A stretch of 64,000 nt of DNA from an uncultured Verrucomicrobiales bacterium (GTDB lineage Bacteria; Verrucomicrobiota; Verrucomicrobiia; Limisphaerales; Palsa-1400): the NCBI GenBank assembly GCA_903927905.1, contig CAIYOY010000145.1, forward strand, positions 3,871 through 67,870, in the 5' to 3' direction. The stretch's first letter is position 1, and the number at the start of each line of letters is the position of its first letter. The notes beneath the pieces are model-generated. The model searched no databases and was not told the DNA's origin. It saw only the letters and a program-made list of their open reading frames with translations. The translations under genes and the position numbers were made by a program. Below, piece after piece: positions 1-64,000 of the stretch.

Positions 1-462
1 CAAAAACGTCTCTGGGACGGACTTAAGGCGAAAATCACCTACATCAAATTGAACGGCCCCGAACCGGGACCGAAACGTATTTCCACCAACCTCAATCTTT
101 CAACCGAATTCATCGAAGGCGAAGGCCAGCTTTTGCTGTGCGATTTGAACGGCATCTCGGTGGCGAGCGGGTCAAGTTGCGTGAGCAAATCCTTGAAGAT
201 TTCCCATGTGCTCGGCGCGATTGGTTTGGACCACGCATTGGCCCAGGGAAACATCATCATGTCCTTCGGCAAGGACAACACCGAGGAAGAAGTCGATTAC
301 GTCATCGAGACCTTCGGTAAAATCGTGACCAAACTGCGCGGCATGTCGCCGATGTGGGATGAATTTGAAAAAGGCGTCATTGATTCCGTCATCACGCCGA
401 CCGGTCGCGGCAAATCGTTTTCCCAACACGCGGCGGACATTTCCGGGAAAGCGGCGCATTGA
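1..462 (+). CDS. Cysteine desulfurase (NifS/IscS-type class V PLP enzyme), C-terminal part; the 5' end lies upstream of the window
   Basis: Frame 1 is open from nt 1 to TGA at 460-462. The translation ...STEFIEGEGQLLLCDLNGISVASGSSCVSKSLKISHVLGAIGL...IIMSFGKDNTEEEVDYVIE shows the catalytic Cys loop (SGSSC) and a C-terminal layout typical of NifS/IscS. Confidence 0.85.
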   Translation, partial: QKRLWDGLKAKITYIKLNGPEPGPKRISTNLNLSTEFIEGEGQLLLCDLNGISVASGSSCVSKSLKISHVLGAIGLDHALAQGNIIMSFGKDNTEEEVDYVIETFGKIVTKLRGMSPMWDEFEKGVIDSVITPTGRGKSFSQHAADISGKAAH

Positions 463-508
463 CACATTTGACCGTTGCCCGAACGGTCTTTTACTGCTTT
501 ATTTAAGT

Positions 509-766
509 ATGACAATGCGCGCACTGGAAAGAGAAGTTTTGGAACTGCCCCCGAAATCTCGAGTGCAATTGGCGGAAAAAATTCTTGAGACGGTGGAAGA
601 TTATACTGACCCCGCAGTGGAAGAAGCCTGGTCGAAGGAAATTGAACGCCGGATGGAAGAAATCGAATCCGGCACGGCTGTCGGCATTCCCGCTGACGAA
701 GTGATGGCTAACGCCCGCCGAGAACTGCATGAAACCCGTCGTGTATCATCGGCTCGCCGCAAGTGA
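509..766 (+). CDS. Type II antitoxin, small helical 'addiction module component' family
   Basis: An 85-aa ORF starts at ATG 509. LELPPKSRVQLAEKILETVED..EEAWSKEIERRMEEIESGTAVGIPADEV is the signature pattern of this antitoxin family. It overlaps the downstream toxin ORF by 38 nt. The longer 359 start adds only an R/P-rich tail. Confidence 0.75.
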   Translation: MTMRALEREVLELPPKSRVQLAEKILETVEDYTDPAVEEAWSKEIERRMEEIESGTAVGIPADEVMANARRELHETRRVSSARRK

Positions 767-1025
767 GCTAATCAAATCGGGCGTTTTTTACGAACGACGC
801 CGGGAATTTCTTGGGGAGGCTTTTATCGCCGCAGTCGAAGAAACCTTAATAAAAATTCGGCATCAACCTGATTTTGGACGTTTGGAAAAGCGTGGTTCTC
901 GCAGTTGGAAGGTAAAACGATTTCCTTTTCGTGCAGTTTATTTGGAACAATCGGACAGAATTTGGGTGGTTGCTCTTGCCCATCTCAGCCGGAAACCTGA
1001 TTATTGGATTCGCCGTTTAAATTAA
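729..1025 (+). CDS. ParE/RelE-superfamily toxin (plasmid stabilisation system protein)
   Basis: The 98-aa product has a helical N-terminus (HRLAASELIKSGVFYE) and a C-terminal sheet region (WKVKRFPFRAVYLEQSDRIWVVALAHLSRKPDYW), as in ParE-like toxins. Its TAA stop shares base 1025 with the ATG of the next gene. Confidence 0.75.
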   Translation: MKPVVYHRLAASELIKSGVFYERRREFLGEAFIAAVEETLIKIRHQPDFGRLEKRGSRSWKVKRFPFRAVYLEQSDRIWVVALAHLSRKPDYWIRRLN

Positions 1026-2071
1026 TGATCTCACCTGAACTTATCACCAACGCGTTGCGCGCCGTAAAATACCCCGGCTATTCCCGCGACATCGTCTCCT
1101 TTGGCCTCGTCAAAGACATCCATTTCCATGGAAGCGCGGTCCACGTCACCATCCAGCTCACCGGCGGCACACCCGAAATCGCCCAACAGATCAAAGCTGA
1201 CGTCGAAAAAATCGTCCGCGCCGTCCCCGGCGTTTCTGGCGTCGAGGCCGAAGTCGTTTTGCCCACCAGCGCCCCAGCGGCCTCCCAGGCGCAGAACCCC
1301 TGGAACAACCAAAACAAAGTTCCCGGCATCAACCGCGTCGTGGCCATTGCCAGCGGCAAAGGCGGCGTGGGAAAATCCACCGTATCGGCAAACTTGGCGT
1401 GCGCCCTGCACCATATCGGCGCGCGAGTCGGATTGTTGGACTGCGATATTTATGGACCAAGCATTCCGCTGATGATGGGTGTGCATCAAAAGCCGACCAT
1501 CAGCGAAAATGATAAAATGGTCCCGCCCGCCAACCACGGCGTGAAGGTGATGAGCATGGGATTGTTGCTGGACGGCGACGCCCCGGTGATTTGGCGCGGT
1601 CCAATGATCATGAAAACGATCCAGCAATTCATTTCCGATGTGGAATGGGGCGAATTGGATTATTTGCTGGTGGATTTGCCGCCAGGCACCGGCGACGCGC
1701 AGTTGTCGCTCTGTCAAACCGTGCCACTGGACGGCGGAGTGATCGTCACCACCCCACAAGAAGCATCGCTTGGAGTGGTGCGAAAAGGTGTGGCCATGTT
1801 TGAAAAAGTGAACGTGCCGATCTTGGGCATTGTGGAAAACATGAGTTATTTCACCACGCCGAATGGCGAACGCGTGGAAATTTTTGGCCACGGCGGCGGA
1901 AAATCAGAAGCCGCGCGGAAGAACGTGCCGTTCCTCGGCGAAGTCCCGATTTTCACGGAGATTCGGATCGGCGGCGACAAAGGCGTGCCAGTGACCGTGA
2001 GCGCACCGGAAGGCTCAGCCGGAAAAACATTCATCGGCATCGCAGAATTCTTGCGTCAAAAGCTCGGCTGA
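1025..2071 (+). CDS. apbC: Fe-S cluster carrier ATPase, Mrp/ApbC/NBP35 family, with N-terminal DUF59-like domain
   Basis: It carries the deviant Walker A SGKGGVGKSTVSANLA plus CDIYGPSIP, DLPPGTGDAQLS and a CxxC-less Mrp-type core. The N-terminal MISPELITNALRAVKYPGYSRDIVSFGLV is DUF59-like. An alternative start lies at 1004. Confidence 0.9.
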   Translation: MISPELITNALRAVKYPGYSRDIVSFGLVKDIHFHGSAVHVTIQLTGGTPEIAQQIKADVEKIVRAVPGVSGVEAEVVLPTSAPAASQAQNPWNNQNKVPGINRVVAIASGKGGVGKSTVSANLACALHHIGARVGLLDCDIYGPSIPLMMGVHQKPTISENDKMVPPANHGVKVMSMGLLLDGDAPVIWRGPMIMKTIQQFISDVEWGELDYLLVDLPPGTGDAQLSLCQTVPLDGGVIVTTPQEASLGVVRKGVAMFEKVNVPILGIVENMSYFTTPNGERVEIFGHGGGKSEAARKNVPFLGEVPIFTEIRIGGDKGVPVTVSAPEGSAGKTFIGIAEFLRQKLG

Positions 2072-2085
2072 TTTACGTTAAGCGC

Positions 2086-2421
2086 ATGGACAACGCGCCC
2101 ACGCCCATGCCTAAACCAGACATCAATGAAATGGTCTGGACCCAACTGCGCAGTTGTTTCGACCCGGAAATTCCCTTGAACATCGTTGATCTCGGCTTGG
2201 TCTATGGCGTCTCCGTCGATGGCAAGCAAGCCAACATCAAAATGACCCTCACTTCACCCGGTTGCCATCTCGGCGGCCAGATCGCCGGAAACGTGCAGGA
2301 GAAATTGCTGGCCTTGGATGAAATTGACGAGGCAAATGTAGAACTCGTCTGGGATCCACCCTGGCATCAAAGCATGATCAGCGCGGAGGGACGGAAGACG
2401 CTGGGCTTGGATCCTGTATGA
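2086..2421 (+). CDS. DUF59-domain Fe-S assembly protein (SufT/PaaD-like)
   Basis: The 111-aa product contains VWTQLRSCFDPEIPLNIVDLGLVY...MTLTSPGCHLG, the canonical DUF59 motif with its conserved Cys. Confidence 0.85.
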   Translation: MDNAPTPMPKPDINEMVWTQLRSCFDPEIPLNIVDLGLVYGVSVDGKQANIKMTLTSPGCHLGGQIAGNVQEKLLALDEIDEANVELVWDPPWHQSMISAEGRKTLGLDPV

Positions 2422-2675
2422 CAAAAATTAAACATATTTTGATTCATCCTCCTTCCGTGCGTTCTTTTTTGCGACCCGGGTTTATTCTGCAGTTGGTCCG
2501 ATTTCGTTGGCAAATGGTGTCTGCGGTTTTCATTTTGTCCATCTCAGCAGCGATTCTTTGGACAGTCTTTGCCCCGCCATCATATTCATCTCACGCTGTA
2601 ATTTATGAGCCTCCAGACGTGGGAGGGATGCCGACAAATTATACGCCGCACGATCCTTCTGAACCTTACTGGTAA
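2418..2675 (+). CDS. Hypothetical membrane protein; possible N-terminal remnant of a Wzz/GumC-type chain-length determinant
   Basis: The ATG overlaps the sufT-like stop (ATGA). It has one TM segment (VSAVFILSISAAILWTVF) followed by PPSYSSHAVIYEPP, like the start of Wzz-family proteins. It is only 85 aa long and the DNA is visibly AT-richer. Confidence 0.3.
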   Translation: MTKIKHILIHPPSVRSFLRPGFILQLVRFRWQMVSAVFILSISAAILWTVFAPPSYSSHAVIYEPPDVGGMPTNYTPHDPSEPYW

Positions 2676-3065
2676 GGTGCAAACTTATTTGCGATGAATC
2701 GGTAGCCTTAAGACTTCCACCATTTTTCGCGAAATCAAATAACGCCGGTCTTCAATGACCGTTCCTTTTCGTTCGGCAAATTGCGCCTTGGGCAGCAAAT
2801 TAATCCGGTCACGATGAACAATCGTTTTCCAATCAAGACCGTCGTTTTCATCCAAAACTTATTCAACGGGTGTGGGTCCGCGATAAGCGGGGACGGAGGT
2901 GTGGAAATTTTTTTGGCAGGGCGTGTCATTCCGTGCGCGCCTTGCCTTCCTGATCTCTATTTTCTCTGTTCGCGCCTTTTCAATTATTCATACCTTGCAA
3001 GCCAGGCCCGCACGACTTGCAAGACGCTTGCCAACCGGGGCTGATGGTTCTAACGTACGAAACGT

Positions 3066-3998
3066 ATGGAAAAAGTCGTTATTGTTGGAACTGGCTGCGC
3101 GGGATTGACCGCCGCCATTTATACCGCCCGCGCCAATCTTTCGCCCCTCGTCCTCACCGGCACCATGCCGGGCGGATTGCTCACCACCACCAGCACAGTC
3201 GAAAATTATCCCGGCTTTCCCGAAGGCGTGGACGGCTACGAACTCATGGTGCGGATGCAGAAGCAGGCGGAAAAATTCGGCGCGCGCATCAAGATTTTGC
3301 AGGCGCTCGAAGCGGTGGATTTTTCCAAACGCCCTTTCGTCCTGACCGTGGACGGCGAACGCATTGAAACGGAAACCCTCATCATCGCCACCGGCGCGGG
3401 GCATCGCCACATCGGATTGGAGAGCGAACATTTGCTGGAGAAAAAGGGCGTGACCTATTGCGCCACGTGCGACGGCGCGTGGCCGATGTTCCGCAATCAA
3501 CCGCTGGTGGTCGTGGGCGGCGGCGATTCGGCCTGCGAAGAAGCAACGTATCTGACGCGCTTTGCCTCGACGGTTTATCTGGTGCATCGCCGCGATACGT
3601 TGCGCGCTTCGAAAATCATGGCGGAACGGACGCTCGCTCATGCGAAGATCAAGCCGGTCTGGGACTCGGCGGTCACTGAAATTCTCGATGTCAAACAGGA
3701 CAAGGTCACGGGCGTGCGTTTGAAAAATTTGAAAACAGGCGAGGAATCGGTCCTGCCGTGCGCCGGAGTTTTTGTCGCCATCGGTCATGTGCCCAACACG
3801 CAGCTTTTCAAGGGTGTGATTGACATGGATCATAACGGCTACATCATCCCCAAAAAAGGCACCGCCACCAACATCCCCGGCGTCTTCGTCGCAGGCGATT
3901 GCTCCGACCACGTCTATCGCCAAGCCATCACGGCGGCGGGTTTGGGTTGCGCAGCGGCGATTGATGCGGAGCGGTATTTGGCGGCGCTGAATGAGTGA
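3066..3998 (+). CDS. trxB: Thioredoxin-disulfide reductase
   Basis: FAD motif VVIVGTGCAGLTAAIY, redox-active CATCDG, NADPH motif VVVGGGDSACEEA and C-terminal GVFVAGDC...RQAITAAGLGC. Confidence 0.95.
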   Translation: MEKVVIVGTGCAGLTAAIYTARANLSPLVLTGTMPGGLLTTTSTVENYPGFPEGVDGYELMVRMQKQAEKFGARIKILQALEAVDFSKRPFVLTVDGERIETETLIIATGAGHRHIGLESEHLLEKKGVTYCATCDGAWPMFRNQPLVVVGGGDSACEEATYLTRFASTVYLVHRRDTLRASKIMAERTLAHAKIKPVWDSAVTEILDVKQDKVTGVRLKNLKTGEESVLPCAGVFVAIGHVPNTQLFKGVIDMDHNGYIIPKKGTATNIPGVFVAGDCSDHVYRQAITAAGLGCAAAIDAERYLAALNE

Positions 3999-4006
3999 GG
4001 TTGACC

Positions 4007-4027
4007 GTGGTCAGTGGTCAGTGGTCA
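4007..4027. repeat. Three perfect tandem heptamers GTGGTCA between convergent trxB and pncB
   Basis: The sequence is gtggtca gtggtca gtggtca. The last unit contains the pncB stop codon. Confidence 0.9.
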
Positions 4028-5374
4028 GCGGCTATCAGCTTTAGATGACAACGCCGCATCCATCTCATCCGCCAGCTTTTGCAGGGTGGGAGAGATCTTC
4101 ACCTTGTAGGAAAGAGCTGGTTCCAATTTCTTCAAAATATCCGGCAGAGCGGCCAACTCCCGTTCGGTCCGCGCCCGCAATGCATCCAGCGGTTCCGGCG
4201 GATTCACCCGTTTCCCCTGTCGCATGACCGGCACCATCAACGCCTTCCCCGGCAGCACGTCGCTCTCCAGTGTCATCACGTCCTCCATCATCTTGCCCGC
4301 CGGATCATAATGCCGATACACCTGCTTGCGCCCCGGCCACGTGGATTTGCCTTCCGAATGTTTGCGGCGCGGAACCCCTTTGTATTCCTGCAACTTGTAA
4401 GCACATTCAAAATACGGGGCGTCGTTCGAAGTATTCATCCGCGTGCCGATGCCATAACCGTCAATCGGCGCTCCCGCCAGTTTCTCCAAAGCGTACTCAT
4501 CCAGGTTTCCGCTCGCCAGGATGCGAACGTCCGGCAACCCGCCGGCATCGAGAATTTTGCGGACCTGCCGCGCGTGTTCCGCCAGATCGCCGCTGTCAAG
4601 CCGCACGGCCTTGACCGTGATCCCCTGCGCCTTCAATTCCGGCGCCAGCTTCACCACTATTCGGGCTCCGTTCGCCGTGTCGTAAGTGTCAATCAAAAAT
4701 ACCGCGTTATCCGGGTTCGACTTGGCAAAATCACGGAACGCTTCAATCTCGCTGTCATGCGATTGCACGAACGAATGGGCCATCGTGCCCGAAACCGGAA
4801 TGCCGAACGCCTTCCCCGCCAGGACCGTCGCGGTCCCCGTGAAACCCGCAATGTAACTGGCGCGCGAAGAAAGCAACGACGCCTCCGCCCCATGCGCGCG
4901 CCTCATGCCGAAATCCACCAGCGATTTTCCCGGGCCCATCAACACACAACGCGCCGCTTTGGAAGCGACCATCGTCTGATACTGCAACAGATTGATGATG
5001 CGGCTCTCCACCAATTGCACCAACGGCAACGGAGCCACCAGACGGATCATCGGCTCATTCGCAAAAAAAACCGTTCCCTCCGGCAAGGCCACCACGTCGC
5101 CGGTAAATTTCAAGGCATTAAGATAATCTAGAAATTTTTGGTCGTAGCCGAAATGTTTCCCCAGCCAATCCAATTCATCGGCGGAAAAATGCAGGTTCTC
5201 CAGGTATTCCAGACACTGCTCCAAACCGGCCGCGACCAGGAAATTCCTCTGCGCCGGAAGACGTCGCACATAAAACTCGAACACCGCCGTCTCCTCCATG
5301 CCGCGGTCAAAGTAGCCCTTGACCATGGTTAATTGGTAAGCATCGGTCAGGAGAACGCTGTTGCCGGGATTCAT
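4025..5374 (-). CDS. pncB: Nicotinate phosphoribosyltransferase
   Basis: LLTDAYQLTMVKGYF, FGMRRAHG, GTMAHSF and RLDSGDL are NAPRTase motifs. I prefer the start at ATG 5374 because the longer 5413 start lies inside an intergenic hairpin. Confidence 0.9.
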   Translation of the reverse strand: MNPGNSVLLTDAYQLTMVKGYFDRGMEETAVFEFYVRRLPAQRNFLVAAGLEQCLEYLENLHFSADELDWLGKHFGYDQKFLDYLNALKFTGDVVALPEGTVFFANEPMIRLVAPLPLVQLVESRIINLLQYQTMVASKAARCVLMGPGKSLVDFGMRRAHGAEASLLSSRASYIAGFTGTATVLAGKAFGIPVSGTMAHSFVQSHDSEIEAFRDFAKSNPDNAVFLIDTYDTANGARIVVKLAPELKAQGITVKAVRLDSGDLAEHARQVRKILDAGGLPDVRILASGNLDEYALEKLAGAPIDGYGIGTRMNTSNDAPYFECAYKLQEYKGVPRRKHSEGKSTWPGRKQVYRHYDPAGKMMEDVMTLESDVLPGKALMVPVMRQGKRVNPPEPLDALRARTERELAALPDILKKLEPALSYKVKISPTLQKLADEMDAALSSKADSR

Positions 5375-5391
5375 GCGAAATGCGTTTTGAA

Positions 5392-5459
5392 GGTGGGGCG
5401 AGCGTACTCGCAAGCCGTTCGTGACATTACCCCCGGCTCGTCAGTAGCCTCGCCCCACC
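5392..5459 (-). other. Intercistronic stem-loop between pncA and pncB
   Basis: GGTGGGGCGAG (5392-5402) is perfectly complementary to CTCGCCCCACC (5449-5459). An inner pairing AGCCG/CGGCT is also present. It sits in the 109-nt pncA-pncB spacer. Confidence 0.6.
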
Positions 5460-5483
5460 GAACAAAAAAAGAGAGGGGCACCT

Positions 5484-6071
5484 TCATGCGGTGATGTCGG
5501 CCAGGGTCACATGAGCTGCGCCCATGCGCGCCATCTCTTCTTCGTGCTCTTTGCTGTCTTCGGGGTTGACGTTGACGCCCTTGATGGCATCGAGCAACAG
5601 GCAGACTTGAAATTTCAGGGCCAAACCGTCCTTCACGGTGTTGAAAACACAATAGTCGGTGGCCAAACCGCCGACAAAAATCCGTTTGATTCCGGCAGCG
5701 AACAATTGATCGGCAAAATCGGTGCGGGCGAACGCGCTGTACGTTTCCAGATTTTCATCGCTGGGCTTGGAAATAATGACCGCGTTGACCGGTAATTCCA
5801 GCAATGGGGAAAATTGCACGCCTTCGGTCCCAACGACACAATGGATCGGCCAGGGCCCGCCCTGGGGAATGAACGAGCAATGATTATCCGGATGCCAATC
5901 GCGGGTGGAATAGACCAAAAGATTGCGCTTATCAAACTCGGCGATGTATTTGTTCAGCACCGGAATGACCTCATCGCCATGCGGCACCGCGAGCGCACCA
6001 TTAGGCGGCAGGAAGTCGTTCTGGATATCAACGATAACCAGGGCATCGGTTGGGCCTAACTCATATTTCAT
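5484..6071 (-). CDS. pncA: Nicotinamidase/pyrazinamidase (isochorismatase family)
   Basis: ALVIVDIQNDF, the metal-ligand region TRDWHPDNHCSF and the catalytic Cys in GLATDYCV. It lies directly upstream of pncB on the same strand. Confidence 0.9.
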   Translation of the reverse strand: MKYELGPTDALVIVDIQNDFLPPNGALAVPHGDEVIPVLNKYIAEFDKRNLLVYSTRDWHPDNHCSFIPQGGPWPIHCVVGTEGVQFSPLLELPVNAVIISKPSDENLETYSAFARTDFADQLFAAGIKRIFVGGLATDYCVFNTVKDGLALKFQVCLLLDAIKGVNVNPEDSKEHEEEMARMGAAHVTLADITA

Positions 6072-6156
6072 ACGGTTTGGCGGTCATAATACCGATTGTC
6101 TTTAGAATTTAAATAAAAATTAATCGTATTGCAGATTTTAGGTTCCGTGGCGAATA

Positions 6157-6828
6157 ATGGTTGATATGAAGAAACGTCAGGCCAATGTGCGGCGGGCGAC
6201 CCGGGAAACCCAGATTTCGCTCAAGCTTAATCTGGACGGCACCGGGAAATCGTCCATCCGCACCGGAATCCCATTCTTTGACCACATGCTCACGCTCTTC
6301 GCCAAACATGCGACCATGGATCTCACCTTGCGCTGTAAGGGCGACTTGGAAGTGGATGCTCATCATACCGTGGAAGATTGTGGTATTGCTCTCGGCCAGG
6401 CGTTCATTCAAGCGCTCGGTGACAAGAAAGGCATCCGCCGTTACGGCACCGGTTTTGATCCGCGCAATCCCCTGTGTGGCGAAGCTTACGTGCCGATGGA
6501 CGAATGTCTGGCGCGTTGTGTGGTTGACTTCAGCGGCCGGTCGTATCTGGTCTGGCGCGGCCTAGATAAATCGGCCTACAAAACCCTCACCACCAAAGAA
6601 AAAAAACAGGACACATCCTCGGCTTTCCGTTTTGGTTTGGCTCGCGAATTCTTCCAGGGTTTCGCCAATGAAGGCCGGTGCAACCTCCACTTGGAATTAC
6701 TTTACGGCGACGAGCCGCATCACATTGTCGAAGGACTTTTCAAGGCCTTCGCCCGCGCGTTAGACGTTGCCTGCCAACGAGATCCGCGAATTGCCGGACA
6801 ACTTCCCAGCACCAAGGGAAAGTTGTGA
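6157..6828 (+). CDS. hisB: Imidazoleglycerol-phosphate dehydratase
   Basis: RATRETQISLKLNLDG, IPFFDHMLTLF, DAHHTVEDCGIALG and HHIVEGLFKAFARAL. The 223-aa product is about 25 aa longer than typical IGPDs. Confidence 0.92.
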   Translation: MVDMKKRQANVRRATRETQISLKLNLDGTGKSSIRTGIPFFDHMLTLFAKHATMDLTLRCKGDLEVDAHHTVEDCGIALGQAFIQALGDKKGIRRYGTGFDPRNPLCGEAYVPMDECLARCVVDFSGRSYLVWRGLDKSAYKTLTTKEKKQDTSSAFRFGLAREFFQGFANEGRCNLHLELLYGDEPHHIVEGLFKAFARALDVACQRDPRIAGQLPSTKGKL

Positions 6829-6866
6829 GTTTCACTGAATAGTTCCAAATCCGCCCCGTCAAACCT

Positions 6867-7469
6867 ATGTCAATGAATCAGGCCAAGTCTGAAATGCAAG
6901 ACGTTGACCTGGTGAAATTGTCCCAAAAGGGCGACCTGACCGCGTTCGAAGAATTGGTCGGGCGCCACCGGGACAAGATTTTCGCGCGCGCGTTCAGCAT
7001 GATGCGGAATGAAGAAGAGGCGCTTGATCTTTCTCAAGAAGCATGGATCAAAGGCTGGCAGCGATTGGCCCAATTCCATGGCGATTCCAGTTTCGTGACT
7101 TGGATGACTCGTATCGTCATCAACTTGTGCCTCGACCAGCTGCGCAAGCACAAACGTCAGCGGGCGGAATCCATCGAGGCGATGGATGAAGAATCCGGCG
7201 GCGTGGAACGACACATGCCGGTGGTCATCACGAACCCGACGGAAGGTTTGGAGCGCGGGGAATTGCGCAAACGGATCGACCGGGCGCTGGCCCAGTTGTC
7301 CGAGGAACATCGGATGGTAATGGTGCTGCATGAATTTGAAGAATTGGAATATAAAGAGATAGCGAAGCGGATGGACTGCTCGATTGGGACGGTGATGTCG
7401 CGTTTGTTTTACGCCCGTCGTCGAATGGCCTCGCTTTTGGTCGGTTTAAAAAGAGAGAACTCAGAATGA
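6867..7469 (+). CDS. ECF-type RNA polymerase sigma-70 factor
   Basis: Region 2 is FEELVGRHRDKIFARAFSMMRNEEEALDLSQEAWIKGW. Region 4 is LSEEHRMVMVLHEFEELEYKEIAKRMDCSIGTVMSRLFYARR. Confidence 0.9.
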   Translation: MSMNQAKSEMQDVDLVKLSQKGDLTAFEELVGRHRDKIFARAFSMMRNEEEALDLSQEAWIKGWQRLAQFHGDSSFVTWMTRIVINLCLDQLRKHKRQRAESIEAMDEESGGVERHMPVVITNPTEGLERGELRKRIDRALAQLSEEHRMVMVLHEFEELEYKEIAKRMDCSIGTVMSRLFYARRRMASLLVGLKRENSE

Positions 7470-7972
7470 ATAACGAATTAGAATTGAAGATCCAGTCCTG
7501 GCTTGATGGCGAATTGTCCGCCGCCGAAGCCAAACAAGTTGCCGCCCAGGTGACCGCCGACACCGCGTTGTCCGGTCTGGCCACCGAACTGCGCCAGACC
7601 AAGAGCGCGCTCGTCGGCAACGAAATGGATTTGAAGGTGCCTGAGACCCGCGAATTCTATTGGAGCAAAATCGCCCGCCAGATCGAACACGAAGAACGCA
7701 AGTCGGCGGCTCCGGTGTCGGTGCCGTTCATGGTGCAATTCCGCAAATTTTTCATACCGTTGGCCGGAGTGGCTGCGGTTGTGGCCGTCGGTCTTTTGAC
7801 GCTCAATCCTTCGGTTCCTTCGCTCAGTTCTGATTCCAATGCTTCGTCCGGCGAAATGGAAACCGTGACCTACCGGGATCAAGAGTCCGGCATGACCGTG
7901 GTCTGGTTAAAAGACCGGGAGGAATCCCAGGCGTCCACTGCGGACGATACTTCCAAGGTTGAAACTCAATGA
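7466..7972 (+). CDS. Anti-sigma factor (single-pass membrane protein)
   Basis: A 4-nt overlap links it to the ECF gene. The N-terminal ELKIQSWLDGELSAAEAKQV is a typical anti-sigma N-terminal helix, and there is a central TM segment (FIPLAGVAAVVAVGLLTL). Confidence 0.7.
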   Translation: MNNELELKIQSWLDGELSAAEAKQVAAQVTADTALSGLATELRQTKSALVGNEMDLKVPETREFYWSKIARQIEHEERKSAAPVSVPFMVQFRKFFIPLAGVAAVVAVGLLTLNPSVPSLSSDSNASSGEMETVTYRDQESGMTVVWLKDREESQASTADDTSKVETQ

Positions 7973-8430
7973 GGATTTGGCTATATCAAGGGCCGATGCA
8001 AAGAATGCGAGTGATGTTTTTGACGGTCGGGATGTTCCTGGCCGCCGGGTTTGCCGTGCAGGCGGGTGATTTGAAATTGGAAGCCACCCTGGTCTGGGGC
8101 ACCACCACCGGGACGAATGTCAGCCATCAATTACTGGACGCCAAGCGCACCAAAGATTTAAGCCGGATTTTCAAGTGGCAGAGTTATTACGCCATCACCA
8201 ACCGGACAGCGGTCATCCCGGCCAATGGAACCAGAACTATTCCCATGGGAGCCAAGTGTCAGTTAAAGGTCAAAAACCTCGGCGCTTCCCGCGTTGAAGT
8301 CGTTTGGATGGGCAACAATAAGATCATCAGCACCAACGTCCACACCCTCCCCCTTACTCTCGCCGGCAACGATAAAAACGACAGCGCCTACTTCATGTTG
8401 TTGCGGTCGGCGGATGGCAATGGGAAGTGA
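7969..8430 (+). CDS. Hypothetical secreted protein co-transcribed with the ECF/anti-sigma pair
   Basis: An ATGA overlap joins it to the anti-sigma gene. It has a signal-like segment (MRVMFLTVGMFLAAGFAVQAG). I recognised no family. Confidence 0.5.
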   Translation: MRIWLYQGPMQRMRVMFLTVGMFLAAGFAVQAGDLKLEATLVWGTTTGTNVSHQLLDAKRTKDLSRIFKWQSYYAITNRTAVIPANGTRTIPMGAKCQLKVKNLGASRVEVVWMGNNKIISTNVHTLPLTLAGNDKNDSAYFMLLRSADGNGK

Positions 8431-8635
8431 TTAGGGTTCCTTCTCGAAGCTTTCCTGATTTGTTTTCGCTTTCGGCCTCTTCAAACAAGAAATCAAGTTT
8501 GCCGCTGGCGGAATCTCTGTCCATCTGCCGATCCCATTCTGCATTACGGCGCTTATCCAGCCAGGCAGTCAATCGGGAGTAATCTCCCGGCGACAACAGC
8601 TCAATCTCGCGTTCGATTTGTTCGACCGTAATCAC
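8393..8635 (-). CDS. Small antitoxin-like hypothetical protein (orphan)
   Basis: MITVEQIEREIELLSPGDYSRLTAWLDKRR...DSASGKLDFLFEEAESENKSGKLRE resembles short helical antitoxin-type proteins. There is no adjacent toxin. The 3' end overlaps the convergent ORF 7969-8430 by 38 nt. Confidence 0.4.
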   Translation of the reverse strand: MITVEQIEREIELLSPGDYSRLTAWLDKRRNAEWDRQMDRDSASGKLDFLFEEAESENKSGKLREGTLITSHCHPPTATT

Positions 8636-8679
8636 AAGGGAAAATTATCGGTTTTTGGCAGAAATTCAAGCCTCATTTC

Positions 8680-9810
8680 CTACGGAATCCCCACCAAACT
8701 TAACGGCAGCCGGATCGCTTTGACCCGATAATAATCCGGATTCATGCGTCCGTCTTTACAGGTTGGGAAACAGGGGTCGTAACCGTTGATTGAGTAGGTC
8801 ACCAGAATTTCATTCTTGGAATTGACCGATTCAGGGTGCGCCTCCGGCAGATAAAAAAACGGATAATGTCCATCCACCACATCGTCAATTTCATAAATCT
8901 TTTGCGGCGGAGAAAACGGACCCGTCAGGTTCGTGCTGACGCTGGCATAGATCGCCTTGCCTTGATCGCAGGCGATGCTGAAGGCGGAACTGAGCGCCAG
9001 CCAGCGGCCATTGACTTTACACACACTCAACGAAGTGGACGCTCCATAACCGATGGCCTTTGCCTGGGAAACCGCCGCCGTCCAGCGTTTGCCATCCCAG
9101 AAAGTCCAGCGCCCCTCGGGTCGGATGGACAAAAACCGCGCCACGCAAATATTGTTGTCCTTCTTGCCTGCCTTGACCCCGAACGTATAAGTATAGCCAT
9201 CTGCCTCTTGACTGAAACCGCAGCCAAATTCAATGTCCCTGAAATTCTGCAACCGACTGAAGGTGACCGGGACCGATTCCATGTTGCCGTCCGCCGATCC
9301 GGCCAGATCAGATCGCTCAATTTTGGCCCAATGGCGGCTGACCGCCCTGAAATCAAACATTCCGCCCCCCTTCCCTGCCCTTTGTAATTTCATTGTGTAA
9401 ATATAGATGGTGCCGCCCGTTGATTGAAATCCGGCTTGCGGCCAGAACCAGAGTTTTTCATCGGTTGCGGTCCGAATAAATGATCCCCGTGGATTGCCGC
9501 TGATCAGGGTCGTCGTCCCGTTGCTTTGCTGCAAAAGCGCGGCATTGCGCACCTGAAACAGGCACGGAAGTGTGCCGTTGGTGGGGTTAAGATCGTCAAT
9601 GTGACTGTCGCCAAAGAGCCAAAGCACGGCCCCATCGGAAAGCGGCACGGAAATCCCGCCATCCCCGGCCACCAACCCGTTGGTGCGGCGAAAAAATTCG
9701 GTAAATGCTGCATCCTTGTAGGCCAATGTGGCTGGCTCTGCCGCTTTAGCCATGCCCGCCATCAGCCAGCAAAATAGAAAAAGGATCAATCGCCCAAAAA
9801 TCTTCATCAT
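8680..9810 (-). CDS. Secreted hypothetical protein, beta-propeller glycoside-hydrolase-like (DUF4185/DUF5005-like, uncertain)
   Basis: It has a signal peptide (MMKIFGRLILFLFCWLMAGMAKA). GDGGISVPLSDGAVLWLFGDSHIDD and the C-terminal NPDYYRVKAIRLPL are reminiscent of uncharacterised GH-like propellers. The family assignment is from memory only. Confidence 0.45.
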   Translation of the reverse strand: MMKIFGRLILFLFCWLMAGMAKAAEPATLAYKDAAFTEFFRRTNGLVAGDGGISVPLSDGAVLWLFGDSHIDDLNPTNGTLPCLFQVRNAALLQQSNGTTTLISGNPRGSFIRTATDEKLWFWPQAGFQSTGGTIYIYTMKLQRAGKGGGMFDFRAVSRHWAKIERSDLAGSADGNMESVPVTFSRLQNFRDIEFGCGFSQEADGYTYTFGVKAGKKDNNICVARFLSIRPEGRWTFWDGKRWTAAVSQAKAIGYGASTSLSVCKVNGRWLALSSAFSIACDQGKAIYASVSTNLTGPFSPPQKIYEIDDVVDGHYPFFYLPEAHPESVNSKNEILVTYSINGYDPCFPTCKDGRMNPDYYRVKAIRLPLSLVGIP

Positions 9811-9951
9811 AAATACGGGTTGATGCTAGTCCGAGGGCGCATTGACCGCAAGGGTTTGGAGATTGAAACACATTTTTGATCAAAATCAGTCTTGCCGGGC
9901 CGGTTGATTCGGCGGACAATGATTGCGTCTATTGTTATTGTTTAAGGCCTC

Positions 9952-10965
9952 ATGAAATCACTGCGCAAAGTAAAAGAGCCGGCTGGCGGCGGCCCGGCGG
10001 CAAAGAAGAAAACTACCCGGACCAAAACGCAAACAAAACAGGTCGTCGTGCCAGAGCGCGCCAAGGCCCCGGTCGAACCCGGCTCCGTTCCCCGCGACGA
10101 AGAATTTCCCGCGCCGGAACCGGCCCGCGAAAGATCCGCCTACGACGGCGATACCGCCATCAAACTTTATCTCCGCGAGATAGGCCAGGTGAAACTGCTC
10201 ACGCCGCAGGAGGAAATCGAACTGGCCGCAAAAATCAAAAAAGGCGACAAGAAGGCCCGGGAACAAATGATCAAGGCCAACCTTCGCCTGGTCGTTAAAA
10301 TCGCTCACGACTACGAAAATTACGGCCTTCCTCTCCTCGACTTGATCAACGAAGGCAACATCGGTCTGATGAAAGCCGTCGAGCGCTTCGACCCGGCCAA
10401 AGGCGGCAAACTTTCCACTTACGGTTCCTGGTGGATCAAACAATCCATCAAGCGCGCCCTGGCCAACCAATCCAAGACCATCCGCCTGCCGGTCCACCTC
10501 GTGGACAAAATTTCCAAAATGCGCCGCACGGCGATGAAGTTGCAGGAAGTCTTTGGCCGCGAGCCGACCGACGAGGAATTGGCCGAGGAAATGAACATGT
10601 CCCCGTCGCGCGTCGCGCAGATGCGGACCGCCGCCATTCGCCCGGCCTCGCTCGACGCCCCCATCGGCGATGATGATTCCAATAATTTTGCCGAAGTCGT
10701 CCGGGACGAAAACGCCGATACGCCTTACGAGCAACTCGAAGACAAGACCGTCACCAAGATGTTGCAGGAAATGGTCAAGACCCTCGACGAGCGCGAAAGC
10801 ACCATCCTGCGCTACCGCTTCGGTCTGGATGGCGGGAGTGAGCGGACTTTGGAAGAGGTCGGAGAAAAATTCCACGTCACGCGCGAACGGGTCCGCCAGA
10901 TCCAGAACATCGCCCTCAACAAACTCAAGAAGATGATCGAAAAACTTGAGGCTGTTAAAAAATAA
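9952..10965 (+). CDS. rpoD: RNA polymerase sigma-70 factor, primary-like (group 1/2), short form with a Lys-rich N-terminal tail
   Basis: YLREIGQVKLLTPQEEIELA, NLRLVVKIAHDYENYGLPLLDLINEGNIGLMKAVERFD, STYGSWWIKQSIKRAL and region 4 TLEEVGEKFHVTRERVRQIQNIAL. Confidence 0.8.
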   Translation: MKSLRKVKEPAGGGPAAKKKTTRTKTQTKQVVVPERAKAPVEPGSVPRDEEFPAPEPARERSAYDGDTAIKLYLREIGQVKLLTPQEEIELAAKIKKGDKKAREQMIKANLRLVVKIAHDYENYGLPLLDLINEGNIGLMKAVERFDPAKGGKLSTYGSWWIKQSIKRALANQSKTIRLPVHLVDKISKMRRTAMKLQEVFGREPTDEELAEEMNMSPSRVAQMRTAAIRPASLDAPIGDDDSNNFAEVVRDENADTPYEQLEDKTVTKMLQEMVKTLDERESTILRYRFGLDGGSERTLEEVGEKFHVTRERVRQIQNIALNKLKKMIEKLEAVKK

Positions 10966-10988
10966 CCGACCCGCTACGCTTACCGCCG

Positions 10989-11525
10989 ATGACAACGAAT
11001 CAAGTGACCGTTCCTGATTTGGAACGCGCGATCCGCAACGTGCCCGACTTCCCCAAGCCGGGCATCCAATTCAAGGACATCACTCCGATGCTGGCCGATG
11101 CCCGCCTCTTCGCCGGTTCCATTGATCTATTGACCGCCAATGTCAAACCCGGCTCGGTGGATGCCGTCGTGGGCATTGATGCGCGCGGTTTTATTTTCGC
11201 CGCCGCCGCCGCTTACAAACTGAACTGCGGCGTCATTCCCGTCCGCAAAAAAGGCAAGCTGCCCTTCAAGACGCACGAAGAAAGTTACGACCTCGAATAC
11301 GGTTCCAACACCATCGCCATCCACGTTGACGCCATCAAACCCGGCAGTCGCGTTTTGTTGATTGACGATCTTCTGGCCACGGGTGGAACCGCCAACGCCG
11401 CCGCCAATCTGCTGAAACGTCTCGGCGCAAATATTTTGGAGATCACTTTTCTCATCGAATTGAGTTTCTTGAACGGGCGCGATAAACTCAAGGGCTTCCC
11501 CGTGCGCTCCTTGGTGGTTTACTAA
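10989..11525 (+). CDS. apt: Adenine phosphoribosyltransferase
   Basis: IRNVPDFPKPGIQFKDITP, the PRPP loop VLLIDDLLATGGTA, and a typical length of 178 aa. Confidence 0.93.
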   Translation: MTTNQVTVPDLERAIRNVPDFPKPGIQFKDITPMLADARLFAGSIDLLTANVKPGSVDAVVGIDARGFIFAAAAAYKLNCGVIPVRKKGKLPFKTHEESYDLEYGSNTIAIHVDAIKPGSRVLLIDDLLATGGTANAAANLLKRLGANILEITFLIELSFLNGRDKLKGFPVRSLVVY

Positions 11526-11537
11526 CCGGAGCCTGGC

Positions 11538-13754
11538 GTGAGTGTGTGGCAATCTCTCGACAACTCACTGTTTCATTTCATTAACGCGTCGCTCAGCAAC
11601 CCGCTGTTCGACCGGGCCATGCCGTTCTTCAGCGACACGCCCTTTTTTCCGCTAATCCTTGTCGCGGTCTTGGTTGCGCTGATTGTCAAAGGCGGTGCCA
11701 GAGGACGCATCTGTGCCGTAACTCTCGCGCTCGGACTGGCCCTTGGTGACGGCGTCATGTGCGACACCATCAAACATGCCGTCGGCAGATTGCGACCGTT
11801 CCATGCAATTTTGGATGCTCATGTTTTGGTGGGGCGCGGTGAAAGCTTCAGTATGCCATCGTCGCACGCGGCTAACTGGTTTTGCGCCACCCTGATCACT
11901 TTCATCTATTACCGGCGGAGCATTCGCTTCATGTTGCCCTTGGCCTTGCTGGTCAGCTTTTCCCGAATCTACAACGGCGTCCATTATCCCAGCGATGTCC
12001 TCGCCGGCATGATTCTCGGTGCCGGTTGCGGCGCATTCCTCATCTGGGCCATAAACAGTCTCTGGCAAATCACCGGTCCCCGCTGGTTCCCGATCTGGCA
12101 CCAACGCATGCCTTCTCTTGCCTCCCCTGCCCCACTCTCCACTCCGCACTCTTCACTTTCCACTTCTTCCCACTGGCTCAACCTCGGCTACCTCCTCATC
12201 GCCGCCATCTTCCTCTTCCGCCTCCTCTACCTCGCTGCCGGAAAAATCGAACTCAGCGAAGACGAAGCCTATCAATGGATTTGGTCCAAGCACCCGGCCC
12301 TTTCTTATTTCAGCAAACCGCCGCTCATCGCTTACACCCAATTCCTCGGCACCCATCTTTGGGGCGATAACGAATTCGGCATCCGCTTCTTCTCGCCGGT
12401 GATCGCCGCAATTTTATCTTTCATCATGTTGCGCTTCCTCGCTAAAGAAGCCGGTGGACGCGTGGCCTTCATGTTGTTCATCATCGCCAACGTCACTCCG
12501 CTGCTCGCCCTCGGCACCACCGTCATGACGGTGGACCCGCTCTCGGTGTTATTCTGGAACGCCGCGATGGTCGCCGGTTGGCGGGCCACGCAAACCGACG
12601 CCACCACCCGAAACTGGCTCTGGGTCGGACTTTGGATGGGTCTCGGCTTCCTCAGTAAATACACCAACTTGATGCAATTAATATCCTGGGCGGTTTTCTT
12701 TTGCCTCTGGCCGCCCGCGCGGAAACAACTGGCCAAACCCGGCCCTTATCTGGCCATTTTGATCGTGCTCCTGTCCACCGTGCCGGTCTTGATCTGGAAC
12801 AATGAACACCACTGGATCACTGTCAAACACGTCGCCAGCAATGGTCAATTGGACATGAAATGGCAGCCCTCCCTGAAGTACATGAAGGAATTTATCATGG
12901 TGGAAGGCGGCTTGCTCCACCCGTTTTTCTTTGTGGCTATGATTTGGGCAGCCATCGCCTTCTGGAAAACCGAACGAAAAAATCCCCTGCTCCTTTACCT
13001 TTTCAGCATGGGCGCTCCCGTATTTATTTTTTATTTTCTGTTCACCCTTCACTCCCGGATTCAAGCCAACTGGATCGTCCTGGCCGTCATTCCGCTCTTT
13101 TCCCTCATGGCCGTCTATTGGGATCAACGCTGGCAAAACGGTTGCTGCAAAGTTAAAACCTTCTTCAACATCGCTGTCGCCATCGGACTCTTCGCCGTCA
13201 TCCTCACCTACGACACCAACCTCATCGGCAAACTTCTCCATCATAACCTGCCGCCGAAATTCGACCTGCAACACCGGGTCAAAGGTTGGAAAGAAATCGC
13301 CACCATGGCGAACGACGCGCGCAAAGCGGTCGAAGCGAAAGAACAAAAACCCGCGTTCATCCTGTGCGAACATTACGGTTTTACCGCCCAGATCAGCTTC
13401 TACATCCCCGAGTCAAGAAAACACATCGTGGATGATCCGTTCGTCTATTTCCAAGCCGCGTCCGAACCCCGCAACCAGTTTTATTTCTGGCCTGGCTACG
13501 AAAACCGCCTCGGCCAAAACGCCATCTTCGTCCGCGAAATCGAACGCCCCCCGCTGCGCGACGGCTGGTTTAAAGATTGGCTCAAAGGTGGCAACGACTA
13601 TTACGCTCGGGAAAATCTTATCACCCAGCCATTACCCCCTGAAGTCCGAAGTCATTTCGACACCATCACCGACCTTGGCGTAAAAAACGTCATCCCCTCC
13701 GGCAAAGGCATCGTCCGCCGCATCCAATTGTTTGAATGTCGGAACTTGCACTAG
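11538..13754 (+). CDS. Fusion protein: N-terminal PAP2 lipid phosphatase plus C-terminal ArnT/PMT-like glycosyltransferase (GT39/GT83-type membrane GT)
   Basis: The start is GTG. PAP2 motifs are KHAVGRLRPF, SMPSSHA and SRIYNGVHYPSDV. A Ser/Pro linker (SLASPAPLSTPHSSLSTSS) follows. The GT-C part has ELSEDEAYQWIWSKHPALSYFSKPPL and many TM helices. Confidence 0.8.
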   Translation: MSVWQSLDNSLFHFINASLSNPLFDRAMPFFSDTPFFPLILVAVLVALIVKGGARGRICAVTLALGLALGDGVMCDTIKHAVGRLRPFHAILDAHVLVGRGESFSMPSSHAANWFCATLITFIYYRRSIRFMLPLALLVSFSRIYNGVHYPSDVLAGMILGAGCGAFLIWAINSLWQITGPRWFPIWHQRMPSLASPAPLSTPHSSLSTSSHWLNLGYLLIAAIFLFRLLYLAAGKIELSEDEAYQWIWSKHPALSYFSKPPLIAYTQFLGTHLWGDNEFGIRFFSPVIAAILSFIMLRFLAKEAGGRVAFMLFIIANVTPLLALGTTVMTVDPLSVLFWNAAMVAGWRATQTDATTRNWLWVGLWMGLGFLSKYTNLMQLISWAVFFCLWPPARKQLAKPGPYLAILIVLLSTVPVLIWNNEHHWITVKHVASNGQLDMKWQPSLKYMKEFIMVEGGLLHPFFFVAMIWAAIAFWKTERKNPLLLYLFSMGAPVFIFYFLFTLHSRIQANWIVLAVIPLFSLMAVYWDQRWQNGCCKVKTFFNIAVAIGLFAVILTYDTNLIGKLLHHNLPPKFDLQHRVKGWKEIATMANDARKAVEAKEQKPAFILCEHYGFTAQISFYIPESRKHIVDDPFVYFQAASEPRNQFYFWPGYENRLGQNAIFVREIERPPLRDGWFKDWLKGGNDYYARENLITQPLPPEVRSHFDTITDLGVKNVIPSGKGIVRRIQLFECRNLH

Positions 13755-13755
13755 C

Positions 13756-14601
13756 ATGACCTCCGCCATTTTTCCCGTTCGAGACTACGACCTCGCCGCC
13801 ACTCTTTCCTGCGGCCAGGCCTTCCGCTGGGAACAACAGGACGGCTGGTGGGTCGGGGTCATCGGTTCGCATTGGGTTCGTCTGCGCCAAGAAAAAAATC
13901 AGCTCATCGCTGAAACTGCCCAATCCGTTTCCGATTGGACATGGTTGAAAGAATATCTGCAACTCGATATTTGTTTGAAAGATATTCTCGCCACCTTTCC
14001 AAAAGATGAGCCGATGCAAGCCGCTGTTCGCGTTTGTCATGGATTGCGACTGCTCAAGCAGGAACCGTGGGAATGTCTCGCCTCCTTCATCTGTTCTTCC
14101 AATAAACAAATCGTCCAGATCAAACAAATCATCGCCCAACTCTGCGAACGATTTGGTGATCCGCTGCCCGTTCCGCCCGGCCAAAAGCCCGCCTTCTCCT
14201 TCCCCGGATACGAACGGATCGCCATTGCCTCCGAAGCCGAGTTGCGCGAGTGCAAAATGGGGTTTCGCGCCCCGTACATGCTTCAGACCGCGCAAATGAT
14301 TGCGCGCGGCGAGGTCAGTCTCGCTCGGAAGACGACTCTCGCTGAAATGCGCGAAGAACTCCTGAAATTCCACGGTGTCGGCGTCAAAGTCGCGAATTGC
14401 GCATTGCTCTTTGGCTATGGTTTCGAGCAGGCTTTCCCGGTGGATGTCTGGATCATGAAAGCGCTGCAACAACTTTATTTCCCCAAGCGCCGAGTCAAAT
14501 TAAAACGACTGCACCATTTCAGTGAAACCCATTTCGGCCCTTATTCCGGCTATGCTCAGCAATACCTTTTTCATTACATCCGCACCAAACATGAAACTTG
14601 A
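13756..14601 (+). CDS. ogg: 8-oxoguanine DNA glycosylase / HhH-GPD family DNA glycosylase
   Basis: The N-terminal LSCGQAFRW and the HhH-GPD region LLKFHGVGVKVANCALLFGYGFEQAFPVDVW are present. The ATG lies 2 nt after the stop of the preceding gene. Confidence 0.8.
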   Translation: MTSAIFPVRDYDLAATLSCGQAFRWEQQDGWWVGVIGSHWVRLRQEKNQLIAETAQSVSDWTWLKEYLQLDICLKDILATFPKDEPMQAAVRVCHGLRLLKQEPWECLASFICSSNKQIVQIKQIIAQLCERFGDPLPVPPGQKPAFSFPGYERIAIASEAELRECKMGFRAPYMLQTAQMIARGEVSLARKTTLAEMREELLKFHGVGVKVANCALLFGYGFEQAFPVDVWIMKALQQLYFPKRRVKLKRLHHFSETHFGPYSGYAQQYLFHYIRTKHET

Positions 14602-15346
14602 AGTCCTTTTCACTCCTGCTGAATTTGCGGCTCTCAACCGCCGCGACCTGTCAAAAACCACCTGCGTGGTCTTCGACATCCTTCGCGCCACCACCTCCAT
14701 GACCGCGGCCCTCGCCAACGGTGCGGCCGCAATCTACCCCGTCCTCGAAATCGCCGATGCTGTGGCCTTGCATAAAAAAATGCCGGACGCATTGCTGGCG
14801 GGCGAACGCAACGGCCTGCGCATCACCGCTGCCCAAACCGGCAGTGTGGATTTCGACCTTGGCAATTCGCCGCGCGAATTCACCTCCGAACGAGTGCGTG
14901 GCAAAAACATCATCATGACCACCACCAACGGCACCCGCGCGCTGCAAGCTTGTGCCGGAGCCCAACAAATCCTCGCCGCCTCGTTCTTAAATCTGAAAGC
15001 CACCGCCGCGTTGCTTACGAAAACAAAACCGGAACATCTCCTCCTTGTCTGCGCCGGCACATTTGAAGAAGCGGCTTACGAGGACACTTTGGCTGCAGGA
15101 GCCCTCGCGGAATCAATCGGCTCGCTGTACGAATCGGGCGATTTTACTGATTCCGCCCACATGGCCCGGGACATCTATCGCGCTTGGAGTGGAAATCTCG
15201 AAACCGCTTTTCACCATTCCCGCAACGCCCGCAAAATCCTTTCCGTGCCAGCGTTGCTTGAAGATGTCGCCTTCTGCCGTCAACGCGATCTCTTCGATTT
15301 CTGCGCCATAGTGAAGGACGGGCAAATCATCCGGCACAAAGTTTGA
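14591..15346 (+). CDS. comB: 2-phosphosulfolactate phosphatase family protein (ComB-like)
   Basis: TTCVVFDILRATTSMTAALANGA, GERNG and MTTTNGTRAL match the ComB family. It overlaps ogg by 11 nt. Confidence 0.75.
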   Translation: MKLEVLFTPAEFAALNRRDLSKTTCVVFDILRATTSMTAALANGAAAIYPVLEIADAVALHKKMPDALLAGERNGLRITAAQTGSVDFDLGNSPREFTSERVRGKNIIMTTTNGTRALQACAGAQQILAASFLNLKATAALLTKTKPEHLLLVCAGTFEEAAYEDTLAAGALAESIGSLYESGDFTDSAHMARDIYRAWSGNLETAFHHSRNARKILSVPALLEDVAFCRQRDLFDFCAIVKDGQIIRHKV

Positions 15347-15350
15347 TTAT

Positions 15351-15380
15351 TTTCTTCGTGTTCATTCGTGTCCATTCGTG
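15351..15380. repeat. Three tandem decamers (TYYMTTCGTG) upstream of nagA
   Basis: The units are tttcttcgtg ttcattcgtg tccattcgtg, in the 54-nt comB-nagA spacer. Confidence 0.9.
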
Positions 15381-15400
15381 GTTAAACTCCGAATCACGAT

Positions 15401-16531
15401 ATGAACGATGGTGAGATTTCAGCCTGGCATTTTGCCAACCGCAAACCAGTGCGCCTGCGCTGGAAGGGCGGCGTCATCACCACTCTCGACAAGCCAACCA
15501 CTCCGCCGCCTGCCGATCTGTGGATCGCTCCGCCGTTGTTTGATATCCAGGTCAACGGTTATGGCGGGATTGATTTTCAGCAGGACGATTTTACGACGGA
15601 TGATCTGTTGGGCGCGGTTGAGCAAATGCGGCAATCGGGTTGCGCGCGTTTTTTGATGACGTTCATCACGGATGAATGGGAAGCATTGAAAGATCGGCTG
15701 CGGTTCGCTTGCGATCTGCGGGCGGAAAATCCGGTGCTTAAAACGGCCATTGCCGGATGGCACATCGAGGGGCCTTTTCTTTCCAAGGTTCCGGGTTTTC
15801 ACGGCGCACACAACCCTGCCCTGATGTTGGAGCCGACGGAGAAGCATATCCGTGAATTGCGCGACATCACCGGTGATGATCCATTGTTGCTGACCATTTC
15901 GCCGGAAGTTCCCGGGGCGATCGAGGCCATCGCGCTGGCCGTCTCGCTTGGAATCAAAATCAGTCTTGGTCACACTGATGCTTCGGCTGAAATCATCGGG
16001 CGGGCGATTGACGCGGGGGCCACGGGGTTCACTCATCTGGGCAATGGCTGTCCGCGCGAATTGGATCGGCATGACAATATTCTCTGGCGCGTGCTGGACC
16101 GACCGGAACTGACGGTGAGTGTGATCCCTGATAAAATCCACGTTTCGCCCGCGCTGTTCCGATTGTTTCATCGGGTGATTGACAGGAATCGGATTGTTTA
16201 TACGACCGATGCGATGTCGGCAGCGGGTGCGCCGCCGGGGCGTTACAAGCTGGCGGGGATGGAAGTTGAAGTCGGGGCGGATCAGATCGTGCGGCAGCCC
16301 GGCAAAACTAATTTTGCCGGTTCGGCGTTGAAGCCGATGGATGGAATTTTTCGGGCGGCGCAAATGCTCGGGGTTCCGTGGCAGGACGTGTGGACGCGCT
16401 TCTCGGAGATTCCCGCGCGGTTCATGGGATTGCCGAATAATCTCTCAGTGGGTCTGCCCGCCAATTTTTGCCTGTTAAAAATGGCTGGAGAAAATGAAGT
16501 GGCGGAGTTGAAAGTGATTGCGCCGGAATAA
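15401..16531 (+). CDS. nagA: N-acetylglucosamine-6-phosphate deacetylase
   Basis: DIQVNGYGGIDF, IAGWHIEGPFLS, SLGHTDA, THLGNG and the YTTDAMSAAG amidohydrolase motifs. Confidence 0.88.
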   Translation: MNDGEISAWHFANRKPVRLRWKGGVITTLDKPTTPPPADLWIAPPLFDIQVNGYGGIDFQQDDFTTDDLLGAVEQMRQSGCARFLMTFITDEWEALKDRLRFACDLRAENPVLKTAIAGWHIEGPFLSKVPGFHGAHNPALMLEPTEKHIRELRDITGDDPLLLTISPEVPGAIEAIALAVSLGIKISLGHTDASAEIIGRAIDAGATGFTHLGNGCPRELDRHDNILWRVLDRPELTVSVIPDKIHVSPALFRLFHRVIDRNRIVYTTDAMSAAGAPPGRYKLAGMEVEVGADQIVRQPGKTNFAGSALKPMDGIFRAAQMLGVPWQDVWTRFSEIPARFMGLPNNLSVGLPANFCLLKMAGENEVAELKVIAPE

Positions 16532-16650
16532 ACCGGAGTGCGGACAGGAATGTCCGCAGCAACGTGACTCGCATAAAACGCACAGAAATTAACCAAGCCC
16601 ACTCTACTTTCCACCCTGCTGCGGACAGGAATGTCCGCACTCCGTTTATT
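16527..16650. repeat. Inverted pair of a palindromic unit (GCGGACA-GGAA-TGTCCGC) between convergent genes; probably a bidirectional terminator / REP-like element
   Basis: AATAAACCGGAGTGCGGACAGGAATGTCCGCAGC at 16527-16560 and GCTGCGGACAGGAATGTCCGCACTCCGTTTATT at 16618-16650 are reverse complements apart from the 4-nt loop and a 1-nt indel. A T-run follows. Confidence 0.85.
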
Positions 16651-18619
16651 TTTTCAGATCATCGAAATAATCCCGCACAGCTCCCTGATAGGCACGGGGG
16701 ACTTGATCTTGATTCAACGCGGATTGGGCTTCGCTTTGGGCGGTGGCGGCGGCGTTTTGGAAACTTACGGTGCTTTGGCCTTTGATGCTGACGCCTTTCA
16801 GATTGATGCTCGGCATCGGACCGCCCGGGGTGATCTGGCCTTGCAATTTAGTTGGCGACAATCCGTCGGCCAATTGCGCGTCGCCGCGATCGGTCAAGCC
16901 TTTCGACGCCATGTCGGGACGTTGCAGGCCGGAATTGTCCCAGAGCTGGCTCATTTCTGGATATAGTTGACTGTTGTCATCGGTCCAAGTGCCGACTCCG
17001 GGTCCGCCTTTGCCACCCTTGCCAGCTTTCAAACAATGTCCCGACGCCATACATTTGCCGCTCTTATCGCCGCAGGTCGGGCATTGGCCCCAATTTTTCT
17101 TGGTCGCGATGGCCATCTCGGCCTTGTTGACTGCATCGAGCGAAGCAGCCAGTGATTTGGCGTCGTCCAATTGGTCGAGTGTTTTCTGCAATTCCTTGGA
17201 GGCGGACGCGAGTGATTCGGCGGCGCCGGATTTTTCACCGCTCTTCATCTGGCCGACGGCTTGTTTCAGAAAGTCAGCGGCTTTACCAAAGGGACTGGCG
17301 GGGTCAACGGCCCGGGAAACTTCGTCCAACATTTTTTTGGCTTCTTCCGGCGTCACGTTGCCCGACTTCAACTGATCAATCATTTTCTGCAAAGTTTGTT
17401 GCGCGGTCTCGGCCTGGCCGAACTTCAATTGTTCCGGGAGATCTTTGCCCTGATGCCCAGCCTGTTCCTGGAGTTGCTGCATGGTCTTGGCCATCTCCGA
17501 CATTTTTTCCATGTCGGTGGTGGCGGCCTGCATGTCTTTCATGAAGCTATCTACTTGATTGTTTTTCAAGGCATTGATGGCTTCGTCGAGATTGGGGATC
17601 TGCTGGCCGAGGTCTTTGGCTTTTTTGCCGAGTTCAGCCAGGGCCTGGGTCATTTGCCGGCGGGCGGCGGTGCCTTCGGCGGAACCGTCCTTGGGCATGT
17701 TGGCGGCGGCTTTTTGCAGCTTCTGCAATTCGTCTTTCATCTGGTCGAGGGCCTGCGGATTTTCGCCGGCTTTGCCGAGGGATTTTTGCAGGGCATCGAG
17801 TTGCTTCTGCGCTTCCGGAGTCAGGCTGCTGGAACCGCGATTGGCTTCGCGCGCGGCTTTTTCCATGGCTTTGAACTCGGGATTTTTTTGCCCCAAGTCC
17901 TTCATCTGCTGTTTGAGTTTGTCGGCGACATTGGACAAATCTTTCAAGGCTTCGCTGCGCGTGAGTTGCCCTTGATCCATGTGGACACCAAGTTGTTCGA
18001 CGGTTTCCAAAGTTTTGCGCGTCGGCTCCAAGGCGGGCGGGCGATGTTCCAGATTGTGTTTGGTGAGTTCGAGAAGTTTGTTGCCGGCTTCTTTGATGGC
18101 GGCGGCATCGGCTTTTTTGTTCTGAAATTCTTTGCTGCGATATTCCGGGACGAAACCGAGCCCGGCGCTCAAGGCGAGCAGCAACAAGGCCCAACGACTG
18201 ACGCGCGGCAGATGAAAGGGAAAAAGTTTGTGCAGATCCAGTTTGGCGGCGAACTGGGCGGCATCGGTGATGAGAAGGGTGCGCCAGTTTTCGTTGGTGC
18301 CGGTGGCGGAAAGTTCGAGGGCGGTGCTGAGACGTTCCTGGAGATTTTCTTTGCGATCCACCAATCGGGCGGTTTCCTGCAAGGTGGCGCGATGGAACCA
18401 GCCGTAAAAAAATCCGATCAAGAGGGCCAGTCCGGCGGCGGCGGCCGCGCCGAAAAGAATGGTGCCGGGGATGGGCGCGAGTTTGTAAGTGGCGAGGGCA
18501 ATGAGCCAGAGGAGGGAGCCGATGAGGAGGCCCTGCCAAAGTCCATGCCACGCGCGTTGCCAGCGCCGCCGTTGGGCGGCCCGCGTCAAGGCATCCTGAA
18601 TGGTGGCCAGTTCGCTCAT
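16646..18619 (-). CDS. Membrane-anchored coiled-coil protein, DUF4175-like
   Basis: N-terminal RRRWQRAWHGLW is followed by two TM helices and then a long K/E/Q/A-rich helical region. The Cys-rich CPTCGDKSGKCMASGHC and the C-terminal PRAYQGAVRDYFDDL follow. The family name is from memory. Confidence 0.6.
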   Translation of the reverse strand: MSELATIQDALTRAAQRRRWQRAWHGLWQGLLIGSLLWLIALATYKLAPIPGTILFGAAAAAGLALLIGFFYGWFHRATLQETARLVDRKENLQERLSTALELSATGTNENWRTLLITDAAQFAAKLDLHKLFPFHLPRVSRWALLLLALSAGLGFVPEYRSKEFQNKKADAAAIKEAGNKLLELTKHNLEHRPPALEPTRKTLETVEQLGVHMDQGQLTRSEALKDLSNVADKLKQQMKDLGQKNPEFKAMEKAAREANRGSSSLTPEAQKQLDALQKSLGKAGENPQALDQMKDELQKLQKAAANMPKDGSAEGTAARRQMTQALAELGKKAKDLGQQIPNLDEAINALKNNQVDSFMKDMQAATTDMEKMSEMAKTMQQLQEQAGHQGKDLPEQLKFGQAETAQQTLQKMIDQLKSGNVTPEEAKKMLDEVSRAVDPASPFGKAADFLKQAVGQMKSGEKSGAAESLASASKELQKTLDQLDDAKSLAASLDAVNKAEMAIATKKNWGQCPTCGDKSGKCMASGHCLKAGKGGKGGPGVGTWTDDNSQLYPEMSQLWDNSGLQRPDMASKGLTDRGDAQLADGLSPTKLQGQITPGGPMPSINLKGVSIKGQSTVSFQNAAATAQSEAQSALNQDQVPRAYQGAVRDYFDDLKK

Positions 18620-18680
18620 TCCTTGGGTTTAAGATGAGGTAGAATGATGGTTTTGGCGAGCGGAAAATTTTTCACAGAGA

Positions 18681-18730
18681 TACCTTGATTTGGCTTAATC
18701 TACCTTGATTTACCTTAATTTGTCTTAATT
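18681..18730. repeat. Five tandem degenerate decamers (TACCTTGATT-type)
   Basis: The units are taccttgatt tggcttaatc taccttgatt taccttaatt tgtcttaatt. They lie in the 613-nt divergent intergenic region. Confidence 0.9.
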
Positions 18731-19090
18731 TCCCGAGGGGGAAGATGGGCCGCGAAAAGGCGCAGAAGACGCAAAAAGAGGGTTTGTGAGCCACGGCTAA
18801 AAGCGTGAAATGGGCGGAAGGAGAGAAGGCAAAGGGAGCGAGCGGGATTTTTTGATTCCCGACCCGGTTTTGAGCTGTCGTTTCCCCATCCATTACGCAT
18901 GGAACATAATGCAGTGGCTACATTATGTCAATTGGAAAAATTACCGATATTAATATGGTTGATGGTCGCCTGCTTGGCGGCGGCCAGAGCGATCCGGGCG
19001 AAGAATCCGTTGCAGTTGATCAATCGCTTCGCTCCCATGAATTATGGCTCGGGAGAAGATAACGTCCATCGTGATGCAGTTTCAGATCAG

Positions 19091-19123
19091 GGGGCGTATC
19101 TCATCAGTAATGAGATACGCCCC
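19091..19123. repeat. Perfect 14-bp stem / 5-nt loop hairpin flanked by direct repeats
   Basis: GGGGCGTATCTCAT-CAGTA-ATGAGATACGCCCC is flanked by CAGATCAG on the left (19083-19090) and AGATCAG on the right (19124-19130). Confidence 0.85.
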
Positions 19124-19232
19124 AGATCAGGAGCGGGGAATTAATGTGGTTGCTTTACGCCGCTTGGGTGTCATTCCCGGTGCCGCGCACCTGCCTCAGC
19201 AATAATTTTCAAAAATTTAGTGCGGTTTTCAA

Positions 19233-22196
19233 ATGGGCGGCAGTTATAACAATAGCATGGTTCAGAGCGATGGAGAATTACTGCATTTATACGCCAACGA
19301 CCATTCCGAGGAGGCTTTCACGGAATTGGTTGAGCGGCACATCAATATCGTCCATGCGGCGGCGCTTCGGCAATTGGGTGGGGACGGATCACTGGCGGAA
19401 GAGGTGACGCAACGGGTTTTTTCGGAATTGGCCGGCAAGGCGATCCTGTTGACGGGGCGGACTTCGATAGTGGGGTGGCTTTATGGCAGCACGCGTTTCT
19501 GCGCATTGGCGGCCCGCCGGGCCGAAATGCGCCGACGCAAACGTGAACAGGAGGCTTATATGATGGAGCAGACGAATCATTCTTCTCCCGGGTCGGATCA
19601 GGATTGGACGCAACTGAGCGCAGTTCTGGATGAAACGATGCACGAATTGGGCAAGGAGGATCGGGAAGCGGTTTTGTTGCGGTATTTTAAAGGCTGTTCG
19701 TTGAAGGAAGTGGGTGATTGCTTCGGGGTCAGCGACAACGCAGCCCGCATGAGGGTGGATCGTGCGCTGGACAAATTACGCCTGCTGCTGGCCAAGCGCG
19801 GGGTGTTGTCCACGACGGCGGTGCTGGCCGTTTTGTTCACCAGCTTCGCCGCTCCCGCCGCACCAAGAGCCCTGGCTGGACGGATCGCGAAAACCGCGCT
19901 GACCGGAAGCATCGCCACCGGCACCATCGCGGGATTTTGGGTGATGCGCACCGGGACAAAAATTTTACTCGGTCTGGCCGCCGCCATCATTCTGGTCGTA
20001 TTTGTTCCGCTTACATCGTCCTGGCGAGAAAAGAGCAGCCTGAGCTTGCCGGGGCCAAAACCCATCGCTCCCGCCGCTCAAAAGGTGCCGGTGGCATCCC
20101 CCGCCAACGATGAGACCAATGCAGGAACAAATGTCCCGGCCACCCCGCCCGCAGCAGCCAGCCCGACCCTCGCGCTTAAATTGATTGACAGCCGATCCGG
20201 CAAGCCGGTGACCGGGGTGAAAGTTGATTGTTTTCTCCGGCCGTTCAATCCGGCCAGCGCTCATTTTGTGCTGACGGTGGATAAGATGGGGACAGTGGAA
20301 GTGCCTTATCCTTCCAACACCACCAGACTGCAACTCATCACCCGACGAGAAAGGTACGCCGATACCCGGCTTGATTTTGACTCGACCGGGGGCGCGAAAA
20401 TCCCCGCGTCGTACACGCTCAGTCTGGAGCCTGGAGTGGTCCTGGGCGGATCTGTGGTGGACGCCGATGGCCAGCCGGCGGGGAACGCGCACATTTTATG
20501 GAATCACTATGAAGCTCCGGAAATTGATCATCCCCCTGTGAGCCATCAATTCTCCTCGATCGAAGTCGAGGTTGATGCCAGCGGACGATGGGAAGTCAAT
20601 CGCATTGCGGAAGACATGGTTCGTCGTCTTCGTGCTTTCGTCCGGCTGGGAAAGCAGGTGGCAGGTCCGGAGGTGTGGACGCGCAATCAACCGGAAGTGG
20701 AACGGGAATTGCGCGCCGGTACTTTTGTATTTCATCTCGGCAGGTCCTCAGCCATTGGAGGCGATGTGAGGGATGCCAACGGGCAAGCGATCGCAGGGGC
20801 CGAGGTGCTGGTGGGAACGGCGGGAAGTCCAAACCGACAGGTGGGGAAGGTTTCGTCGGATGGGACTTTCAGGGTGATTGGAGGCGAATCCGGGGCCGAG
20901 GTGTTGACGGCGACGGCCCCGGGTTTTGCCAGTTCCAGCATAGTCATCAACAGCACGAACGATCCACCGCCTTATCACTTGGTCTTGCAACCCGCCAAAA
21001 CGGCACGCTTAAAGGTGGTCAGCCCAGCAGGAGATCCTGTTGCCAACGCGAAGGTTCGCCTGAATCCCAATGGAAGCGTGAACCGGAAGATGATGGCCCA
21101 GGTCGAATTTAGCGCCACCACCGAGTCCGACGGTCTCGTGGTTTGGACGAATGCGCCGGAAGGCGATCTTCGTTTTGAGATCACGGCCCACGGCCATATA
21201 ATGGATTATTCCATCGTGATTCCAGCGGATGGGACAGAACACGTGGCGGTCTTGCCACGACCGGTCATCGTCACCGGGACTGTGCGAGAGGCCGGTTCCG
21301 GCGGTTTTATTCCGGAGTATCACATAATAAAGGGTGTTCCCTCCCCGCTGAATCCCGACCCGACTTTTGGCCTGTGGAGTCAAATTGAAGCCAATTGGGA
21401 ATATTTTTCCAAAAGCGACTATTCCGTGGTTTTTGATTCGTTGATGTCCATGAATGCCTACCAAGATGCTGGTTACATTTTAAAATTCGAAGCGGATGGC
21501 TACGAAACTTTTGTCTCCCGGATCATTCGATCAGACGAAGGCAAAGTGTCTTTGGATGTCGCCTTAAAACGCAGCCTGGCAACGATCGTCACAGTGGTGT
21601 CTTCGCAAGGTCAGCCCATGGCTGACATTCAAGTTGGTTTGGCTTGCCCTTCCGCTCTGCTGCGCCTGGTTCCCGGCGGACTGGAGTCGCGCGCGGGAGT
21701 GGGCCGGTCATTGATCCGGACTGATCGAAAGGGTCAATTTTCACTGCCGCCGGACCCGACCATCACCCGGGTGGTGGTCGCCAGCCCGGAAGGATTTACC
21801 CAGGCCATTCCAGCCGATCTGAAAAAAAACACCATCCTCACTGTTTTGCCGTGGGGCCGGGTCGAAGGGACATGCCTGGCAGATGGAAAAATTGCCCCTG
21901 GCCGCAAATACATTTTTCAATTGATCGGAACAAAAAATGGCGATTGTTTGTGCGATTATAAGTCGTATGAATTCATCTCCGATGACCTGGGCCATTTCGT
22001 CCTCCCCACTGCTCCGCCGGGCAGGCATCGCATTATCCATTTACGGCACAAAGCGGCGCCAACCGGGTCGGCGGATGGCAGGAAAAACCAAGAAACCGAA
22101 ATCGAAGTCAAGCCGGGCCAAACCACCATCATCACGCTGAACGACGAAGCCGACTCCACGGATGAAAACCTTCGCGCGGCCGCCTCGGGCAAATGA
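19233..22196 (+). CDS. ECF sigma-70 factor fused to an Ala/Thr-rich hydrophobic/TM region and a ~720-aa C-terminal domain with carboxypeptidase-regulatory-like beta-sandwich repeats
   Basis: Sigma region 2 is AFTELVERHINIVHAAALRQL...VTQRVF. Region 4 is DREAVLLRYFKGCSLKEVGDCFGVSDNAARMRVDRALDKLR. Hydrophobic ILLGLAAAIILVVFVPL and a Pro/Ala linker follow. Repeated G(G/T)V.DA.GQP..(N/G)A.V-type units then run to the end. Confidence 0.8.
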   Translation: MGGSYNNSMVQSDGELLHLYANDHSEEAFTELVERHINIVHAAALRQLGGDGSLAEEVTQRVFSELAGKAILLTGRTSIVGWLYGSTRFCALAARRAEMRRRKREQEAYMMEQTNHSSPGSDQDWTQLSAVLDETMHELGKEDREAVLLRYFKGCSLKEVGDCFGVSDNAARMRVDRALDKLRLLLAKRGVLSTTAVLAVLFTSFAAPAAPRALAGRIAKTALTGSIATGTIAGFWVMRTGTKILLGLAAAIILVVFVPLTSSWREKSSLSLPGPKPIAPAAQKVPVASPANDETNAGTNVPATPPAAASPTLALKLIDSRSGKPVTGVKVDCFLRPFNPASAHFVLTVDKMGTVEVPYPSNTTRLQLITRRERYADTRLDFDSTGGAKIPASYTLSLEPGVVLGGSVVDADGQPAGNAHILWNHYEAPEIDHPPVSHQFSSIEVEVDASGRWEVNRIAEDMVRRLRAFVRLGKQVAGPEVWTRNQPEVERELRAGTFVFHLGRSSAIGGDVRDANGQAIAGAEVLVGTAGSPNRQVGKVSSDGTFRVIGGESGAEVLTATAPGFASSSIVINSTNDPPPYHLVLQPAKTARLKVVSPAGDPVANAKVRLNPNGSVNRKMMAQVEFSATTESDGLVVWTNAPEGDLRFEITAHGHIMDYSIVIPADGTEHVAVLPRPVIVTGTVREAGSGGFIPEYHIIKGVPSPLNPDPTFGLWSQIEANWEYFSKSDYSVVFDSLMSMNAYQDAGYILKFEADGYETFVSRIIRSDEGKVSLDVALKRSLATIVTVVSSQGQPMADIQVGLACPSALLRLVPGGLESRAGVGRSLIRTDRKGQFSLPPDPTITRVVVASPEGFTQAIPADLKKNTILTVLPWGRVEGTCLADGKIAPGRKYIFQLIGTKNGDCLCDYKSYEFISDDLGHFVLPTAPPGRHRIIHLRHKAAPTGSADGRKNQETEIEVKPGQTTIITLNDEADSTDENLRAAASGK

Positions 22197-22293
22197 CGAG
22201 TCATGTTTGTCGGCAGGCGCCGATGTCCGGCGGCACCCCCGGCTGAAAAGAGGGTGATTTTCCGCTTGGCTCGGGGGGCATTCTGAACGATAT

Positions 22294-23535
22294 ATGGCGG
22301 CAATGAAAATAGTTTTAGCTTATTCGGGCGGCCTTGATACCTCCGTCCTGCTCTCGTGGATCAAAGAAAAATACAACGCCGAGATGATCGCCTTCTGCGC
22401 GGACATCGGCCAGGAGGAAGAATTGACCGGCCTGAAACAAAAGGCGCTCAAGACCGGGGCCTCGAAAATTTACATCGATGATTTGCAGGAGGAGTTTGCG
22501 CGGGATTTCATTTTCCCGATGATGCAGGCGGGCGCGGTTTATGAAAGCCAGTATTTTCTTGGCACGAGCATCGCGCGGCCACTCATCGCCAAGCGGATGA
22601 TCGAAATCGCACGGAAAGAAAAGGCCGACGCCATCGGCCACGGCGCGACGGGCAAGGGCAACGATCAGGTGCGGTTTGAATTGACAACGGCGGCGCTGGC
22701 GCCGGATTTGCAAATCATCGCTCCGTGGCGGGATGCGGAGTTCCGGGCGGAGTTTCCGGGCCGGGCGGAGATGATCCAATATTGTGCGGACAAAAAAATT
22801 CCGGTGGAGGCGAGTTCGAAGAAGCCTTATTCGATGGATCGGAATCTTCTGCATATTTCTTTTGAGGCCGGCATTTTGGAAGACCCGTGGCTGGACGCTT
22901 CCGCGCCGGAACACCGGGCGATGTATAAGTTGAGCGTTGCACCGGAAGATGCGCCGAACAAATCGGAGTATGTGACGCTGGATTTTGTCCAGGGCAATTG
23001 CGTGGCGGTCAACGGCAAAAAATTGAACCCTCTTGGCGTGATGAAAACCCTGAACAAACTCGGCGGGAAACATGGCGTGGGCCGGGTGGACTTGGTGGAG
23101 AACCGGTATGTGGGCATGAAATCACGCGGTGTTTATGAAACTCCCGGCGGCGCGATTCTGCATTTTGCGCATCGGCAGATTGAGACGCTAACCATGGACC
23201 GGGAAGTCATGCACTTGCGGGATTCACTGATTCCGAAATACGGTGAACTGGTTTATTACGGCTACTGGTACGCGCCGGAACGGCTGGCTCTGCAAGCGCT
23301 CGTGACCGAGAGTCAGAAGCACGTCACTGGCACTGTGCGGGTGAAATTATACAAGGGTAATATTATTTGTGCCGGACGGAAATCTCCGGTCAGCCTCTAC
23401 AATCCGCACATCGCCACGATGGAAGCCGACCCGACCAAGGCGTATAATCAGGATGATGCGACCGGGTTTATCCGATTGAATGGGTTGCGGTTAAGAGTCG
23501 CGGCGCAGGTGCATGGGGCGAAGAAGCGAAAATGA
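22294..23535 (+). CDS. argG: Argininosuccinate synthase
   Basis: [37 protein letters not shown] and [19 protein letters not shown]. Confidence 0.95.
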
Positions 23536-23566
23536 AAACGGGCCAATCACTAACTTCAATGTTCAC

Positions 23567-23902
23567 ATGAAAACATTTTGTCTCATGTTGGCGGAGAGGT
23601 TGAGTGGGTTGGTGCTTTTCATTTTATGTCTGCCAGTGATTGCCGAAGGCGTGGTGCTGTATGCTCTGGTCGCAGGCGATCCCATTCTTATTCGCGAGGA
23701 TTTTGTTACACGGAATGGTTCGACTGTTTCAGTCTGGAGATTTCGCACTCAAGACCATGGCAGACCGATCTTTGGGGTGCCATTTTTTGAAAGCATTTCA
23801 GATTTTTTGCGCCGTTTTCGGATAAACGACATGCCAATGTTTTGGAATGTGGTTCGTGGCGACATCGGCCTTTCGGAATGTTGGCGTCATTTGCGACATT
23901 GA
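23567..23902 (+). pseudogene. Truncated bacterial sugar transferase (polyprenyl-phosphate glycosyl-1-phosphate transferase family), N-terminal half only
   Basis: A TM helix (LSGLVLFILCLPVIAEGVVLYAL), GDPILIRE....NGSTVSVWRFRT and RRFRINDMPMFWNVVRGDIGL match the family up to the GDMSLVGPRP block. The ORF then stops after ~111 aa, against ~200 aa or more for intact members. It lies in an AT-richer patch and ends 9 nt from the vapC stop. Confidence 0.6.
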
Positions 23903-23910
23903 AGTGGTCA

Positions 23911-24336
23911 TCATGCTTCAAACGGATTGACCGTATCAACAAACGGGAAATGTTTGGTGTTGCGGGTGGCGATGGTCCACCCCTGGCTGCGGGCGATGGC
24001 GGCAATTTGTAAATCCCGTAAGTCGGCTTCTTCCAACCCTTGCGCGCCTCGGGCGGCTTCGTATTCGGCGGCGTAACGACCGAATTCACTGGCTGCAGCT
24101 TCGTCAAAATCAAGAATCCATTCGCGGAAATCCTGGCGGATGAAATCGTATTTACGAGACAGTTCCCGCTTGCGCTTGCCTTCGGGAAGCCGTTCCAAGC
24201 CGTAACGCATTTCGGCCAGGGTAATGGTGGTCAGGCAGCAATCGGTTTCGTGTTCCTTCAACCAAGCCAGACATCGGGCGTTGGGTTTCGCCTTTCCGGT
24301 TTCACTGACGATATTGGTGTCGAGGACGTATCTCAC
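23911..24336 (-). CDS. vapC: PIN-domain toxin VapC (FitB-like)
   Basis: MRYVLDTNIVSE, ITLAEMRYG, DLQIAAIARSQGWTIATRNTKHF. A 4-nt overlap joins it to the upstream antitoxin ORF. Confidence 0.88.
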   Translation of the reverse strand: MRYVLDTNIVSETGKAKPNARCLAWLKEHETDCCLTTITLAEMRYGLERLPEGKRKRELSRKYDFIRQDFREWILDFDEAAASEFGRYAAEYEAARGAQGLEEADLRDLQIAAIARSQGWTIATRNTKHFPFVDTVNPFEA

Positions 24337-24572
24337 AACCGGCGTTTCATGGGGTGGCGGCGTTGCGGTATTTCAAGGCCTTTCATATCCAAAAGCGCAC
24401 TCACGAGGGTTTTTCGGGGCGGCCCTTCCAAGGCTTGAACCACCGCCGGAACGCCCCGGCGCAGGCCCTGCCGTAAAATTTCACTTTTGGTCAAACCGGT
24501 TTGTCTGACGGCGAGATTTATCATCTCGGTCAATTCAGGTTCCACCCGGAGTTGCAGCACGTCGTTCTTCAT
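24333..24572 (-). CDS. vapB: VapB-type antitoxin (ribbon-helix-helix-like)
   Basis: A short ORF lies immediately upstream of and overlapping vapC. LQLRVEPELTEMINLAVRQTGLTKSEILRQGLRRG is RHH-like. An alternative start lies at 24581. Confidence 0.75.
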   Translation of the reverse strand: MKNDVLQLRVEPELTEMINLAVRQTGLTKSEILRQGLRRGVPAVVQALEGPPRKTLVSALLDMKGLEIPQRRHPMKRRL

Positions 24573-24668
24573 GCATGACAATGTAGTACAATGTTCTCAC
24601 GAAGGCAAGCGCAACTGGAATAAGGAATTTATATTGCGGCAGACGGAAACCGCCGCTACAAAGGACAC

Positions 24669-24905
24669 ATGCCTGATCCTGTTATCTGCCAAAAAACTCC
24701 GATGGTGCAAGCGTGCGAACCGGGCACTTATTTCTGGTGCTCGTGCGGGCAATCGAAAACTCAGCCGTTTTGCGATGGCTCGCACAAGGGTTCGGGATTT
24801 GCGCCCACCAAAATCGAAATCCCGGAAAAGAAAACGATTGCGTGGTGCGCTTGCAAACATTCGAAGACGAAACCGTTTTGTGACGGGAGTCATCGGACGC
24901 TTTGA
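24669..24905 (+). CDS. CDGSH iron-sulfur domain-containing protein (two CDGSH motifs)
   Basis: WCSCGQSKTQPFCDGSHKG and WCACKHSKTKPFCDGSHR. Confidence 0.88.
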   Translation: MPDPVICQKTPMVQACEPGTYFWCSCGQSKTQPFCDGSHKGSGFAPTKIEIPEKKTIAWCACKHSKTKPFCDGSHRTL

Positions 24906-25088
24906 GTTAAATTCGAAGCTCGAAGCACGAAACAAAACGCCAATTTTCAAAAGAGCACGAAAATTCCAAACACCAGAGGATTCGCGTTAGAGCATTTCCC
25001 AAAAAGCTGCGACCGCTTTTCCCTTTGAATTTGGGGTTTCTCTGGAACTTGGAATTTGTTTCGTGCTTCGAGCTTCGGATTTCGAGTT
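24904..25088. repeat. Long-spacer inverted repeat (28-bp arms, 27/28 complementary) between convergent stop codons; MITE/REP-like
   Basis: AAATTCGAAGCTCGAAGCACGAAACAAA at 24909-24936 pairs with TTTGTTTCGTGCTTCGAGCTTCGGATTT at 25055-25082, with a 118-nt spacer. GAGTT occurs on both outer flanks (24904-24908 and 25084-25088). Confidence 0.85.
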
Positions 25089-25093
25089 TAGCC

Positions 25094-25921
25094 TTAAAAG
25101 AATGGATTGTTCGCTTTTTCTTCGGCCACGGTGGTCAAGGGGCCGTGACCGGGGCAAAGCAAGGCTTCGTCCGGCAAGGTGAAAATCTGTTCGCGCACTT
25201 TCTGTTTGGCCAAATCCCACGATTGACGTCCGCTGCCCATGGAGCCGGCAAAAATTGCGTCCCCCACGATGACGACATGCGGGGCGTCTTCCGACCAGTT
25301 GCCGATGATGTAGGTGGTGCCTTCCTCGGTGTGGCCCGGCGTATCGCGATTGGTGATGCGGAGACTGCCGAGGTGGATGAAGGCATTCGCTTTATTGCGG
25401 CTTTCGGGCGGCGCAGTTTTGGAACTGACATGCAGGTGCATCTTGGGATATTTCGCGCGGATCGCACCCATGGCGGCAACGTGATCTTCGTCCAGGTGGG
25501 TCAGGAAAAGATGTTTCAGGGTCAAACCGTTTTCTTCGACGAGTTTGAAAATGGGCGCGGCGTCCCAACCAGTGTCAAATAAAGCGGCTTCGCGGGTGAT
25601 CTCGTCCCAGATCAGATAGCAGTGGGCGATGCTGGTGCCGTTGACACTGGTGATCCAACGCAGTTCGCGCCAGAGGGAAAGATCCGGTTGGGTCGGATAC
25701 CAGCCCTTGGCGATGCGCTCAAGTTTCGCGGCGTCGAGACCGAGAAGTTTGGCGACCGCGGGATAATTGACCGGCTTGGGAGCAACACCGGTTTCGACGA
25801 AGGCTTTCAATTCAGCCTCGGTCAAACCGGCGGCTTGGGCGGCCTGGGTCAAAGGTATTTTGGCGGCGTCGCAAGCGATGTTGATGATCCGGCCTGCGTG
25901 ATCTTCTAGGTCTATTTTCAT
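25094..25921 (-). CDS. MBL-fold metallo-hydrolase with N-terminal helical (HTH-like) extension
   Basis: LTHLDEDHV occupies the position of the HxHxDH motif. TPGHTEEG, VGDAIFAGSMG and CPGHGP are the other ligand blocks. The N-terminal ~85 aa (IPLTQAAQAAGLTEAELKAF...VAKLLGLDAAKLERI) look like paired helices. The start is the in-frame ATG at 25921. Confidence 0.75.
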   Translation of the reverse strand: MKIDLEDHAGRIINIACDAAKIPLTQAAQAAGLTEAELKAFVETGVAPKPVNYPAVAKLLGLDAAKLERIAKGWYPTQPDLSLWRELRWITSVNGTSIAHCYLIWDEITREAALFDTGWDAAPIFKLVEENGLTLKHLFLTHLDEDHVAAMGAIRAKYPKMHLHVSSKTAPPESRNKANAFIHLGSLRITNRDTPGHTEEGTTYIIGNWSEDAPHVVIVGDAIFAGSMGSGRQSWDLAKQKVREQIFTLPDEALLCPGHGPLTTVAEEKANNPFF

Positions 25922-26054
25922 TTCAGTGGCAGGAAGGTAGTGAGTCGGGGACGAGAAGAAAAGGAAGTAATCAAGGGGTTTGTTGCCCGTGGTCTTTTGT
26001 CCGTGGTTGGGCAACGTAACGTTTTTGGACTGCCGCCAATTTTACGGGCTTGGA

Positions 26055-28550
26055 TTACGGGGTTTTTAGCCGGTAAAGCTGAAATTGGTTGGAGCCAGTG
26101 TTGGTGCCGATGAAATCAAAAAATCCGGTGGTGACGGTGTTGGTGGCGATCGAGGACCAGTTGGTCAGATTATTGGTGGCGGTCTGGATGATATAATTAC
26201 TGCCCGCCGCGCCGATCAGTTGGAAATGGATGGAATGGTTGGTCGGGGGCATGAGTTGGACTCGAAGGGGTGAATCAAGCGCGAGGATGGCATTGGCGCT
26301 GGTGACGCTGCCGACCAGGTTGGTGACAACAACACGGTAGCTGCCTTGGTTGGCGGATTGAAAATTGGGGATGTTCAAGGTGCTGCTGTTCGCGCCCACA
26401 CCGGAGCCGTTGAAAAGCCATTGATAAGCCGGCGCGGGATTCGCGGTGGCGGTGACGGTCAAGCTGGCGGTGGTGTTGGTGGGAACGGTATGACTGGCGG
26501 GCGGCACCAAAATCGAGGGCGGAGTGTCAATGGTCAGGACGGCGACGGCACTGGTCACGGCTCCAATATAATTAGTCACGATGCACAGATAGCTTCCGGC
26601 CTGAACGGCTTGCACATTGGTCAAGGTCAGCGAGGTGTTGGTGGCCCCGGCCAGATTTGTGCTGCCGAAAAACCATTGGTAGGCCGGGGTAATGCCGCCG
26701 GCCAGACAGGTGAAAACCGGGCTGGTTCCCTGGACGACTTCCTGGCTGGACGGTTGATTGGTGATCACGGGGGCGGCGGCCAGGGTAAGAGTGACGTTGC
26801 TTGACACTGTGGAAACGCAATTACTGACCAGGATCGAGTAGGTGCCGGTCTGTCCGGCTTGGACGTTGGTGACGGTCAGGCTGGCGTTGGTCGCGCCGCT
26901 GATCGTGCTGCCATTGAATTTCCAGAAGTAATATTTAGGCGTGCCGCCGGTGGCGGTGATGCTGAAAACGGCGTTGGAAGTCGCCGGCACCAGTTGGCTT
27001 TGCGGTGGCGCGCTGATCACCAGCGGGTCACCCAAACCGATGTTCAGATGCACCGTGCCGGAGGCGCCATTGTAACCGTCCACCAGGATGAAGTTGGTCT
27101 GGTTGGCCGCGACCTTGTCAATAAAAACCCGGGGCTGGCCGAGGTTGGTGTAATTGGTGGTGTAGCCGCAGCCGATGTTGGTCAGGGTGCTGAAACTGTC
27201 GCCGGGACCGACGAAAACGCCGATCATGGTGTTGTAAGAGCTGCCGTCGGTATTGACGTAAAGCGAACCGTTGGTGGTGGCCACATAGGCATACCAGGAA
27301 GGCGCACCACCGATTTGTCCGCAAATATTGGGTTCTCCGGGTTCGGCGGCGGCCCCGACGGTGCTGTAGGTCTGAGTGACCGTAAAGCTGCGGGAATCGC
27401 CGCCACTTTTTACCGTGAACGATCCTTGCTGCCCTGGATTGGAAAACGGCGAGCCGACGGAATCGAGGAATTTATTATAGGCGAAGGAATTGGTGGCGGT
27501 GGTGCCGTCGTCCAGGGCGTTGGCTTGCAGGCGGCTCGGGGTGGTGCCGGTGAGAAAGCCGCCTGGAACGGGAATGGTGGCGACATAAGTGCCGACGCTG
27601 AAGTCGTCCACATGGGAAACCACGAAATTGGTTCCTTGAACACCAGTGGACTGGCCGTTGAAATTCCAAAGCAAGGTCCCGGCGGTGGCCTGGCAGGTGA
27701 AGACGACCGAATGGCCAAAAGAAGCCACCGACCGAGCCACCGGCATAAACAAGAAGGCAGGAATAATATTGGTCGTAATCGGGGCGTTCCAACTGAGCAC
27801 AATGTCGCCCGATGCTCCGTAATAACCGTCCACGGCAAAGTAGTAGTTGGTGTTGTTCACCGAGTTAAACGTGACGGAGCTGGTGAGAAAACCGCCGGAG
27901 TCGTCATCATTGACCACTGCTGAAGCCGGGGTTAGCGAGGTGACGCTTTGTCCCTGATAAACCCCCAGCATGGTGTCAAAGCCGCTGCCCGAAGTGGACA
28001 CAGTGACAATGCCGCCGAACGGGGAATGCCATTTGAACCAAACTGATTTGCCGCCGGGGTTGTTGTCCAAAATTCTCGGTTCATTTGGTTCTCGGCTGGC
28101 ATTGACATTGGAACAGCGCACGGCACCGACAGGCGTTGTCCCCAAGTTGGCCGCAGTGATAAAAAGGTCGTTGGTGGTAATAACCGTTGCATTGAACGTC
28201 AATGGAACCGTGACGGTGCTGACCGCGTCAACGCCATCCGCCACCACGGCGCTGAAGCTGCCGCAGTTGGTCGGTTGAACGCTGCTGAAGGATAGTGAGG
28301 ATGTGGTCGCGCCGGAAATGTTGACCCCGTTGCAACGCCATTGATAACGCAGCGGCAAACTGGCCAGTGACTGAGCCACCACCGTGAAGGAGGCCGCCGT
28401 GCCGCCGGTGATGTTGGTCTGGGGCGAAGGCTGCGTCAGGATGACCGGCTGGGCGCGCCCGATGTAGGCAGCGAAAAACAGAGTGAACGCAAAGATCAGC
28501 GTCCAGCTCCGGCAACGAAGTGCTTTATACGTTTTTAGATTGCCGCGCAC
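26055..28550 (-). CDS. Large secreted protein with Ig-like (I-set-type) repeats and two pre-peptidase-C-terminal-like domains
   Basis: It has a signal peptide. Repeated Y(Q/F)W..NG..I.GAT...L...NVQ....G.Y units occur about six times. There are two GEP...SVW(F/Y)... FDT.(L/I)GV(Y/F).G ...DG(Y)..ASG-type domains and a C-terminal beta-sandwich ending FQLYRLKTP. Confidence 0.7.
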   Translation of the reverse strand: MRGNLKTYKALRCRSWTLIFAFTLFFAAYIGRAQPVILTQPSPQTNITGGTAASFTVVAQSLASLPLRYQWRCNGVNISGATTSSLSFSSVQPTNCGSFSAVVADGVDAVSTVTVPLTFNATVITTNDLFITAANLGTTPVGAVRCSNVNASREPNEPRILDNNPGGKSVWFKWHSPFGGIVTVSTSGSGFDTMLGVYQGQSVTSLTPASAVVNDDDSGGFLTSSVTFNSVNNTNYYFAVDGYYGASGDIVLSWNAPITTNIIPAFLFMPVARSVASFGHSVVFTCQATAGTLLWNFNGQSTGVQGTNFVVSHVDDFSVGTYVATIPVPGGFLTGTTPSRLQANALDDGTTATNSFAYNKFLDSVGSPFSNPGQQGSFTVKSGGDSRSFTVTQTYSTVGAAAEPGEPNICGQIGGAPSWYAYVATTNGSLYVNTDGSSYNTMIGVFVGPGDSFSTLTNIGCGYTTNYTNLGQPRVFIDKVAANQTNFILVDGYNGASGTVHLNIGLGDPLVISAPPQSQLVPATSNAVFSITATGGTPKYYFWKFNGSTISGATNASLTVTNVQAGQTGTYSILVSNCVSTVSSNVTLTLAAAPVITNQPSSQEVVQGTSPVFTCLAGGITPAYQWFFGSTNLAGATNTSLTLTNVQAVQAGSYLCIVTNYIGAVTSAVAVLTIDTPPSILVPPASHTVPTNTTASLTVTATANPAPAYQWLFNGSGVGANSSTLNIPNFQSANQGSYRVVVTNLVGSVTSANAILALDSPLRVQLMPPTNHSIHFQLIGAAGSNYIIQTATNNLTNWSSIATNTVTTGFFDFIGTNTGSNQFQLYRLKTP

Positions 28551-28554
28551 TTAA

Positions 28555-29667
28555 TTATGGTTTCAATCGAAAGGCAGCCCGGGCAGCGAGTATGGAAAGA
28601 ATGTTTTCGGGTTCTTTTATGGCTTTTTCGATTCCAGCGAATTTAACCAAAGACCGCGTCTGTGAAAAGAACTTTTTTGCCCGTCCAGGATTGACGACGA
28701 CACCGGCCAGCCCAAGACATGGAACCTTATGCCAGCGGCATAATTGCGCAATCCGGCCGACTCCCTTTCCCATGTAGGTCTGCTCATCCATCGCGCCTTC
28801 CCCGGTGATGACGAGGTCTGTCGCTCGAATCCGTTTCTCCAACTGGGCCAGGTCTGCAAAAATCTGGAAGCCGGATTCAACTTTGGCGGCGGCAAAGGTC
28901 ATCAGCCCAAAACCCAGCCCACCCGCTGCGCCAGAACCGGGCACTTTGGAAAAATCTTTGCCCATTTCCTGCCGCATCACTTCGGCCAACCGACCAAGAT
29001 TTTTTTCCGCGAACAAAAAATCATCCGGGCGCAATCCTTTCTGCGGCCCGTAAATGCGCGAACAACCTTTTGGCCCCAATAACGGGTTCGCCACATCCAC
29101 CGCGACAGTCACCTTCAGCTTTAGCGGTTTCTCGGGTGCCTGAACTTTTGCCAGGTGTTCCAGTTGCCACCATTCGCGGATTGGATCGCCGAAGCGTCCG
29201 AAAAATTTCCACCCTAAAGCGCAAGCCAACCCAAACCCTCCATCGTTGGTCGCGCTGCCGCCGATGCCCACCACACATTTCTTCGCTCCAGCCTTTTCGG
29301 CTGCGTCCAGCACCGCCCCCAGGCCAAACGTGTCCAATTGAAACGGATGAAATTTTTTTGACGGCAACATGGCCAGGCCGTTCACTCTGGCCGCTTCAAC
29401 AATGGCGGTCCGGCTTTTCTCCTGCCACCACCAAACCGCCCGGATCGAACGATGCGCTGCATCCACCGTTTTCACCATCCGCTCTTCCGCCTCGAGTAAA
29501 TCGCGCAACACTTGCCCAAAACCATCCCCGCCGTCGCTCATGGGGAGGAGTTCAAGTTGATCGTTGGGACAGGATTTTTTCCAACCGCGCGCAATGGCTT
29601 GGGCCGCAGCCTGGGCGGTCAAGGTGCCTTTGAATTTATCTGGAACGATGAGTATATGGCGCGACAT
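28555..29667 (-). CDS. glxK: Glycerate kinase
   Basis: ILIVPDKFKGTLTAQAAAQAI, LPMSDGGDGF, GIGGSATNDGG and ITGEGAMDEQTYMGK. Confidence 0.88.
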   Translation of the reverse strand: MSRHILIVPDKFKGTLTAQAAAQAIARGWKKSCPNDQLELLPMSDGGDGFGQVLRDLLEAEERMVKTVDAAHRSIRAVWWWQEKSRTAIVEAARVNGLAMLPSKKFHPFQLDTFGLGAVLDAAEKAGAKKCVVGIGGSATNDGGFGLACALGWKFFGRFGDPIREWWQLEHLAKVQAPEKPLKLKVTVAVDVANPLLGPKGCSRIYGPQKGLRPDDFLFAEKNLGRLAEVMRQEMGKDFSKVPGSGAAGGLGFGLMTFAAAKVESGFQIFADLAQLEKRIRATDLVITGEGAMDEQTYMGKGVGRIAQLCRWHKVPCLGLAGVVVNPGRAKKFFSQTRSLVKFAGIEKAIKEPENILSILAARAAFRLKP

Positions 29668-29737
29668 CGCGCCCACTTTAGTCGTGGAATTATGCTTTGC
29701 CAACACCGCAAGCTATGGCATCTTGTGCTTATATATT

Positions 29738-30076
29738 ATGGATAAGCCCAAGATTATCGCCTATTTGAAACCGAGTTGCGGCTGGAGCATGGGAGTTCGC
29801 GCCGTCATGAAGAAATACGATTTGCCCTTCGAAGACCGTGACATCATCAACGACCCGGTGCAACGCCAGGAAATGATCGAGAAAAGCGGCCAGATGCTCA
29901 GCCCCTGCGTGGAAATCAACGGGCGCATGTTGCCAGACATCAGCGGCGAAGAAGTGGAATCTTTCATGCTGGCCAACAATCTTGTGGCCCCGAATGAGAT
30001 CCTCCCCGACGCTCCGATCAATCAGCCTTGCGCCCACGAAATGCCGCAGGCGACGGCGTTGAATTTTCGCAGGTAA
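29738..30076 (+). CDS. Glutaredoxin-family (thioredoxin-fold) small protein, monothiol-type SCGWS site
   Basis: KIIAYLKPSCGWSMGVRAVMKKYDLPFEDRDI ... SPCVEINGRMLPD. Its stop overlaps the panC start (TAATG). Confidence 0.7.
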   Translation: MDKPKIIAYLKPSCGWSMGVRAVMKKYDLPFEDRDIINDPVQRQEMIEKSGQMLSPCVEINGRMLPDISGEEVESFMLANNLVAPNEILPDAPINQPCAHEMPQATALNFRR

Positions 30077-30936
30077 TGCCCGGCCCGGCGCGAATTGTCA
30101 GGACGGCGGCGGCCATGCAACGGCTGGCCAAAGAGTGGCAGGCCAAAAAATTGGGCGTGGGGTTTGTGCCGACGATGGGCTATCTGCACGCCGGCCATGT
30201 CAGCCTGATGCAACGGGCGCGGAAAGCGGTTGGCGCAAAGGGTCTGGTGGTCGTCAGCATTTATGTGAATCCAACGCAGTTCGCTCCAACGGAAGATCTC
30301 TCCAAATACCCGCGCGATTTTGCCCGCGATAAAAAAATGTGCGCGGATGCCGGGGTGGATGTGATTTTTGCCCCGACCGACAAGGAAATGTATCCCGAAG
30401 GATTCAGCACCTATGTGATTGAGGAAAAATTGTCGCGCTCGATGGAAGGAGCATCGCGGCCAACGCATTTTCGCGGGGTCACGACCGTGGTCGCGAAGCT
30501 GTTCAACATGGTGTTGCCAACGGTCGCCATCTTCGGCGCGAAAGATTTTCAACAGGCCGCCATTGTAAAACAGATGGTGCGTGATTTGAATTTTCCGCTG
30601 CGGATCATCGTCGCGCCGATCTGGCGTGAAGCGGACGGTTTGGCGATGAGTTCGCGAAACAAATATCTTTCTCCCGCGCAACGCAGCCAGGCAGGGGTGC
30701 TTTGGCTGGCGTTGGAACAAGCGAAAACCGCCGTGGCAAAGCGAGCCGTGCCAGCAGCACAATTGACCAAAATGACATCGTGGCTGATCAGCACGCAATC
30801 CGAGACGCGCCTGGATTACGTGGAGTTTTTTGATCCAGAAACATTGGCCCCGGAAAAACTGGTCCGGCGCGGCACCCAAATGGCGCTGGCGGTCTTTTTC
30901 GGCAAAACACGTTTGATTGATAACGCCAAGCTTTAA
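30076..30936 (+). CDS. panC: Pantoate--beta-alanine ligase
   Basis: VGFVPTMGYLHAGHVSLM, SIYVNPTQF, THFRGVTTVVAKLFN and FGAKDFQQ. Confidence 0.93.
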   Translation: MPGPARIVRTAAAMQRLAKEWQAKKLGVGFVPTMGYLHAGHVSLMQRARKAVGAKGLVVVSIYVNPTQFAPTEDLSKYPRDFARDKKMCADAGVDVIFAPTDKEMYPEGFSTYVIEEKLSRSMEGASRPTHFRGVTTVVAKLFNMVLPTVAIFGAKDFQQAAIVKQMVRDLNFPLRIIVAPIWREADGLAMSSRNKYLSPAQRSQAGVLWLALEQAKTAVAKRAVPAAQLTKMTSWLISTQSETRLDYVEFFDPETLAPEKLVRRGTQMALAVFFGKTRLIDNAKL

Positions 30937-31492
30937 ACCTGTATACCGCAACCATGGCCAAAACCTTTGGAATCGCGCGATTAAACAACTCCTGAATCTC
31001 TTGCATCTCCGGCACTCGCGCGCGGGCAAACGCCGCCTTCAACTGCTCTTGGGTGAACGATTCTTGTCGAAGTAAAAATTGGATATCCTGCAAATCATCA
31101 TCGTCCGCCCGCGCCATCTTCGTCAAAATGAGATCAATCGTTGCCGGTCGAAAAACTGCCAGTTTCGCCAAACCCACGTCGAGCCGCAAACGGCGGGTGA
31201 TCCAGTCCGGTAGCAAGATCACATCCAGCTCGCGAAACAAGTGAGTCAAATAAAGTCCGTCCGATTCCAATTCCTCATTGGTGCGTTGCACGGCTTGCCA
31301 GAAATCTTCATGGGAATCAGGTGGTTGCAGCCAGGCCAGCGGCAAAATCCCGTCCACATCCTGGGTGTTATGAAAATGTTTCGGCGCTTGCGGATAACCC
31401 AGCGCCAACGCCGAACGTCCAAAAAGTGTCAACTCAGCCGGGGCCGCAAGGTGCCGGTCAAGTGTTCCCAGGATGCGCAACGGATTGCTCAT
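30788..31492 (-). CDS. Minimal nucleotidyltransferase-fold protein (DUF6036-like / MNT-like)
   Basis: The NTase signature LFGRSALALGY...TQDVDGIL (GS...DxD) is followed by IDLILTKMARADDDDLQDIQFLL. An ATGA overlap joins it to the upstream ORF. The last ~49 codons run antisense into panC and look non-native (R/P/C-rich). Confidence 0.6.
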   Translation of the reverse strand: MSNPLRILGTLDRHLAAPAELTLFGRSALALGYPQAPKHFHNTQDVDGILPLAWLQPPDSHEDFWQAVQRTNEELESDGLYLTHLFRELDVILLPDWITRRLRLDVGLAKLAVFRPATIDLILTKMARADDDDLQDIQFLLRQESFTQEQLKAAFARARVPEMQEIQELFNRAIPKVLAMVAVYRFKAWRYQSNVFCRKRPPAPFGCRAGPVFPGPMFLDQKTPRNPGASRIAC

Positions 31493-32055
31493 TCCACCGG
31501 TTCGCGCCGTCGGAGCCATTTGATGTCCGGGCCGCCTCCGAAAGAAGTAACCCCCGTTTGACTGACAAAACGCGACCAGTGCGGCAGCGCATCCGACGGA
31601 TAAGGCTGGCCCGGCGGCAGATGCCGAAGCAAATATTCCCAAGGCTGAATCCCGGGTGCATAACGGGCTGCAATCGCGGCGATATGCAGCAACACGGGCT
31701 CAACCCTTTCCCGCACCGCCAACCGCGCCAGCTTGGGTGCGTCAGTCTGTGGTGAACTCAATAATTGTGCGGCGGCGCGGATGAACGTGGAGTTGTACGG
31801 ATGCTGGCCGAGACACAAACCCACCGCCAATTCTTCATTGCTCAGTTCCGAACAATCTGGCGGCAAATCGTCGGCAAAATCGCGCTCGTAATGACTGGCT
31901 CCCCGGTGAACTGCGCCCTTGAGCAGCCATTCACCGACACGATCTTCCGGGCAACCGCTCATCTGGCAAATCTTGCGCCATAAGAGTGAAACATGAACCG
32001 TCGCCCCAAGCCTTTGGGCCAATGGCGGGCTGCTCAGTTGCTCAATCATTTCCAC
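31489..32055 (-). CDS. Hypothetical helical protein, upstream partner of the nucleotidyltransferase-like gene
   Basis: A 188-aa ORF is translationally coupled (ATGA) to the NTase-like gene. I recognised no family. It contains an R-x6-H string (RVEPVLLH). Confidence 0.45.
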   Translation of the reverse strand: MEMIEQLSSPPLAQRLGATVHVSLLWRKICQMSGCPEDRVGEWLLKGAVHRGASHYERDFADDLPPDCSELSNEELAVGLCLGQHPYNSTFIRAAAQLLSSPQTDAPKLARLAVRERVEPVLLHIAAIAARYAPGIQPWEYLLRHLPPGQPYPSDALPHWSRFVSQTGVTSFGGGPDIKWLRRREPVE

Positions 32056-32161
32056 ATCAAAACTATAACATGACAGGGGTAAGACTGGCGAATTACTTTT
32101 TTGCTCGCAAAACCCACCGAATTGACGAGGCTAAATTTTGATCCATTAATCTCAAAAAGTG

Positions 32162-32542
32162 TCAATCATTGGGCCTGCTGTCTGCCATGCGGGATCGTAA
32201 AATTATCCGACCCCAAGAAATCCAAAGCCCCATCGGAACCAGAAACCATGCAGATAAAAAGAATGCGAGCCACCGGTTCGCCTGAAACGACAGCATATAC
32301 GAAAAAACTGACGCCAATCCAGCGAGGATTGCACTAAGCAAACCAGCCCGCGGAGCGAATGAACGTTCTAAAATAGCGGAGCCAACACAATACCAGGCAA
32401 CAGGAGGAAAGAGGGTCATTAGCAATAGAACGTAGAGTTCCGACGGCCATCGCAACACACTTCGTCTTTGAAAGGCGCGTGTCGTCAGCAAGCTAATGTA
32501 GAATACAAATAAGCTAAAAATGAATATTCCTTGAATGCTCAT
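32162..32542 (-). CDS. Hypothetical integral membrane protein (4 predicted TM segments)
   Basis: The 126-aa product is strongly hydrophobic (IFIFSLFVFYISLL, LLLMTLFPPVAWYCVG, LLSAILAGLASVFSYML, LAFFLSAWFLVPMGLWI). The DNA is visibly AT-richer than its flanks. Confidence 0.5.
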   Translation of the reverse strand: MSIQGIFIFSLFVFYISLLTTRAFQRRSVLRWPSELYVLLLMTLFPPVAWYCVGSAILERSFAPRAGLLSAILAGLASVFSYMLSFQANRWLAFFLSAWFLVPMGLWISWGRIILRSRMADSRPND

Positions 32543-32639
32543 CTCAGTCCCTAAAGATTGGCACAGGTTTTATTTAGAAGCCACCCTTCATTTTCCCTTC
32601 GCCTAATCCCCTCCTTTGGTGTTCAATCCTGTGACGGTC

Positions 32640-34226
32640 ATGAAAAAATTTGATTTTCTCGTCCTCGGCAGCGGTATCGCGGGGCTTTCCTTTGCCTTGA
32701 AGGCTGCGCGGCTGGGCAAGGTCGCCATTGTCACAAAAAAAACCAGCGCGGAATCCAACACCAATTATGCGCAGGGCGGCATCGCCTCGGTTACCAGCAA
32801 AGAGGACTCCTTCGAGATGCACGTGCGCGATACGCTGGAGGCGGGCGCGGGGCTTTGCCATGAAGCCGTGGTGCGGACGATTGTGGAAGAAGGTCCGGCG
32901 CGGATCGCGGAGTTGATCGAGTTCGGCATGAGATTCACCGAGCGCGAACACAACGGGGCCAAGGAACTCGACCTCGGACGCGAAGGCGGACATTCCAAGC
33001 GCCGCATTCTCCACGCCAAGGATGTGACGGGTCGCGAAATCGAACGCGCCCTGCTTGCCGCCGTGGCCGCGCAGCCGAACATCCAGATCTTCGAAAATCA
33101 TTTCACCATTGATCTGATCACCACGAAAAAGTTGGGGCTGAAAAAAGCCAATCGCTGCATCGGCGCCTATGTCTTGGACAAGAAGGCCAACCGGGTGGAG
33201 ACCTTCGCCGCGCGGACTGTTCTGCTCGCCACGGGTGGTTGCGGCAAAGTTTATCTTTACACCACCAACCCCGACATCGCGACCGGCGACGGCGTAGCCA
33301 TGGCCTATCGCGCAGGCGCGGCGATTGCGAACATGGAATTCATCCAGTTCCACCCGACGTGCCTGTATCATCCGAAAGCAAAATCCTTTCTGATCAGCGA
33401 AGCCGTCCGCGGCGAAGGCGGCATTCTCAAGGACGTGAATGGCGTCGCCTTCATGGACAAATATCATCCGCTGAAATCGCTAGCCCCGCGCGATATCGTG
33501 GCCCGTGCGATTGACAACGAAATGAAACGGAGCGGTGCCGATCACGTCTTGCTCGACATCACCCATAAGCCCGCCAATTTCATCATCGAACATTTTCCGA
33601 ACATCTACCAAACCTGCCTCCAACTCGGCATTGACATGACGCGCGAACCGGTGCCGGTCGTGCCCGCCGCGCATTATCAGTGTGGCGGTGTGCAAACTGA
33701 TGTGAACGGCAAGACGGGGATCGCGGGTTTGTACGCGGTCGGTGAAGTCGCCTGCACCGGCCTGCACGGGGCTAATCGGCTCGCCAGCAATTCGCTTCTG
33801 GAAGCGTTGGTCTGCGCGAATCGCGCGGCGGAATTGGTGGAAAAAAAGCCCGATCCACAAACCAAAATTTCCATCCCCCCGTGGCGTTCCGGTCACGCGC
33901 TCAATCCCGACGAACTGGTCGTCCTCTCGCATAACTGGGATGAGATCCGGCGCATGATGTGGGATTACGTCGGCATCGTGCGCACCAACAAACGCCTGAA
34001 ACGCGCCCGCGCGCGCATCGCGAATTTGCAGGAAGAGATCCAGGAATATTATTGGGATTTTATTGTCAGCAGCGATTTGTTGGAATTGCGGAACATCGCG
34101 ACGGTGGCAGAGTTGATCATCAACAGTGCCATTCAACGACCGGAGAGCCGTGGGTTGCATTACAATCTGGATTATCCCAAGACGAATCGGAAGTGGGGGA
34201 AGAAAGATACAGTCTTGCGGAAATAG
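32640..34226 (+). CDS. nadB: L-aspartate oxidase
   Basis: [36 protein letters not shown] and [15 protein letters not shown]. Confidence 0.95.
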
Positions 34227-34517
34227 GGGGCATTTTGGTGTAGAACACATCGCAGTGAGCCGGGTTTGGTGTAACAATTGCCCTGACGTGCTGGGATAGG
34301 CTCGCCCTCGGTAAGCGACCTCAGTTTTGAGATCTCATCCTCGCTAAACTCCGCCCATTTCACGAAAATTCCGCCGCGAGTTGCCATGTCCGTCTCAGTT
34401 GAGAGCTTGGGCAAGATTCATCCGACTGCGTGGCTGACGACGACCGCGATCTTGGTGCTGCCTGGATGGAAGCAAATTCTTTCTATTTTTTGTTGTCTCC
34501 GGTAGGCTGAGGCTCCT

Positions 34518-35297
34518 TTGAAATTCGAATGTCACAACTCTATAGATGGACGGTCGCTCATTGGCCGGTGGTTTTTAAGTCTTCGTTGGGTGTCCTCCAT
34601 TTTTCTCCTGACGGGGTTGTTTGCCACGAGCTCATCATCGGCAGCGACCTGGCAGGAGGAATTTGCCCGGATGCCGCTGGGGGAAGTGACGGAATTGGGG
34701 CAAAGCAATTGCATCAAAACCATGCTGGGGGCGTTTCAGAGGAATGCAGCGGTCAAGGCCATCATTTTCATGCCGGGTTGCACGGATGAATTTAATTTTT
34801 TCCATCGGGCTCATGCGAAGTTGACGAACCCCTCCCCCACCATGCTGGATGCGGTCGTGGCCCTGACCAACCAAACGCTGATCCGCGCCACGGTGCGGCC
34901 GCCGTTTTTGTTGCTGCACACGGCGGAGGATCCGTTGGAACCGCTCGGCATCATCCAAGATGAGGCGACGGCGAACCGCATCCGCAAGAAGAAGTTTGAC
35001 AAGGAGGTGCGTTACTTCGACAAAGATTGGGATTTTTTGCTCCCCATCCTGCGATTTGACTTGGACACCAAGATGCTCCCGGCCGGCCATGTTCATGCCA
35101 GCAACCATTTTTTCCGGCACAGTTTTGCGGCTTATGATTTGACCGCCTATGAGGCGCTGGAGGCGATTTCCATGGCGGGCAAGACGACCTTTACCATCCA
35201 AAAGAGAAAGGTGTTGTTTGAAGGAGACAAGCGGTTTCTGGGCAAGCCGCCGACGCCGCCTAATTTCCTGCTGCCCGATGGCAAGGTGCCGCAATAG
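34518..35297 (+). CDS. Hypothetical secreted protein (first gene of the YHYH / MbnPH-like cluster)
   Basis: The start is TTG per the ORF track. It has a signal-like segment (WFLSLRWVSSIFLLTGLFATSSSSAA). I recognised no family. It ends 48 nt upstream of the next gene on the same strand. Confidence 0.45.
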   Translation: MKFECHNSIDGRSLIGRWFLSLRWVSSIFLLTGLFATSSSSAATWQEEFARMPLGEVTELGQSNCIKTMLGAFQRNAAVKAIIFMPGCTDEFNFFHRAHAKLTNPSPTMLDAVVALTNQTLIRATVRPPFLLLHTAEDPLEPLGIIQDEATANRIRKKKFDKEVRYFDKDWDFLLPILRFDLDTKMLPAGHVHASNHFFRHSFAAYDLTAYEALEAISMAGKTTFTIQKRKVLFEGDKRFLGKPPTPPNFLLPDGKVPQ

Positions 35298-35345
35298 TTT
35301 GCGGCCTTCATCTTGTCTTAAGGTTGGCTGGGATAATTTTACGCC

Positions 35346-37094
35346 ATGAAAACGCAAATTAGAAAATATTTGGGCCTTGTTTTGATGGCATGTGCCATCC
35401 AATTGGCTGGAGATCTTCAAGCCGATCCGTTAATCACATCGTGGTTCACGACGTACTCGGGCAAATACGCGCGGCTTTATACCACCACGGCGAACCAGAC
35501 GGCCGGCACCTCGGTGTCCACTTGGAGCCAGGGCGCGGGTGTGCAAACGAGCCCGGCTTATTGCGGTGTGCAGGAAGTGGATTCTTCGACGAGCTGGGTT
35601 TATATCCGCTCTTCCGGTCTCGGCTCGCACATCATGGGGCCGTGGTATTTGGATGCGCAAAAAACGCAGCTCTTTCCCAATTATCCGGCAAATACCAAAA
35701 CGTTGTATCGCTTTCCGCGGACGCCGGTGATCGCGACGAATACGCTGACGTCCCTTGGCGTGGTGGGTTATTTTGTGGATGGCGCGGCGATGTATGACGG
35801 ACGCGATTCGTATTTTTGGAACGGGACGACGGAAACGAACCAGGGGACGGGCTATTGGGATCGCGATGCTTATACGAATGAGTTTCCGAGTTTCGACCCA
35901 AATTATGCGCATCAAGACCAGTCGGCCACGTATCATTATCATGTTGATCCGCTGGCACTGAGGTATCTCATGGGGGACAACATTTTGTTTAATTCTGCGG
36001 CCAAGACTTACAAGGAAAACACGACCAACGCGACGCCCAAACATTCGCCGATTTTGGGCTGGGCAAAGGACGGATATCCGATGTACGGGCCTTATGGCTA
36101 TTCCTCGGCCATGAATTCCAACAGCACGGTGCGCCGGATGATCTCCGGCTATCAACTACGCAACGGCCAAAACGGGACGGACAATCTGACTTCTTCCCGG
36201 GCCACTATTCCGGCCTGGGCGGCGCGAGCCTATAATGTTTCCACCAATCAAACCGGGCCGGCGGTCAGCACGACTTATTTTTTGGGGCGTTACATGCAGG
36301 ATTACGCCTATCTCGGTGACGTGGGCAAAACGCAGGGGGTGGATTTCGACCTGAACGAATTCAATGTCCGTTTTTGCGTGACGCCGGATTATCCCAACGG
36401 CACATGGGCTTATTTCGAGTGCATCACCTCCAACGGCCTGCCGCAGTTTCCTTATCAAGTGCCACGCCGGTTTTTCGGCAATCCGACCGGGACGAATTTG
36501 ACCGGCATCACGGAAACGGTCACGACCAATTTTATCGGCGGGGCGAATTCAGTGATTGAAGCAACCCAGCCGAAGATCACCAACAACACGGTGACGTTGT
36601 CGTGGAGTTCGGTGGATGGTGGGACGTATCAAGTAGTTTCTTCCACGAACACGACGAGTTGGAACAGCAAGGCAACCAATCTTGCTTCGCAGGGAACGAC
36701 GACGGCTTTCAGCGCGGCGGCTAATACCAATTTCGAGTTTTTCACGGTGACGCGGACGGCGGTTTCAAATTATGACTCGGTGGTCAGTTCCGGCTACGGC
36801 ATCACCAGTGTTTCGCCCACTTCAGCGAACCGGAATACGACGTTTACGTTGACGATCAATATCAGTTCATCGGTGAACGCGCCGCCGCAGTCTGCACCGA
36901 TCAGCAGCGTGACCCTGGGCTCGATCACCGCCACCAGTTCCACGCATGTCAGCGCGACGCAGGTGACGGCGAGTTTTACCATTCCCTCGAATGCCACCAC
37001 GGGATGGCAAACGGTGACGGTCACGTTTCCGGGGCCACCGACCAATATGGCGGCGACGGTGAGTTACACGTATAATAATTTCACGATTAATTGA
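35346..37094 (+). CDS. Secreted YHYH-motif domain protein with C-terminal Ig/fibronectin-like beta-sandwich domains
   Basis: It has a signal peptide (MKTQIRKYLGLVLMACAIQLAG). Motifs are AHQDQSATYHYHVDP, ILGWAKDGYPMYGPYGY and NEFNVRFCVTPDYPNGTWAYF. The C-terminal TVTLSWSSVDGGTYQVVSS... module is followed by a Thr/Ser-rich Ig-like domain. Confidence 0.75.
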   Translation: MKTQIRKYLGLVLMACAIQLAGDLQADPLITSWFTTYSGKYARLYTTTANQTAGTSVSTWSQGAGVQTSPAYCGVQEVDSSTSWVYIRSSGLGSHIMGPWYLDAQKTQLFPNYPANTKTLYRFPRTPVIATNTLTSLGVVGYFVDGAAMYDGRDSYFWNGTTETNQGTGYWDRDAYTNEFPSFDPNYAHQDQSATYHYHVDPLALRYLMGDNILFNSAAKTYKENTTNATPKHSPILGWAKDGYPMYGPYGYSSAMNSNSTVRRMISGYQLRNGQNGTDNLTSSRATIPAWAARAYNVSTNQTGPAVSTTYFLGRYMQDYAYLGDVGKTQGVDFDLNEFNVRFCVTPDYPNGTWAYFECITSNGLPQFPYQVPRRFFGNPTGTNLTGITETVTTNFIGGANSVIEATQPKITNNTVTLSWSSVDGGTYQVVSSTNTTSWNSKATNLASQGTTTAFSAAANTNFEFFTVTRTAVSNYDSVVSSGYGITSVSPTSANRNTTFTLTINISSSVNAPPQSAPISSVTLGSITATSSTHVSATQVTASFTIPSNATTGWQTVTVTFPGPPTNMAATVSYTYNNFTIN

Positions 37095-37260
37095 CGTTGA
37101 AAAATTCAAAGTTCAAAGTTCAAATCCCAAGGAAACTTCAAACTCCAAACTCCAAAATGGCGCTCGGAAGGATCGGGCGCTTTGGGGGTGGATTTTGGAA
37201 TTTCTTTGGAATTTGGATGTTGGGATTTGGAGTTTCCCTTTCAGCATTTGGAGTTTCTCT
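37095..37260. repeat. TTCAAAG/CTCCAAA simple-repeat element with imperfect inverted symmetry
   Basis: aaattcaaagttcaaagttcaaatcccaagg...cttcaaactccaaactccaaaat faces attttggaatttctttggaatttgg...gggatttggagttt...atttggagttt. A related gttcaaagttcaaagtttaaaattcaaagtt lies at 55024-55053. Confidence 0.75.
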
Positions 37261-38941
37261 CCAAGTCAACATTTCTGCCACCCACACCGCCACTCCGCTA
37301 ACCTTCGAGTCGCTTTCATTGACCAACGGAACGGGACAAAAATTTTCCGTCACGCGTTTGGATTTTTTGCTCTCGGATTTCGCCCTGCAACGGAGCGATG
37401 GCGTGTGGCTGGAACAGACCAACTGGCAGGCGTTTCTAAGCCTGGCGGACAAGCGGTCGAGTTTTTCGGTCGCGGGGATTCCGCCCGAGTCCTATCAGCG
37501 CATCCGATTTCACGTGGGTCTGCGTCCAGAATTGAATCATTCGGACATCACCAAATATCCGCCGGATCATGCGCTCAATCCGAACCTGAACGGACTGCAT
37601 TGGGGCTGGGCGGGCGGTTATATTTTCTTTGCGGCGGAGGGTCGCTGGCGCGGGACGGATGGCAAGCTGGGTGGATTTTCTTATCATCTGGCCAATGACG
37701 AGATGTTGATGACGGTGGAATTGCCGACGGCGCTGGCATTGGAGAATGATCAATCAATGGAACTTGCGCTCGATTTGACCAAATTTTTCACCCACCGATT
37801 CGCGCAGGATGATTCTTCGACTCATTCGCGCAAAGGAGATGCGCTGGCGGCGATCTTGCGAGGCGAAATCGAGAAAGGATTTTCGGTGAAGGAAGTGACG
37901 GACACGCTGAAGCGTGAACACCAACAACTGGCCAAGGGCGTCCTCGTTTCCCCTAACGCGCATCCGTATCGCTTTTCGTTTTCCGCCACGTTTCCGATGC
38001 CGGAGTTGCCCAGGGACAATCCATTGACGGAAGAGGGCGTTGAACTGGGCCATAAATTGTTTGGCGAGAAAATGCTTTCGATCAATGGGCGGCAATCGTG
38101 CGCGTCTTGTCATCGGGCGGAATCGGCGTTTTCCGATCCGGGCAAACAATTCGCCACCGGTGCCGAAGGGAAAATTGGCACGCGCAATGGGATGCCGATT
38201 TTTAACATGGCGTGGAAGCGGTCGTTTTTCTGGGATGGACGCGCCGCCACGGTGCGGGAGCAGGCCTTGCAACCGATCCAAAATCCGATTGAGATGCACG
38301 AGAATCTGGATCGGGTCGTCAGCAAACTTTCCAAAGACGCAAATTATCGCGAAATGTTTGCGCGGGCATTTGGTTCGACTGAAGTTTCCGCTGATCGCGT
38401 TGCCCGGGCGTTGGAACAATTTGTCCTGACGCGGATCTCCTGTAATTCGAAATTTGACCGCGCCTTGCAAGGCCAGGAAAAACTGACCGAGCAGGAAAAG
38501 CGCGGCTTTGAATTGTTCGTCACGGAATATGATCCGCGACGCGAACAATACGGCGCGGATTGTTTTCATTGCCACGGCGGGCCGTTGTTCCAGAGCCAGA
38601 GTTTTGCCAATAACGGTTTGGATGCGACGTTTTCGGATGTGGGTCGTTCAGCGGTCACCGGAAAGGATTATGATCAGGGAAAATTTTCCGTGCCTTCGTT
38701 GCGCAACGTGGCTTTGACTGGCCCTTACATGCACGACGGACGTTTCAAAACTTTGGAAGAAGTGGTGGAACACTACTCCACCGGCATGAAACGCAGCGCG
38801 ACGCTCGATCCCAACCTCGCCAAGCATCCCGATGGCGGGGTGCCGTTGAGCGCAGCCGATAAAAAAGCGCTGGTCGCGTTCCTGAAAACTTTGACGGACA
38901 GCCAATATCAGTCCACTCTGGCTGCCAACAAACCCGAATAA
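37157..38941 (+). CDS. Fusion of an MbnP-like domain (N-terminal ~250 aa) and a di-haem cytochrome c peroxidase of the MauG/MbnH type (C-terminal ~330 aa)
   Basis: The N-half has VTRLDFLLSDFAL, FHVGLRPELNHSD and LNGLHWGWAGGYIFFAAEG (MbnP-family pattern). The C-half has two haem sites (SCASCHRAE and DCFHCHGG) plus WDGRA, LQPIQNPIEMH and SVPSLRNVALTGPYMHDGRF. The start is uncertain: the ORF is open from 37091, with ATGs at 37157 and 37217. Confidence 0.75.
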   Translation: MALGRIGRFGGGFWNFFGIWMLGFGVSLSAFGVSLQVNISATHTATPLTFESLSLTNGTGQKFSVTRLDFLLSDFALQRSDGVWLEQTNWQAFLSLADKRSSFSVAGIPPESYQRIRFHVGLRPELNHSDITKYPPDHALNPNLNGLHWGWAGGYIFFAAEGRWRGTDGKLGGFSYHLANDEMLMTVELPTALALENDQSMELALDLTKFFTHRFAQDDSSTHSRKGDALAAILRGEIEKGFSVKEVTDTLKREHQQLAKGVLVSPNAHPYRFSFSATFPMPELPRDNPLTEEGVELGHKLFGEKMLSINGRQSCASCHRAESAFSDPGKQFATGAEGKIGTRNGMPIFNMAWKRSFFWDGRAATVREQALQPIQNPIEMHENLDRVVSKLSKDANYREMFARAFGSTEVSADRVARALEQFVLTRISCNSKFDRALQGQEKLTEQEKRGFELFVTEYDPRREQYGADCFHCHGGPLFQSQSFANNGLDATFSDVGRSAVTGKDYDQGKFSVPSLRNVALTGPYMHDGRFKTLEEVVEHYSTGMKRSATLDPNLAKHPDGGVPLSAADKKALVAFLKTLTDSQYQSTLAANKPE

Positions 38942-38950
38942 AAATTTAAA

Positions 38951-40066
38951 ATGCAAAAACCCATCGTCGCCCTCGGGGCCATCGTTCTCGTCCTCTCTGT
39001 TTCCGCTCAACCCCCCGGTGGCGGCCCGCCGGGCGGCGGTTTTGGCCGGCAGAATTTTGGCCAGCGTTATACCGGGCCATTGACCAATTACGTTTCCATG
39101 ACCACGAACGGCGCGTATCGGGTCATCCAGGCCAACGGCATTCCCGATCATCCGCCGGGCCAATTTCCCAATGCGCATAATCCGAATTCCATTTCGCCGC
39201 AACGTTACTACTACAAGGTGCCGCTGCATCCACGCATCGCCGTGCAGGAAACCAAATTGCGGATGCAGCCGTTTGGCATTGCGGTAAACGGCGTGGTTTT
39301 TGATCCGGGCGCGGCCGAATGGTGGAATCGCGACCAGAGTTCCGGCTGGCAATATGAGCCGTTCAACATGCCGGGGAAACTGGGGTTGGACGAATACAAC
39401 GCGCACGTTCAGCCGAACGGCGCGTATCATTATCATGCGATCCCGGCGGGTTTGATGACCAAGCTTGGCGGCCAGTCGAAGATGGTGATTTTGGGCTGGG
39501 CGGCGGACGGGTTTCCGATGTACGGGCCGATGTGTTCTGCGGACGCGAAGAATCCACAGAGCCGGTTGAAGAAAATGACTTCTAGTTACCGGGTCAAGAA
39601 GGGAGCCAGGAACGGCGCGCCGGGCGGAAATTATGACGGCACGTTTTTGGCCGATTTCGAATATATCAAAGGAGCCGGTGATCTGGACGAATGCAACGGC
39701 CGCTTTGGCCCGACACCGGATTTTCCTGCGGGCACTTATTATTATGTACTGACGGAAGATTATCCATTTGTTCCACGCATTTTCAAAGGGATGCCGGATG
39801 CCAGTTTTGAGCGACGCGGCCCGCCGGGCGGATTTGGCGGGCGCGGCCCGGGCCAGGGTCAAGGTCGGCAGCAAGGTCCTCCCGGTGAAGGACGGAACGG
39901 TCCGCCGCAGGGCCAACAGGGCGGTTTTGATCAAGGCCGCGATGGCGGGCCACAAGGACGGGGAAACACCGGCAGAAACGGCCCACCGCCATCACAAGGA
40001 CAACAAGGTTTCGATCGAAACCAACAAGGCGGAAATCCGCCGGGGCCGCCACAGGATAATCAGTAA
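38951..40066 (+). CDS. Secreted YHYH-motif domain protein with Gly/Pro/Gln-rich low-complexity termini
   Basis: It has a signal peptide (MQKPIVALGAIVLVLSVSA). Motifs are AHVQPNGAYHYHAIP, ILGWAADGFPMYGP and DECNGRFGPTPDFPAGTYYY. The C-terminal ~85 aa are GPPGG/GQQG-type low complexity. Confidence 0.75.
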   Translation: MQKPIVALGAIVLVLSVSAQPPGGGPPGGGFGRQNFGQRYTGPLTNYVSMTTNGAYRVIQANGIPDHPPGQFPNAHNPNSISPQRYYYKVPLHPRIAVQETKLRMQPFGIAVNGVVFDPGAAEWWNRDQSSGWQYEPFNMPGKLGLDEYNAHVQPNGAYHYHAIPAGLMTKLGGQSKMVILGWAADGFPMYGPMCSADAKNPQSRLKKMTSSYRVKKGARNGAPGGNYDGTFLADFEYIKGAGDLDECNGRFGPTPDFPAGTYYYVLTEDYPFVPRIFKGMPDASFERRGPPGGFGGRGPGQGQGRQQGPPGEGRNGPPQGQQGGFDQGRDGGPQGRGNTGRNGPPPSQGQQGFDRNQQGGNPPGPPQDNQ

Positions 40067-40296
40067 AATTTATTGCAAACACAGGTATCGGACTTTTCTT
40101 TAACAATATGAATAAGCAACAAATCGCACCGATTCTGAAAGCCATGCCAAGTTAGTTCCCAAACGAAAGAAGCAATCAAGAATGGACGAGGGCCATCACT
40201 TTGATCGCACCCGCCATCCTTCTAGCGATTGACACAAGGGCCGAGCCATTCATAATTCTGGCCTTTTCCAAAGCGTTCCTCTTTACTTTCGCCCGA

Positions 40297-42468
40297 ATGA
40301 ATACGGCCGAAAAAAACTGGCTGCAAATACTTAAACAGTATTTTGGTTTCAGTTCCTTTCGTCCACTGCAAGCGGAGATCATCCGCGATGCGCTGAATGG
40401 GAAAGACACTTTTGTGCTGCTGCCGACCGGGGGCGGAAAATCTCTTTGCTTCCAATTGCCGGCGCTGATCCGGCCTGGACTGACGGTGGTGGTTTCACCG
40501 TTGATCGCGCTGATGAAGGATCAGGTGGATGCGTTGCAGGCCAGCGGCGTAGCGGCGACGTTTCTGAATTCTTCCCTCGGCACAGTTGAGGCGCGGCATC
40601 GCATCCAAGGATTAAGGAATGGCGAGTATCGTTTGCTTTATGTCGCGCCGGAACGGTTGATGATTGCCGGTTTTTTGGAAGATCTGAAACTCTGGGGCGT
40701 AAATCTGATCGCGGTGGATGAAGCGCATTGCATCAGCGAATGGGGGCATGATTTCCGTCCGGAATATCGGCAGCTTTCCGATTTGCGCGCGCATTTTCCC
40801 GGAGTTCCAGTGATGGCGCTCACGGCCACCGCGACCACGCGCGTGCGCGAGGATATCGTGAATCTTCTCCGTCTGCATGAGCCAAGCCGGTTTGTGGCCA
40901 GTTTCAACCGGCCAAATTTGACTTATCGTGTTCTCGGCAAAAGCGGCGCTTACGACCAGATTTACGCCTATGTGCGCGCCCGTCCGCGCGAGAGCGGCAT
41001 CGTTTATTGTTCGAGCCGGGCCAGCACCGAAACTCTGGCCGCGCGCCTGAACGATAATGGCATCCCCGCCCGCGCCTATCACGCCGGATTGGAAAAGGAG
41101 GAGCGTTCCACAAATCAGGAAGCCTTCCTGCGTGACGAGGTGCGGGTGATTTGCGCCACGATTGCTTTCGGCATGGGCATCAACAAACCGAACGTGCGGT
41201 TTGTCATTCACCATGATCTGGCGAAAAATATTGAAGGCTACTATCAGGAAACGGGGCGGGCTGGACGTGACGGATTGCCCAGCGATTGCATCCTGCTCTT
41301 CAGCGCGGGTGACGCGGTTAAACATGGACGGTTCATTGATGAAAAGCCCGACGAACAAGAGCGTCAGATTGCGCGCGAGCAACTGCAACAAATCATTCAT
41401 TACGCGGAGAGCAGCGAATGCCGGCGGGCGACTTTGTTGCAATATTTCGGCGAGGATTTTAATGAACAATGCGGGGCGTGTGATAATTGCCTCTCGCCAC
41501 GCGACACGTACGATGGGACGACTGATGCCCAGAAATTTCTTTCCTGCATTTATCGCGTCCAGGAAAAGAGCCGTTGCGATTTCGGCCTCAACCAGATCGT
41601 CGAAGTCTTGACCGGGGCCAACACGGAAGGCGTACGCAAGTGGGACCATGCGTCCCTCTCGACTTACGGAATCGGCAAAGAATGGGGCCGGAATGAATGG
41701 AAAGTCATCGGCCGCGAACTGGTCCGTCTCGGTTACGTCCGGCAAATCGCGGAAAAATTTAATGTCCTGCAACTGACGCCTGAAGGCCGAGCCGTCTTGC
41801 GCGAGCGAAAGAAGGTCACCTTGACCAAGCCTTTGGCTGCGCCCGAAGCCCGCCAGAAAGCTCCGCGCGCCGGAGAAATCACCTGCGACGAAACGTTGTT
41901 CGAGCGTTTACGCCTGTTGCGCAAGAAGTTGGCCGACGAACGCAACGTGCCTGCTTACATTGTCCTTTCCGATGTGAGCTTGCGGCAAATGGCGCGTTCT
42001 TATCCGACGAACGACCAAGAAATTGCCCGCATCAGCGGCGTGGGTGAAGCCAAACGTAAAGAATTCGGTGCTGCGTTCCTGGCCGAAATCGCCGATTATT
42101 TACAAACGTATCCGCGCCAGATTTTTGCCGACGATTCGTTCGTGCCGCCGCCCAAACCCGTCATAAGTGATTCAGCGCACGCCAGCATGAGTTTTTTCAA
42201 AGCGGGTGAATCGGTTGAGCAGATTTCCGAAAAGCGCGGTTTCACCGTCGGCACGATTTGCGGTCATCTGGCGTCCATCGTGGAAACTGGCGCTGAGATT
42301 GATTTGCGGCGGCTTATTAGCGAGGAAGAAGAAAAGCAAATTGCCGCCGCTTTTGCCAAATGTGGATTTGGCGATATTGGCGGAGTCAAAGAACATTTGG
42401 GCCATCGCTTTGAGTATGGCTTGTTGAAAATTTATCGGGCAATTACTCTAAGAAGACAGGGTTTGTGA
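40297..42468 (+). CDS. recQ: ATP-dependent DNA helicase RecQ
   Basis: FRPLQAEII, PTGGGKSLCFQLPA, AVDEAHCISEWGHDFRPEY and LTATAT. The Zn module is CRRATLLQYFGE..CGACDNC. The HRDC region is LFERLRLLRKKLADERNVPAYIVLSDVSL, and there is an extra C-terminal helical domain. Confidence 0.93.
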   Translation: MNTAEKNWLQILKQYFGFSSFRPLQAEIIRDALNGKDTFVLLPTGGGKSLCFQLPALIRPGLTVVVSPLIALMKDQVDALQASGVAATFLNSSLGTVEARHRIQGLRNGEYRLLYVAPERLMIAGFLEDLKLWGVNLIAVDEAHCISEWGHDFRPEYRQLSDLRAHFPGVPVMALTATATTRVREDIVNLLRLHEPSRFVASFNRPNLTYRVLGKSGAYDQIYAYVRARPRESGIVYCSSRASTETLAARLNDNGIPARAYHAGLEKEERSTNQEAFLRDEVRVICATIAFGMGINKPNVRFVIHHDLAKNIEGYYQETGRAGRDGLPSDCILLFSAGDAVKHGRFIDEKPDEQERQIAREQLQQIIHYAESSECRRATLLQYFGEDFNEQCGACDNCLSPRDTYDGTTDAQKFLSCIYRVQEKSRCDFGLNQIVEVLTGANTEGVRKWDHASLSTYGIGKEWGRNEWKVIGRELVRLGYVRQIAEKFNVLQLTPEGRAVLRERKKVTLTKPLAAPEARQKAPRAGEITCDETLFERLRLLRKKLADERNVPAYIVLSDVSLRQMARSYPTNDQEIARISGVGEAKRKEFGAAFLAEIADYLQTYPRQIFADDSFVPPPKPVISDSAHASMSFFKAGESVEQISEKRGFTVGTICGHLASIVETGAEIDLRRLISEEEEKQIAAAFAKCGFGDIGGVKEHLGHRFEYGLLKIYRAITLRRQGL

Positions 42469-42487
42469 TAAGTTTGATGGAAGGCCG

Positions 42488-43408
42488 CTACGCTTTCTTC
42501 CACCCCTTGCGCTCATGCCCAAAAGTAAAAATCTGCGGGTGAAAAATTTCCGCCAGAATTTCCAATGACTCCACCAATCGCGGGCCGGGGCGGTTGAAGT
42601 ATTGGTTGCCGTCCACCAAGAAAACCTTGTTGGATTTAACCGCGCGCAGTTTGCGCCATTCCGGTTTCTGCTCCAGCACGGTCATTTCTTTCCGAACCCG
42701 CGCCAGATCGAAACCGCAGGGCATGAGAATAATGATGTCGGGATTTGCTTTCACCAGCGCCGACCATTCCATCCACGGCGAGTGTTTTCCGATTTCGCCG
42801 AAAAGATTTTTGCCGCCGGCAAATTCCACCAGTTCGGGCACCCAATTGCCCGCAGCCATGAGCGGGTCGAGCCATTCGACGCATACCACCGATGGTCGTT
42901 TGCTCATCATGCACGTTTTTTCAATGACGTTGACGACGCGATTTTTGAGCGCATTGACTACTTTTCGCCCTTCTTCGACCGCGCCCAAGGCATCGGCGAT
43001 GGTTTGAATATCTTTCCAGACATCGGCCAGGCGGGTCGGGGCGACGGAAATGATTTCGGGTTGAAGCCCCGCCATTTTTCCGAGGGCTTTTTCCAATTCA
43101 GTCACGCTGACGGCGCAGACCTCGCATTGCGATTGAGTCAATATAATATGCGGACGCAATTGTTCCAGGCGCGCGGTATCAATGTCGTAGATGGAAAGGG
43201 CCTGTTGCAGAAGCGATTTGACCTCGCGATCAATCTCGGCGCTGGAAGCATTGATATTGAGCCGGGCCTTGGTGCAGGCCGGGAGCGAGCTGATTTCCGG
43301 TGGAAAATCACATTCATGCGAACATCCGACCAGCAAATCGCCGCACCCGAGGGCGCAGACCATTTCCGTGCAGCTCGGCAGCAACGAGACAATTCGTTTT
43401 TTGCTCAC
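42488..43408 (-). CDS. Periplasmic-binding-protein-fold (BtuF/cobalamin- or siderophore-binding-like) protein
   Basis: KRIVSLLPSCTEMVCALGCGDLLVG, PHIILTQ, NPDIIILMPCG and VFLVDGNQYFNRPGPRLVESLEILA. I prefer the GTG start at 43408. The ORF is open to 43468. Confidence 0.7.
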   Translation of the reverse strand: MSKKRIVSLLPSCTEMVCALGCGDLLVGCSHECDFPPEISSLPACTKARLNINASSAEIDREVKSLLQQALSIYDIDTARLEQLRPHIILTQSQCEVCAVSVTELEKALGKMAGLQPEIISVAPTRLADVWKDIQTIADALGAVEEGRKVVNALKNRVVNVIEKTCMMSKRPSVVCVEWLDPLMAAGNWVPELVEFAGGKNLFGEIGKHSPWMEWSALVKANPDIIILMPCGFDLARVRKEMTVLEQKPEWRKLRAVKSNKVFLVDGNQYFNRPGPRLVESLEILAEIFHPQIFTFGHERKGWKKA

Positions 43409-43504
43409 AGCACAGCGATAATGGAAAGGTCGCGCGCGCAAAAGGAGAAAAATTGCGGAAAGACCCAAATACGCTATATTTTCCAGGCTGATTTTCTATT
43501 TTCT

Positions 43505-46288
43505 ATGCGCCGATATGCTGTCTTAATTGCCGGATTATTGTGGCTCTCCGTTCGGGCCGCTTCAGCGGACGCGTTTGTCGGTTATACCATCGTGCCGGCG
43601 TTCAGCAACCTGACCTTTTATTCGCCGGTGGCGCTGGCTTCTCCGCCCGGTGAAACGAACCGGCTTTTTATTCTGGAAAAAAACGGGCGCGTCACGGTCA
43701 TCACCAATCTGGCCGCTCCCAACCGAACGGTCTTCATGGCCTTGACCAACAAATTGGACACCAGCAGCGAATGTGGGTTGGTCGGACTGGCCTTTCATCC
43801 CAACTACGCGGTGAACGGATATTTTTATTTGTTCTTCACGCCGACCAATTCCGGCGGCACACGCTTCGACCGCGTTTCACGGTTTCAAACCGATCCGACG
43901 AATCCGAACGCCGGATTGCCTGGCTCGGAACAAATCATCCTTTCGCAGCTCGATCAGGCGCCGAATCATCAAGGGGCGGACATCCATTTCGGGCCGGATG
44001 GTTATTTGTATGTGCCGCTGGGTGATGAAGGCGGAGCGAATGATCAATACGCCAACAGCCAGCGGATCAATAAAGATTTCTTCTCCGGCATCCTGCGGAT
44101 TGACGTGGATAAACGTCCGGGCAACCTGCGGCCCAATCCCCATCCGGCCGTCACGACAAATTATCTGGTGCCGGCGGACAATCCTTTTGTCGGCGCGACG
44201 AGCTTCAACGGCCAAGCGGTCAATCCGACGCAGGTCCGCACCGAATTTTGGGCGGTTGGCCTGCGCAATCCGTGGCGCATCTCCTTCGATGAAGCGACCG
44301 GTTTGCTCTACTGCGGCGATGTGGGGCAGAATACGCGGGAGGAAATTGATATCATCACCAAGGGAGGAAATTACGGCTGGAATTACCGCGAAGGCACAAT
44401 CGCCCGTCCCGGTTCCCCTGCTCCACCGGCGGGTTTCTCCAGCATCAATCCGATTCTTGATTATGCCCACGGCACGGGAACGAACCGGGGCGATTGCGTC
44501 ATCGGCGGAGTGGTTTATCGCGGACAAAAATTGACGCGCCTCATTGGCTCTTACGTTTTTTGCGATTTTGTGGATGGAAACTTCTGGACGTTGAATTATC
44601 AAGGGGCATCGCCGGTGACTTCCTCGCTCATCGGTTATGAACCGGGAGTTTGCGCATTCGGCAAAGATCCACGCGATGGGGAAATCCTGCTGGCTTCATA
44701 CACTGGCAACACGATCAAAAAACTGGTCTTAAAACCGGATCAGTCGCCGACCGTCCGGCTGCTTTCGCCCACCAATAGTTTTCGCATCACCAACGGCCCG
44801 GTGACTTTTACCGGTCGCGCGAGCGACGACAGCCAGGTCACACAGGTATTGTATCAAGTTAACGGTGGCGATTTCCAGACCGCCAACGGCACAACAAATT
44901 GGACTTTCACCACCGACCTCGCGGCAGGCACCAATCATATTGTCATCAAGGCGCTGGATGACAGCGGACATGAATCCGCGCCACTGGCCATCACCCGGTA
45001 TTTTGTCGTCACCAATCAACTCACGGTGATGATCAACGGCACCGGCTTGACTACTCCCAATTACAATGGGAAATTTCTTGAGATCGGGCGATGGTACACC
45101 AATAGGGCAATGCCTGGGACGAGATTCGTGTTCACCAATTGGAGCGGTGGCGTATCGGCCACGAATGCCACCCTGGCCTTTTTCATGCAGTCCAACCTGG
45201 TGATCCAAGCCAATTTTATCACCAACCCATTTCTGGCGGTGCGCGGAATTTATAACGGACTTTTCCTTCCGACCAATGCCGTGGCCTCGGACAATGCGGG
45301 TTTCATCAATGTGATCCTGACCGGCGCCGGTGGTTACACCGGCACATTAAAGGTGGACGGGATCGCCTACTCGTTGAGCGGGAGTTTTTCGTTGGACGGA
45401 ATTTCGCGATTGTCCGTGCCGCGTTTTGGGAAGTCCACCTTGCAACTTTCCCTGCAATTGAATCTGGGCGCGCCGAATGATTCCCTGCAAGGCGCAGTGG
45501 GTGACGCCAACTGGTCGGCCAACATTCTGGCTTATCGGCAGGTTTATAGCGCGACCACAAATCCGGCGACGACTTGGGCCGGTCAATATACTTTATTGTT
45601 GCCGCCGGACACGAATGGACCGCCGGATCTGCGTGGATTTGGTTACGGCCTCGGAACGATCAGCCTCGGTGGAAACCTGACGTTGAATGGAAGCCTCGCC
45701 GATGGCGGCAACATCAGTCAAACTGTGCCCGTTTCTCAAAATGGCCAATGTCCGATTTACGTGCCGCTATATCCCGACCAAGCGTGGTTGACGAATATTT
45801 CCGTAATCGGCCTTCGCGCCGAAAATAAAGGGTTCCTGCTGGGCTGGTTATCGGTGTCAAACGCGCCCGATTCAATCATGACCGGCAATTTGAACTGGGT
45901 TAAAAAGTCGTGGACCAATGCGCTTTGGCCGTCGGGTTTCACCAACATTCTGGCCGTGGCCGGCTCGCGCTTTCACCCTCCAGGCAAAGGCAGTCGAGTG
46001 ATGAACTTTACTAATTTTTCCGCGACTGTCTCGGGCGGCAGCTTGCCCTCAAGTCTGACAGCTTCCCTCCTGTTGGCCACGAATAATAAAATCAGTTTTA
46101 TCAGCTCAAACATCCCTTCTTTCTCGCTGCAATTGAACCTGACCAACGGAGCCGTGTCCGGACGTTTCAGTGATGCCAACGCCGGAACGAACGCGATCAA
46201 AGGCGCTTTATTGCAACAGCAAAATTACGGCGCGGGATTTTTTATCGGAACAAATTCTCCGGGAGTTTTTCAATTGCAGGCTCAATAA
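43505..46288 (+). CDS. Secreted PQQ-dependent sugar (glucose/sorbosone) dehydrogenase-like beta-propeller fused to Ig-like and uncharacterised C-terminal domains
   Basis: It has a signal peptide (MRRYAVLIAGLLWLSVRAASA). Propeller motifs are GLVGLAFHPNY, NHQGADIHFGPDGYLYVPLGDEG, GILRIDVD, WAVGLRNPWR and GGNYGWNYREG. An Ig-like region (VRLLSPTN...) follows. The upstream 903 nt of the ORF-track entry are antisense to the previous gene. Confidence 0.75.
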   Translation: MRRYAVLIAGLLWLSVRAASADAFVGYTIVPAFSNLTFYSPVALASPPGETNRLFILEKNGRVTVITNLAAPNRTVFMALTNKLDTSSECGLVGLAFHPNYAVNGYFYLFFTPTNSGGTRFDRVSRFQTDPTNPNAGLPGSEQIILSQLDQAPNHQGADIHFGPDGYLYVPLGDEGGANDQYANSQRINKDFFSGILRIDVDKRPGNLRPNPHPAVTTNYLVPADNPFVGATSFNGQAVNPTQVRTEFWAVGLRNPWRISFDEATGLLYCGDVGQNTREEIDIITKGGNYGWNYREGTIARPGSPAPPAGFSSINPILDYAHGTGTNRGDCVIGGVVYRGQKLTRLIGSYVFCDFVDGNFWTLNYQGASPVTSSLIGYEPGVCAFGKDPRDGEILLASYTGNTIKKLVLKPDQSPTVRLLSPTNSFRITNGPVTFTGRASDDSQVTQVLYQVNGGDFQTANGTTNWTFTTDLAAGTNHIVIKALDDSGHESAPLAITRYFVVTNQLTVMINGTGLTTPNYNGKFLEIGRWYTNRAMPGTRFVFTNWSGGVSATNATLAFFMQSNLVIQANFITNPFLAVRGIYNGLFLPTNAVASDNAGFINVILTGAGGYTGTLKVDGIAYSLSGSFSLDGISRLSVPRFGKSTLQLSLQLNLGAPNDSLQGAVGDANWSANILAYRQVYSATTNPATTWAGQYTLLLPPDTNGPPDLRGFGYGLGTISLGGNLTLNGSLADGGNISQTVPVSQNGQCPIYVPLYPDQAWLTNISVIGLRAENKGFLLGWLSVSNAPDSIMTGNLNWVKKSWTNALWPSGFTNILAVAGSRFHPPGKGSRVMNFTNFSATVSGGSLPSSLTASLLLATNNKISFISSNIPSFSLQLNLTNGAVSGRFSDANAGTNAIKGALLQQQNYGAGFFIGTNSPGVFQLQAQ

Positions 46289-47190
46289 GGGGCGATCACT
46301 CGGTAGAACCGTTGCAAATTCGTCGCCGGACCGTCGGTCACGATAATATCGGTGGCGACGCCGGGAGGAGGAATCGAGATCAGGTTGGACCATCCGCCTG
46401 AAACAAGATCGCTGATGTATTGCACAGTATAGCTTTGCCCGGCAACGGCCGGGAAGGAGAATTGAAATTGATTTCCGGTCCGCGCGATATTTTGCAGAGT
46501 CGGAGCAGCGGGCGGACCAGACGCCACCGTGTACGTAATCGTCAGCAATGGCCCGATGACTCCGGCTTCACGCGAGGCAAACCGACGCGAAGTTTGGCCA
46601 ACACCTTCTGATTCTGAAAACATGGCCCAGCCAAAATTAGTGGATGGGTTCAGCAACAACTGTTGGACATCCGCGACCATGTTGGTGGTGGTGACAAAAG
46701 TGTAGGCGCCGATAGCGTCTATTGGAACCGAGGAGCTGACCGTGGGTGAATATTCATTTGAAATCGCGCCGCCGGGCGTGGACCAGGAAACGGAGGGATG
46801 GGCGCGATGGTTCCAAGTAGATTCGCCGGTTTTGGCCGCCTGCCCCATGCTTGTCGTCCCCGTGCCTTCGGTCCAACCCACCAGCATCCGCCGCAAATCA
46901 AAGGTGGATCCAACCCCGCCACCGCCCGGAACGATGATGATATTCACCGTGAGCGCGGCGGATTGGATGACGGCATTGGTGGGCAATTGGCCCGTCAGAT
47001 CAAATCGCAAAAGAGCCCGGCTGCGGAGACCGCTGGTGTTCGATCCAGCCACGCAATTCGTGGCGCCACCGAGGTTGTTGTCGGGGTTTTGCTCGAACAA
47101 GCTGGTGTCGGCCACCGGCGAAAGAACGATGCCGGCCGCCTGCCCGGCCATGGCCCAGCCCACCATTAGAATGACGATGATCGGTCTCAT
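46282..47190 (-). CDS. Secreted DNRLRE-domain protein with C-terminal beta-sandwich module
   Basis: A signal peptide is followed by LSPVADTSLFEQNPDNNLGG...SRALLRFDLTG..P.NAVIQSAALT (DNRLRE-type). The C-terminus is GNQFQFSFPAVAGQSYTVQYISDL..GGWSNL...LQRFYRVIAPY. Confidence 0.7.
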   Translation of the reverse strand: MRPIIVILMVGWAMAGQAAGIVLSPVADTSLFEQNPDNNLGGATNCVAGSNTSGLRSRALLRFDLTGQLPTNAVIQSAALTVNIIIVPGGGGVGSTFDLRRMLVGWTEGTGTTSMGQAAKTGESTWNHRAHPSVSWSTPGGAISNEYSPTVSSSVPIDAIGAYTFVTTTNMVADVQQLLLNPSTNFGWAMFSESEGVGQTSRRFASREAGVIGPLLTITYTVASGPPAAPTLQNIARTGNQFQFSFPAVAGQSYTVQYISDLVSGGWSNLISIPPPGVATDIIVTDGPATNLQRFYRVIAPY

Positions 47191-47255
47191 TGAAAAACAG
47201 AGGACAAGAGAATTATCTCTTGCCCATCGTTATATATTTGCAAGTATAACGAAGA

Positions 47256-47966
47256 ATGACCAGACGAAATTTCACCATGGCACGGGCCTTTACCCTGATT
47301 GAGCTGCTGGCGGTCATCGCCATCATCGCCCTGCTGGCGGCGCTGCTGCTGCCCGCCCTCGGCCGGTCGAAGGAAAACGCCCTCCGCGCCGAATGTGTCA
47401 ACAATCTGCATCAATGGAGCATGGCCCTGTCTCTCTATCTGGCGGAAAACAAGGATGTCATTCCCCGCCGCGGCCAGGGAGTGCAGCCGCTGGTCAATCT
47501 GTCGCGGCCGGAAGATTGGTTCAATTGCTTGCCGCCCATGTTGAGCCTGCCCTCCTATCAAACCCTGGCCACTAATGGAAACGTTCCAAAACCAGGCAGC
47601 AAATCCGTTTGGGTTTGCCCAACGGCCCTGCCACTTCCCCAGTACGCCAACTTCATGCCCTATGCCATGAACATGTATTTGTCTCCGTGGGATTTTGATC
47701 GTCCGCATAATCTGCGCGAAATCCCCCAGCCGTCTTCGCTGGCATTCATGGCTGACGGCCCGTGCGCCTGGTGCGCCACGGTGCCTTCGATCATGGGTTA
47801 TTCCGTCCAAGCCCGGCACAGCAAAAAAGCCAACGTCGCTTTGCTCGATGGGCATGTCCAGGCGTTCTCCGGTGATTATTTGGGGTGCGGCCTGGGCGAC
47901 AAAGAACACCCTGATATCCGCTGGCAGACGGGGACGCCGGGAATGAATCAGCCACCAGTGCCTTAA
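47256..47966 (+). CDS. Prepilin-type N-terminal cleavage/methylation domain protein, DUF1559 family (H-X9-DG)
   Basis: [25 protein letters not shown] and the C-terminal [16 protein letters not shown] (H-x9-DG). Confidence 0.85.
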
Positions 47967-48017
47967 AACGATCAGAACTCGTTGCTTTTGGGGCGGGGTT
48001 TGTGTCATGTATTCTCC

Positions 48018-49199
48018 ATGTCGAAACAACATCAACCCGGCCCCGGCACCCAAGCGGTTTGGGCCGGAGAAGAAAAAAATTTATGGTGGGGCGCGACACA
48101 GGTCCCCGTCGTGCATAGCGTTGCATTTGGCTATCCCGATGTGGATGTCTGGCGCGACGTGGCCCTCGGCCGCACGCCCGGCCATATTTATGGGCGCAAT
48201 ACCAACCCAACCGTGGCCGCGTTTGAAAACAAGGTCCGGATTTTGGAAAACGCCGAGGCCAGCACCAGTTTTGCCTCGGGCATGGCGGCCATCAGCAATA
48301 TTCTTTTCACCCTGCTTTCACCGGGGGACCGGGTCGTTTCAGTCAAAGACACTTACGGCGGGACCAATAAAGTTTTTCTCGAATTTCTTCCCCGATTCCA
48401 GGTCAAGGTGGAATTGTGCGACACGGGGAACCACGAAAAAATCGAAGCCGAGATCGCCAAAGGTTGCCGGATTCTTTATTTGGAAACGCCGACCAATCCG
48501 ACGCTGAAAGTGGTCGATATCGCACGCTTGGCCAAAGCGGCGCATCAAGCCGGAGCCATTGTCGTGGCGGACAACACCTTTGCCACTCCGATCAATCAAA
48601 ACCCACTGGCGCTCGGGGCTGATCTGGTGCTGCACAGCGCGACCAAATACCTCGGTGGTCACGCGGATGCATTGGGCGGCGTGGTCTGCGGCAGCAAAGG
48701 TTTGGTGGAAAAAATCTATCATTTCCGGGAAATCACCGGCGCGGCGCTGGATCCGATGGCCGCTTATCTCTTGCTGCGCGGCATGAAGACGCTGCATCTG
48801 CGCATTCGCCAGCAAAACGAAAGCGCCGGAAAAATCGCGCGCTTTCTGGCCGCGCAACCCGAAGTCAGCCAGGTGTTTTATCCCGGCTTGGAATCGCACC
48901 AACATCATGATGTCGCCCGGCGGCAGATGCGCGGTTTTGGCGGCATGTTGAGTTTCATGTTAAAGGGCGGATTCGATGCCGTGCGCGAATTCCTACCGCG
49001 CCTGCGATATGCCCATCTCGCCGCCAATCTCGGCGCGGTGGAAACCATCGCCGGACCGCCGGCCACCACCAGCCACGTCGAATGCACGGCGGAAGAACGC
49101 GCGGCCATGGGCATACCCGAGGGGTTGATCCGCTATTCCGTCGGGATTGAAGAGACGGAAGATTTGATCGCGGATCTGCAACAAGCGCTGAAAAAATAA
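48018..49199 (+). CDS. Cys/Met-metabolism PLP-dependent enzyme (cystathionine gamma-synthase / beta-lyase / methionine gamma-lyase family)
   Basis: YGRNTNPTV, DTYGGT, VVADNTFATP and the PLP lysine in HSATKYLGGHAD. The C-terminal IRYSVGIEETEDLIADL is also present. Confidence 0.85.
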   Translation: MSKQHQPGPGTQAVWAGEEKNLWWGATQVPVVHSVAFGYPDVDVWRDVALGRTPGHIYGRNTNPTVAAFENKVRILENAEASTSFASGMAAISNILFTLLSPGDRVVSVKDTYGGTNKVFLEFLPRFQVKVELCDTGNHEKIEAEIAKGCRILYLETPTNPTLKVVDIARLAKAAHQAGAIVVADNTFATPINQNPLALGADLVLHSATKYLGGHADALGGVVCGSKGLVEKIYHFREITGAALDPMAAYLLLRGMKTLHLRIRQQNESAGKIARFLAAQPEVSQVFYPGLESHQHHDVARRQMRGFGGMLSFMLKGGFDAVREFLPRLRYAHLAANLGAVETIAGPPATTSHVECTAEERAAMGIPEGLIRYSVGIEETEDLIADLQQALKK

Positions 49200-49261
49200 G
49201 CTGATCATATTTCCGTTACTTGGCCGGAAAAAGGGCTTAGGCTGGGCGGCGTAATATCGCC

Positions 49262-51370
49262 ATGAAGAAGCTGCTGGTCGCCATTGCCATTCTTGCCGCC
49301 GTCTATTTGGGGGGCATGTTCGGCTTGTCGTTTGTGTCGCCTGGAGGAGGGGGCAATCTGCAGATATTTTTAGCGATGGTCAGCCTGACGGTGCTGGTGG
49401 CCGCATTTATTTTAAGTGAGCGCCAGCGGGTGGCCACCGCCCTGCGCCAGTCGGAACTGCAACTCCGCTTCGTTTGGGAAAACTCCATTGACGGCATGCG
49501 CCTGATGGACGAGGCCGGCCTCATGCTGGCGGTGAACACCGCCTATTGTCAACTCATGGAGCGTCCACGCGAATCACTCCAAGGACATTCCGTGGCCATC
49601 CTTTATCCTCCGGATCGTCGTGAGGAAATCCTCCAGCATCATCACGAGGATTTCCGAAACCGTTCTTTTGATCCGCATGTGGAAAAAGAGATGACCCTGG
49701 CCGACGGTCGAAAAATCCACCTCGAACTTTCCAATTCCTTTCTCGATCTCGAGGGACAGCAACCCCTCCTCCTGACCATTTTTCGGGATATCACCGAACG
49801 CAAACAAAGCGAAGCGGTCCGGGCCAAAATCTCGCAACTCGGACAGAATTTGAGCACGGCGCGGTCAGCGCTCGAAGCGGCCCGCGCCATCGGCGAGGTG
49901 ACCAATGATCTGTTTGGCTGGGATGCCTTTACCCTGAACCTTTATACCTACGAAAATGATCAAGTCGCCATTTCTCCCATTCTGAATGTGGACACCATCA
50001 ATGGTAAGCGTGAAGAAATTTCCAATGACGAGATCGGACAGAATTTTTCCCAGCGCGACCGCGATATGCTGCAAAGCAGTGGTGAACTCGTGCTGAAGAA
50101 GGAGCCGATCACCATGTTGCCGGACATCTCTCCCTTTGGCGACAAGTCTCGTCCTTCGGCTTCGCTCATGTTTGTCCCCACCCGCAATCGCAACCGGGTG
50201 GTCGGCGTGTTGTCCGTGCAAAGTTATTCGCTGAACGCCTATAATCAGGAAGATTTGCGCGTCCTGCAAACCCTGGCCGATTATTGCGGCGCCTCGCTCG
50301 AACGCGTTCGGGCCGAAACCGCCTTGCGGGGCAGCGACGCCCTCAAGGGCGCCATCATGGAATCGGCCCTCGACGGCATCATCACCATGGATCGCGAAGG
50401 GAAAATCATGGAGTTCAATTCCGCCGCCCAAAAAACTTTCGGCTGTTCCCGGGCCGAGGCCCTGGGGCGCGAGATGGCTGGATTCCTTCTCCCTGCCCCC
50501 TTCTCCGATCGCCTGCGCGATGGACTCATACACTATCTGGCCACGGGCGAAACCACCTTTCTCGGCGAACGCATCGAAATCATGGCCCGGCGGCTGGACG
50601 GGGTGGAATTCCCCGCCGAACTGGCGGTCAGTCCGCTGCAAATTGAGGGCGGCCCGATTTTTACCGGCTATTTGCGCGACATCACCGAACGCAAAAGCAC
50701 CGAAAAAATGCTGCGCGAAATGCCCGGCCAGATCCTCCAGGCCGAAGAAGCGGAACGCATGCGCGTGGCCCGGGAATTGCACGACAGCGTCAATCAAATT
50801 CTTTCCGCGACCAAATTCCGGCTGGATTCCGTGGATGAATCCGGCCCGCCGCCCGCCGGTCCCGCCCTGGAAAATTTCAACAAAGCCAGGGAATTACTCG
50901 ACAAGGCCATGCACGAGGTCTGGCGCATTTCCCGCAACTTGCGCCCCAGCGAACTGGACGACCTGGGCCTGATTCCCGCCGTGCGCAGTTTGTGCCATGA
51001 GTTTGAACATCGAACCGGGATCAAGGTGGAATTGCAACTGGCCCGGACCACCCCGCTTCCGCCGGGAATTGAATTGACCCTGTACCGCATCGTGCAGGAA
51101 GCTTTGAACAATGTGGAAAAACATTCTGAAGCAACCGAAGTCAAACTGTCCCTGTCCCAGGCAAACCCCTGGATCACTATGAACATTGAGGACAATGGAG
51201 TCGGCCTGCAATCGTCCGCCCCCCAACGCAAATCCGGCATGGGGCTGGTCGGGATGCAGGAACGAACGGCCTTTGCCGGGGGGACGGTGGAAGTCAGATC
51301 CATCCCCGACCATGGCACCATCATCGAAGTCAAACTACCGGCCGGGGTCAACGGAACGGAACCCGCATGA
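49262..51370 (+). CDS. Sensor histidine kinase (TM - PAS - GAF - PAS - HisKA_3 - HATPase), NarL-partner type
   Basis: There are N-terminal TM helices. The H-box is RVARELHDSVNQILSA, the N-box is QEALNNVEKHS and the G-box is IEDNGVGL...GMGLVGMQER. Two DITERK PAS ends flank a central GAF-like region. Confidence 0.88.
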   Translation: MKKLLVAIAILAAVYLGGMFGLSFVSPGGGGNLQIFLAMVSLTVLVAAFILSERQRVATALRQSELQLRFVWENSIDGMRLMDEAGLMLAVNTAYCQLMERPRESLQGHSVAILYPPDRREEILQHHHEDFRNRSFDPHVEKEMTLADGRKIHLELSNSFLDLEGQQPLLLTIFRDITERKQSEAVRAKISQLGQNLSTARSALEAARAIGEVTNDLFGWDAFTLNLYTYENDQVAISPILNVDTINGKREEISNDEIGQNFSQRDRDMLQSSGELVLKKEPITMLPDISPFGDKSRPSASLMFVPTRNRNRVVGVLSVQSYSLNAYNQEDLRVLQTLADYCGASLERVRAETALRGSDALKGAIMESALDGIITMDREGKIMEFNSAAQKTFGCSRAEALGREMAGFLLPAPFSDRLRDGLIHYLATGETTFLGERIEIMARRLDGVEFPAELAVSPLQIEGGPIFTGYLRDITERKSTEKMLREMPGQILQAEEAERMRVARELHDSVNQILSATKFRLDSVDESGPPPAGPALENFNKARELLDKAMHEVWRISRNLRPSELDDLGLIPAVRSLCHEFEHRTGIKVELQLARTTPLPPGIELTLYRIVQEALNNVEKHSEATEVKLSLSQANPWITMNIEDNGVGLQSSAPQRKSGMGLVGMQERTAFAGGTVEVRSIPDHGTIIEVKLPAGVNGTEPA

Positions 51371-52026
51371 GCAAAAGCGATTCAAATGTCATCAAAATCA
51401 TCCTGGCCGACGATCATCCCATCGTCCGCGAAGGCATTCGCGCCCGGCTCTCCAGTCAATCAAACATAAAAATTGTGGCCGAGGCGGAAAATGGAAAAGA
51501 GGCCGTTCGATTGGTCCAAGAATTATCCCCTGCTCTTATCCTGATGGACATCAACATGCCGGAGATGAACGGACTGGAAGCGACCAAGGCCATCAGCCGT
51601 GTGGCGCCCGCGACCAAGGTGCTGGTCTTGAGCATGCATCAGGACCGCGAATATGTGGTCGAGATAATGCGTTCGGGCGCGCGCGGCTATGTTCTGAAAA
51701 ACAGTCCGCCCAACGAATTGATCCGCGCCATTGAATCGGTTCATTCCGGCCAGGCCTTTTTTAGTCCGGCCATTTCCACCGTCCTCCTGCAGGAACTTTC
51801 CCGTCCGGAAAAATCAGCCGCCACCGAACTTTCTGAGCGCGAACGCGAAGTCCTCGGTTTGGTGGCCTCGGGATTGAGTAACAAGGAAATCGCCGACAAA
51901 CTAGGAGTGGGTGTCCGGACCATTGAGACTCATCGTGAACGACTTATGCGGAAACTAGACATCCATTCCATCGCCGGCCTGACTAAGTTCGCCATCACCC
52001 ACGGGCTGTTAAAGCTGAATAATTAG
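51367..52026 (+). CDS. Response regulator, NarL/LuxR family
   Basis: An ATGA overlap joins it to the kinase gene. The receiver is KIILADDHPIVREG...LILMDINMP. The LuxR HTH is LSEREREVLGLVASGLSNKEIADKLGVGVRTIETHR. Confidence 0.92.
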   Translation: MSKSDSNVIKIILADDHPIVREGIRARLSSQSNIKIVAEAENGKEAVRLVQELSPALILMDINMPEMNGLEATKAISRVAPATKVLVLSMHQDREYVVEIMRSGARGYVLKNSPPNELIRAIESVHSGQAFFSPAISTVLLQELSRPEKSAATELSEREREVLGLVASGLSNKEIADKLGVGVRTIETHRERLMRKLDIHSIAGLTKFAITHGLLKLNN

Positions 52027-52240
52027 CTTGAGTTTGTCCGTACAGTACCCGACAATAAAATCCGTATTTAGATGGGTTGTTTTGACCTCCGATAACGGTA
52101 GGATGTCACATGTAAACCGAGTTCTTTGAGAAGATGCGTTAGCTGGGATCAATTTGTCTCCGATCCGTTCCTGAGCGCCCCCCCCAGCGCGCAAATGATT
52201 GAACATTAATTGTTCACCCTTCTCTGAAGTTCGGGTTACC

Positions 52241-52272
52241 TTGAGGCGCCGGATCGCCTCAAGCCGATTTTT
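52241..52272 (+). terminator. Rho-independent terminator-like hairpin plus T-run
   Basis: TTGAGGCG-CCGGAT-CGCCTCAA is followed by GCCGATTTTTT. It lies 215 nt downstream of the response-regulator stop. Confidence 0.65.
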
Positions 52273-52280
52273 TAGAACTT

Positions 52281-52392
52281 CGCAGCGGCTGTAGGTGTGC
52301 GGTTTCGTTGGGTTATCGCACGTCAGGCCCCTGTAAAGCCAAACCACCCTGCTTGGGCAACCAGGCAGGGCTTCCTTTGTACGGCGGCTGCG
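52281..52392 (+). promoter_or_regulatory. Candidate structured 5' leader (three-stem junction) upstream of the nucleoside permease
   Basis: A closing stem pairs CGCAGCGGCTGTA (52281-52293) with TACGGCGGCTGCG (52380-52392). It has 11 Watson-Crick pairs, one G-U and one mismatch. An inner hairpin pairs GTGCG (52297-52301) with CGCAC (52317-52321). A 10-bp hairpin CCCTGCTTGG-GCAA-CCAGGCAGGG lies at 52347-52370 with a GNRA loop. Confidence 0.4.
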
Positions 52393-52467
52393 CCCGCTCG
52401 ATAAAGTTTGAAATCTTTCTCCTTCTCTCCGCCAGCCTGCTCCGGTAGAGTCACCCCAATTCACGCC

Positions 52468-53721
52468 ATGCAAACCCAACTGAAAGTCAAACTCTCCCTC
52501 TTCATGTTCATCCAGTATTTCATCTGGAGCGCGTGGTACATGAGCCTCGGAACCTATTTGACCACCACCCTGAAGTTCACCGGCGTTCAGGTCGGCGCGG
52601 CTTACGGGGCGTTTGCCATTGGTTCCATGATCTCTCCGTTTTTTGTCGGCTTGATCGCCGACCGCTATTTTTCCTCGGAGAAAATGCTGGCGGCTCTCGG
52701 AATCTTGGGCGGCGTGGTGCTTTGCTTGCTGCCTGCCATCACGTCATTTGGCTCGTTTTATCCGATGCTCATCGCTTATTGCGCCCTCTATACGCCGACC
52801 CTGGCGCTGGGCAATTCGCTTTCACTGCATCACTTGCAGGACGCGAAAAATGATTTTCCGCGGGTGAAGATATTTTCCGCCGTCGGCTGGATTGCGGGGG
52901 GCGGAGTATTGAGCCTGTTAAAGGGGGAACAATCGCCCATTCAATATTACCTCGCGGGCGGAGCTTCCGTTTTGTTGGGAATCATGTCGCTGATGCTCCC
53001 GCACACTCCGCCAAAAAAGACCGGCAAAAATGTCAGCCTGGGCGACTTGCTTGGGCTGGATGCGCTGGTGCTTTTGCGGAAACCGTCCTTTGCCATTTTC
53101 ATTGTTTGCATGTTCCTGATCTGTATTCCGCTTTATTTTTACTTTGCGCTGATGGGCATTTATCTGACCGATTTGCATTGGACCTATCCGGTTCTGAAAA
53201 TGACTTTGGCGCAGGTTTCTGATGTCATCTTTCTTTTCCTGCTGCCGATCATGCTGCGGCGTTTGGGTTACAAGAAAACCATTTTCATCGGCATCTTCGC
53301 GTGGGCGCTCCGCTATTTTTTCCTGGGGGCCAGCGCGAACATGATGGAACTGCAAACTGTTTTGATCTTTGCCGCGATCGTGGTGCATGGCGTTTGCTAC
53401 GATTTTCTTTTCATTGCCGGCCAACTTTATGTGGACGACGAATCCAACGAGCGGATTCGCGGCGCGTGCCAGGGTTTGATCGCCTTCATCCTGTGGGGCA
53501 TTGGCGCATTTGTCGGGGCGAGCCTGGCGGGAATGGTGCTGAGCCATTACACCGTCACCACCAATGATATCGCCGTGCATCAATGGTCGAAAATTTGGAC
53601 GGTCCCGGCGCTGGGCGCGGTGGCGGTGATGCTGGTCTTCCTCATTTTCTTCCGCGAACCGGAGAAGAAAGCGGCGCACACGGTTGCGGAAAGCGCTTCG
53701 GAGCCGACCACGCTGCCATAG
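52468..53721 (+). CDS. MFS nucleoside:H+ symporter family transporter (NupG/XapB-like)
   Basis: KLSLFMFIQYFIWSAWYMSLGTYL, ISPFFVGLIADRYFSSEK and 12 hydrophobic segments. The start is the ATG at 52468 in the longer open frame. Confidence 0.8.
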   Translation: MQTQLKVKLSLFMFIQYFIWSAWYMSLGTYLTTTLKFTGVQVGAAYGAFAIGSMISPFFVGLIADRYFSSEKMLAALGILGGVVLCLLPAITSFGSFYPMLIAYCALYTPTLALGNSLSLHHLQDAKNDFPRVKIFSAVGWIAGGGVLSLLKGEQSPIQYYLAGGASVLLGIMSLMLPHTPPKKTGKNVSLGDLLGLDALVLLRKPSFAIFIVCMFLICIPLYFYFALMGIYLTDLHWTYPVLKMTLAQVSDVIFLFLLPIMLRRLGYKKTIFIGIFAWALRYFFLGASANMMELQTVLIFAAIVVHGVCYDFLFIAGQLYVDDESNERIRGACQGLIAFILWGIGAFVGASLAGMVLSHYTVTTNDIAVHQWSKIWTVPALGAVAVMLVFLIFFREPEKKAAHTVAESASEPTTLP

Positions 53722-53725
53722 CAGC

Positions 53726-54997
53726 TTAAATTGATTTGCTGTAAATTTTCCGAAAGCTGTTCTTCGGGTTCAGCGGATCCACAAGGGTGATTCCATCTTT
53801 GCCAAAACGCGCCGTCACCGGCGCGCCTTTTCCCGCTTGGAGGTATTTATAATTCAAATCCCGCACTGCCGCCGCCGCCTCGATGATAGCCACGACAATT
53901 CGCCCATCCTCCGCCGTGGGATATAGCTCCGACAACGTTTCCCGTTTCTCCTGCCAGAATTTACTCCGGCACACCGCCGCAAAACCAACCGTCAGACTGT
54001 CCACGCCGTAGCCGATGTAGGCTTTCGTTCCGTCGGGCCGTAGGACATCACGAGTGAAATGGTTGTTGGAAGTGCGACTGCCCCCGCCATTGTTCCAAAA
54101 ACGAAACCCGCGATATTGCTGGTCTGATTCCACCTTGCCATCCGCGCCGACAATTTCGTGTCCTTGATTCACCGGGCCTTCGAAATCTTTGGGCGTGATC
54201 CAGTTGTTGTGAAAATTGATGCTCATGCCGTTGGCAAAATCCACCCGCACTTGGACGGCGTCGTAGGCGTTGATGCCCGCGCGTTTCAGCCGGCTTTTCT
54301 GGCCCACTGCTGTCAAAGAAACAGGTTTGCTGTGGTAATAACTCCAGATCAGATCCACCCAATGCGGACCGACATAGCTGAACGGATCGCTTTGCTCGGC
54401 CCATTTGAACGTGCTGAGGGAAACTTCCAGCGGCTCTTCCAGATAGGCCGTGCCATAAAGCGGCGCGCCGATGCGTTTTTGAATATCATCGCGGATGCGC
54501 AAATGATCGGGGTCATACCGCTTGTGCATGTCCACCGAGACGATGAGATTTTTCTTTTGGGCGAGCGCGATGATTTTGTCCGCTTCATCCGTGAAAAGGC
54601 ACATCGGCTTTTCCGTGATGACATGCGTGCCATTTTTCAGCGCGGCCAAAATGACTTCCGTATGCAGATTGTCCGGCGTGGCCACGGCCATCACATCCAG
54701 ATCAGGAAAATCCCGCAAAATATCATCCCAAGGGGTCGCGCCAAAATAGGCTTTCGGAGCGTGACCGGTCCATTTCTTGAAATTTTTTTGCGCTCGTTTG
54801 GCCGATTTCTCCGAGCGCGTCGCCACCGCGACCAGATCAAATTGGATCGCGGAAAAATCGCGCGTCCATTTGTCCAATCCGACGCGGCCCAATTGCGGAC
54901 TAAGGCCAAAGCGCTGCAAATCCGCGTAAGCGCGCAAATGAACATCACCGCCGAACATGCCGGCGCCAACCAGTGCTATTTTGACTCTGCCTTCCAT
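53726..54997 (-). CDS. Gfo/Idh/MocA-family NAD(P)-dependent oxidoreductase
   Basis: The Rossmann motif is VKIALVGAGMFGG and EKPM is present. At 423 aa it has an extended C-terminal dimerisation domain. Confidence 0.8.
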   Translation of the reverse strand: MEGRVKIALVGAGMFGGDVHLRAYADLQRFGLSPQLGRVGLDKWTRDFSAIQFDLVAVATRSEKSAKRAQKNFKKWTGHAPKAYFGATPWDDILRDFPDLDVMAVATPDNLHTEVILAALKNGTHVITEKPMCLFTDEADKIIALAQKKNLIVSVDMHKRYDPDHLRIRDDIQKRIGAPLYGTAYLEEPLEVSLSTFKWAEQSDPFSYVGPHWVDLIWSYYHSKPVSLTAVGQKSRLKRAGINAYDAVQVRVDFANGMSINFHNNWITPKDFEGPVNQGHEIVGADGKVESDQQYRGFRFWNNGGGSRTSNNHFTRDVLRPDGTKAYIGYGVDSLTVGFAAVCRSKFWQEKRETLSELYPTAEDGRIVVAIIEAAAAVRDLNYKYLQAGKGAPVTARFGKDGITLVDPLNPKNSFRKIYSKSI

Positions 54998-55058
54998 TTG
55001 GCGTTAAATCATGGCCGTTGGAAGTTCAAAGTTCAAAGTTTAAAATTCAAAGTTAAAG

Positions 55059-55775
55059 ATGATCGGCGCGGCCATCAATGTTGCGGGAATTGTTCTGGGT
55101 GGAGTTCTTGGTTTGACCGTCAAAAAGTCGATCCCGGCCAAACGCCAGTCCGGACTGCAGGCGGTCCTAGGCGTTTTCATCCTTTGGTTCGGATTAAAGC
55201 TGACGTGGAACAGTCTGAACGGCAGTTTTCGCCAAGTCCTGAAACAGTTGGCCATTGTCCTCCTCGCCATGACCCTCGGCAAACTTTTGGGAAAACTATT
55301 ACATCTGCAAAAAGAATCCAATCGTGTCGGACAATTCGCCACCCGCAAAATGGAGCATGGCGGTTCTAAAAAATTCAGCGACGGGTTCCTCGTTGCCACC
55401 GGCCTGTTCTGTATCGGGCCGTTGACTCCCTTCGCGTCCGTGCAGGAAGGTTTGGCCGGGTTCGCGCCGATCTTCATCGTCAAAGCCATCATGGATGGTC
55501 TGGCGGCGATGGCCTTCGCCCGGATGTTCGGCTGGGGCGTCCTCGTTTCTGCTCTCCCGGTTTTTGCGCTGCAAGCGACCATTATCCGTACTGTTCGATT
55601 GCTCGAGCCAACACTGCACCAGCAAGCTTTACCGTTGATTGATTCCATTTACGCCACCGATGGTTTGCTCATCTTCTGCGTGTCCTTGATTATCTTGCAA
55701 CTCAAGAAAATCGAAGTCGCCGACTACCTCCCCAGCCTGGCGCTCGCGCCCCTCTTGACGTGGTTGTTGCGTTAA
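55059..55775 (+). CDS. DUF554-family membrane protein (YdfK/YqgA-like)
   Basis: MIGAAINVAGIVLGGVLG, GLFCIGPLT..AS.QEGL and KAIMDGLAAMAFA are typical DUF554 blocks. Confidence 0.8.
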   Translation: MIGAAINVAGIVLGGVLGLTVKKSIPAKRQSGLQAVLGVFILWFGLKLTWNSLNGSFRQVLKQLAIVLLAMTLGKLLGKLLHLQKESNRVGQFATRKMEHGGSKKFSDGFLVATGLFCIGPLTPFASVQEGLAGFAPIFIVKAIMDGLAAMAFARMFGWGVLVSALPVFALQATIIRTVRLLEPTLHQQALPLIDSIYATDGLLIFCVSLIILQLKKIEVADYLPSLALAPLLTWLLR

Positions 55776-55783
55776 TCAGTCGC

Positions 55784-56182
55784 TCAAGCGAAGATGGCTT
55801 TGAATCCAGCCTGTTCGAAATGCCGGTCTTCAGTCAGGGCTTCTTTGAGATCATGTTCCTGCATCACGATGAAAGAAATGCAATCGGTCAGCGACCAGTT
55901 TTTGTCAGCACGTTGGGCGAATAATTCCAAGCCTCGTTGTAATAGTTGTGAATCCAAGGGAATAATTTTCGTGCGAGGGCTGGCTCTCATTCCGGCCAGC
56001 AGGGCCAGAAAATCGGAATGATCCTCTGCACGAGAAAAGGCATTACCCAACTCCAAAACTATGAACTCCGTGGTGACAATCATCCGGTTGAGCTTTGACT
56101 CCGCCATGACCTGGCGATGCAACGGATCACGTTCATCCAATAGCGCTTGATAGAAAAACGTGTCAGCAAAAACAGCGTTCAC
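55784..56182 (-). CDS. PIN-domain toxin (VapC-like)
   Basis: The GTG start overlaps the antitoxin stop (GTGA). VFADTFFYQALLD, TTEFIVLELGN, WSLTDCISFIVMQE and LTEDRHFEQAGF are present. Confidence 0.78.
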   Translation of the reverse strand: MNAVFADTFFYQALLDERDPLHRQVMAESKLNRMIVTTEFIVLELGNAFSRAEDHSDFLALLAGMRASPRTKIIPLDSQLLQRGLELFAQRADKNWSLTDCISFIVMQEHDLKEALTEDRHFEQAGFKAIFA

Positions 56183-56400
56183 GACTTCTTGGGAGTTCCG
56201 TACAAATGATGGTCGAGATTTCGGGCGTAATCTTTGGGCCAATGCGGACGGGGTTTGGCCAGTTTCTCCACTGCCGCCAGAAAGGGATCCTGCTCCGGCG
56301 TCAATTTTTCTGGAAACACCTCCACCGCCGTTCCATCGGGCAGACCCGCTTCGGGCGGTAGCACCACAACCCCATTCTTAACTGTGCCTTTGAAGCTCAC
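56179..56400 (-). CDS. Antitoxin (short beta-barrel/AbrB-like N-terminus) of the PIN toxin
   Basis: MSFKGTVKNGVVVLPPEAGLPDGTAVEVFPE is a common antitoxin N-terminal pattern. The gene is translationally coupled to the PIN gene. Confidence 0.7.
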   Translation of the reverse strand: MSFKGTVKNGVVVLPPEAGLPDGTAVEVFPEKLTPEQDPFLAAVEKLAKPRPHWPKDYARNLDHHLYGTPKKS

Positions 56401-56694
56401 ATTTAATTTCTACCCCAAAACCGCCGCCGAAGCAAGCTCTGGCCAAACCCAAATATTGCGCCAGCCTAACAACTGAGGCTTGATAATATTACGTGAATCG
56501 GGAAAATGTCCCTATTCAATAGTTAGACGGTCGCATCGTCACCAATTTTCATGAATTTACCAGAACACCGGAGCAGTGCAGCCCCCTCAGAATCATCCAT
56601 TATGTGTTTCCGGGAAGCGAACGATATGCACCTGATTGCCGGGACAGAATCTTCTTGAAAGCCGTTTAGCCCCCGACCGATACTATTACCGAAT

Positions 56695-57855
56695 ATGAAA
56701 TCAGTTCGTCTCGGCATAATCGGCATGGGCAACATCGGCAGTCACCATGCCCAATATCTTTCCGCCGGCAAGATCTCCCGTTGCCAGCTCACCGCCGTCT
56801 CCGATGCTTTCCCGGAAAAACTCGCGCCTTATACCGCCAAAGGAATCAAGGTCTTCAAAGAAGGCGAAGACTTGATCAAATCCGGCGAAGTGGATGCTGT
56901 GGTCATCGCCACGCCGCATTATCAGCATACCACCCTCGGCATCACCGCGCTCAAAGCAGGTTTGCATATCATGGTGGAAAAACCGATTTCCGCCCACAAA
57001 GCCGATGCCGAACGACTCATCGCCTCGCATAAGCAAAATCCCAAACTTGTTTTCGGCGGCATGTTCCAGCTCCGCACCGAGAACCGTTACGTCAAAATCA
57101 AAAAACTTATCACCGATGGCAGCCTCGGTGAATTGACCCGATTTTCCTGGATCGTCACCGATTGGTTTCGCACCGAGGCGTATTATGCCAGCGGCGGCTG
57201 GCGCGCGACTTGGAAGGGCGAGGGTGGCGGCGTGCTCCTGAATCAATGTTTGCACCAACTCGACATGTTGCAATGGCTGCTTGGCATGCCCGCGCGCGTG
57301 CGCAGCTTTGTGCAACTCGGCCGTTTCCATAACATCGAGGTCGAAGATAACGTCACCTCGTACATGGAATTTCCCAATGGCGCGGCTGGCGTGTTTACTT
57401 CCACCACCGGCGAAGCCCCTGGCACCAACCGTTTTGAAATCGTCGGCACCATGGGCAAAATCGTCCTGGAAAACGACAAGCTCAGCTTCACCCGCAATGA
57501 AGTTTCCATGATTGAGCAAAGCAAAACCGCCAAGCTCGGTTTCCAGAAACCTGCGATTTGGAATGTGGATATTCCCATCTCCACCGAACCCGCCCAGCAC
57601 GCCACGTTGATGCAAAATTTCGTTGACTCCATCCTCGACGGCACGCCGTTGATCTGCCCCGGTGAAGAAGGCATTCAATCCGTGGAAATGGCCAACGTCA
57701 TGCTCTACTCCGGCTTGATCAATCAAACGATTGAACTGCCGATGGACAGCGCCGCCTACGAGAAAAAACTGAACGAATTGATCGCCAATTCCAAGACCGA
57801 GAAAAAAGTGGTGCAAATCTCCAACGAAGATTTCACCAAGTCATTCACCCGATAA
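56695..57855 (+). CDS. Gfo/Idh/MocA-family oxidoreductase
   Basis: VRLGIIGMGNIGSHH, VVIATPHYQH, MVEKPIS and GGGVLLNQCLHQLD. Confidence 0.85.
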   Translation: MKSVRLGIIGMGNIGSHHAQYLSAGKISRCQLTAVSDAFPEKLAPYTAKGIKVFKEGEDLIKSGEVDAVVIATPHYQHTTLGITALKAGLHIMVEKPISAHKADAERLIASHKQNPKLVFGGMFQLRTENRYVKIKKLITDGSLGELTRFSWIVTDWFRTEAYYASGGWRATWKGEGGGVLLNQCLHQLDMLQWLLGMPARVRSFVQLGRFHNIEVEDNVTSYMEFPNGAAGVFTSTTGEAPGTNRFEIVGTMGKIVLENDKLSFTRNEVSMIEQSKTAKLGFQKPAIWNVDIPISTEPAQHATLMQNFVDSILDGTPLICPGEEGIQSVEMANVMLYSGLINQTIELPMDSAAYEKKLNELIANSKTEKKVVQISNEDFTKSFTR

Positions 57856-57859
57856 TTTT

Positions 57860-58744
57860 ATGATCCTGACAGGAATAGGCGACGAAGCCGGCGTCAAACT
57901 CGACGCGCAAATTAAAGCGACCAAAGAACTCGGCTGGAAACATCTCGAGATGCGTTTCGTGGAAGTGCCTGGCTTTGCCAAGGCCAATTTCCACGACATT
58001 CCCGACCAAGCCTTTGATATTTGCGTGGAAGAATTGAGCAAGGCCGGCATCGGCGTTTATGCCTTCGGTTCTGCCATCGCCAATTGGGCCAAGAAAATCA
58101 CCGATCCTTTTGATATCACCGTCGCCGAGGTGAATCGCTGCATCCCGCGCATGCAAAAATTGGGGACGAAGTATGTCCGTATCATGAGTTTCAAGCCGAC
58201 GGACACGGATGAAAAAACTCCGGCGGAAGTTTTTTATCGCATCAACGAAGTGACCAAAATGTTTCTCGGCGCGGGCATCACGCCCGTGCATGAAAACTGC
58301 ATGAATTACGGCGGCATGAGCTGGCAGCACGGGCTTGAACTATTGGAAAAATGTCCCGGCCTGAAATGGGTCTTCGACACCGGCAACCCCGTTTTCAATG
58401 CCGACCGCATGAAACCCAAACCCTGGCCGCGTCAGGATGCGTGGGAATTCTGGGAACACATCCGCGATCACGTCGCGCACATCCACATCAAGGACGCGAC
58501 CTATGTCCCGGCCAAAAACGATTGCGATTACAATTACCCAGGCGAAGGCCAGGGGCATGTGCGCAAGATTCTGAAGGATGCCTTCGCGCGTGGCTATGAT
58601 GCCGGTATTTCCATTGAGCCGCATGTGGCGGTTGTTTTCCACGATGCCTCGGTCAAGGCGGATGACAAAGTGGTTTATGACAGCTATGTAAAATATGGTC
58701 GGCAATTGGAACAGATGATCAATGAGATCAAGGCGAGCAAGTAA
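57860..58744 (+). CDS. Sugar phosphate isomerase/epimerase (xylose-isomerase-like TIM barrel)
   Basis: It starts 4 nt after the previous gene. YVRIMSF, VHENCMNYGG, FDTGNP, HIHIKD and SIEPH are metal/active-site blocks of this fold. Confidence 0.78.
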   Translation: MILTGIGDEAGVKLDAQIKATKELGWKHLEMRFVEVPGFAKANFHDIPDQAFDICVEELSKAGIGVYAFGSAIANWAKKITDPFDITVAEVNRCIPRMQKLGTKYVRIMSFKPTDTDEKTPAEVFYRINEVTKMFLGAGITPVHENCMNYGGMSWQHGLELLEKCPGLKWVFDTGNPVFNADRMKPKPWPRQDAWEFWEHIRDHVAHIHIKDATYVPAKNDCDYNYPGEGQGHVRKILKDAFARGYDAGISIEPHVAVVFHDASVKADDKVVYDSYVKYGRQLEQMINEIKASK

Positions 58745-58764
58745 TCGTTTTGTCTGATTGAACA

Positions 58765-58865
58765 AAAAGCGCCAGAGGACCGGCGCAGTCCAAAAGCTGT
58801 CGCCAAGTTCGTCGCTCCATGAAACGCGTTAGCGTCTTGGACTGCGCCGGTCCTCTGGCGCTTTT
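58765..58865. repeat. Perfect 29-bp inverted repeat with 43-nt spacer between convergent genes
   Basis: AAAAGCGCCAGAGGACCGGCGCAGTCCAA (58765-58793) faces TTGGACTGCGCCGGTCCTCTGGCGCTTTT (58837-58865). Confidence 0.9.
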
Positions 58866-58878
58866 GCCTTTAGCAATC

Positions 58879-59664
58879 TCACCGGAAATCCTGCCACTCC
58901 GGCTCGTTCTCGAAAATCCAGCGGTAATAATCCGTTGCCTGCAATTTACCGGCGGCTTCCTCATCCACCACCACAGTGCAGCGCGGATGCCATTGCAGCG
59001 CGGTCGCGGAAATCATCGAGGTCATCGGCCCTTCCACCGCTTTGGCCAGGATGTCCGCCTTACTTTTTCCGGTGGCCAGCAAGATGCAGCGGCGCGATTC
59101 CAAGATTGTTCCCACCCCCATGGTAAAGGCCCGGTGCGGCACTTTGCTGATATCGCCGAACAGCGCGGCATTTTGTTCACGCGTCGTCGGGGTCAAGGCT
59201 TTGACCCTGGTGCGCGATTGCAGCGCGGACAGCGGTTCGTTAAAACCGATGTGCCCCGCCTTGCCGATGCCGAGCAATTGCAAATCAATCCCGCCGGAAT
59301 TTTTAATCCGTTGCTCGTAATGATTACATTCGGAATCGAAGTCCTTGGCCAAACCGTAAGGCAGATGGGTGTTGCGCTTGTCCAGATTCACGTGGCTGAA
59401 CAAATGCTGCTCCATGTAATAGCGGTAGGAATGTGGATCGGTCGGTGCCAGTCCGACGTATTCATCGAGGTTAAAGGTGTGGCACAACGAGAAATCCAAC
59501 TGGCTTTCCTTGTGCAATTTAACCACCTGTTGATAGACCATCTCCATGGTGCGACCGGTGGCCAGGCCGAGAACCAGGTGCGGGTTGGCCCGTAGTTCTT
59601 TGGCCATGATCTGCGCCACCAGCAGCGCGGCAGAATCTTTGTTTGGACGAATAATAACTTCCAC
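58879..59664 (-). CDS. nagB: Glucosamine-6-phosphate deaminase
   Basis: VLGLATGRTM, FNLDEYVGL, LLGIGKAGHIGFNEP and ATALQWHP. Confidence 0.93.
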   Translation of the reverse strand: MEVIIRPNKDSAALLVAQIMAKELRANPHLVLGLATGRTMEMVYQQVVKLHKESQLDFSLCHTFNLDEYVGLAPTDPHSYRYYMEQHLFSHVNLDKRNTHLPYGLAKDFDSECNHYEQRIKNSGGIDLQLLGIGKAGHIGFNEPLSALQSRTRVKALTPTTREQNAALFGDISKVPHRAFTMGVGTILESRRCILLATGKSKADILAKAVEGPMTSMISATALQWHPRCTVVVDEEAAGKLQATDYYRWIFENEPEWQDFR

Positions 59665-59812
59665 AGCCCTCTATTTAACCTCCCCGCCCGTCCCTCGCAA
59701 TCAAAGAACGCTTCTCGCCTTCATCGCAAATGAACACTTTTTCATATTTGCAAGAGGGATTTTTTCAGATTCCTGTGTTAGTGGTATCTGCGAACAGCAA
59801 CCAAAAAGCTAT

Positions 59813-60757
59813 ATGAATACATTTAAAGCCAGTCTGCTCTGCCTTTGCGCTCTGACCACCGCCAGTTACGCCGGGACTGAACAAAAATGGGCCGAGCTAC
59901 CGGCTGCGGTCCGCGCCGCCATCGTCGCCAACGGCGGGAAAGAAGGCCAATCCGTGGACAAGGAAAATGGCCAACTCAATGGCCAAGATTATTACGAAGC
60001 CGGAGTCAAAGATAAAAACGGCGCGGTAGCCGATCTCGTCTTCACTGCCGACGGCAAGCTGGTCGAGACCAAGCATGATGACGCTGATGACCGCGCCAAG
60101 GAATTGGAGGCCCAGGCCAAAAAATCGAAGCCCGTCAAAAAAACACCGACTTTCAGCCATCCCCGCGACATCTATAATCCCTTCGTCCCGATGTCCTACA
60201 TTAAACAGGATGTCCTCGAAGGCCGCGAGGGGCCAAAAAAAGTCCGCGTCGAACGCACAGCCAAACCGGATCTGCACAAGACATTTAAGATTGGAAAACA
60301 AGAAGTCGAAGCCCTGGTCGTCGAAGATCGCGAATGGGAAAACGGCGAATTGTCCGAAGTGGCGGTGGATTATTTCGCGCAGGCCGACGACGGCACGGTT
60401 TATTATCTGGGCGAAGACGTGGACGAATACGAGGGCGGCAAATTAAAAGGGCACGACGGCTCCTGGCTTCTCGGCAAAGACACCAAAAAGCCCGGCGTCG
60501 TCCTTCCAGCCCATCCCAAAGTCGGCGATAAATTTAAAACCGAAGATGTCTCCAAAGAAATCAATGAAAAGGACGAAGTAATATCCGTGACAGAAACTGT
60601 CGCCACCCCGGCGGGAACGTATCACGATTGCGTGAAGGTAAAAGAAATGCTGGCCGACGGCACGGTCGAATACAAATATTATGCCGCCGGCGTCGGCGTG
60701 GTCCGGGAACAACCGGCGGATGGCGATGTGCTGTTACAATCGCATAACACCAAATAA
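59813..60757 (+). CDS. Hypothetical secreted protein
   Basis: The in-frame ATG at 59813 gives a signal peptide (MNTFKASLLCLCALTTASYAG). A PepSY-like N-terminal segment (YYEAGVKDKNGAVADLVFTADGKLVE) follows. The upstream part of the ORF-track entry is antisense to nagB. Confidence 0.55.
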   Translation: MNTFKASLLCLCALTTASYAGTEQKWAELPAAVRAAIVANGGKEGQSVDKENGQLNGQDYYEAGVKDKNGAVADLVFTADGKLVETKHDDADDRAKELEAQAKKSKPVKKTPTFSHPRDIYNPFVPMSYIKQDVLEGREGPKKVRVERTAKPDLHKTFKIGKQEVEALVVEDREWENGELSEVAVDYFAQADDGTVYYLGEDVDEYEGGKLKGHDGSWLLGKDTKKPGVVLPAHPKVGDKFKTEDVSKEINEKDEVISVTETVATPAGTYHDCVKVKEMLADGTVEYKYYAAGVGVVREQPADGDVLLQSHNTK

Positions 60758-60777
60758 GCCTGGCCGTGGAATTGCGC

Positions 60778-62697
60778 TTACTGCTCGACTTCGATTGAGT
60801 CCACCACCAGTTTGCCCTCGGTCGCGCTCAAGGTTATGGCATGACCGGAGTCCGTCAGCAAATGGCTGGTCCAGACCGGTTTCGACGGCTCAGGCTGATC
60901 GGCATGCAAATCAACGCCGCCGGCAATCTGCCCATCCACCCGGATCAGGATGCGCCCAAAGTGCGGGCCTTTCGGACTCCACAGGGTGACCCGGCGGCCC
61001 TGCACATTCCATTTGACGTATTTCTTGTCCGCATTGGCCACGGCGCCAACCCCAAAACGAAATTCCGGTCCATGACTTTCAATCCAGTCCCCGGCTTTTT
61101 CACCCGCGCCCAACAACCCGTCGCCGGAAAGAAAATTGAACTTGGCCGGGTGCGGTTCACCCGTGATCTTAAATGTGTCGGAGGAAATATGAGTATCGGG
61201 CTGTGCTTCCAGTCCAAAAGTCCAGCCATTGGTTTTTGGACCCAGGTTACCCAGATAAAGCAGCCGGTTATTATCCAAAATTTTTAACTTCCCCGTCTGA
61301 TCAAATTGCACGTCCAAATTCCAGCTTGCAATATCCCGCCCGGAAGCCACCACCCGGTTGGTGTTTTCATCGGCTTGGATCAATTGCCATCGGTTTGAAC
61401 TCATCTCCAAAAAATCGCACCGCGTAAACGAAGCCGGATGCAGGGTGGCGTTGGCTTCAGGTATATTTGGCCCGAGCCCGCTGTGGTAATCCAACATTAG
61501 ACGCGCGGTTCCACGCACTTTGAGTCGCGTTTGCAAGCGGCCCTCGTTATAAGCCTTGCCCAATAGCGTCAGGCTCGACCCCTGATGCCCCGTTAGGACA
61601 AAACCGACCGTCTTCATCGGATTTCGCCACAATCGCCCGGCCAGATTCATTGTTCCGAAGCCGTTTTTATCGCGGCTCGGAAATAAAGCCAGCAGATAGC
61701 CGGTGGACGCGACCACCCCGGAAAAGGTCTGACCCCACAATCCGTAAGTCTCATTCTCCACATCATCGGAATGCCAGAGCGAGCCATCCTGCCAAATATC
61801 CCAGGCGCTCGATCTCATCGCTTTTTCCACCGGCACCCGAAACATGACATTGTAATTTCGATTCAACGCCAACGAAGTGGCCGGCGCATAGACCCAATCA
61901 TGATCCACAAAGGCTGGGAAAAATTCGAGCAACGGCGGATGATAATAATTCGACTCCACATTACGCAAAATGACCCGGTCACTATACGGCCCTTCCGGCT
62001 TCGGCGCCGTCATGCCAAAATAGCACCAACTGTTTGGCGGATTGTCCATCACGCCAAGGATCAGCCAGTCGTTTTTCCGGCGAATCAAGGTGGCGCCATA
62101 CGTGCGCTGGTAACGGCCCAGCATGACCGGGAGCTTTTGGTTGCGGGTGATCGGCTCGCGCGCGCGATGGAAGGGGCCTTCGGGTTGCTCGGACCAGGCG
62201 TAACCTAGCCCGCCCAAATTCGTCTCACCCGGTTCCTGCCAGTCATAAACCATGTGGTATCGGCCCTGATCAAAGACCACGCTGACATCGGTGATGCTGC
62301 CACCGTGATCGAATTGGTTCGAGTCTCCTTTCAACACCACTCCCTGGTTTTTCCAAGTTTTACCCAAGTCAATGGAACGGTAGAGGATGCAGTGGCTGGG
62401 GGAGTTGCTCAGCCCTTTTTCGGCAATGTAAGCGTAGCGGGAGACATTGGTCGGATCCAAAAATAAAAACCCATGCCCCGACAATTCCAACGGCGGCGTG
62501 GCGCGATAGATGGGATTGGCCGGGCTGCGCAGAAAAGAGTCAAACGAAGGATCGCCATAGACCGGATGATGCAGCCATTCCTTGGAATAAAGTGATTGGG
62601 CGTAATCAATGGTGCCGAGAGCCCGCGCTTTGGGGGCAAGCGCGAGCAAGACGCAGAAAAGACACCACCACAGTTTGCCTGCCAATTTATCGGCCAT
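60778..62697 (-). CDS. Secreted hypothetical protein, glycoside-hydrolase-like beta-propeller N-domain plus beta-sandwich C-domain
   Basis: It has a signal-like N-terminus (LWWCLFCVLLALAPKARA). YRSIDLGKTWKNQGVVL and VSVVFDQGRYHMVYDW resemble GH32/43/sialidase-type propeller blades. I cannot name a family with confidence. Confidence 0.45.
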   Translation of the reverse strand: MADKLAGKLWWCLFCVLLALAPKARALGTIDYAQSLYSKEWLHHPVYGDPSFDSFLRSPANPIYRATPPLELSGHGFLFLDPTNVSRYAYIAEKGLSNSPSHCILYRSIDLGKTWKNQGVVLKGDSNQFDHGGSITDVSVVFDQGRYHMVYDWQEPGETNLGGLGYAWSEQPEGPFHRAREPITRNQKLPVMLGRYQRTYGATLIRRKNDWLILGVMDNPPNSWCYFGMTAPKPEGPYSDRVILRNVESNYYHPPLLEFFPAFVDHDWVYAPATSLALNRNYNVMFRVPVEKAMRSSAWDIWQDGSLWHSDDVENETYGLWGQTFSGVVASTGYLLALFPSRDKNGFGTMNLAGRLWRNPMKTVGFVLTGHQGSSLTLLGKAYNEGRLQTRLKVRGTARLMLDYHSGLGPNIPEANATLHPASFTRCDFLEMSSNRWQLIQADENTNRVVASGRDIASWNLDVQFDQTGKLKILDNNRLLYLGNLGPKTNGWTFGLEAQPDTHISSDTFKITGEPHPAKFNFLSGDGLLGAGEKAGDWIESHGPEFRFGVGAVANADKKYVKWNVQGRRVTLWSPKGPHFGRILIRVDGQIAGGVDLHADQPEPSKPVWTSHLLTDSGHAITLSATEGKLVVDSIEVEQ

Positions 62698-62703
62698 AAT
62701 AAT

Positions 62704-64000
62704 TTACGCGATCAGTTGTGGAATCACACTGGCTGGTTCCACACCGGTCAAACGTAAATCAAGCCCCTGCGAACGAAAAGTAAAACGTTCATGATTCATG
62801 CCGAGCAATTTCAAGACCGTGGCATGAAAATCGTGGATGTGCACGGGGTCTTTCACGATGTTATAGGAAAAATCATCGGTCTCTCCATAAACCATGCCGG
62901 GCTTCGCGCCGCCACCCGCCATCCACATGGTGAAACAGCGCGGATGATGGTCTCGCCCGTAATTCTCATGGCTCAATCCGCCTTGCGAATAAATCGTGCG
63001 CCCGAATTCCCCGCCCCAGACGATCAAGGTGGATTCAAACAAACCGCGCGCCTTCAGATCCTGAATCAATCCGTAACAGGCCTGGTCCACGTCTTTGCAC
63101 TGCATCGGCAATCGGCCCGACACGTTGGAGTGGGTGTCCCAGTTGTTGTGATAGATCTGCACGAACCGCACGCCGCGTTCCACCATGCGCCGCGCGAGCA
63201 GGGCGCTTTGGGCAAAGGTCCCCGGCTTCTTCGCCTCGTCACCGTACAGTTGATAAGTCGCTTCCGATTCGTTCGCCGTGTTGGTCAATTCCGGCACGCT
63301 CGACTGCATGCGGAACGCGAGTTCAAATTGTTCGATGCGCGTGTGCGTTTCCGGATCACCCACCTGGCGGTAATTCATTTCATTCAAGGCCTTGAGGCCG
63401 TCGAGCGACCGGCGCCGTACGGCGGAAGAAACGCCATTTGGATTGTTGACAAATAAAATCGGATCACCGCCGGAACGGAAGGAAACGCCCGCATGTTCTC
63501 CCGGCAGACAACCCGCCGACCACAGTCGCCCGGAGATGGCCTGGATCTGTTCGGTATTGGTCGGTTTGGCGACCAGCACGACAAACGTCGGCAAATCCTT
63601 GTTCATCGAACCCAGCCCGTACGAAACCCATGAGCCCAAACTAGGCCGCCCAGTGATCTGATTCCCAGTCTGCATATAACAGATCGCCGGTTCATGGTTG
63701 ATAGCCTCCGTGTGCATGGAGCGGATGAAGCACATATCGTCCACCATCTTCGCTGTGTAAGGCAGTAATTCTGTCACCCACATCCCCGATTTGCCGTGCT
63801 GTTGAAATTTATATTTGGAGGGCGCAATGGGAAATCGGGTCTGGCCTGAGGTCATGGTGGTGAGCCGTTGGCCGTTGCGCACCGATTCCGGCAGGTCTTT
63901 GTCGTAATACTCAGCCATCTTTGGCTTGTAATCGTACAAGTCCATCTGCGGCGGGCCGCCGACCATGTGCAAATAAATCACCTGCTTGGCCGTGGCTGGG
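62704..64000 (-). CDS. DUF1501-family (sulfatase-like) protein; the N-terminus lies beyond the window end
   Basis: [31 protein letters not shown] and [12 protein letters not shown] are hallmark DUF1501 blocks. The reading frame stays open to nt 64000. Confidence 0.85.

Follow-up and report, generated by a model that had tools for sequence, protein, structure and literature searches.

The question raised by this locus is whether four closely spaced genes form one envelope system, and what such a system would do. The window, a stretch of 64,000 nucleotides from an uncultured Verrucomicrobiales bacterium, contains at positions 34518-40066 four ORFs, which like all features given below are located on the + strand. 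These are ORF1 (34518-35297, 259 aa, a secreted protein of an unannotated family), ORF2 (35346-37094, 582 aa, a long YHYH protein), ORF3 (37091-38941, 616 aa from the TTG at 37091, an MbnP::MbnH fusion) and ORF4 (38951-40066, 371 aa, a short YHYH protein). The gaps are 48 nt between ORF1 and ORF2 and 9 nt between ORF3 and ORF4. ORF2 and ORF3 overlap by 4 nt, or are spaced by 62 nt with the ATG at 37157 as start of ORF3. Judged by sequence comparison this ATG is the more likely start, because the resulting 594 aa match the lengths of the fusion homologues (typically 585-600 aa, many of them 593 aa, among the best 120 of 5112 with E<=1e-10). All four N-termini, which were judged by eye, comprise a basic and then a hydrophobic stretch and look signal-like. 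The ORFs, their spacing and their N-termini agree with a preliminary description of this DNA.

That description proposed a system of four genes, which did not hold. No homologue of ORF1 was found in 80 fusion loci, and a short ORF4-type YHYH gene follows the fusion in only one of the 43 loci with sufficient downstream sequence. The conserved unit consists of ORF2 and ORF3, which are co-oriented and apparently co-transcribed. Among the non-duplicate metagenomic loci, 48 extend at least 2 kb upstream from the fusion homologue. In 44 of them a co-oriented ORF2-type YHYH gene ends where the fusion gene begins, and partial ORF2-type copies precede the fusion in 13 of 15 shorter loci. Seen from the other side, the fusion lies directly downstream of the ORF2-type gene in all five cases (L006, L088, L090, L091 and L092). 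About 20 contigs are common to both independent top-120 match lists, for example with the adjacent locus tags JWR19_2009 and JWR19_2010. Synteny of YHYH genes with MbnP/MbnH-like genes, for which a test in Verrucomicrobiota, Planctomycetota and Bacteroidota had been suggested, is strongly supported for the long and not for the short YHYH proteins, and has so far been seen in Verrucomicrobiota only.

Such an adjacency might simply be gene order inherited in one lineage, without functional coupling between ORF2, a secreted protein, and ORF3, which would be an unrelated peroxidase or copper protein of the periplasm. All named sources are Verrucomicrobiota and the loci are therefore not phylogenetically independent; moreover, no YHYH gene lies near the fusion of Pedosphaera parvula or of a few other loci. 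However, the pair is kept while both proteins have diverged to ~41-57% identity (median 57% for each in these loci, with a correlation of r=0.70 between the pairwise identities of the two) and while the outer flanks vary. Besides the pair, a two-component system and an EF-hand protein, no family occurs in more than about 17 of 83 loci. The pair also survives a change in gene order in the clade of L014 and L045, where both genes are retained, as well as tandem duplication of the YHYH gene (L006, L090), and its two genes either overlap or lie very close together. We regard mere inheritance of gene order as very unlikely, and a functional linkage of ORF2 and ORF3 as well supported.

The two outer genes can be treated briefly. 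For ORF1 neither a Pfam or NCBIfam match nor a meaningful PDB match was obtained. Its family comprises 182 representative clusters at E<=1e-3, and the conserved neighbours of its homologues are Fe-S_biosyn and a 206-aa gene. ORF1 is probably a neighbour gene from a family unrelated to the pair and not a component of the module. A weak stem-loop is located at its stop codon (35288-35305).

ORF4 consists of a signal-like N-terminus (residues 1-19), a YHYH domain (~residues 36-290, 39056-39820; PF14240, 6.9e-68) and a Gly/Pro/Gln-rich tail (39821-40063). The nearest relative contig likewise has a short YHYH gene at this position, and so do L088, L026 and, in part, L012. ORF4 is an occasional accessory paralogue outside the conserved core. 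Within 10 kb of short YHYH genes elsewhere no MbnP or MbnH was found; those of Deinococcus and Thalassotalea adjoin a metal transporter of the HupE/UreJ type or the N-terminal domain of one.

ORF3 carries from the ATG onwards a signal-like N-terminus (37157-37255), an MbnP-like domain within the Pfam match boundaries (residues 58-239, 37262-37807; PF20243, 98.2 bits with a cutoff of 27, 7.3e-28) and an MbnH/MauG-type di-haem domain (residues 307-607, 38009-38911; PF03150 CCP_MauG, 184.4 bits, 2.5e-54). Together with the two YHYH matches these Pfam results bear out the earlier domain assignments. The same two-domain architecture is present in all of the best 120 of 5112 homologues (E<=1e-10), and among the matches listed some carry the NCBI name 'MbnP family protein'. 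The WxW motif W171-G-W173 (37601-37609) lies inside the MbnP-like domain, where the match to TIGR04052 (MbnP_like_WxW) spans residues 120-200. Both Trp residues are invariant in 121 fusion sequences, and H150, H160 and H199 of this domain as well as H245 (37823) just beyond its end are at least 98% conserved. An invariant Met was not found in the MbnP-like domain of the fusions. The two CxxCH haem motifs, CASCH (38099-38113, residue 337) and CFHCH (38561-38575, residue 491), the inter-haem Trp W381 (38231) and Y562 (38774) are invariant in the 121 fusions. The closest solved relative of the di-haem half is 6E1C (E=4e-48), deposited as 'Di-heme enzyme', which we take to be MbnH of Methylosinus trichosporium. 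Y562 aligns with a Tyr in 6E1C and with the last residue of the 1IQC and 3O5C alignments ('vetM', 'vntM'), which is taken to be the axial Met of canonical peroxidases. By its sequence the di-haem half is assigned to the MauG/MbnH type, because 6E1C is the closest structure and an invariant Tyr occupies the Met-ligand position of the peroxidases.

The closest known system is MbnP/MbnH of methanobactin operons and other copper-related loci (TIGR04052, TIGR04039; 7L6G, 6E1C). There too a MauG-type di-haem enzyme and a Trp-rich partner with a WxW motif are encoded together, and ORF3 shares the Tyr at the canonical Met-ligand position, the Pfam MbnP match of the N-terminal half and, with 6E1C, the nearest structure of the C-terminal half. 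In contrast to MbnP/MbnH, the halves of ORF3 are fused in one chain and each remains below the curated equivalog cutoff (TIGR04039 MbnH, 240 versus 363 bits; TIGR04052 MbnP, 32 versus 140). The MbnP-like domain has no detectable similarity to any PDB sequence: its profile matched no entry, MbnP 7L6G included, and the His/Met copper ligands therefore cannot be mapped onto it. A methanobactin gene, a TonB-dependent transporter and an MbnI/MbnR regulator are absent here, whereas a long YHYH partner is nearly obligatory, and no such partner is mentioned for MbnPH in the literature searched. A second comparison is offered by MopE/CorA of methanotrophs with their di-haem partners (MCA2590, CorB). 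MopE/CorA, which is secreted or exposed at the surface, binds copper at a site that includes a Trp-derived kynurenine and His ligands, and its gene adjoins a di-haem cytochrome c peroxidase homologue (PMC3621798; PMC11951088). It differs in the copper-protein fold, in the separate genes, in having no YHYH partner, in its methanotroph hosts and in being copper-repressed. A third comparison is MauG with pre-methylamine dehydrogenase, where the di-haem enzyme likewise has a haem with a Tyr ligand and a Trp between its haems, and where it oxidises Trp in its partner protein (PMC11951088). ORF3 matches TIGR03791 (E=9e-52), but far below its cutoff (176 versus 444 bits); mau genes are missing, and the presumed substrate domain is fused.

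ORF2 contains a signal-like N-terminus (residues 1-26, 35346-35423), a YHYH domain (~residues 77-381, 35574-36488; PF14240, 1.9e-34) and two C-terminal Ig/FN3-like beta-sandwich domains (~residues 390-582, 36513-37091). PF14240 proteins occur in phages, giant viruses, diatoms and many bacteria, and ORF2 and ORF4 are clear members (119.8 and 228.8 bits, cutoff 25). The ORF2 subfamily is distinguished by an inserted segment, by the two Ig-like domains and by its tie to the MbnP::MbnH fusion. The proposed paralogy of ORF2 and ORF4 was upheld by BLASTP (27% identity over ~270 residues, E=3e-17) and by hhalign of the two family profiles (probability 99.9, E=1e-35). The motifs quoted for both proteins, AH..YHYH, ILGWA.DG(Y/F)PMYGP, (N/D)E(F/C)N(V/G)RF..TPD(Y/F)P.GT and PQFP/PFVP, were all found, with the spacing of the first to be corrected from two to five residues between AH and the residue preceding YHYH. 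Columns conserved in the alignments of the two subfamilies and in the profile-profile alignment define a span of candidate metal ligands common to ORF2 and ORF4 (35628-36071), with H95 (35628), H189 (35910), H197 (35934), H199 (35940) and D242 (36069) in ORF2; H233 (36042) is invariant in the ORF2 subfamily only. Among 64 orthologues of ORF2 (54-83% identity) H189, H197, H199, H233, D242 and C344 are invariant. The conserved Cys occupies different alignment columns in the long and short subfamilies. The conserved His, Tyr, Asp and Cys residues may form a metal or redox centre, as the preliminary description proposed.

The YHYH family has been termed 'enigmatic', and Iyer et al. predicted a Zn hydrolase with a site of three His and an Asp (PMC7824862); beyond this prediction no function is described in the literature searched, as the preliminary description had assumed. 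The long YHYH protein might accordingly be a metal-dependent hydrolase, lyase or oxidase acting on an extracellular or envelope polymer, to which the fusion as redox partner would supply or from which it would remove electrons or peroxide, like the partners of lytic polysaccharide monooxygenases. Dozens of invariant residues over ~250 aa of the YHYH domain look enzyme-like, two Ig/FN3-like domains are typical of secreted polymer-acting enzymes, and structural and tail proteins of phages contain YHYH domains. A permanent di-haem/MbnP tether would also suit continuing catalysis better than a single maturation. However, glycoside hydrolase, polysaccharide-utilisation or peptidoglycan genes are not conserved around the pair, next to which a two-component system and EF-hand proteins are often found, and the transporters beside short YHYH genes fit metal handling. 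Nor was structural similarity to a known hydrolase or oxidase found. For the YHYH domain of ORF4 (AF2, pLDDT 88.6, pTM 0.88) no structural neighbour was found in the PDB, and Foldseek matches of ORF2 (pLDDT 78) came from the Ig-like domains only; the predicted YHYH fold matches that of cyanophage YHYH proteins (TM up to 0.78). We consider a polymer-acting enzyme rather unlikely.

As MauG-type enzymes are usually encoded beside the protein they modify (PMC11892367; PMC3621798), the long YHYH protein might instead be the substrate of the di-haem domain, which would install a protein-derived cofactor, for example by oxidation or cross-linking of a Trp, Tyr or His, in parallel to MauG acting on methylamine dehydrogenase. 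The very tight adjacency and the many invariant Trp and Tyr residues and one invariant Cys of the ORF2-type alignment are consistent with this. Yet the fusion already carries a presumed substrate, the WxW motif, in its own chain, and YHYH domains with the same conserved residues are widespread without a nearby MauG-like gene, so the core function of the domain is independent of such a modification. This explanation appears improbable.

In most relatives the pair adjoins an OmpR-type two-component system and a secreted EF-hand protein, which are both absent from this window. The best family matches of the two-component system are heavy-metal sensor and regulator families. The EF-hand gene is located within 3 kb downstream in 28 of 49 loci, its product weakly matches lanmodulin and XopAW, and YHYH::EF-hand fusions exist. 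EF-hand and YHYH proteins could thus be periplasmic ion-binding proteins of a module that handles calcium or a lanthanide and not copper. Against this, the EF-hands appear to have canonical loops, the match to lanmodulin reaches 39.7 bits and falls far short of the cutoff of 135, and His-rich sites like that of YHYH favour transition metals. With the EF-hand gene missing here, we give this idea hardly any weight.

To the favoured reading, that the window carries a variant of a conserved Verrucomicrobiota two-gene envelope module for a metal, probably copper, and redox chemistry, we assign an even chance. ORF2 and ORF3 would be exported and two c-type haems joined to the C-terminal half of ORF3, as the signal-like N-termini and the two CxxCH motifs suggest. 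With Tyr at the Met-ligand position, the MauG/MbnH-type domain would reach a high-valent state with H2O2 and oxidise W171, the first Trp of WxW in the tethered MbnP-like domain, to kynurenine, which with conserved His would form a Cu-binding site. This chemistry is proposed by analogy to MbnH and MbnP, for which copper binding needs the kynurenine made at the first WxW Trp (PMC11951088). The long YHYH protein, in a fold without a solved structure, would hold a mononuclear metal site of four conserved His and Asp and, with its two Ig-like domains, serve as obligate partner that gives or receives metal or uses the redox equivalents, a role argued from the conserved adjacency. The heavy-metal families matched by the neighbouring two-component system and the HupE/UreJ-type transporters beside short YHYH genes are hints in its favour. 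Several points speak against this reading. ORF3 scores below the MbnH and MbnP equivalog cutoffs, its MbnP-like domain has neither a PDB match nor an invariant Met, and it would be odd for an enzyme to stay fused permanently to a substrate that it has to modify just once. The EF-hand neighbours suggest Ca2+ rather than Cu, the heavy-metal kinase match is restricted to HAMP and the kinase core and below cutoff, and the sensor domains of the neighbouring kinases contain no conserved metal motif. The enzyme-like conservation of YHYH with its predicted hydrolase role and the fusions without nearby YHYH, as in P. parvula, point in the same direction.

If the long YHYH protein were a polymer-acting enzyme, the module would be a degradative or remodelling system and not one of metal trafficking. 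A process combining YHYH with an MbnP-MbnH fusion is not described in the literature searched. Since the two genes are adjacent in almost every Verrucomicrobiota relative examined, the long YHYH protein and the fusion most likely act together in an envelope metal/redox process.

Four open reading frames on the + strand of the window were re-called and agree with the preliminary description in their spacings and signal-like N-termini. ORF1 (34518-35297, 259 aa) is followed after 48 nt by ORF2 (35346-37094, 582 aa), which overlaps ORF3 (37091-38941, 616 aa) by 4 nt, and ORF4 (38951-40066, 371 aa) begins after a further 9 nt. N-termini resembling Sec signals were recognized by eye in all four. 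If the ATG at 37157 is taken as the start of ORF3, the gap to ORF2 becomes 62 nt and the product 594 aa, in agreement with the 585-600 aa that are usual among its homologues. The HMM search recovered the domains that had been proposed, namely YHYH (PF14240) in ORF2 and ORF4, and MbnP (PF20243) together with CCP_MauG (PF03150) in ORF3, hereafter the fusion. The paralogy of ORF2 and ORF4 was likewise borne out by BLASTP (27% identity, E=3e-17) and by hhalign of the two family profiles (probability 99.9). The cluster is flanked by the housekeeping genes panC and nadB upstream and recQ downstream, and the stretch from nadB to ORF1 holds a candidate ORF of 80 aa on the - strand (34172-34414). Organism-named matches belong to the Verrucomicrobiota in every case, e.g. 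Pedosphaera and Prosthecobacter.

The 62 nt between the stop codon of ORF2 and the ATG at 37157 (37095-37156) are AT-rich and made of short direct repeats, three copies of TTCAAAG followed by two of AACTCCAA, with no obvious Shine-Dalgarno-like sequence. A 7-bp GC-rich stem-loop with a weak T-rich tail spans the stop codon of ORF1 (35288-35305) and may mark a transcriptional divide between ORF1 and ORF2. In the promoter and terminator scan the counts, including those of terminator-like matches in this region, did not exceed those of shuffled sequence, and the scan is therefore uninformative on co-transcription.

The conservation of the cluster was assessed in metagenome contigs, which were scanned with the aligned MbnP-like domains of 18 fusion homologues. 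This gave 80 loci, in which the MbnP-like domain shares 38-58% identity with that of the window, and every ORF in them was translated and searched with the four window proteins. With duplicates removed, 72 loci remained, and in 48 of them 2 kb or more of sequence precede the fusion gene. In 44 of these 48 an ORF2-type YHYH gene on the same strand runs up to the start of the fusion gene; the encoded proteins are about 585 aa long like ORF2 and have its C-terminal domains. Where 0.3-2 kb of upstream sequence is available, the 3' part of an ORF2-type gene was found in 13 of 15 loci. A small clade (L014, L045) keeps the long YHYH gene in a changed gene order, and no YHYH gene was detected near the fusion in the available sequence of Pedosphaera parvula (L005) and of four other loci (L046, L068, L085, L086).

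The association also holds in the reverse direction, with the fusion directly downstream of the ORF2-type gene in all five loci inspected (L006, L088, L090, L091, L092). The proteins of L090, L091 and L092 were picked without regard to the list of fusions, L088 for sharing a contig with a short YHYH gene, and L006 was met through the look-up of a fusion homologue. About 20 contigs are common to the two independent lists of the best 120 matches to ORF2-type and fusion proteins, and the adjacent locus tags JWR19_2009 and JWR19_2010 were found across these lists. Two loci contain tandem copies of the long YHYH gene upstream of the fusion (L006, 4246-7964; L090, 5158-8770). In L092 a gene for a DHOR-family (PF06537) di-haem oxidoreductase follows the fusion (10606-11901), a second di-haem protein beside the pair.

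The fusion proteins of these loci share a median identity of 57% with a minimum of 41%, the long YHYH proteins diverge likewise, and the pairwise identities of the two correlate (r=0.70). Gene families other than the pair, a two-component system and an EF-hand protein each occur in at most about 17 of 83 loci. Since the pair is kept despite this divergence and amid changing neighbours, its adjacency is not simply due to recent common descent. Adjacency by descent only, with no functional coupling, we consider very unlikely; we are confident that the long YHYH protein and the fusion are functionally coupled. The top-ranked matches in the searchable literature contain no co-mention of YHYH with MbnP, MbnH, MauG or cytochrome c peroxidase. 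The pair is a robust association, and it did not come up in that literature.

The outer genes of the cluster are not conserved in this way. ORF1 represents a real gene family, matched by 182 representative clusters, with no Pfam or NCBIfam match and no meaningful match in the PDB. None of the 80 fusion loci encodes a homologue. Its homologues are preceded by an IscA-like Fe-S_biosyn gene and one encoding about 206 aa (L087, 6943-8744; L100, 1602-6446). In L100 the homologue also adjoins an EF-hand gene and a response regulator/kinase of the types found around the pair, with no YHYH or fusion gene beside it, which speaks for an ancient neighbourhood rather than a common function. Absent from the fusion loci and with different neighbours of its own, ORF1 was rejected as a component. 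Where 1.5 kb or more of downstream sequence is available, a short, ORF4-type YHYH gene follows the fusion in only one of 43 loci; further cases are L012 (partial), L088 and the contig of the nearest relative, where the four-gene order of the window is repeated. The four-gene periplasmic metal/redox system of the preliminary description was thus half right: it holds for ORF2 and ORF3, fails for ORF1 and ORF4, and leaves a core of two genes plus accessories that vary.

Two further accessories recur among the relatives. In 22 of the 33 loci with enough sequence, a HAMP/HisKA kinase and a response regulator of the OmpR type are encoded no more than 7 kb upstream; in 28 of 49, the 3 kb downstream encode a Gly/Pro-rich EF-hand protein that is secreted. 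The latter, seen in L006 (9911-10558) and about 28 other loci, has low-complexity termini rich in Gly and Pro, and its EF-hands form one or two canonical pairs. The fullest version, L088, comprises kinase and regulator, long YHYH protein, fusion, short YHYH protein, a single-domain receiver and the EF-hand protein. Both the two-component system and the EF-hand gene are absent from the window. Kinase and regulator find their best NCBIfam matches in the heavy-metal sensor and regulator families (TIGR01386/TIGR01387), with scores below cutoff (274 bits against 292.55 for the kinase, 212 against 279 for the regulator). The kinase match spans the HAMP and kinase core without the sensor domain, and the periplasmic sensor part of 34 aligned kinases has no conserved metal-binding motif. 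A heavy-metal two-component system was therefore rejected as part of the window locus, being absent here and scoring below cutoff in the relatives.

In a subset of 14-17 loci three extra genes adjoin the module. With L025 as reference they encode a HemN/HemW-like radical SAM protein upstream (4597-5760), a single-domain response regulator just after the fusion (11831-12298) and an MFS transporter downstream on the opposite strand (12924-14354). In composition the Gly/Pro/Gln-rich tail of ORF4 (39821-40063) is similar to the low-complexity segments of the EF-hand proteins, and fusions to EF-hands occur among ORF4-type proteins. In a Phycisphaerales locus (L089) a YHYH::EF-hand fusion comes after an EF-hand protein, and MbnP and MbnH are lacking. 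The EF-hand neighbours could point to a role of the module in calcium or lanthanide handling, which we regard as extremely improbable.

ORF3 matches the MbnP family over residues 58-239, numbered from the TTG at 37091 (PF20243, 98.2 bits, threshold 27). The more specific model TIGR04052 (MbnP_like_WxW) reaches 31.9 bits over residues 120-200 only, below its equivalog cutoff of 140. The WxW motif, W171-G-W173, is kept without exception among 121 fusion homologues. This half contains four near-invariant His and no invariant Met; a search of PDB sequences with the profile of the domain gave no match, and hence no alignment to the His/Met copper ligands of 7L6G. In MbnP an MbnH-dependent reaction turns the leading Trp of WxW into kynurenine; the binding of Cu(I), with His, Met, water and kynurenine as ligands, depends on this step (PMC11951088).

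Among solved structures, the nearest in sequence to the C-terminal half of ORF3 is 6E1C (E=4e-48), titled 'Di-heme enzyme' in the PDB, which we take to be MbnH of Methylosinus trichosporium. The best-scoring NCBIfam model for ORF3 is that of MbnH, TIGR04039 (239.9 bits, below the equivalog cutoff of 362.85). Both haem motifs, CASCH at 337 and CFHCH at 491, are invariant in the 121 fusion sequences, as are the inter-haem W381 and Y562. The latter aligns with a Tyr of 6E1C and with the last residue of the 1IQC and 3O5C alignments, presumably the axial Met of these canonical peroxidases. Canonical peroxidases use Met/His ligation of the electron-transfer haem, and MauG, MbnH and BthA form a bis-Fe(IV) species (PMC11892367). 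The Tyr at the Met position, the invariant haem motifs and the match to 6E1C identify a MauG/MbnH-type domain rather than a detoxifying peroxidase; by sequence this domain is intact. It is encoded in one reading frame with its MbnP-like partner. A canonical cytochrome c peroxidase was rejected on account of the Tyr and of a score of 14 bits against a cutoff of 150 for NF040606 (CytoC_perox), and hydrazine-synthase-like and SoxA-like assignments of this half were ruled out by score.

YHYH domains are frequent among bacteria, phages, giant viruses and diatoms. ORF2 and ORF4 score 119.8 and 228.8 bits against PF14240 (cutoff 25). Alignments of 64 sequences for each subfamily have four His and one Asp in common, which correspond in ORF2 to H95, H189, D242 and, inside the motif Y196-H197-Y198-H199, H197 and H199, and in ORF4 to H67, H152, D186 and, inside the motif Y159-H160-Y161-H162, H160 and H162. 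These residues form a conserved His-rich site and are predicted metal ligands. The conserved Cys falls in different alignment columns in the two subfamilies.

The YHYH proteins of the window have no sequence match in the PDB, and no member of the family has a solved structure. The AlphaFold2 model of ORF2 (pLDDT 78) contains two added C-terminal Ig/FN3-like domains, from which all Foldseek matches of the full-length protein came. As these domains swamped the search, the YHYH domain of ORF4 was modelled alone (pLDDT 88.6, pTM 0.88). This model has no neighbour among solved structures (best E-value 3.1, TM <=0.13), and in a viral library it matched only YHYH proteins of cyanophages and giant viruses.

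Short YHYH genes also occur apart from the fusion. No MbnP or MbnH gene was found near them in two Verrucomicrobiota, in one member each of Thalassospiraceae, Thalassotalea and Phycisphaerales, or in any of the six loci inspected for the eleven plasmid-borne genes. A contig scan with ORF4, whose peptide patterns were overly specific, returned four loci only, none with MbnP or MbnH. HupE/UreJ proteins are metal transporters of the Ni/Co type. On plasmid NZ_CP092194 of Deinococcus sp. KNUC1210 a short YHYH gene is followed after 4 nt by the gene of a HupE/UreJ_2 protein (L094, 5821-7897). In Thalassotalea sp. PLHSN55 (L004, 5640-10594) a short YHYH gene directly precedes that of a 183-aa protein which is 37% identical (E=5e-32) to the N-terminal domain of this Deinococcus protein; kinase, response regulator and EF-hand protein are encoded just upstream. 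The mature form of this N-terminal domain apparently begins with His, and an EF-hand-like loop lies inside the domain. The arrangement with HupE/UreJ supports a periplasmic metal-handling role for YHYH proteins in general.

Based on these predictions, the di-haem domain of ORF3 would use H2O2 to convert W171 of its own chain to kynurenine, which would create a copper site like those of MbnP, MopE or CorA. As its partner, the long YHYH protein would exchange metal with this site or make use of its redox equivalents. We propose this specific model of copper/kynurenine trafficking tentatively and hold it to be rather more at risk of being wrong than right; the combined statement of functional coupling and copper/kynurenine trafficking seems to us evenly balanced. 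Alternatively, the MauG-type domain may act on the long YHYH protein itself as its substrate, which appears quite unlikely.

In the main rival reading, the long YHYH protein would be an enzyme whose substrate is a polymer, and the fusion would serve it as redox partner. The one statement on YHYH function found in the literature is the prediction of a hydrolase dependent on Zn and joined to phage tail proteins (PMC7824862). Its occurrence in phage tails, the enzyme-like pattern of conservation, the Ig-like domains, and the permanent joining of MbnP and MbnH, which is otherwise odd, all favour this reading, which we nevertheless find doubtful. In another reading the long YHYH protein and the fusion would constitute an undescribed extracytoplasmic metalloenzyme, in which the tethered di-haem domain relays peroxide-derived oxidising equivalents via the kynurenine/copper site to the metal centre of YHYH, a protein of new fold, which in turn acts on an external substrate. 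The di-haem domain would then be permanently tethered because it is catalytic and not a single-use maturation factor. This proposal is unlikely in our estimation; if true, it would provide the first function for the 'enigmatic' YHYH domain, which bacteria, phages, giant viruses and diatoms encode.

The closest known system is the MbnP/MbnH pair, which is widespread outside methanobactin operons, and as far as can be judged from sequence the window locus works in the same way. It is not a strict member, since both curated equivalog cutoffs (TIGR04052 and TIGR04039) are missed. In contrast to MbnP/MbnH, its two proteins are fused into one, methanobactin and TonB-dependent transporter genes are lacking, and a long YHYH partner is near-obligatory. 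This pairing provides a testable partner for each of two poorly understood families and raises the possibility that soil and freshwater Verrucomicrobiota commonly contain metal sites of the kynurenine type. The fusion also poses the question whether MauG-type enzymes may have a continuing catalytic role beside the sites they build.
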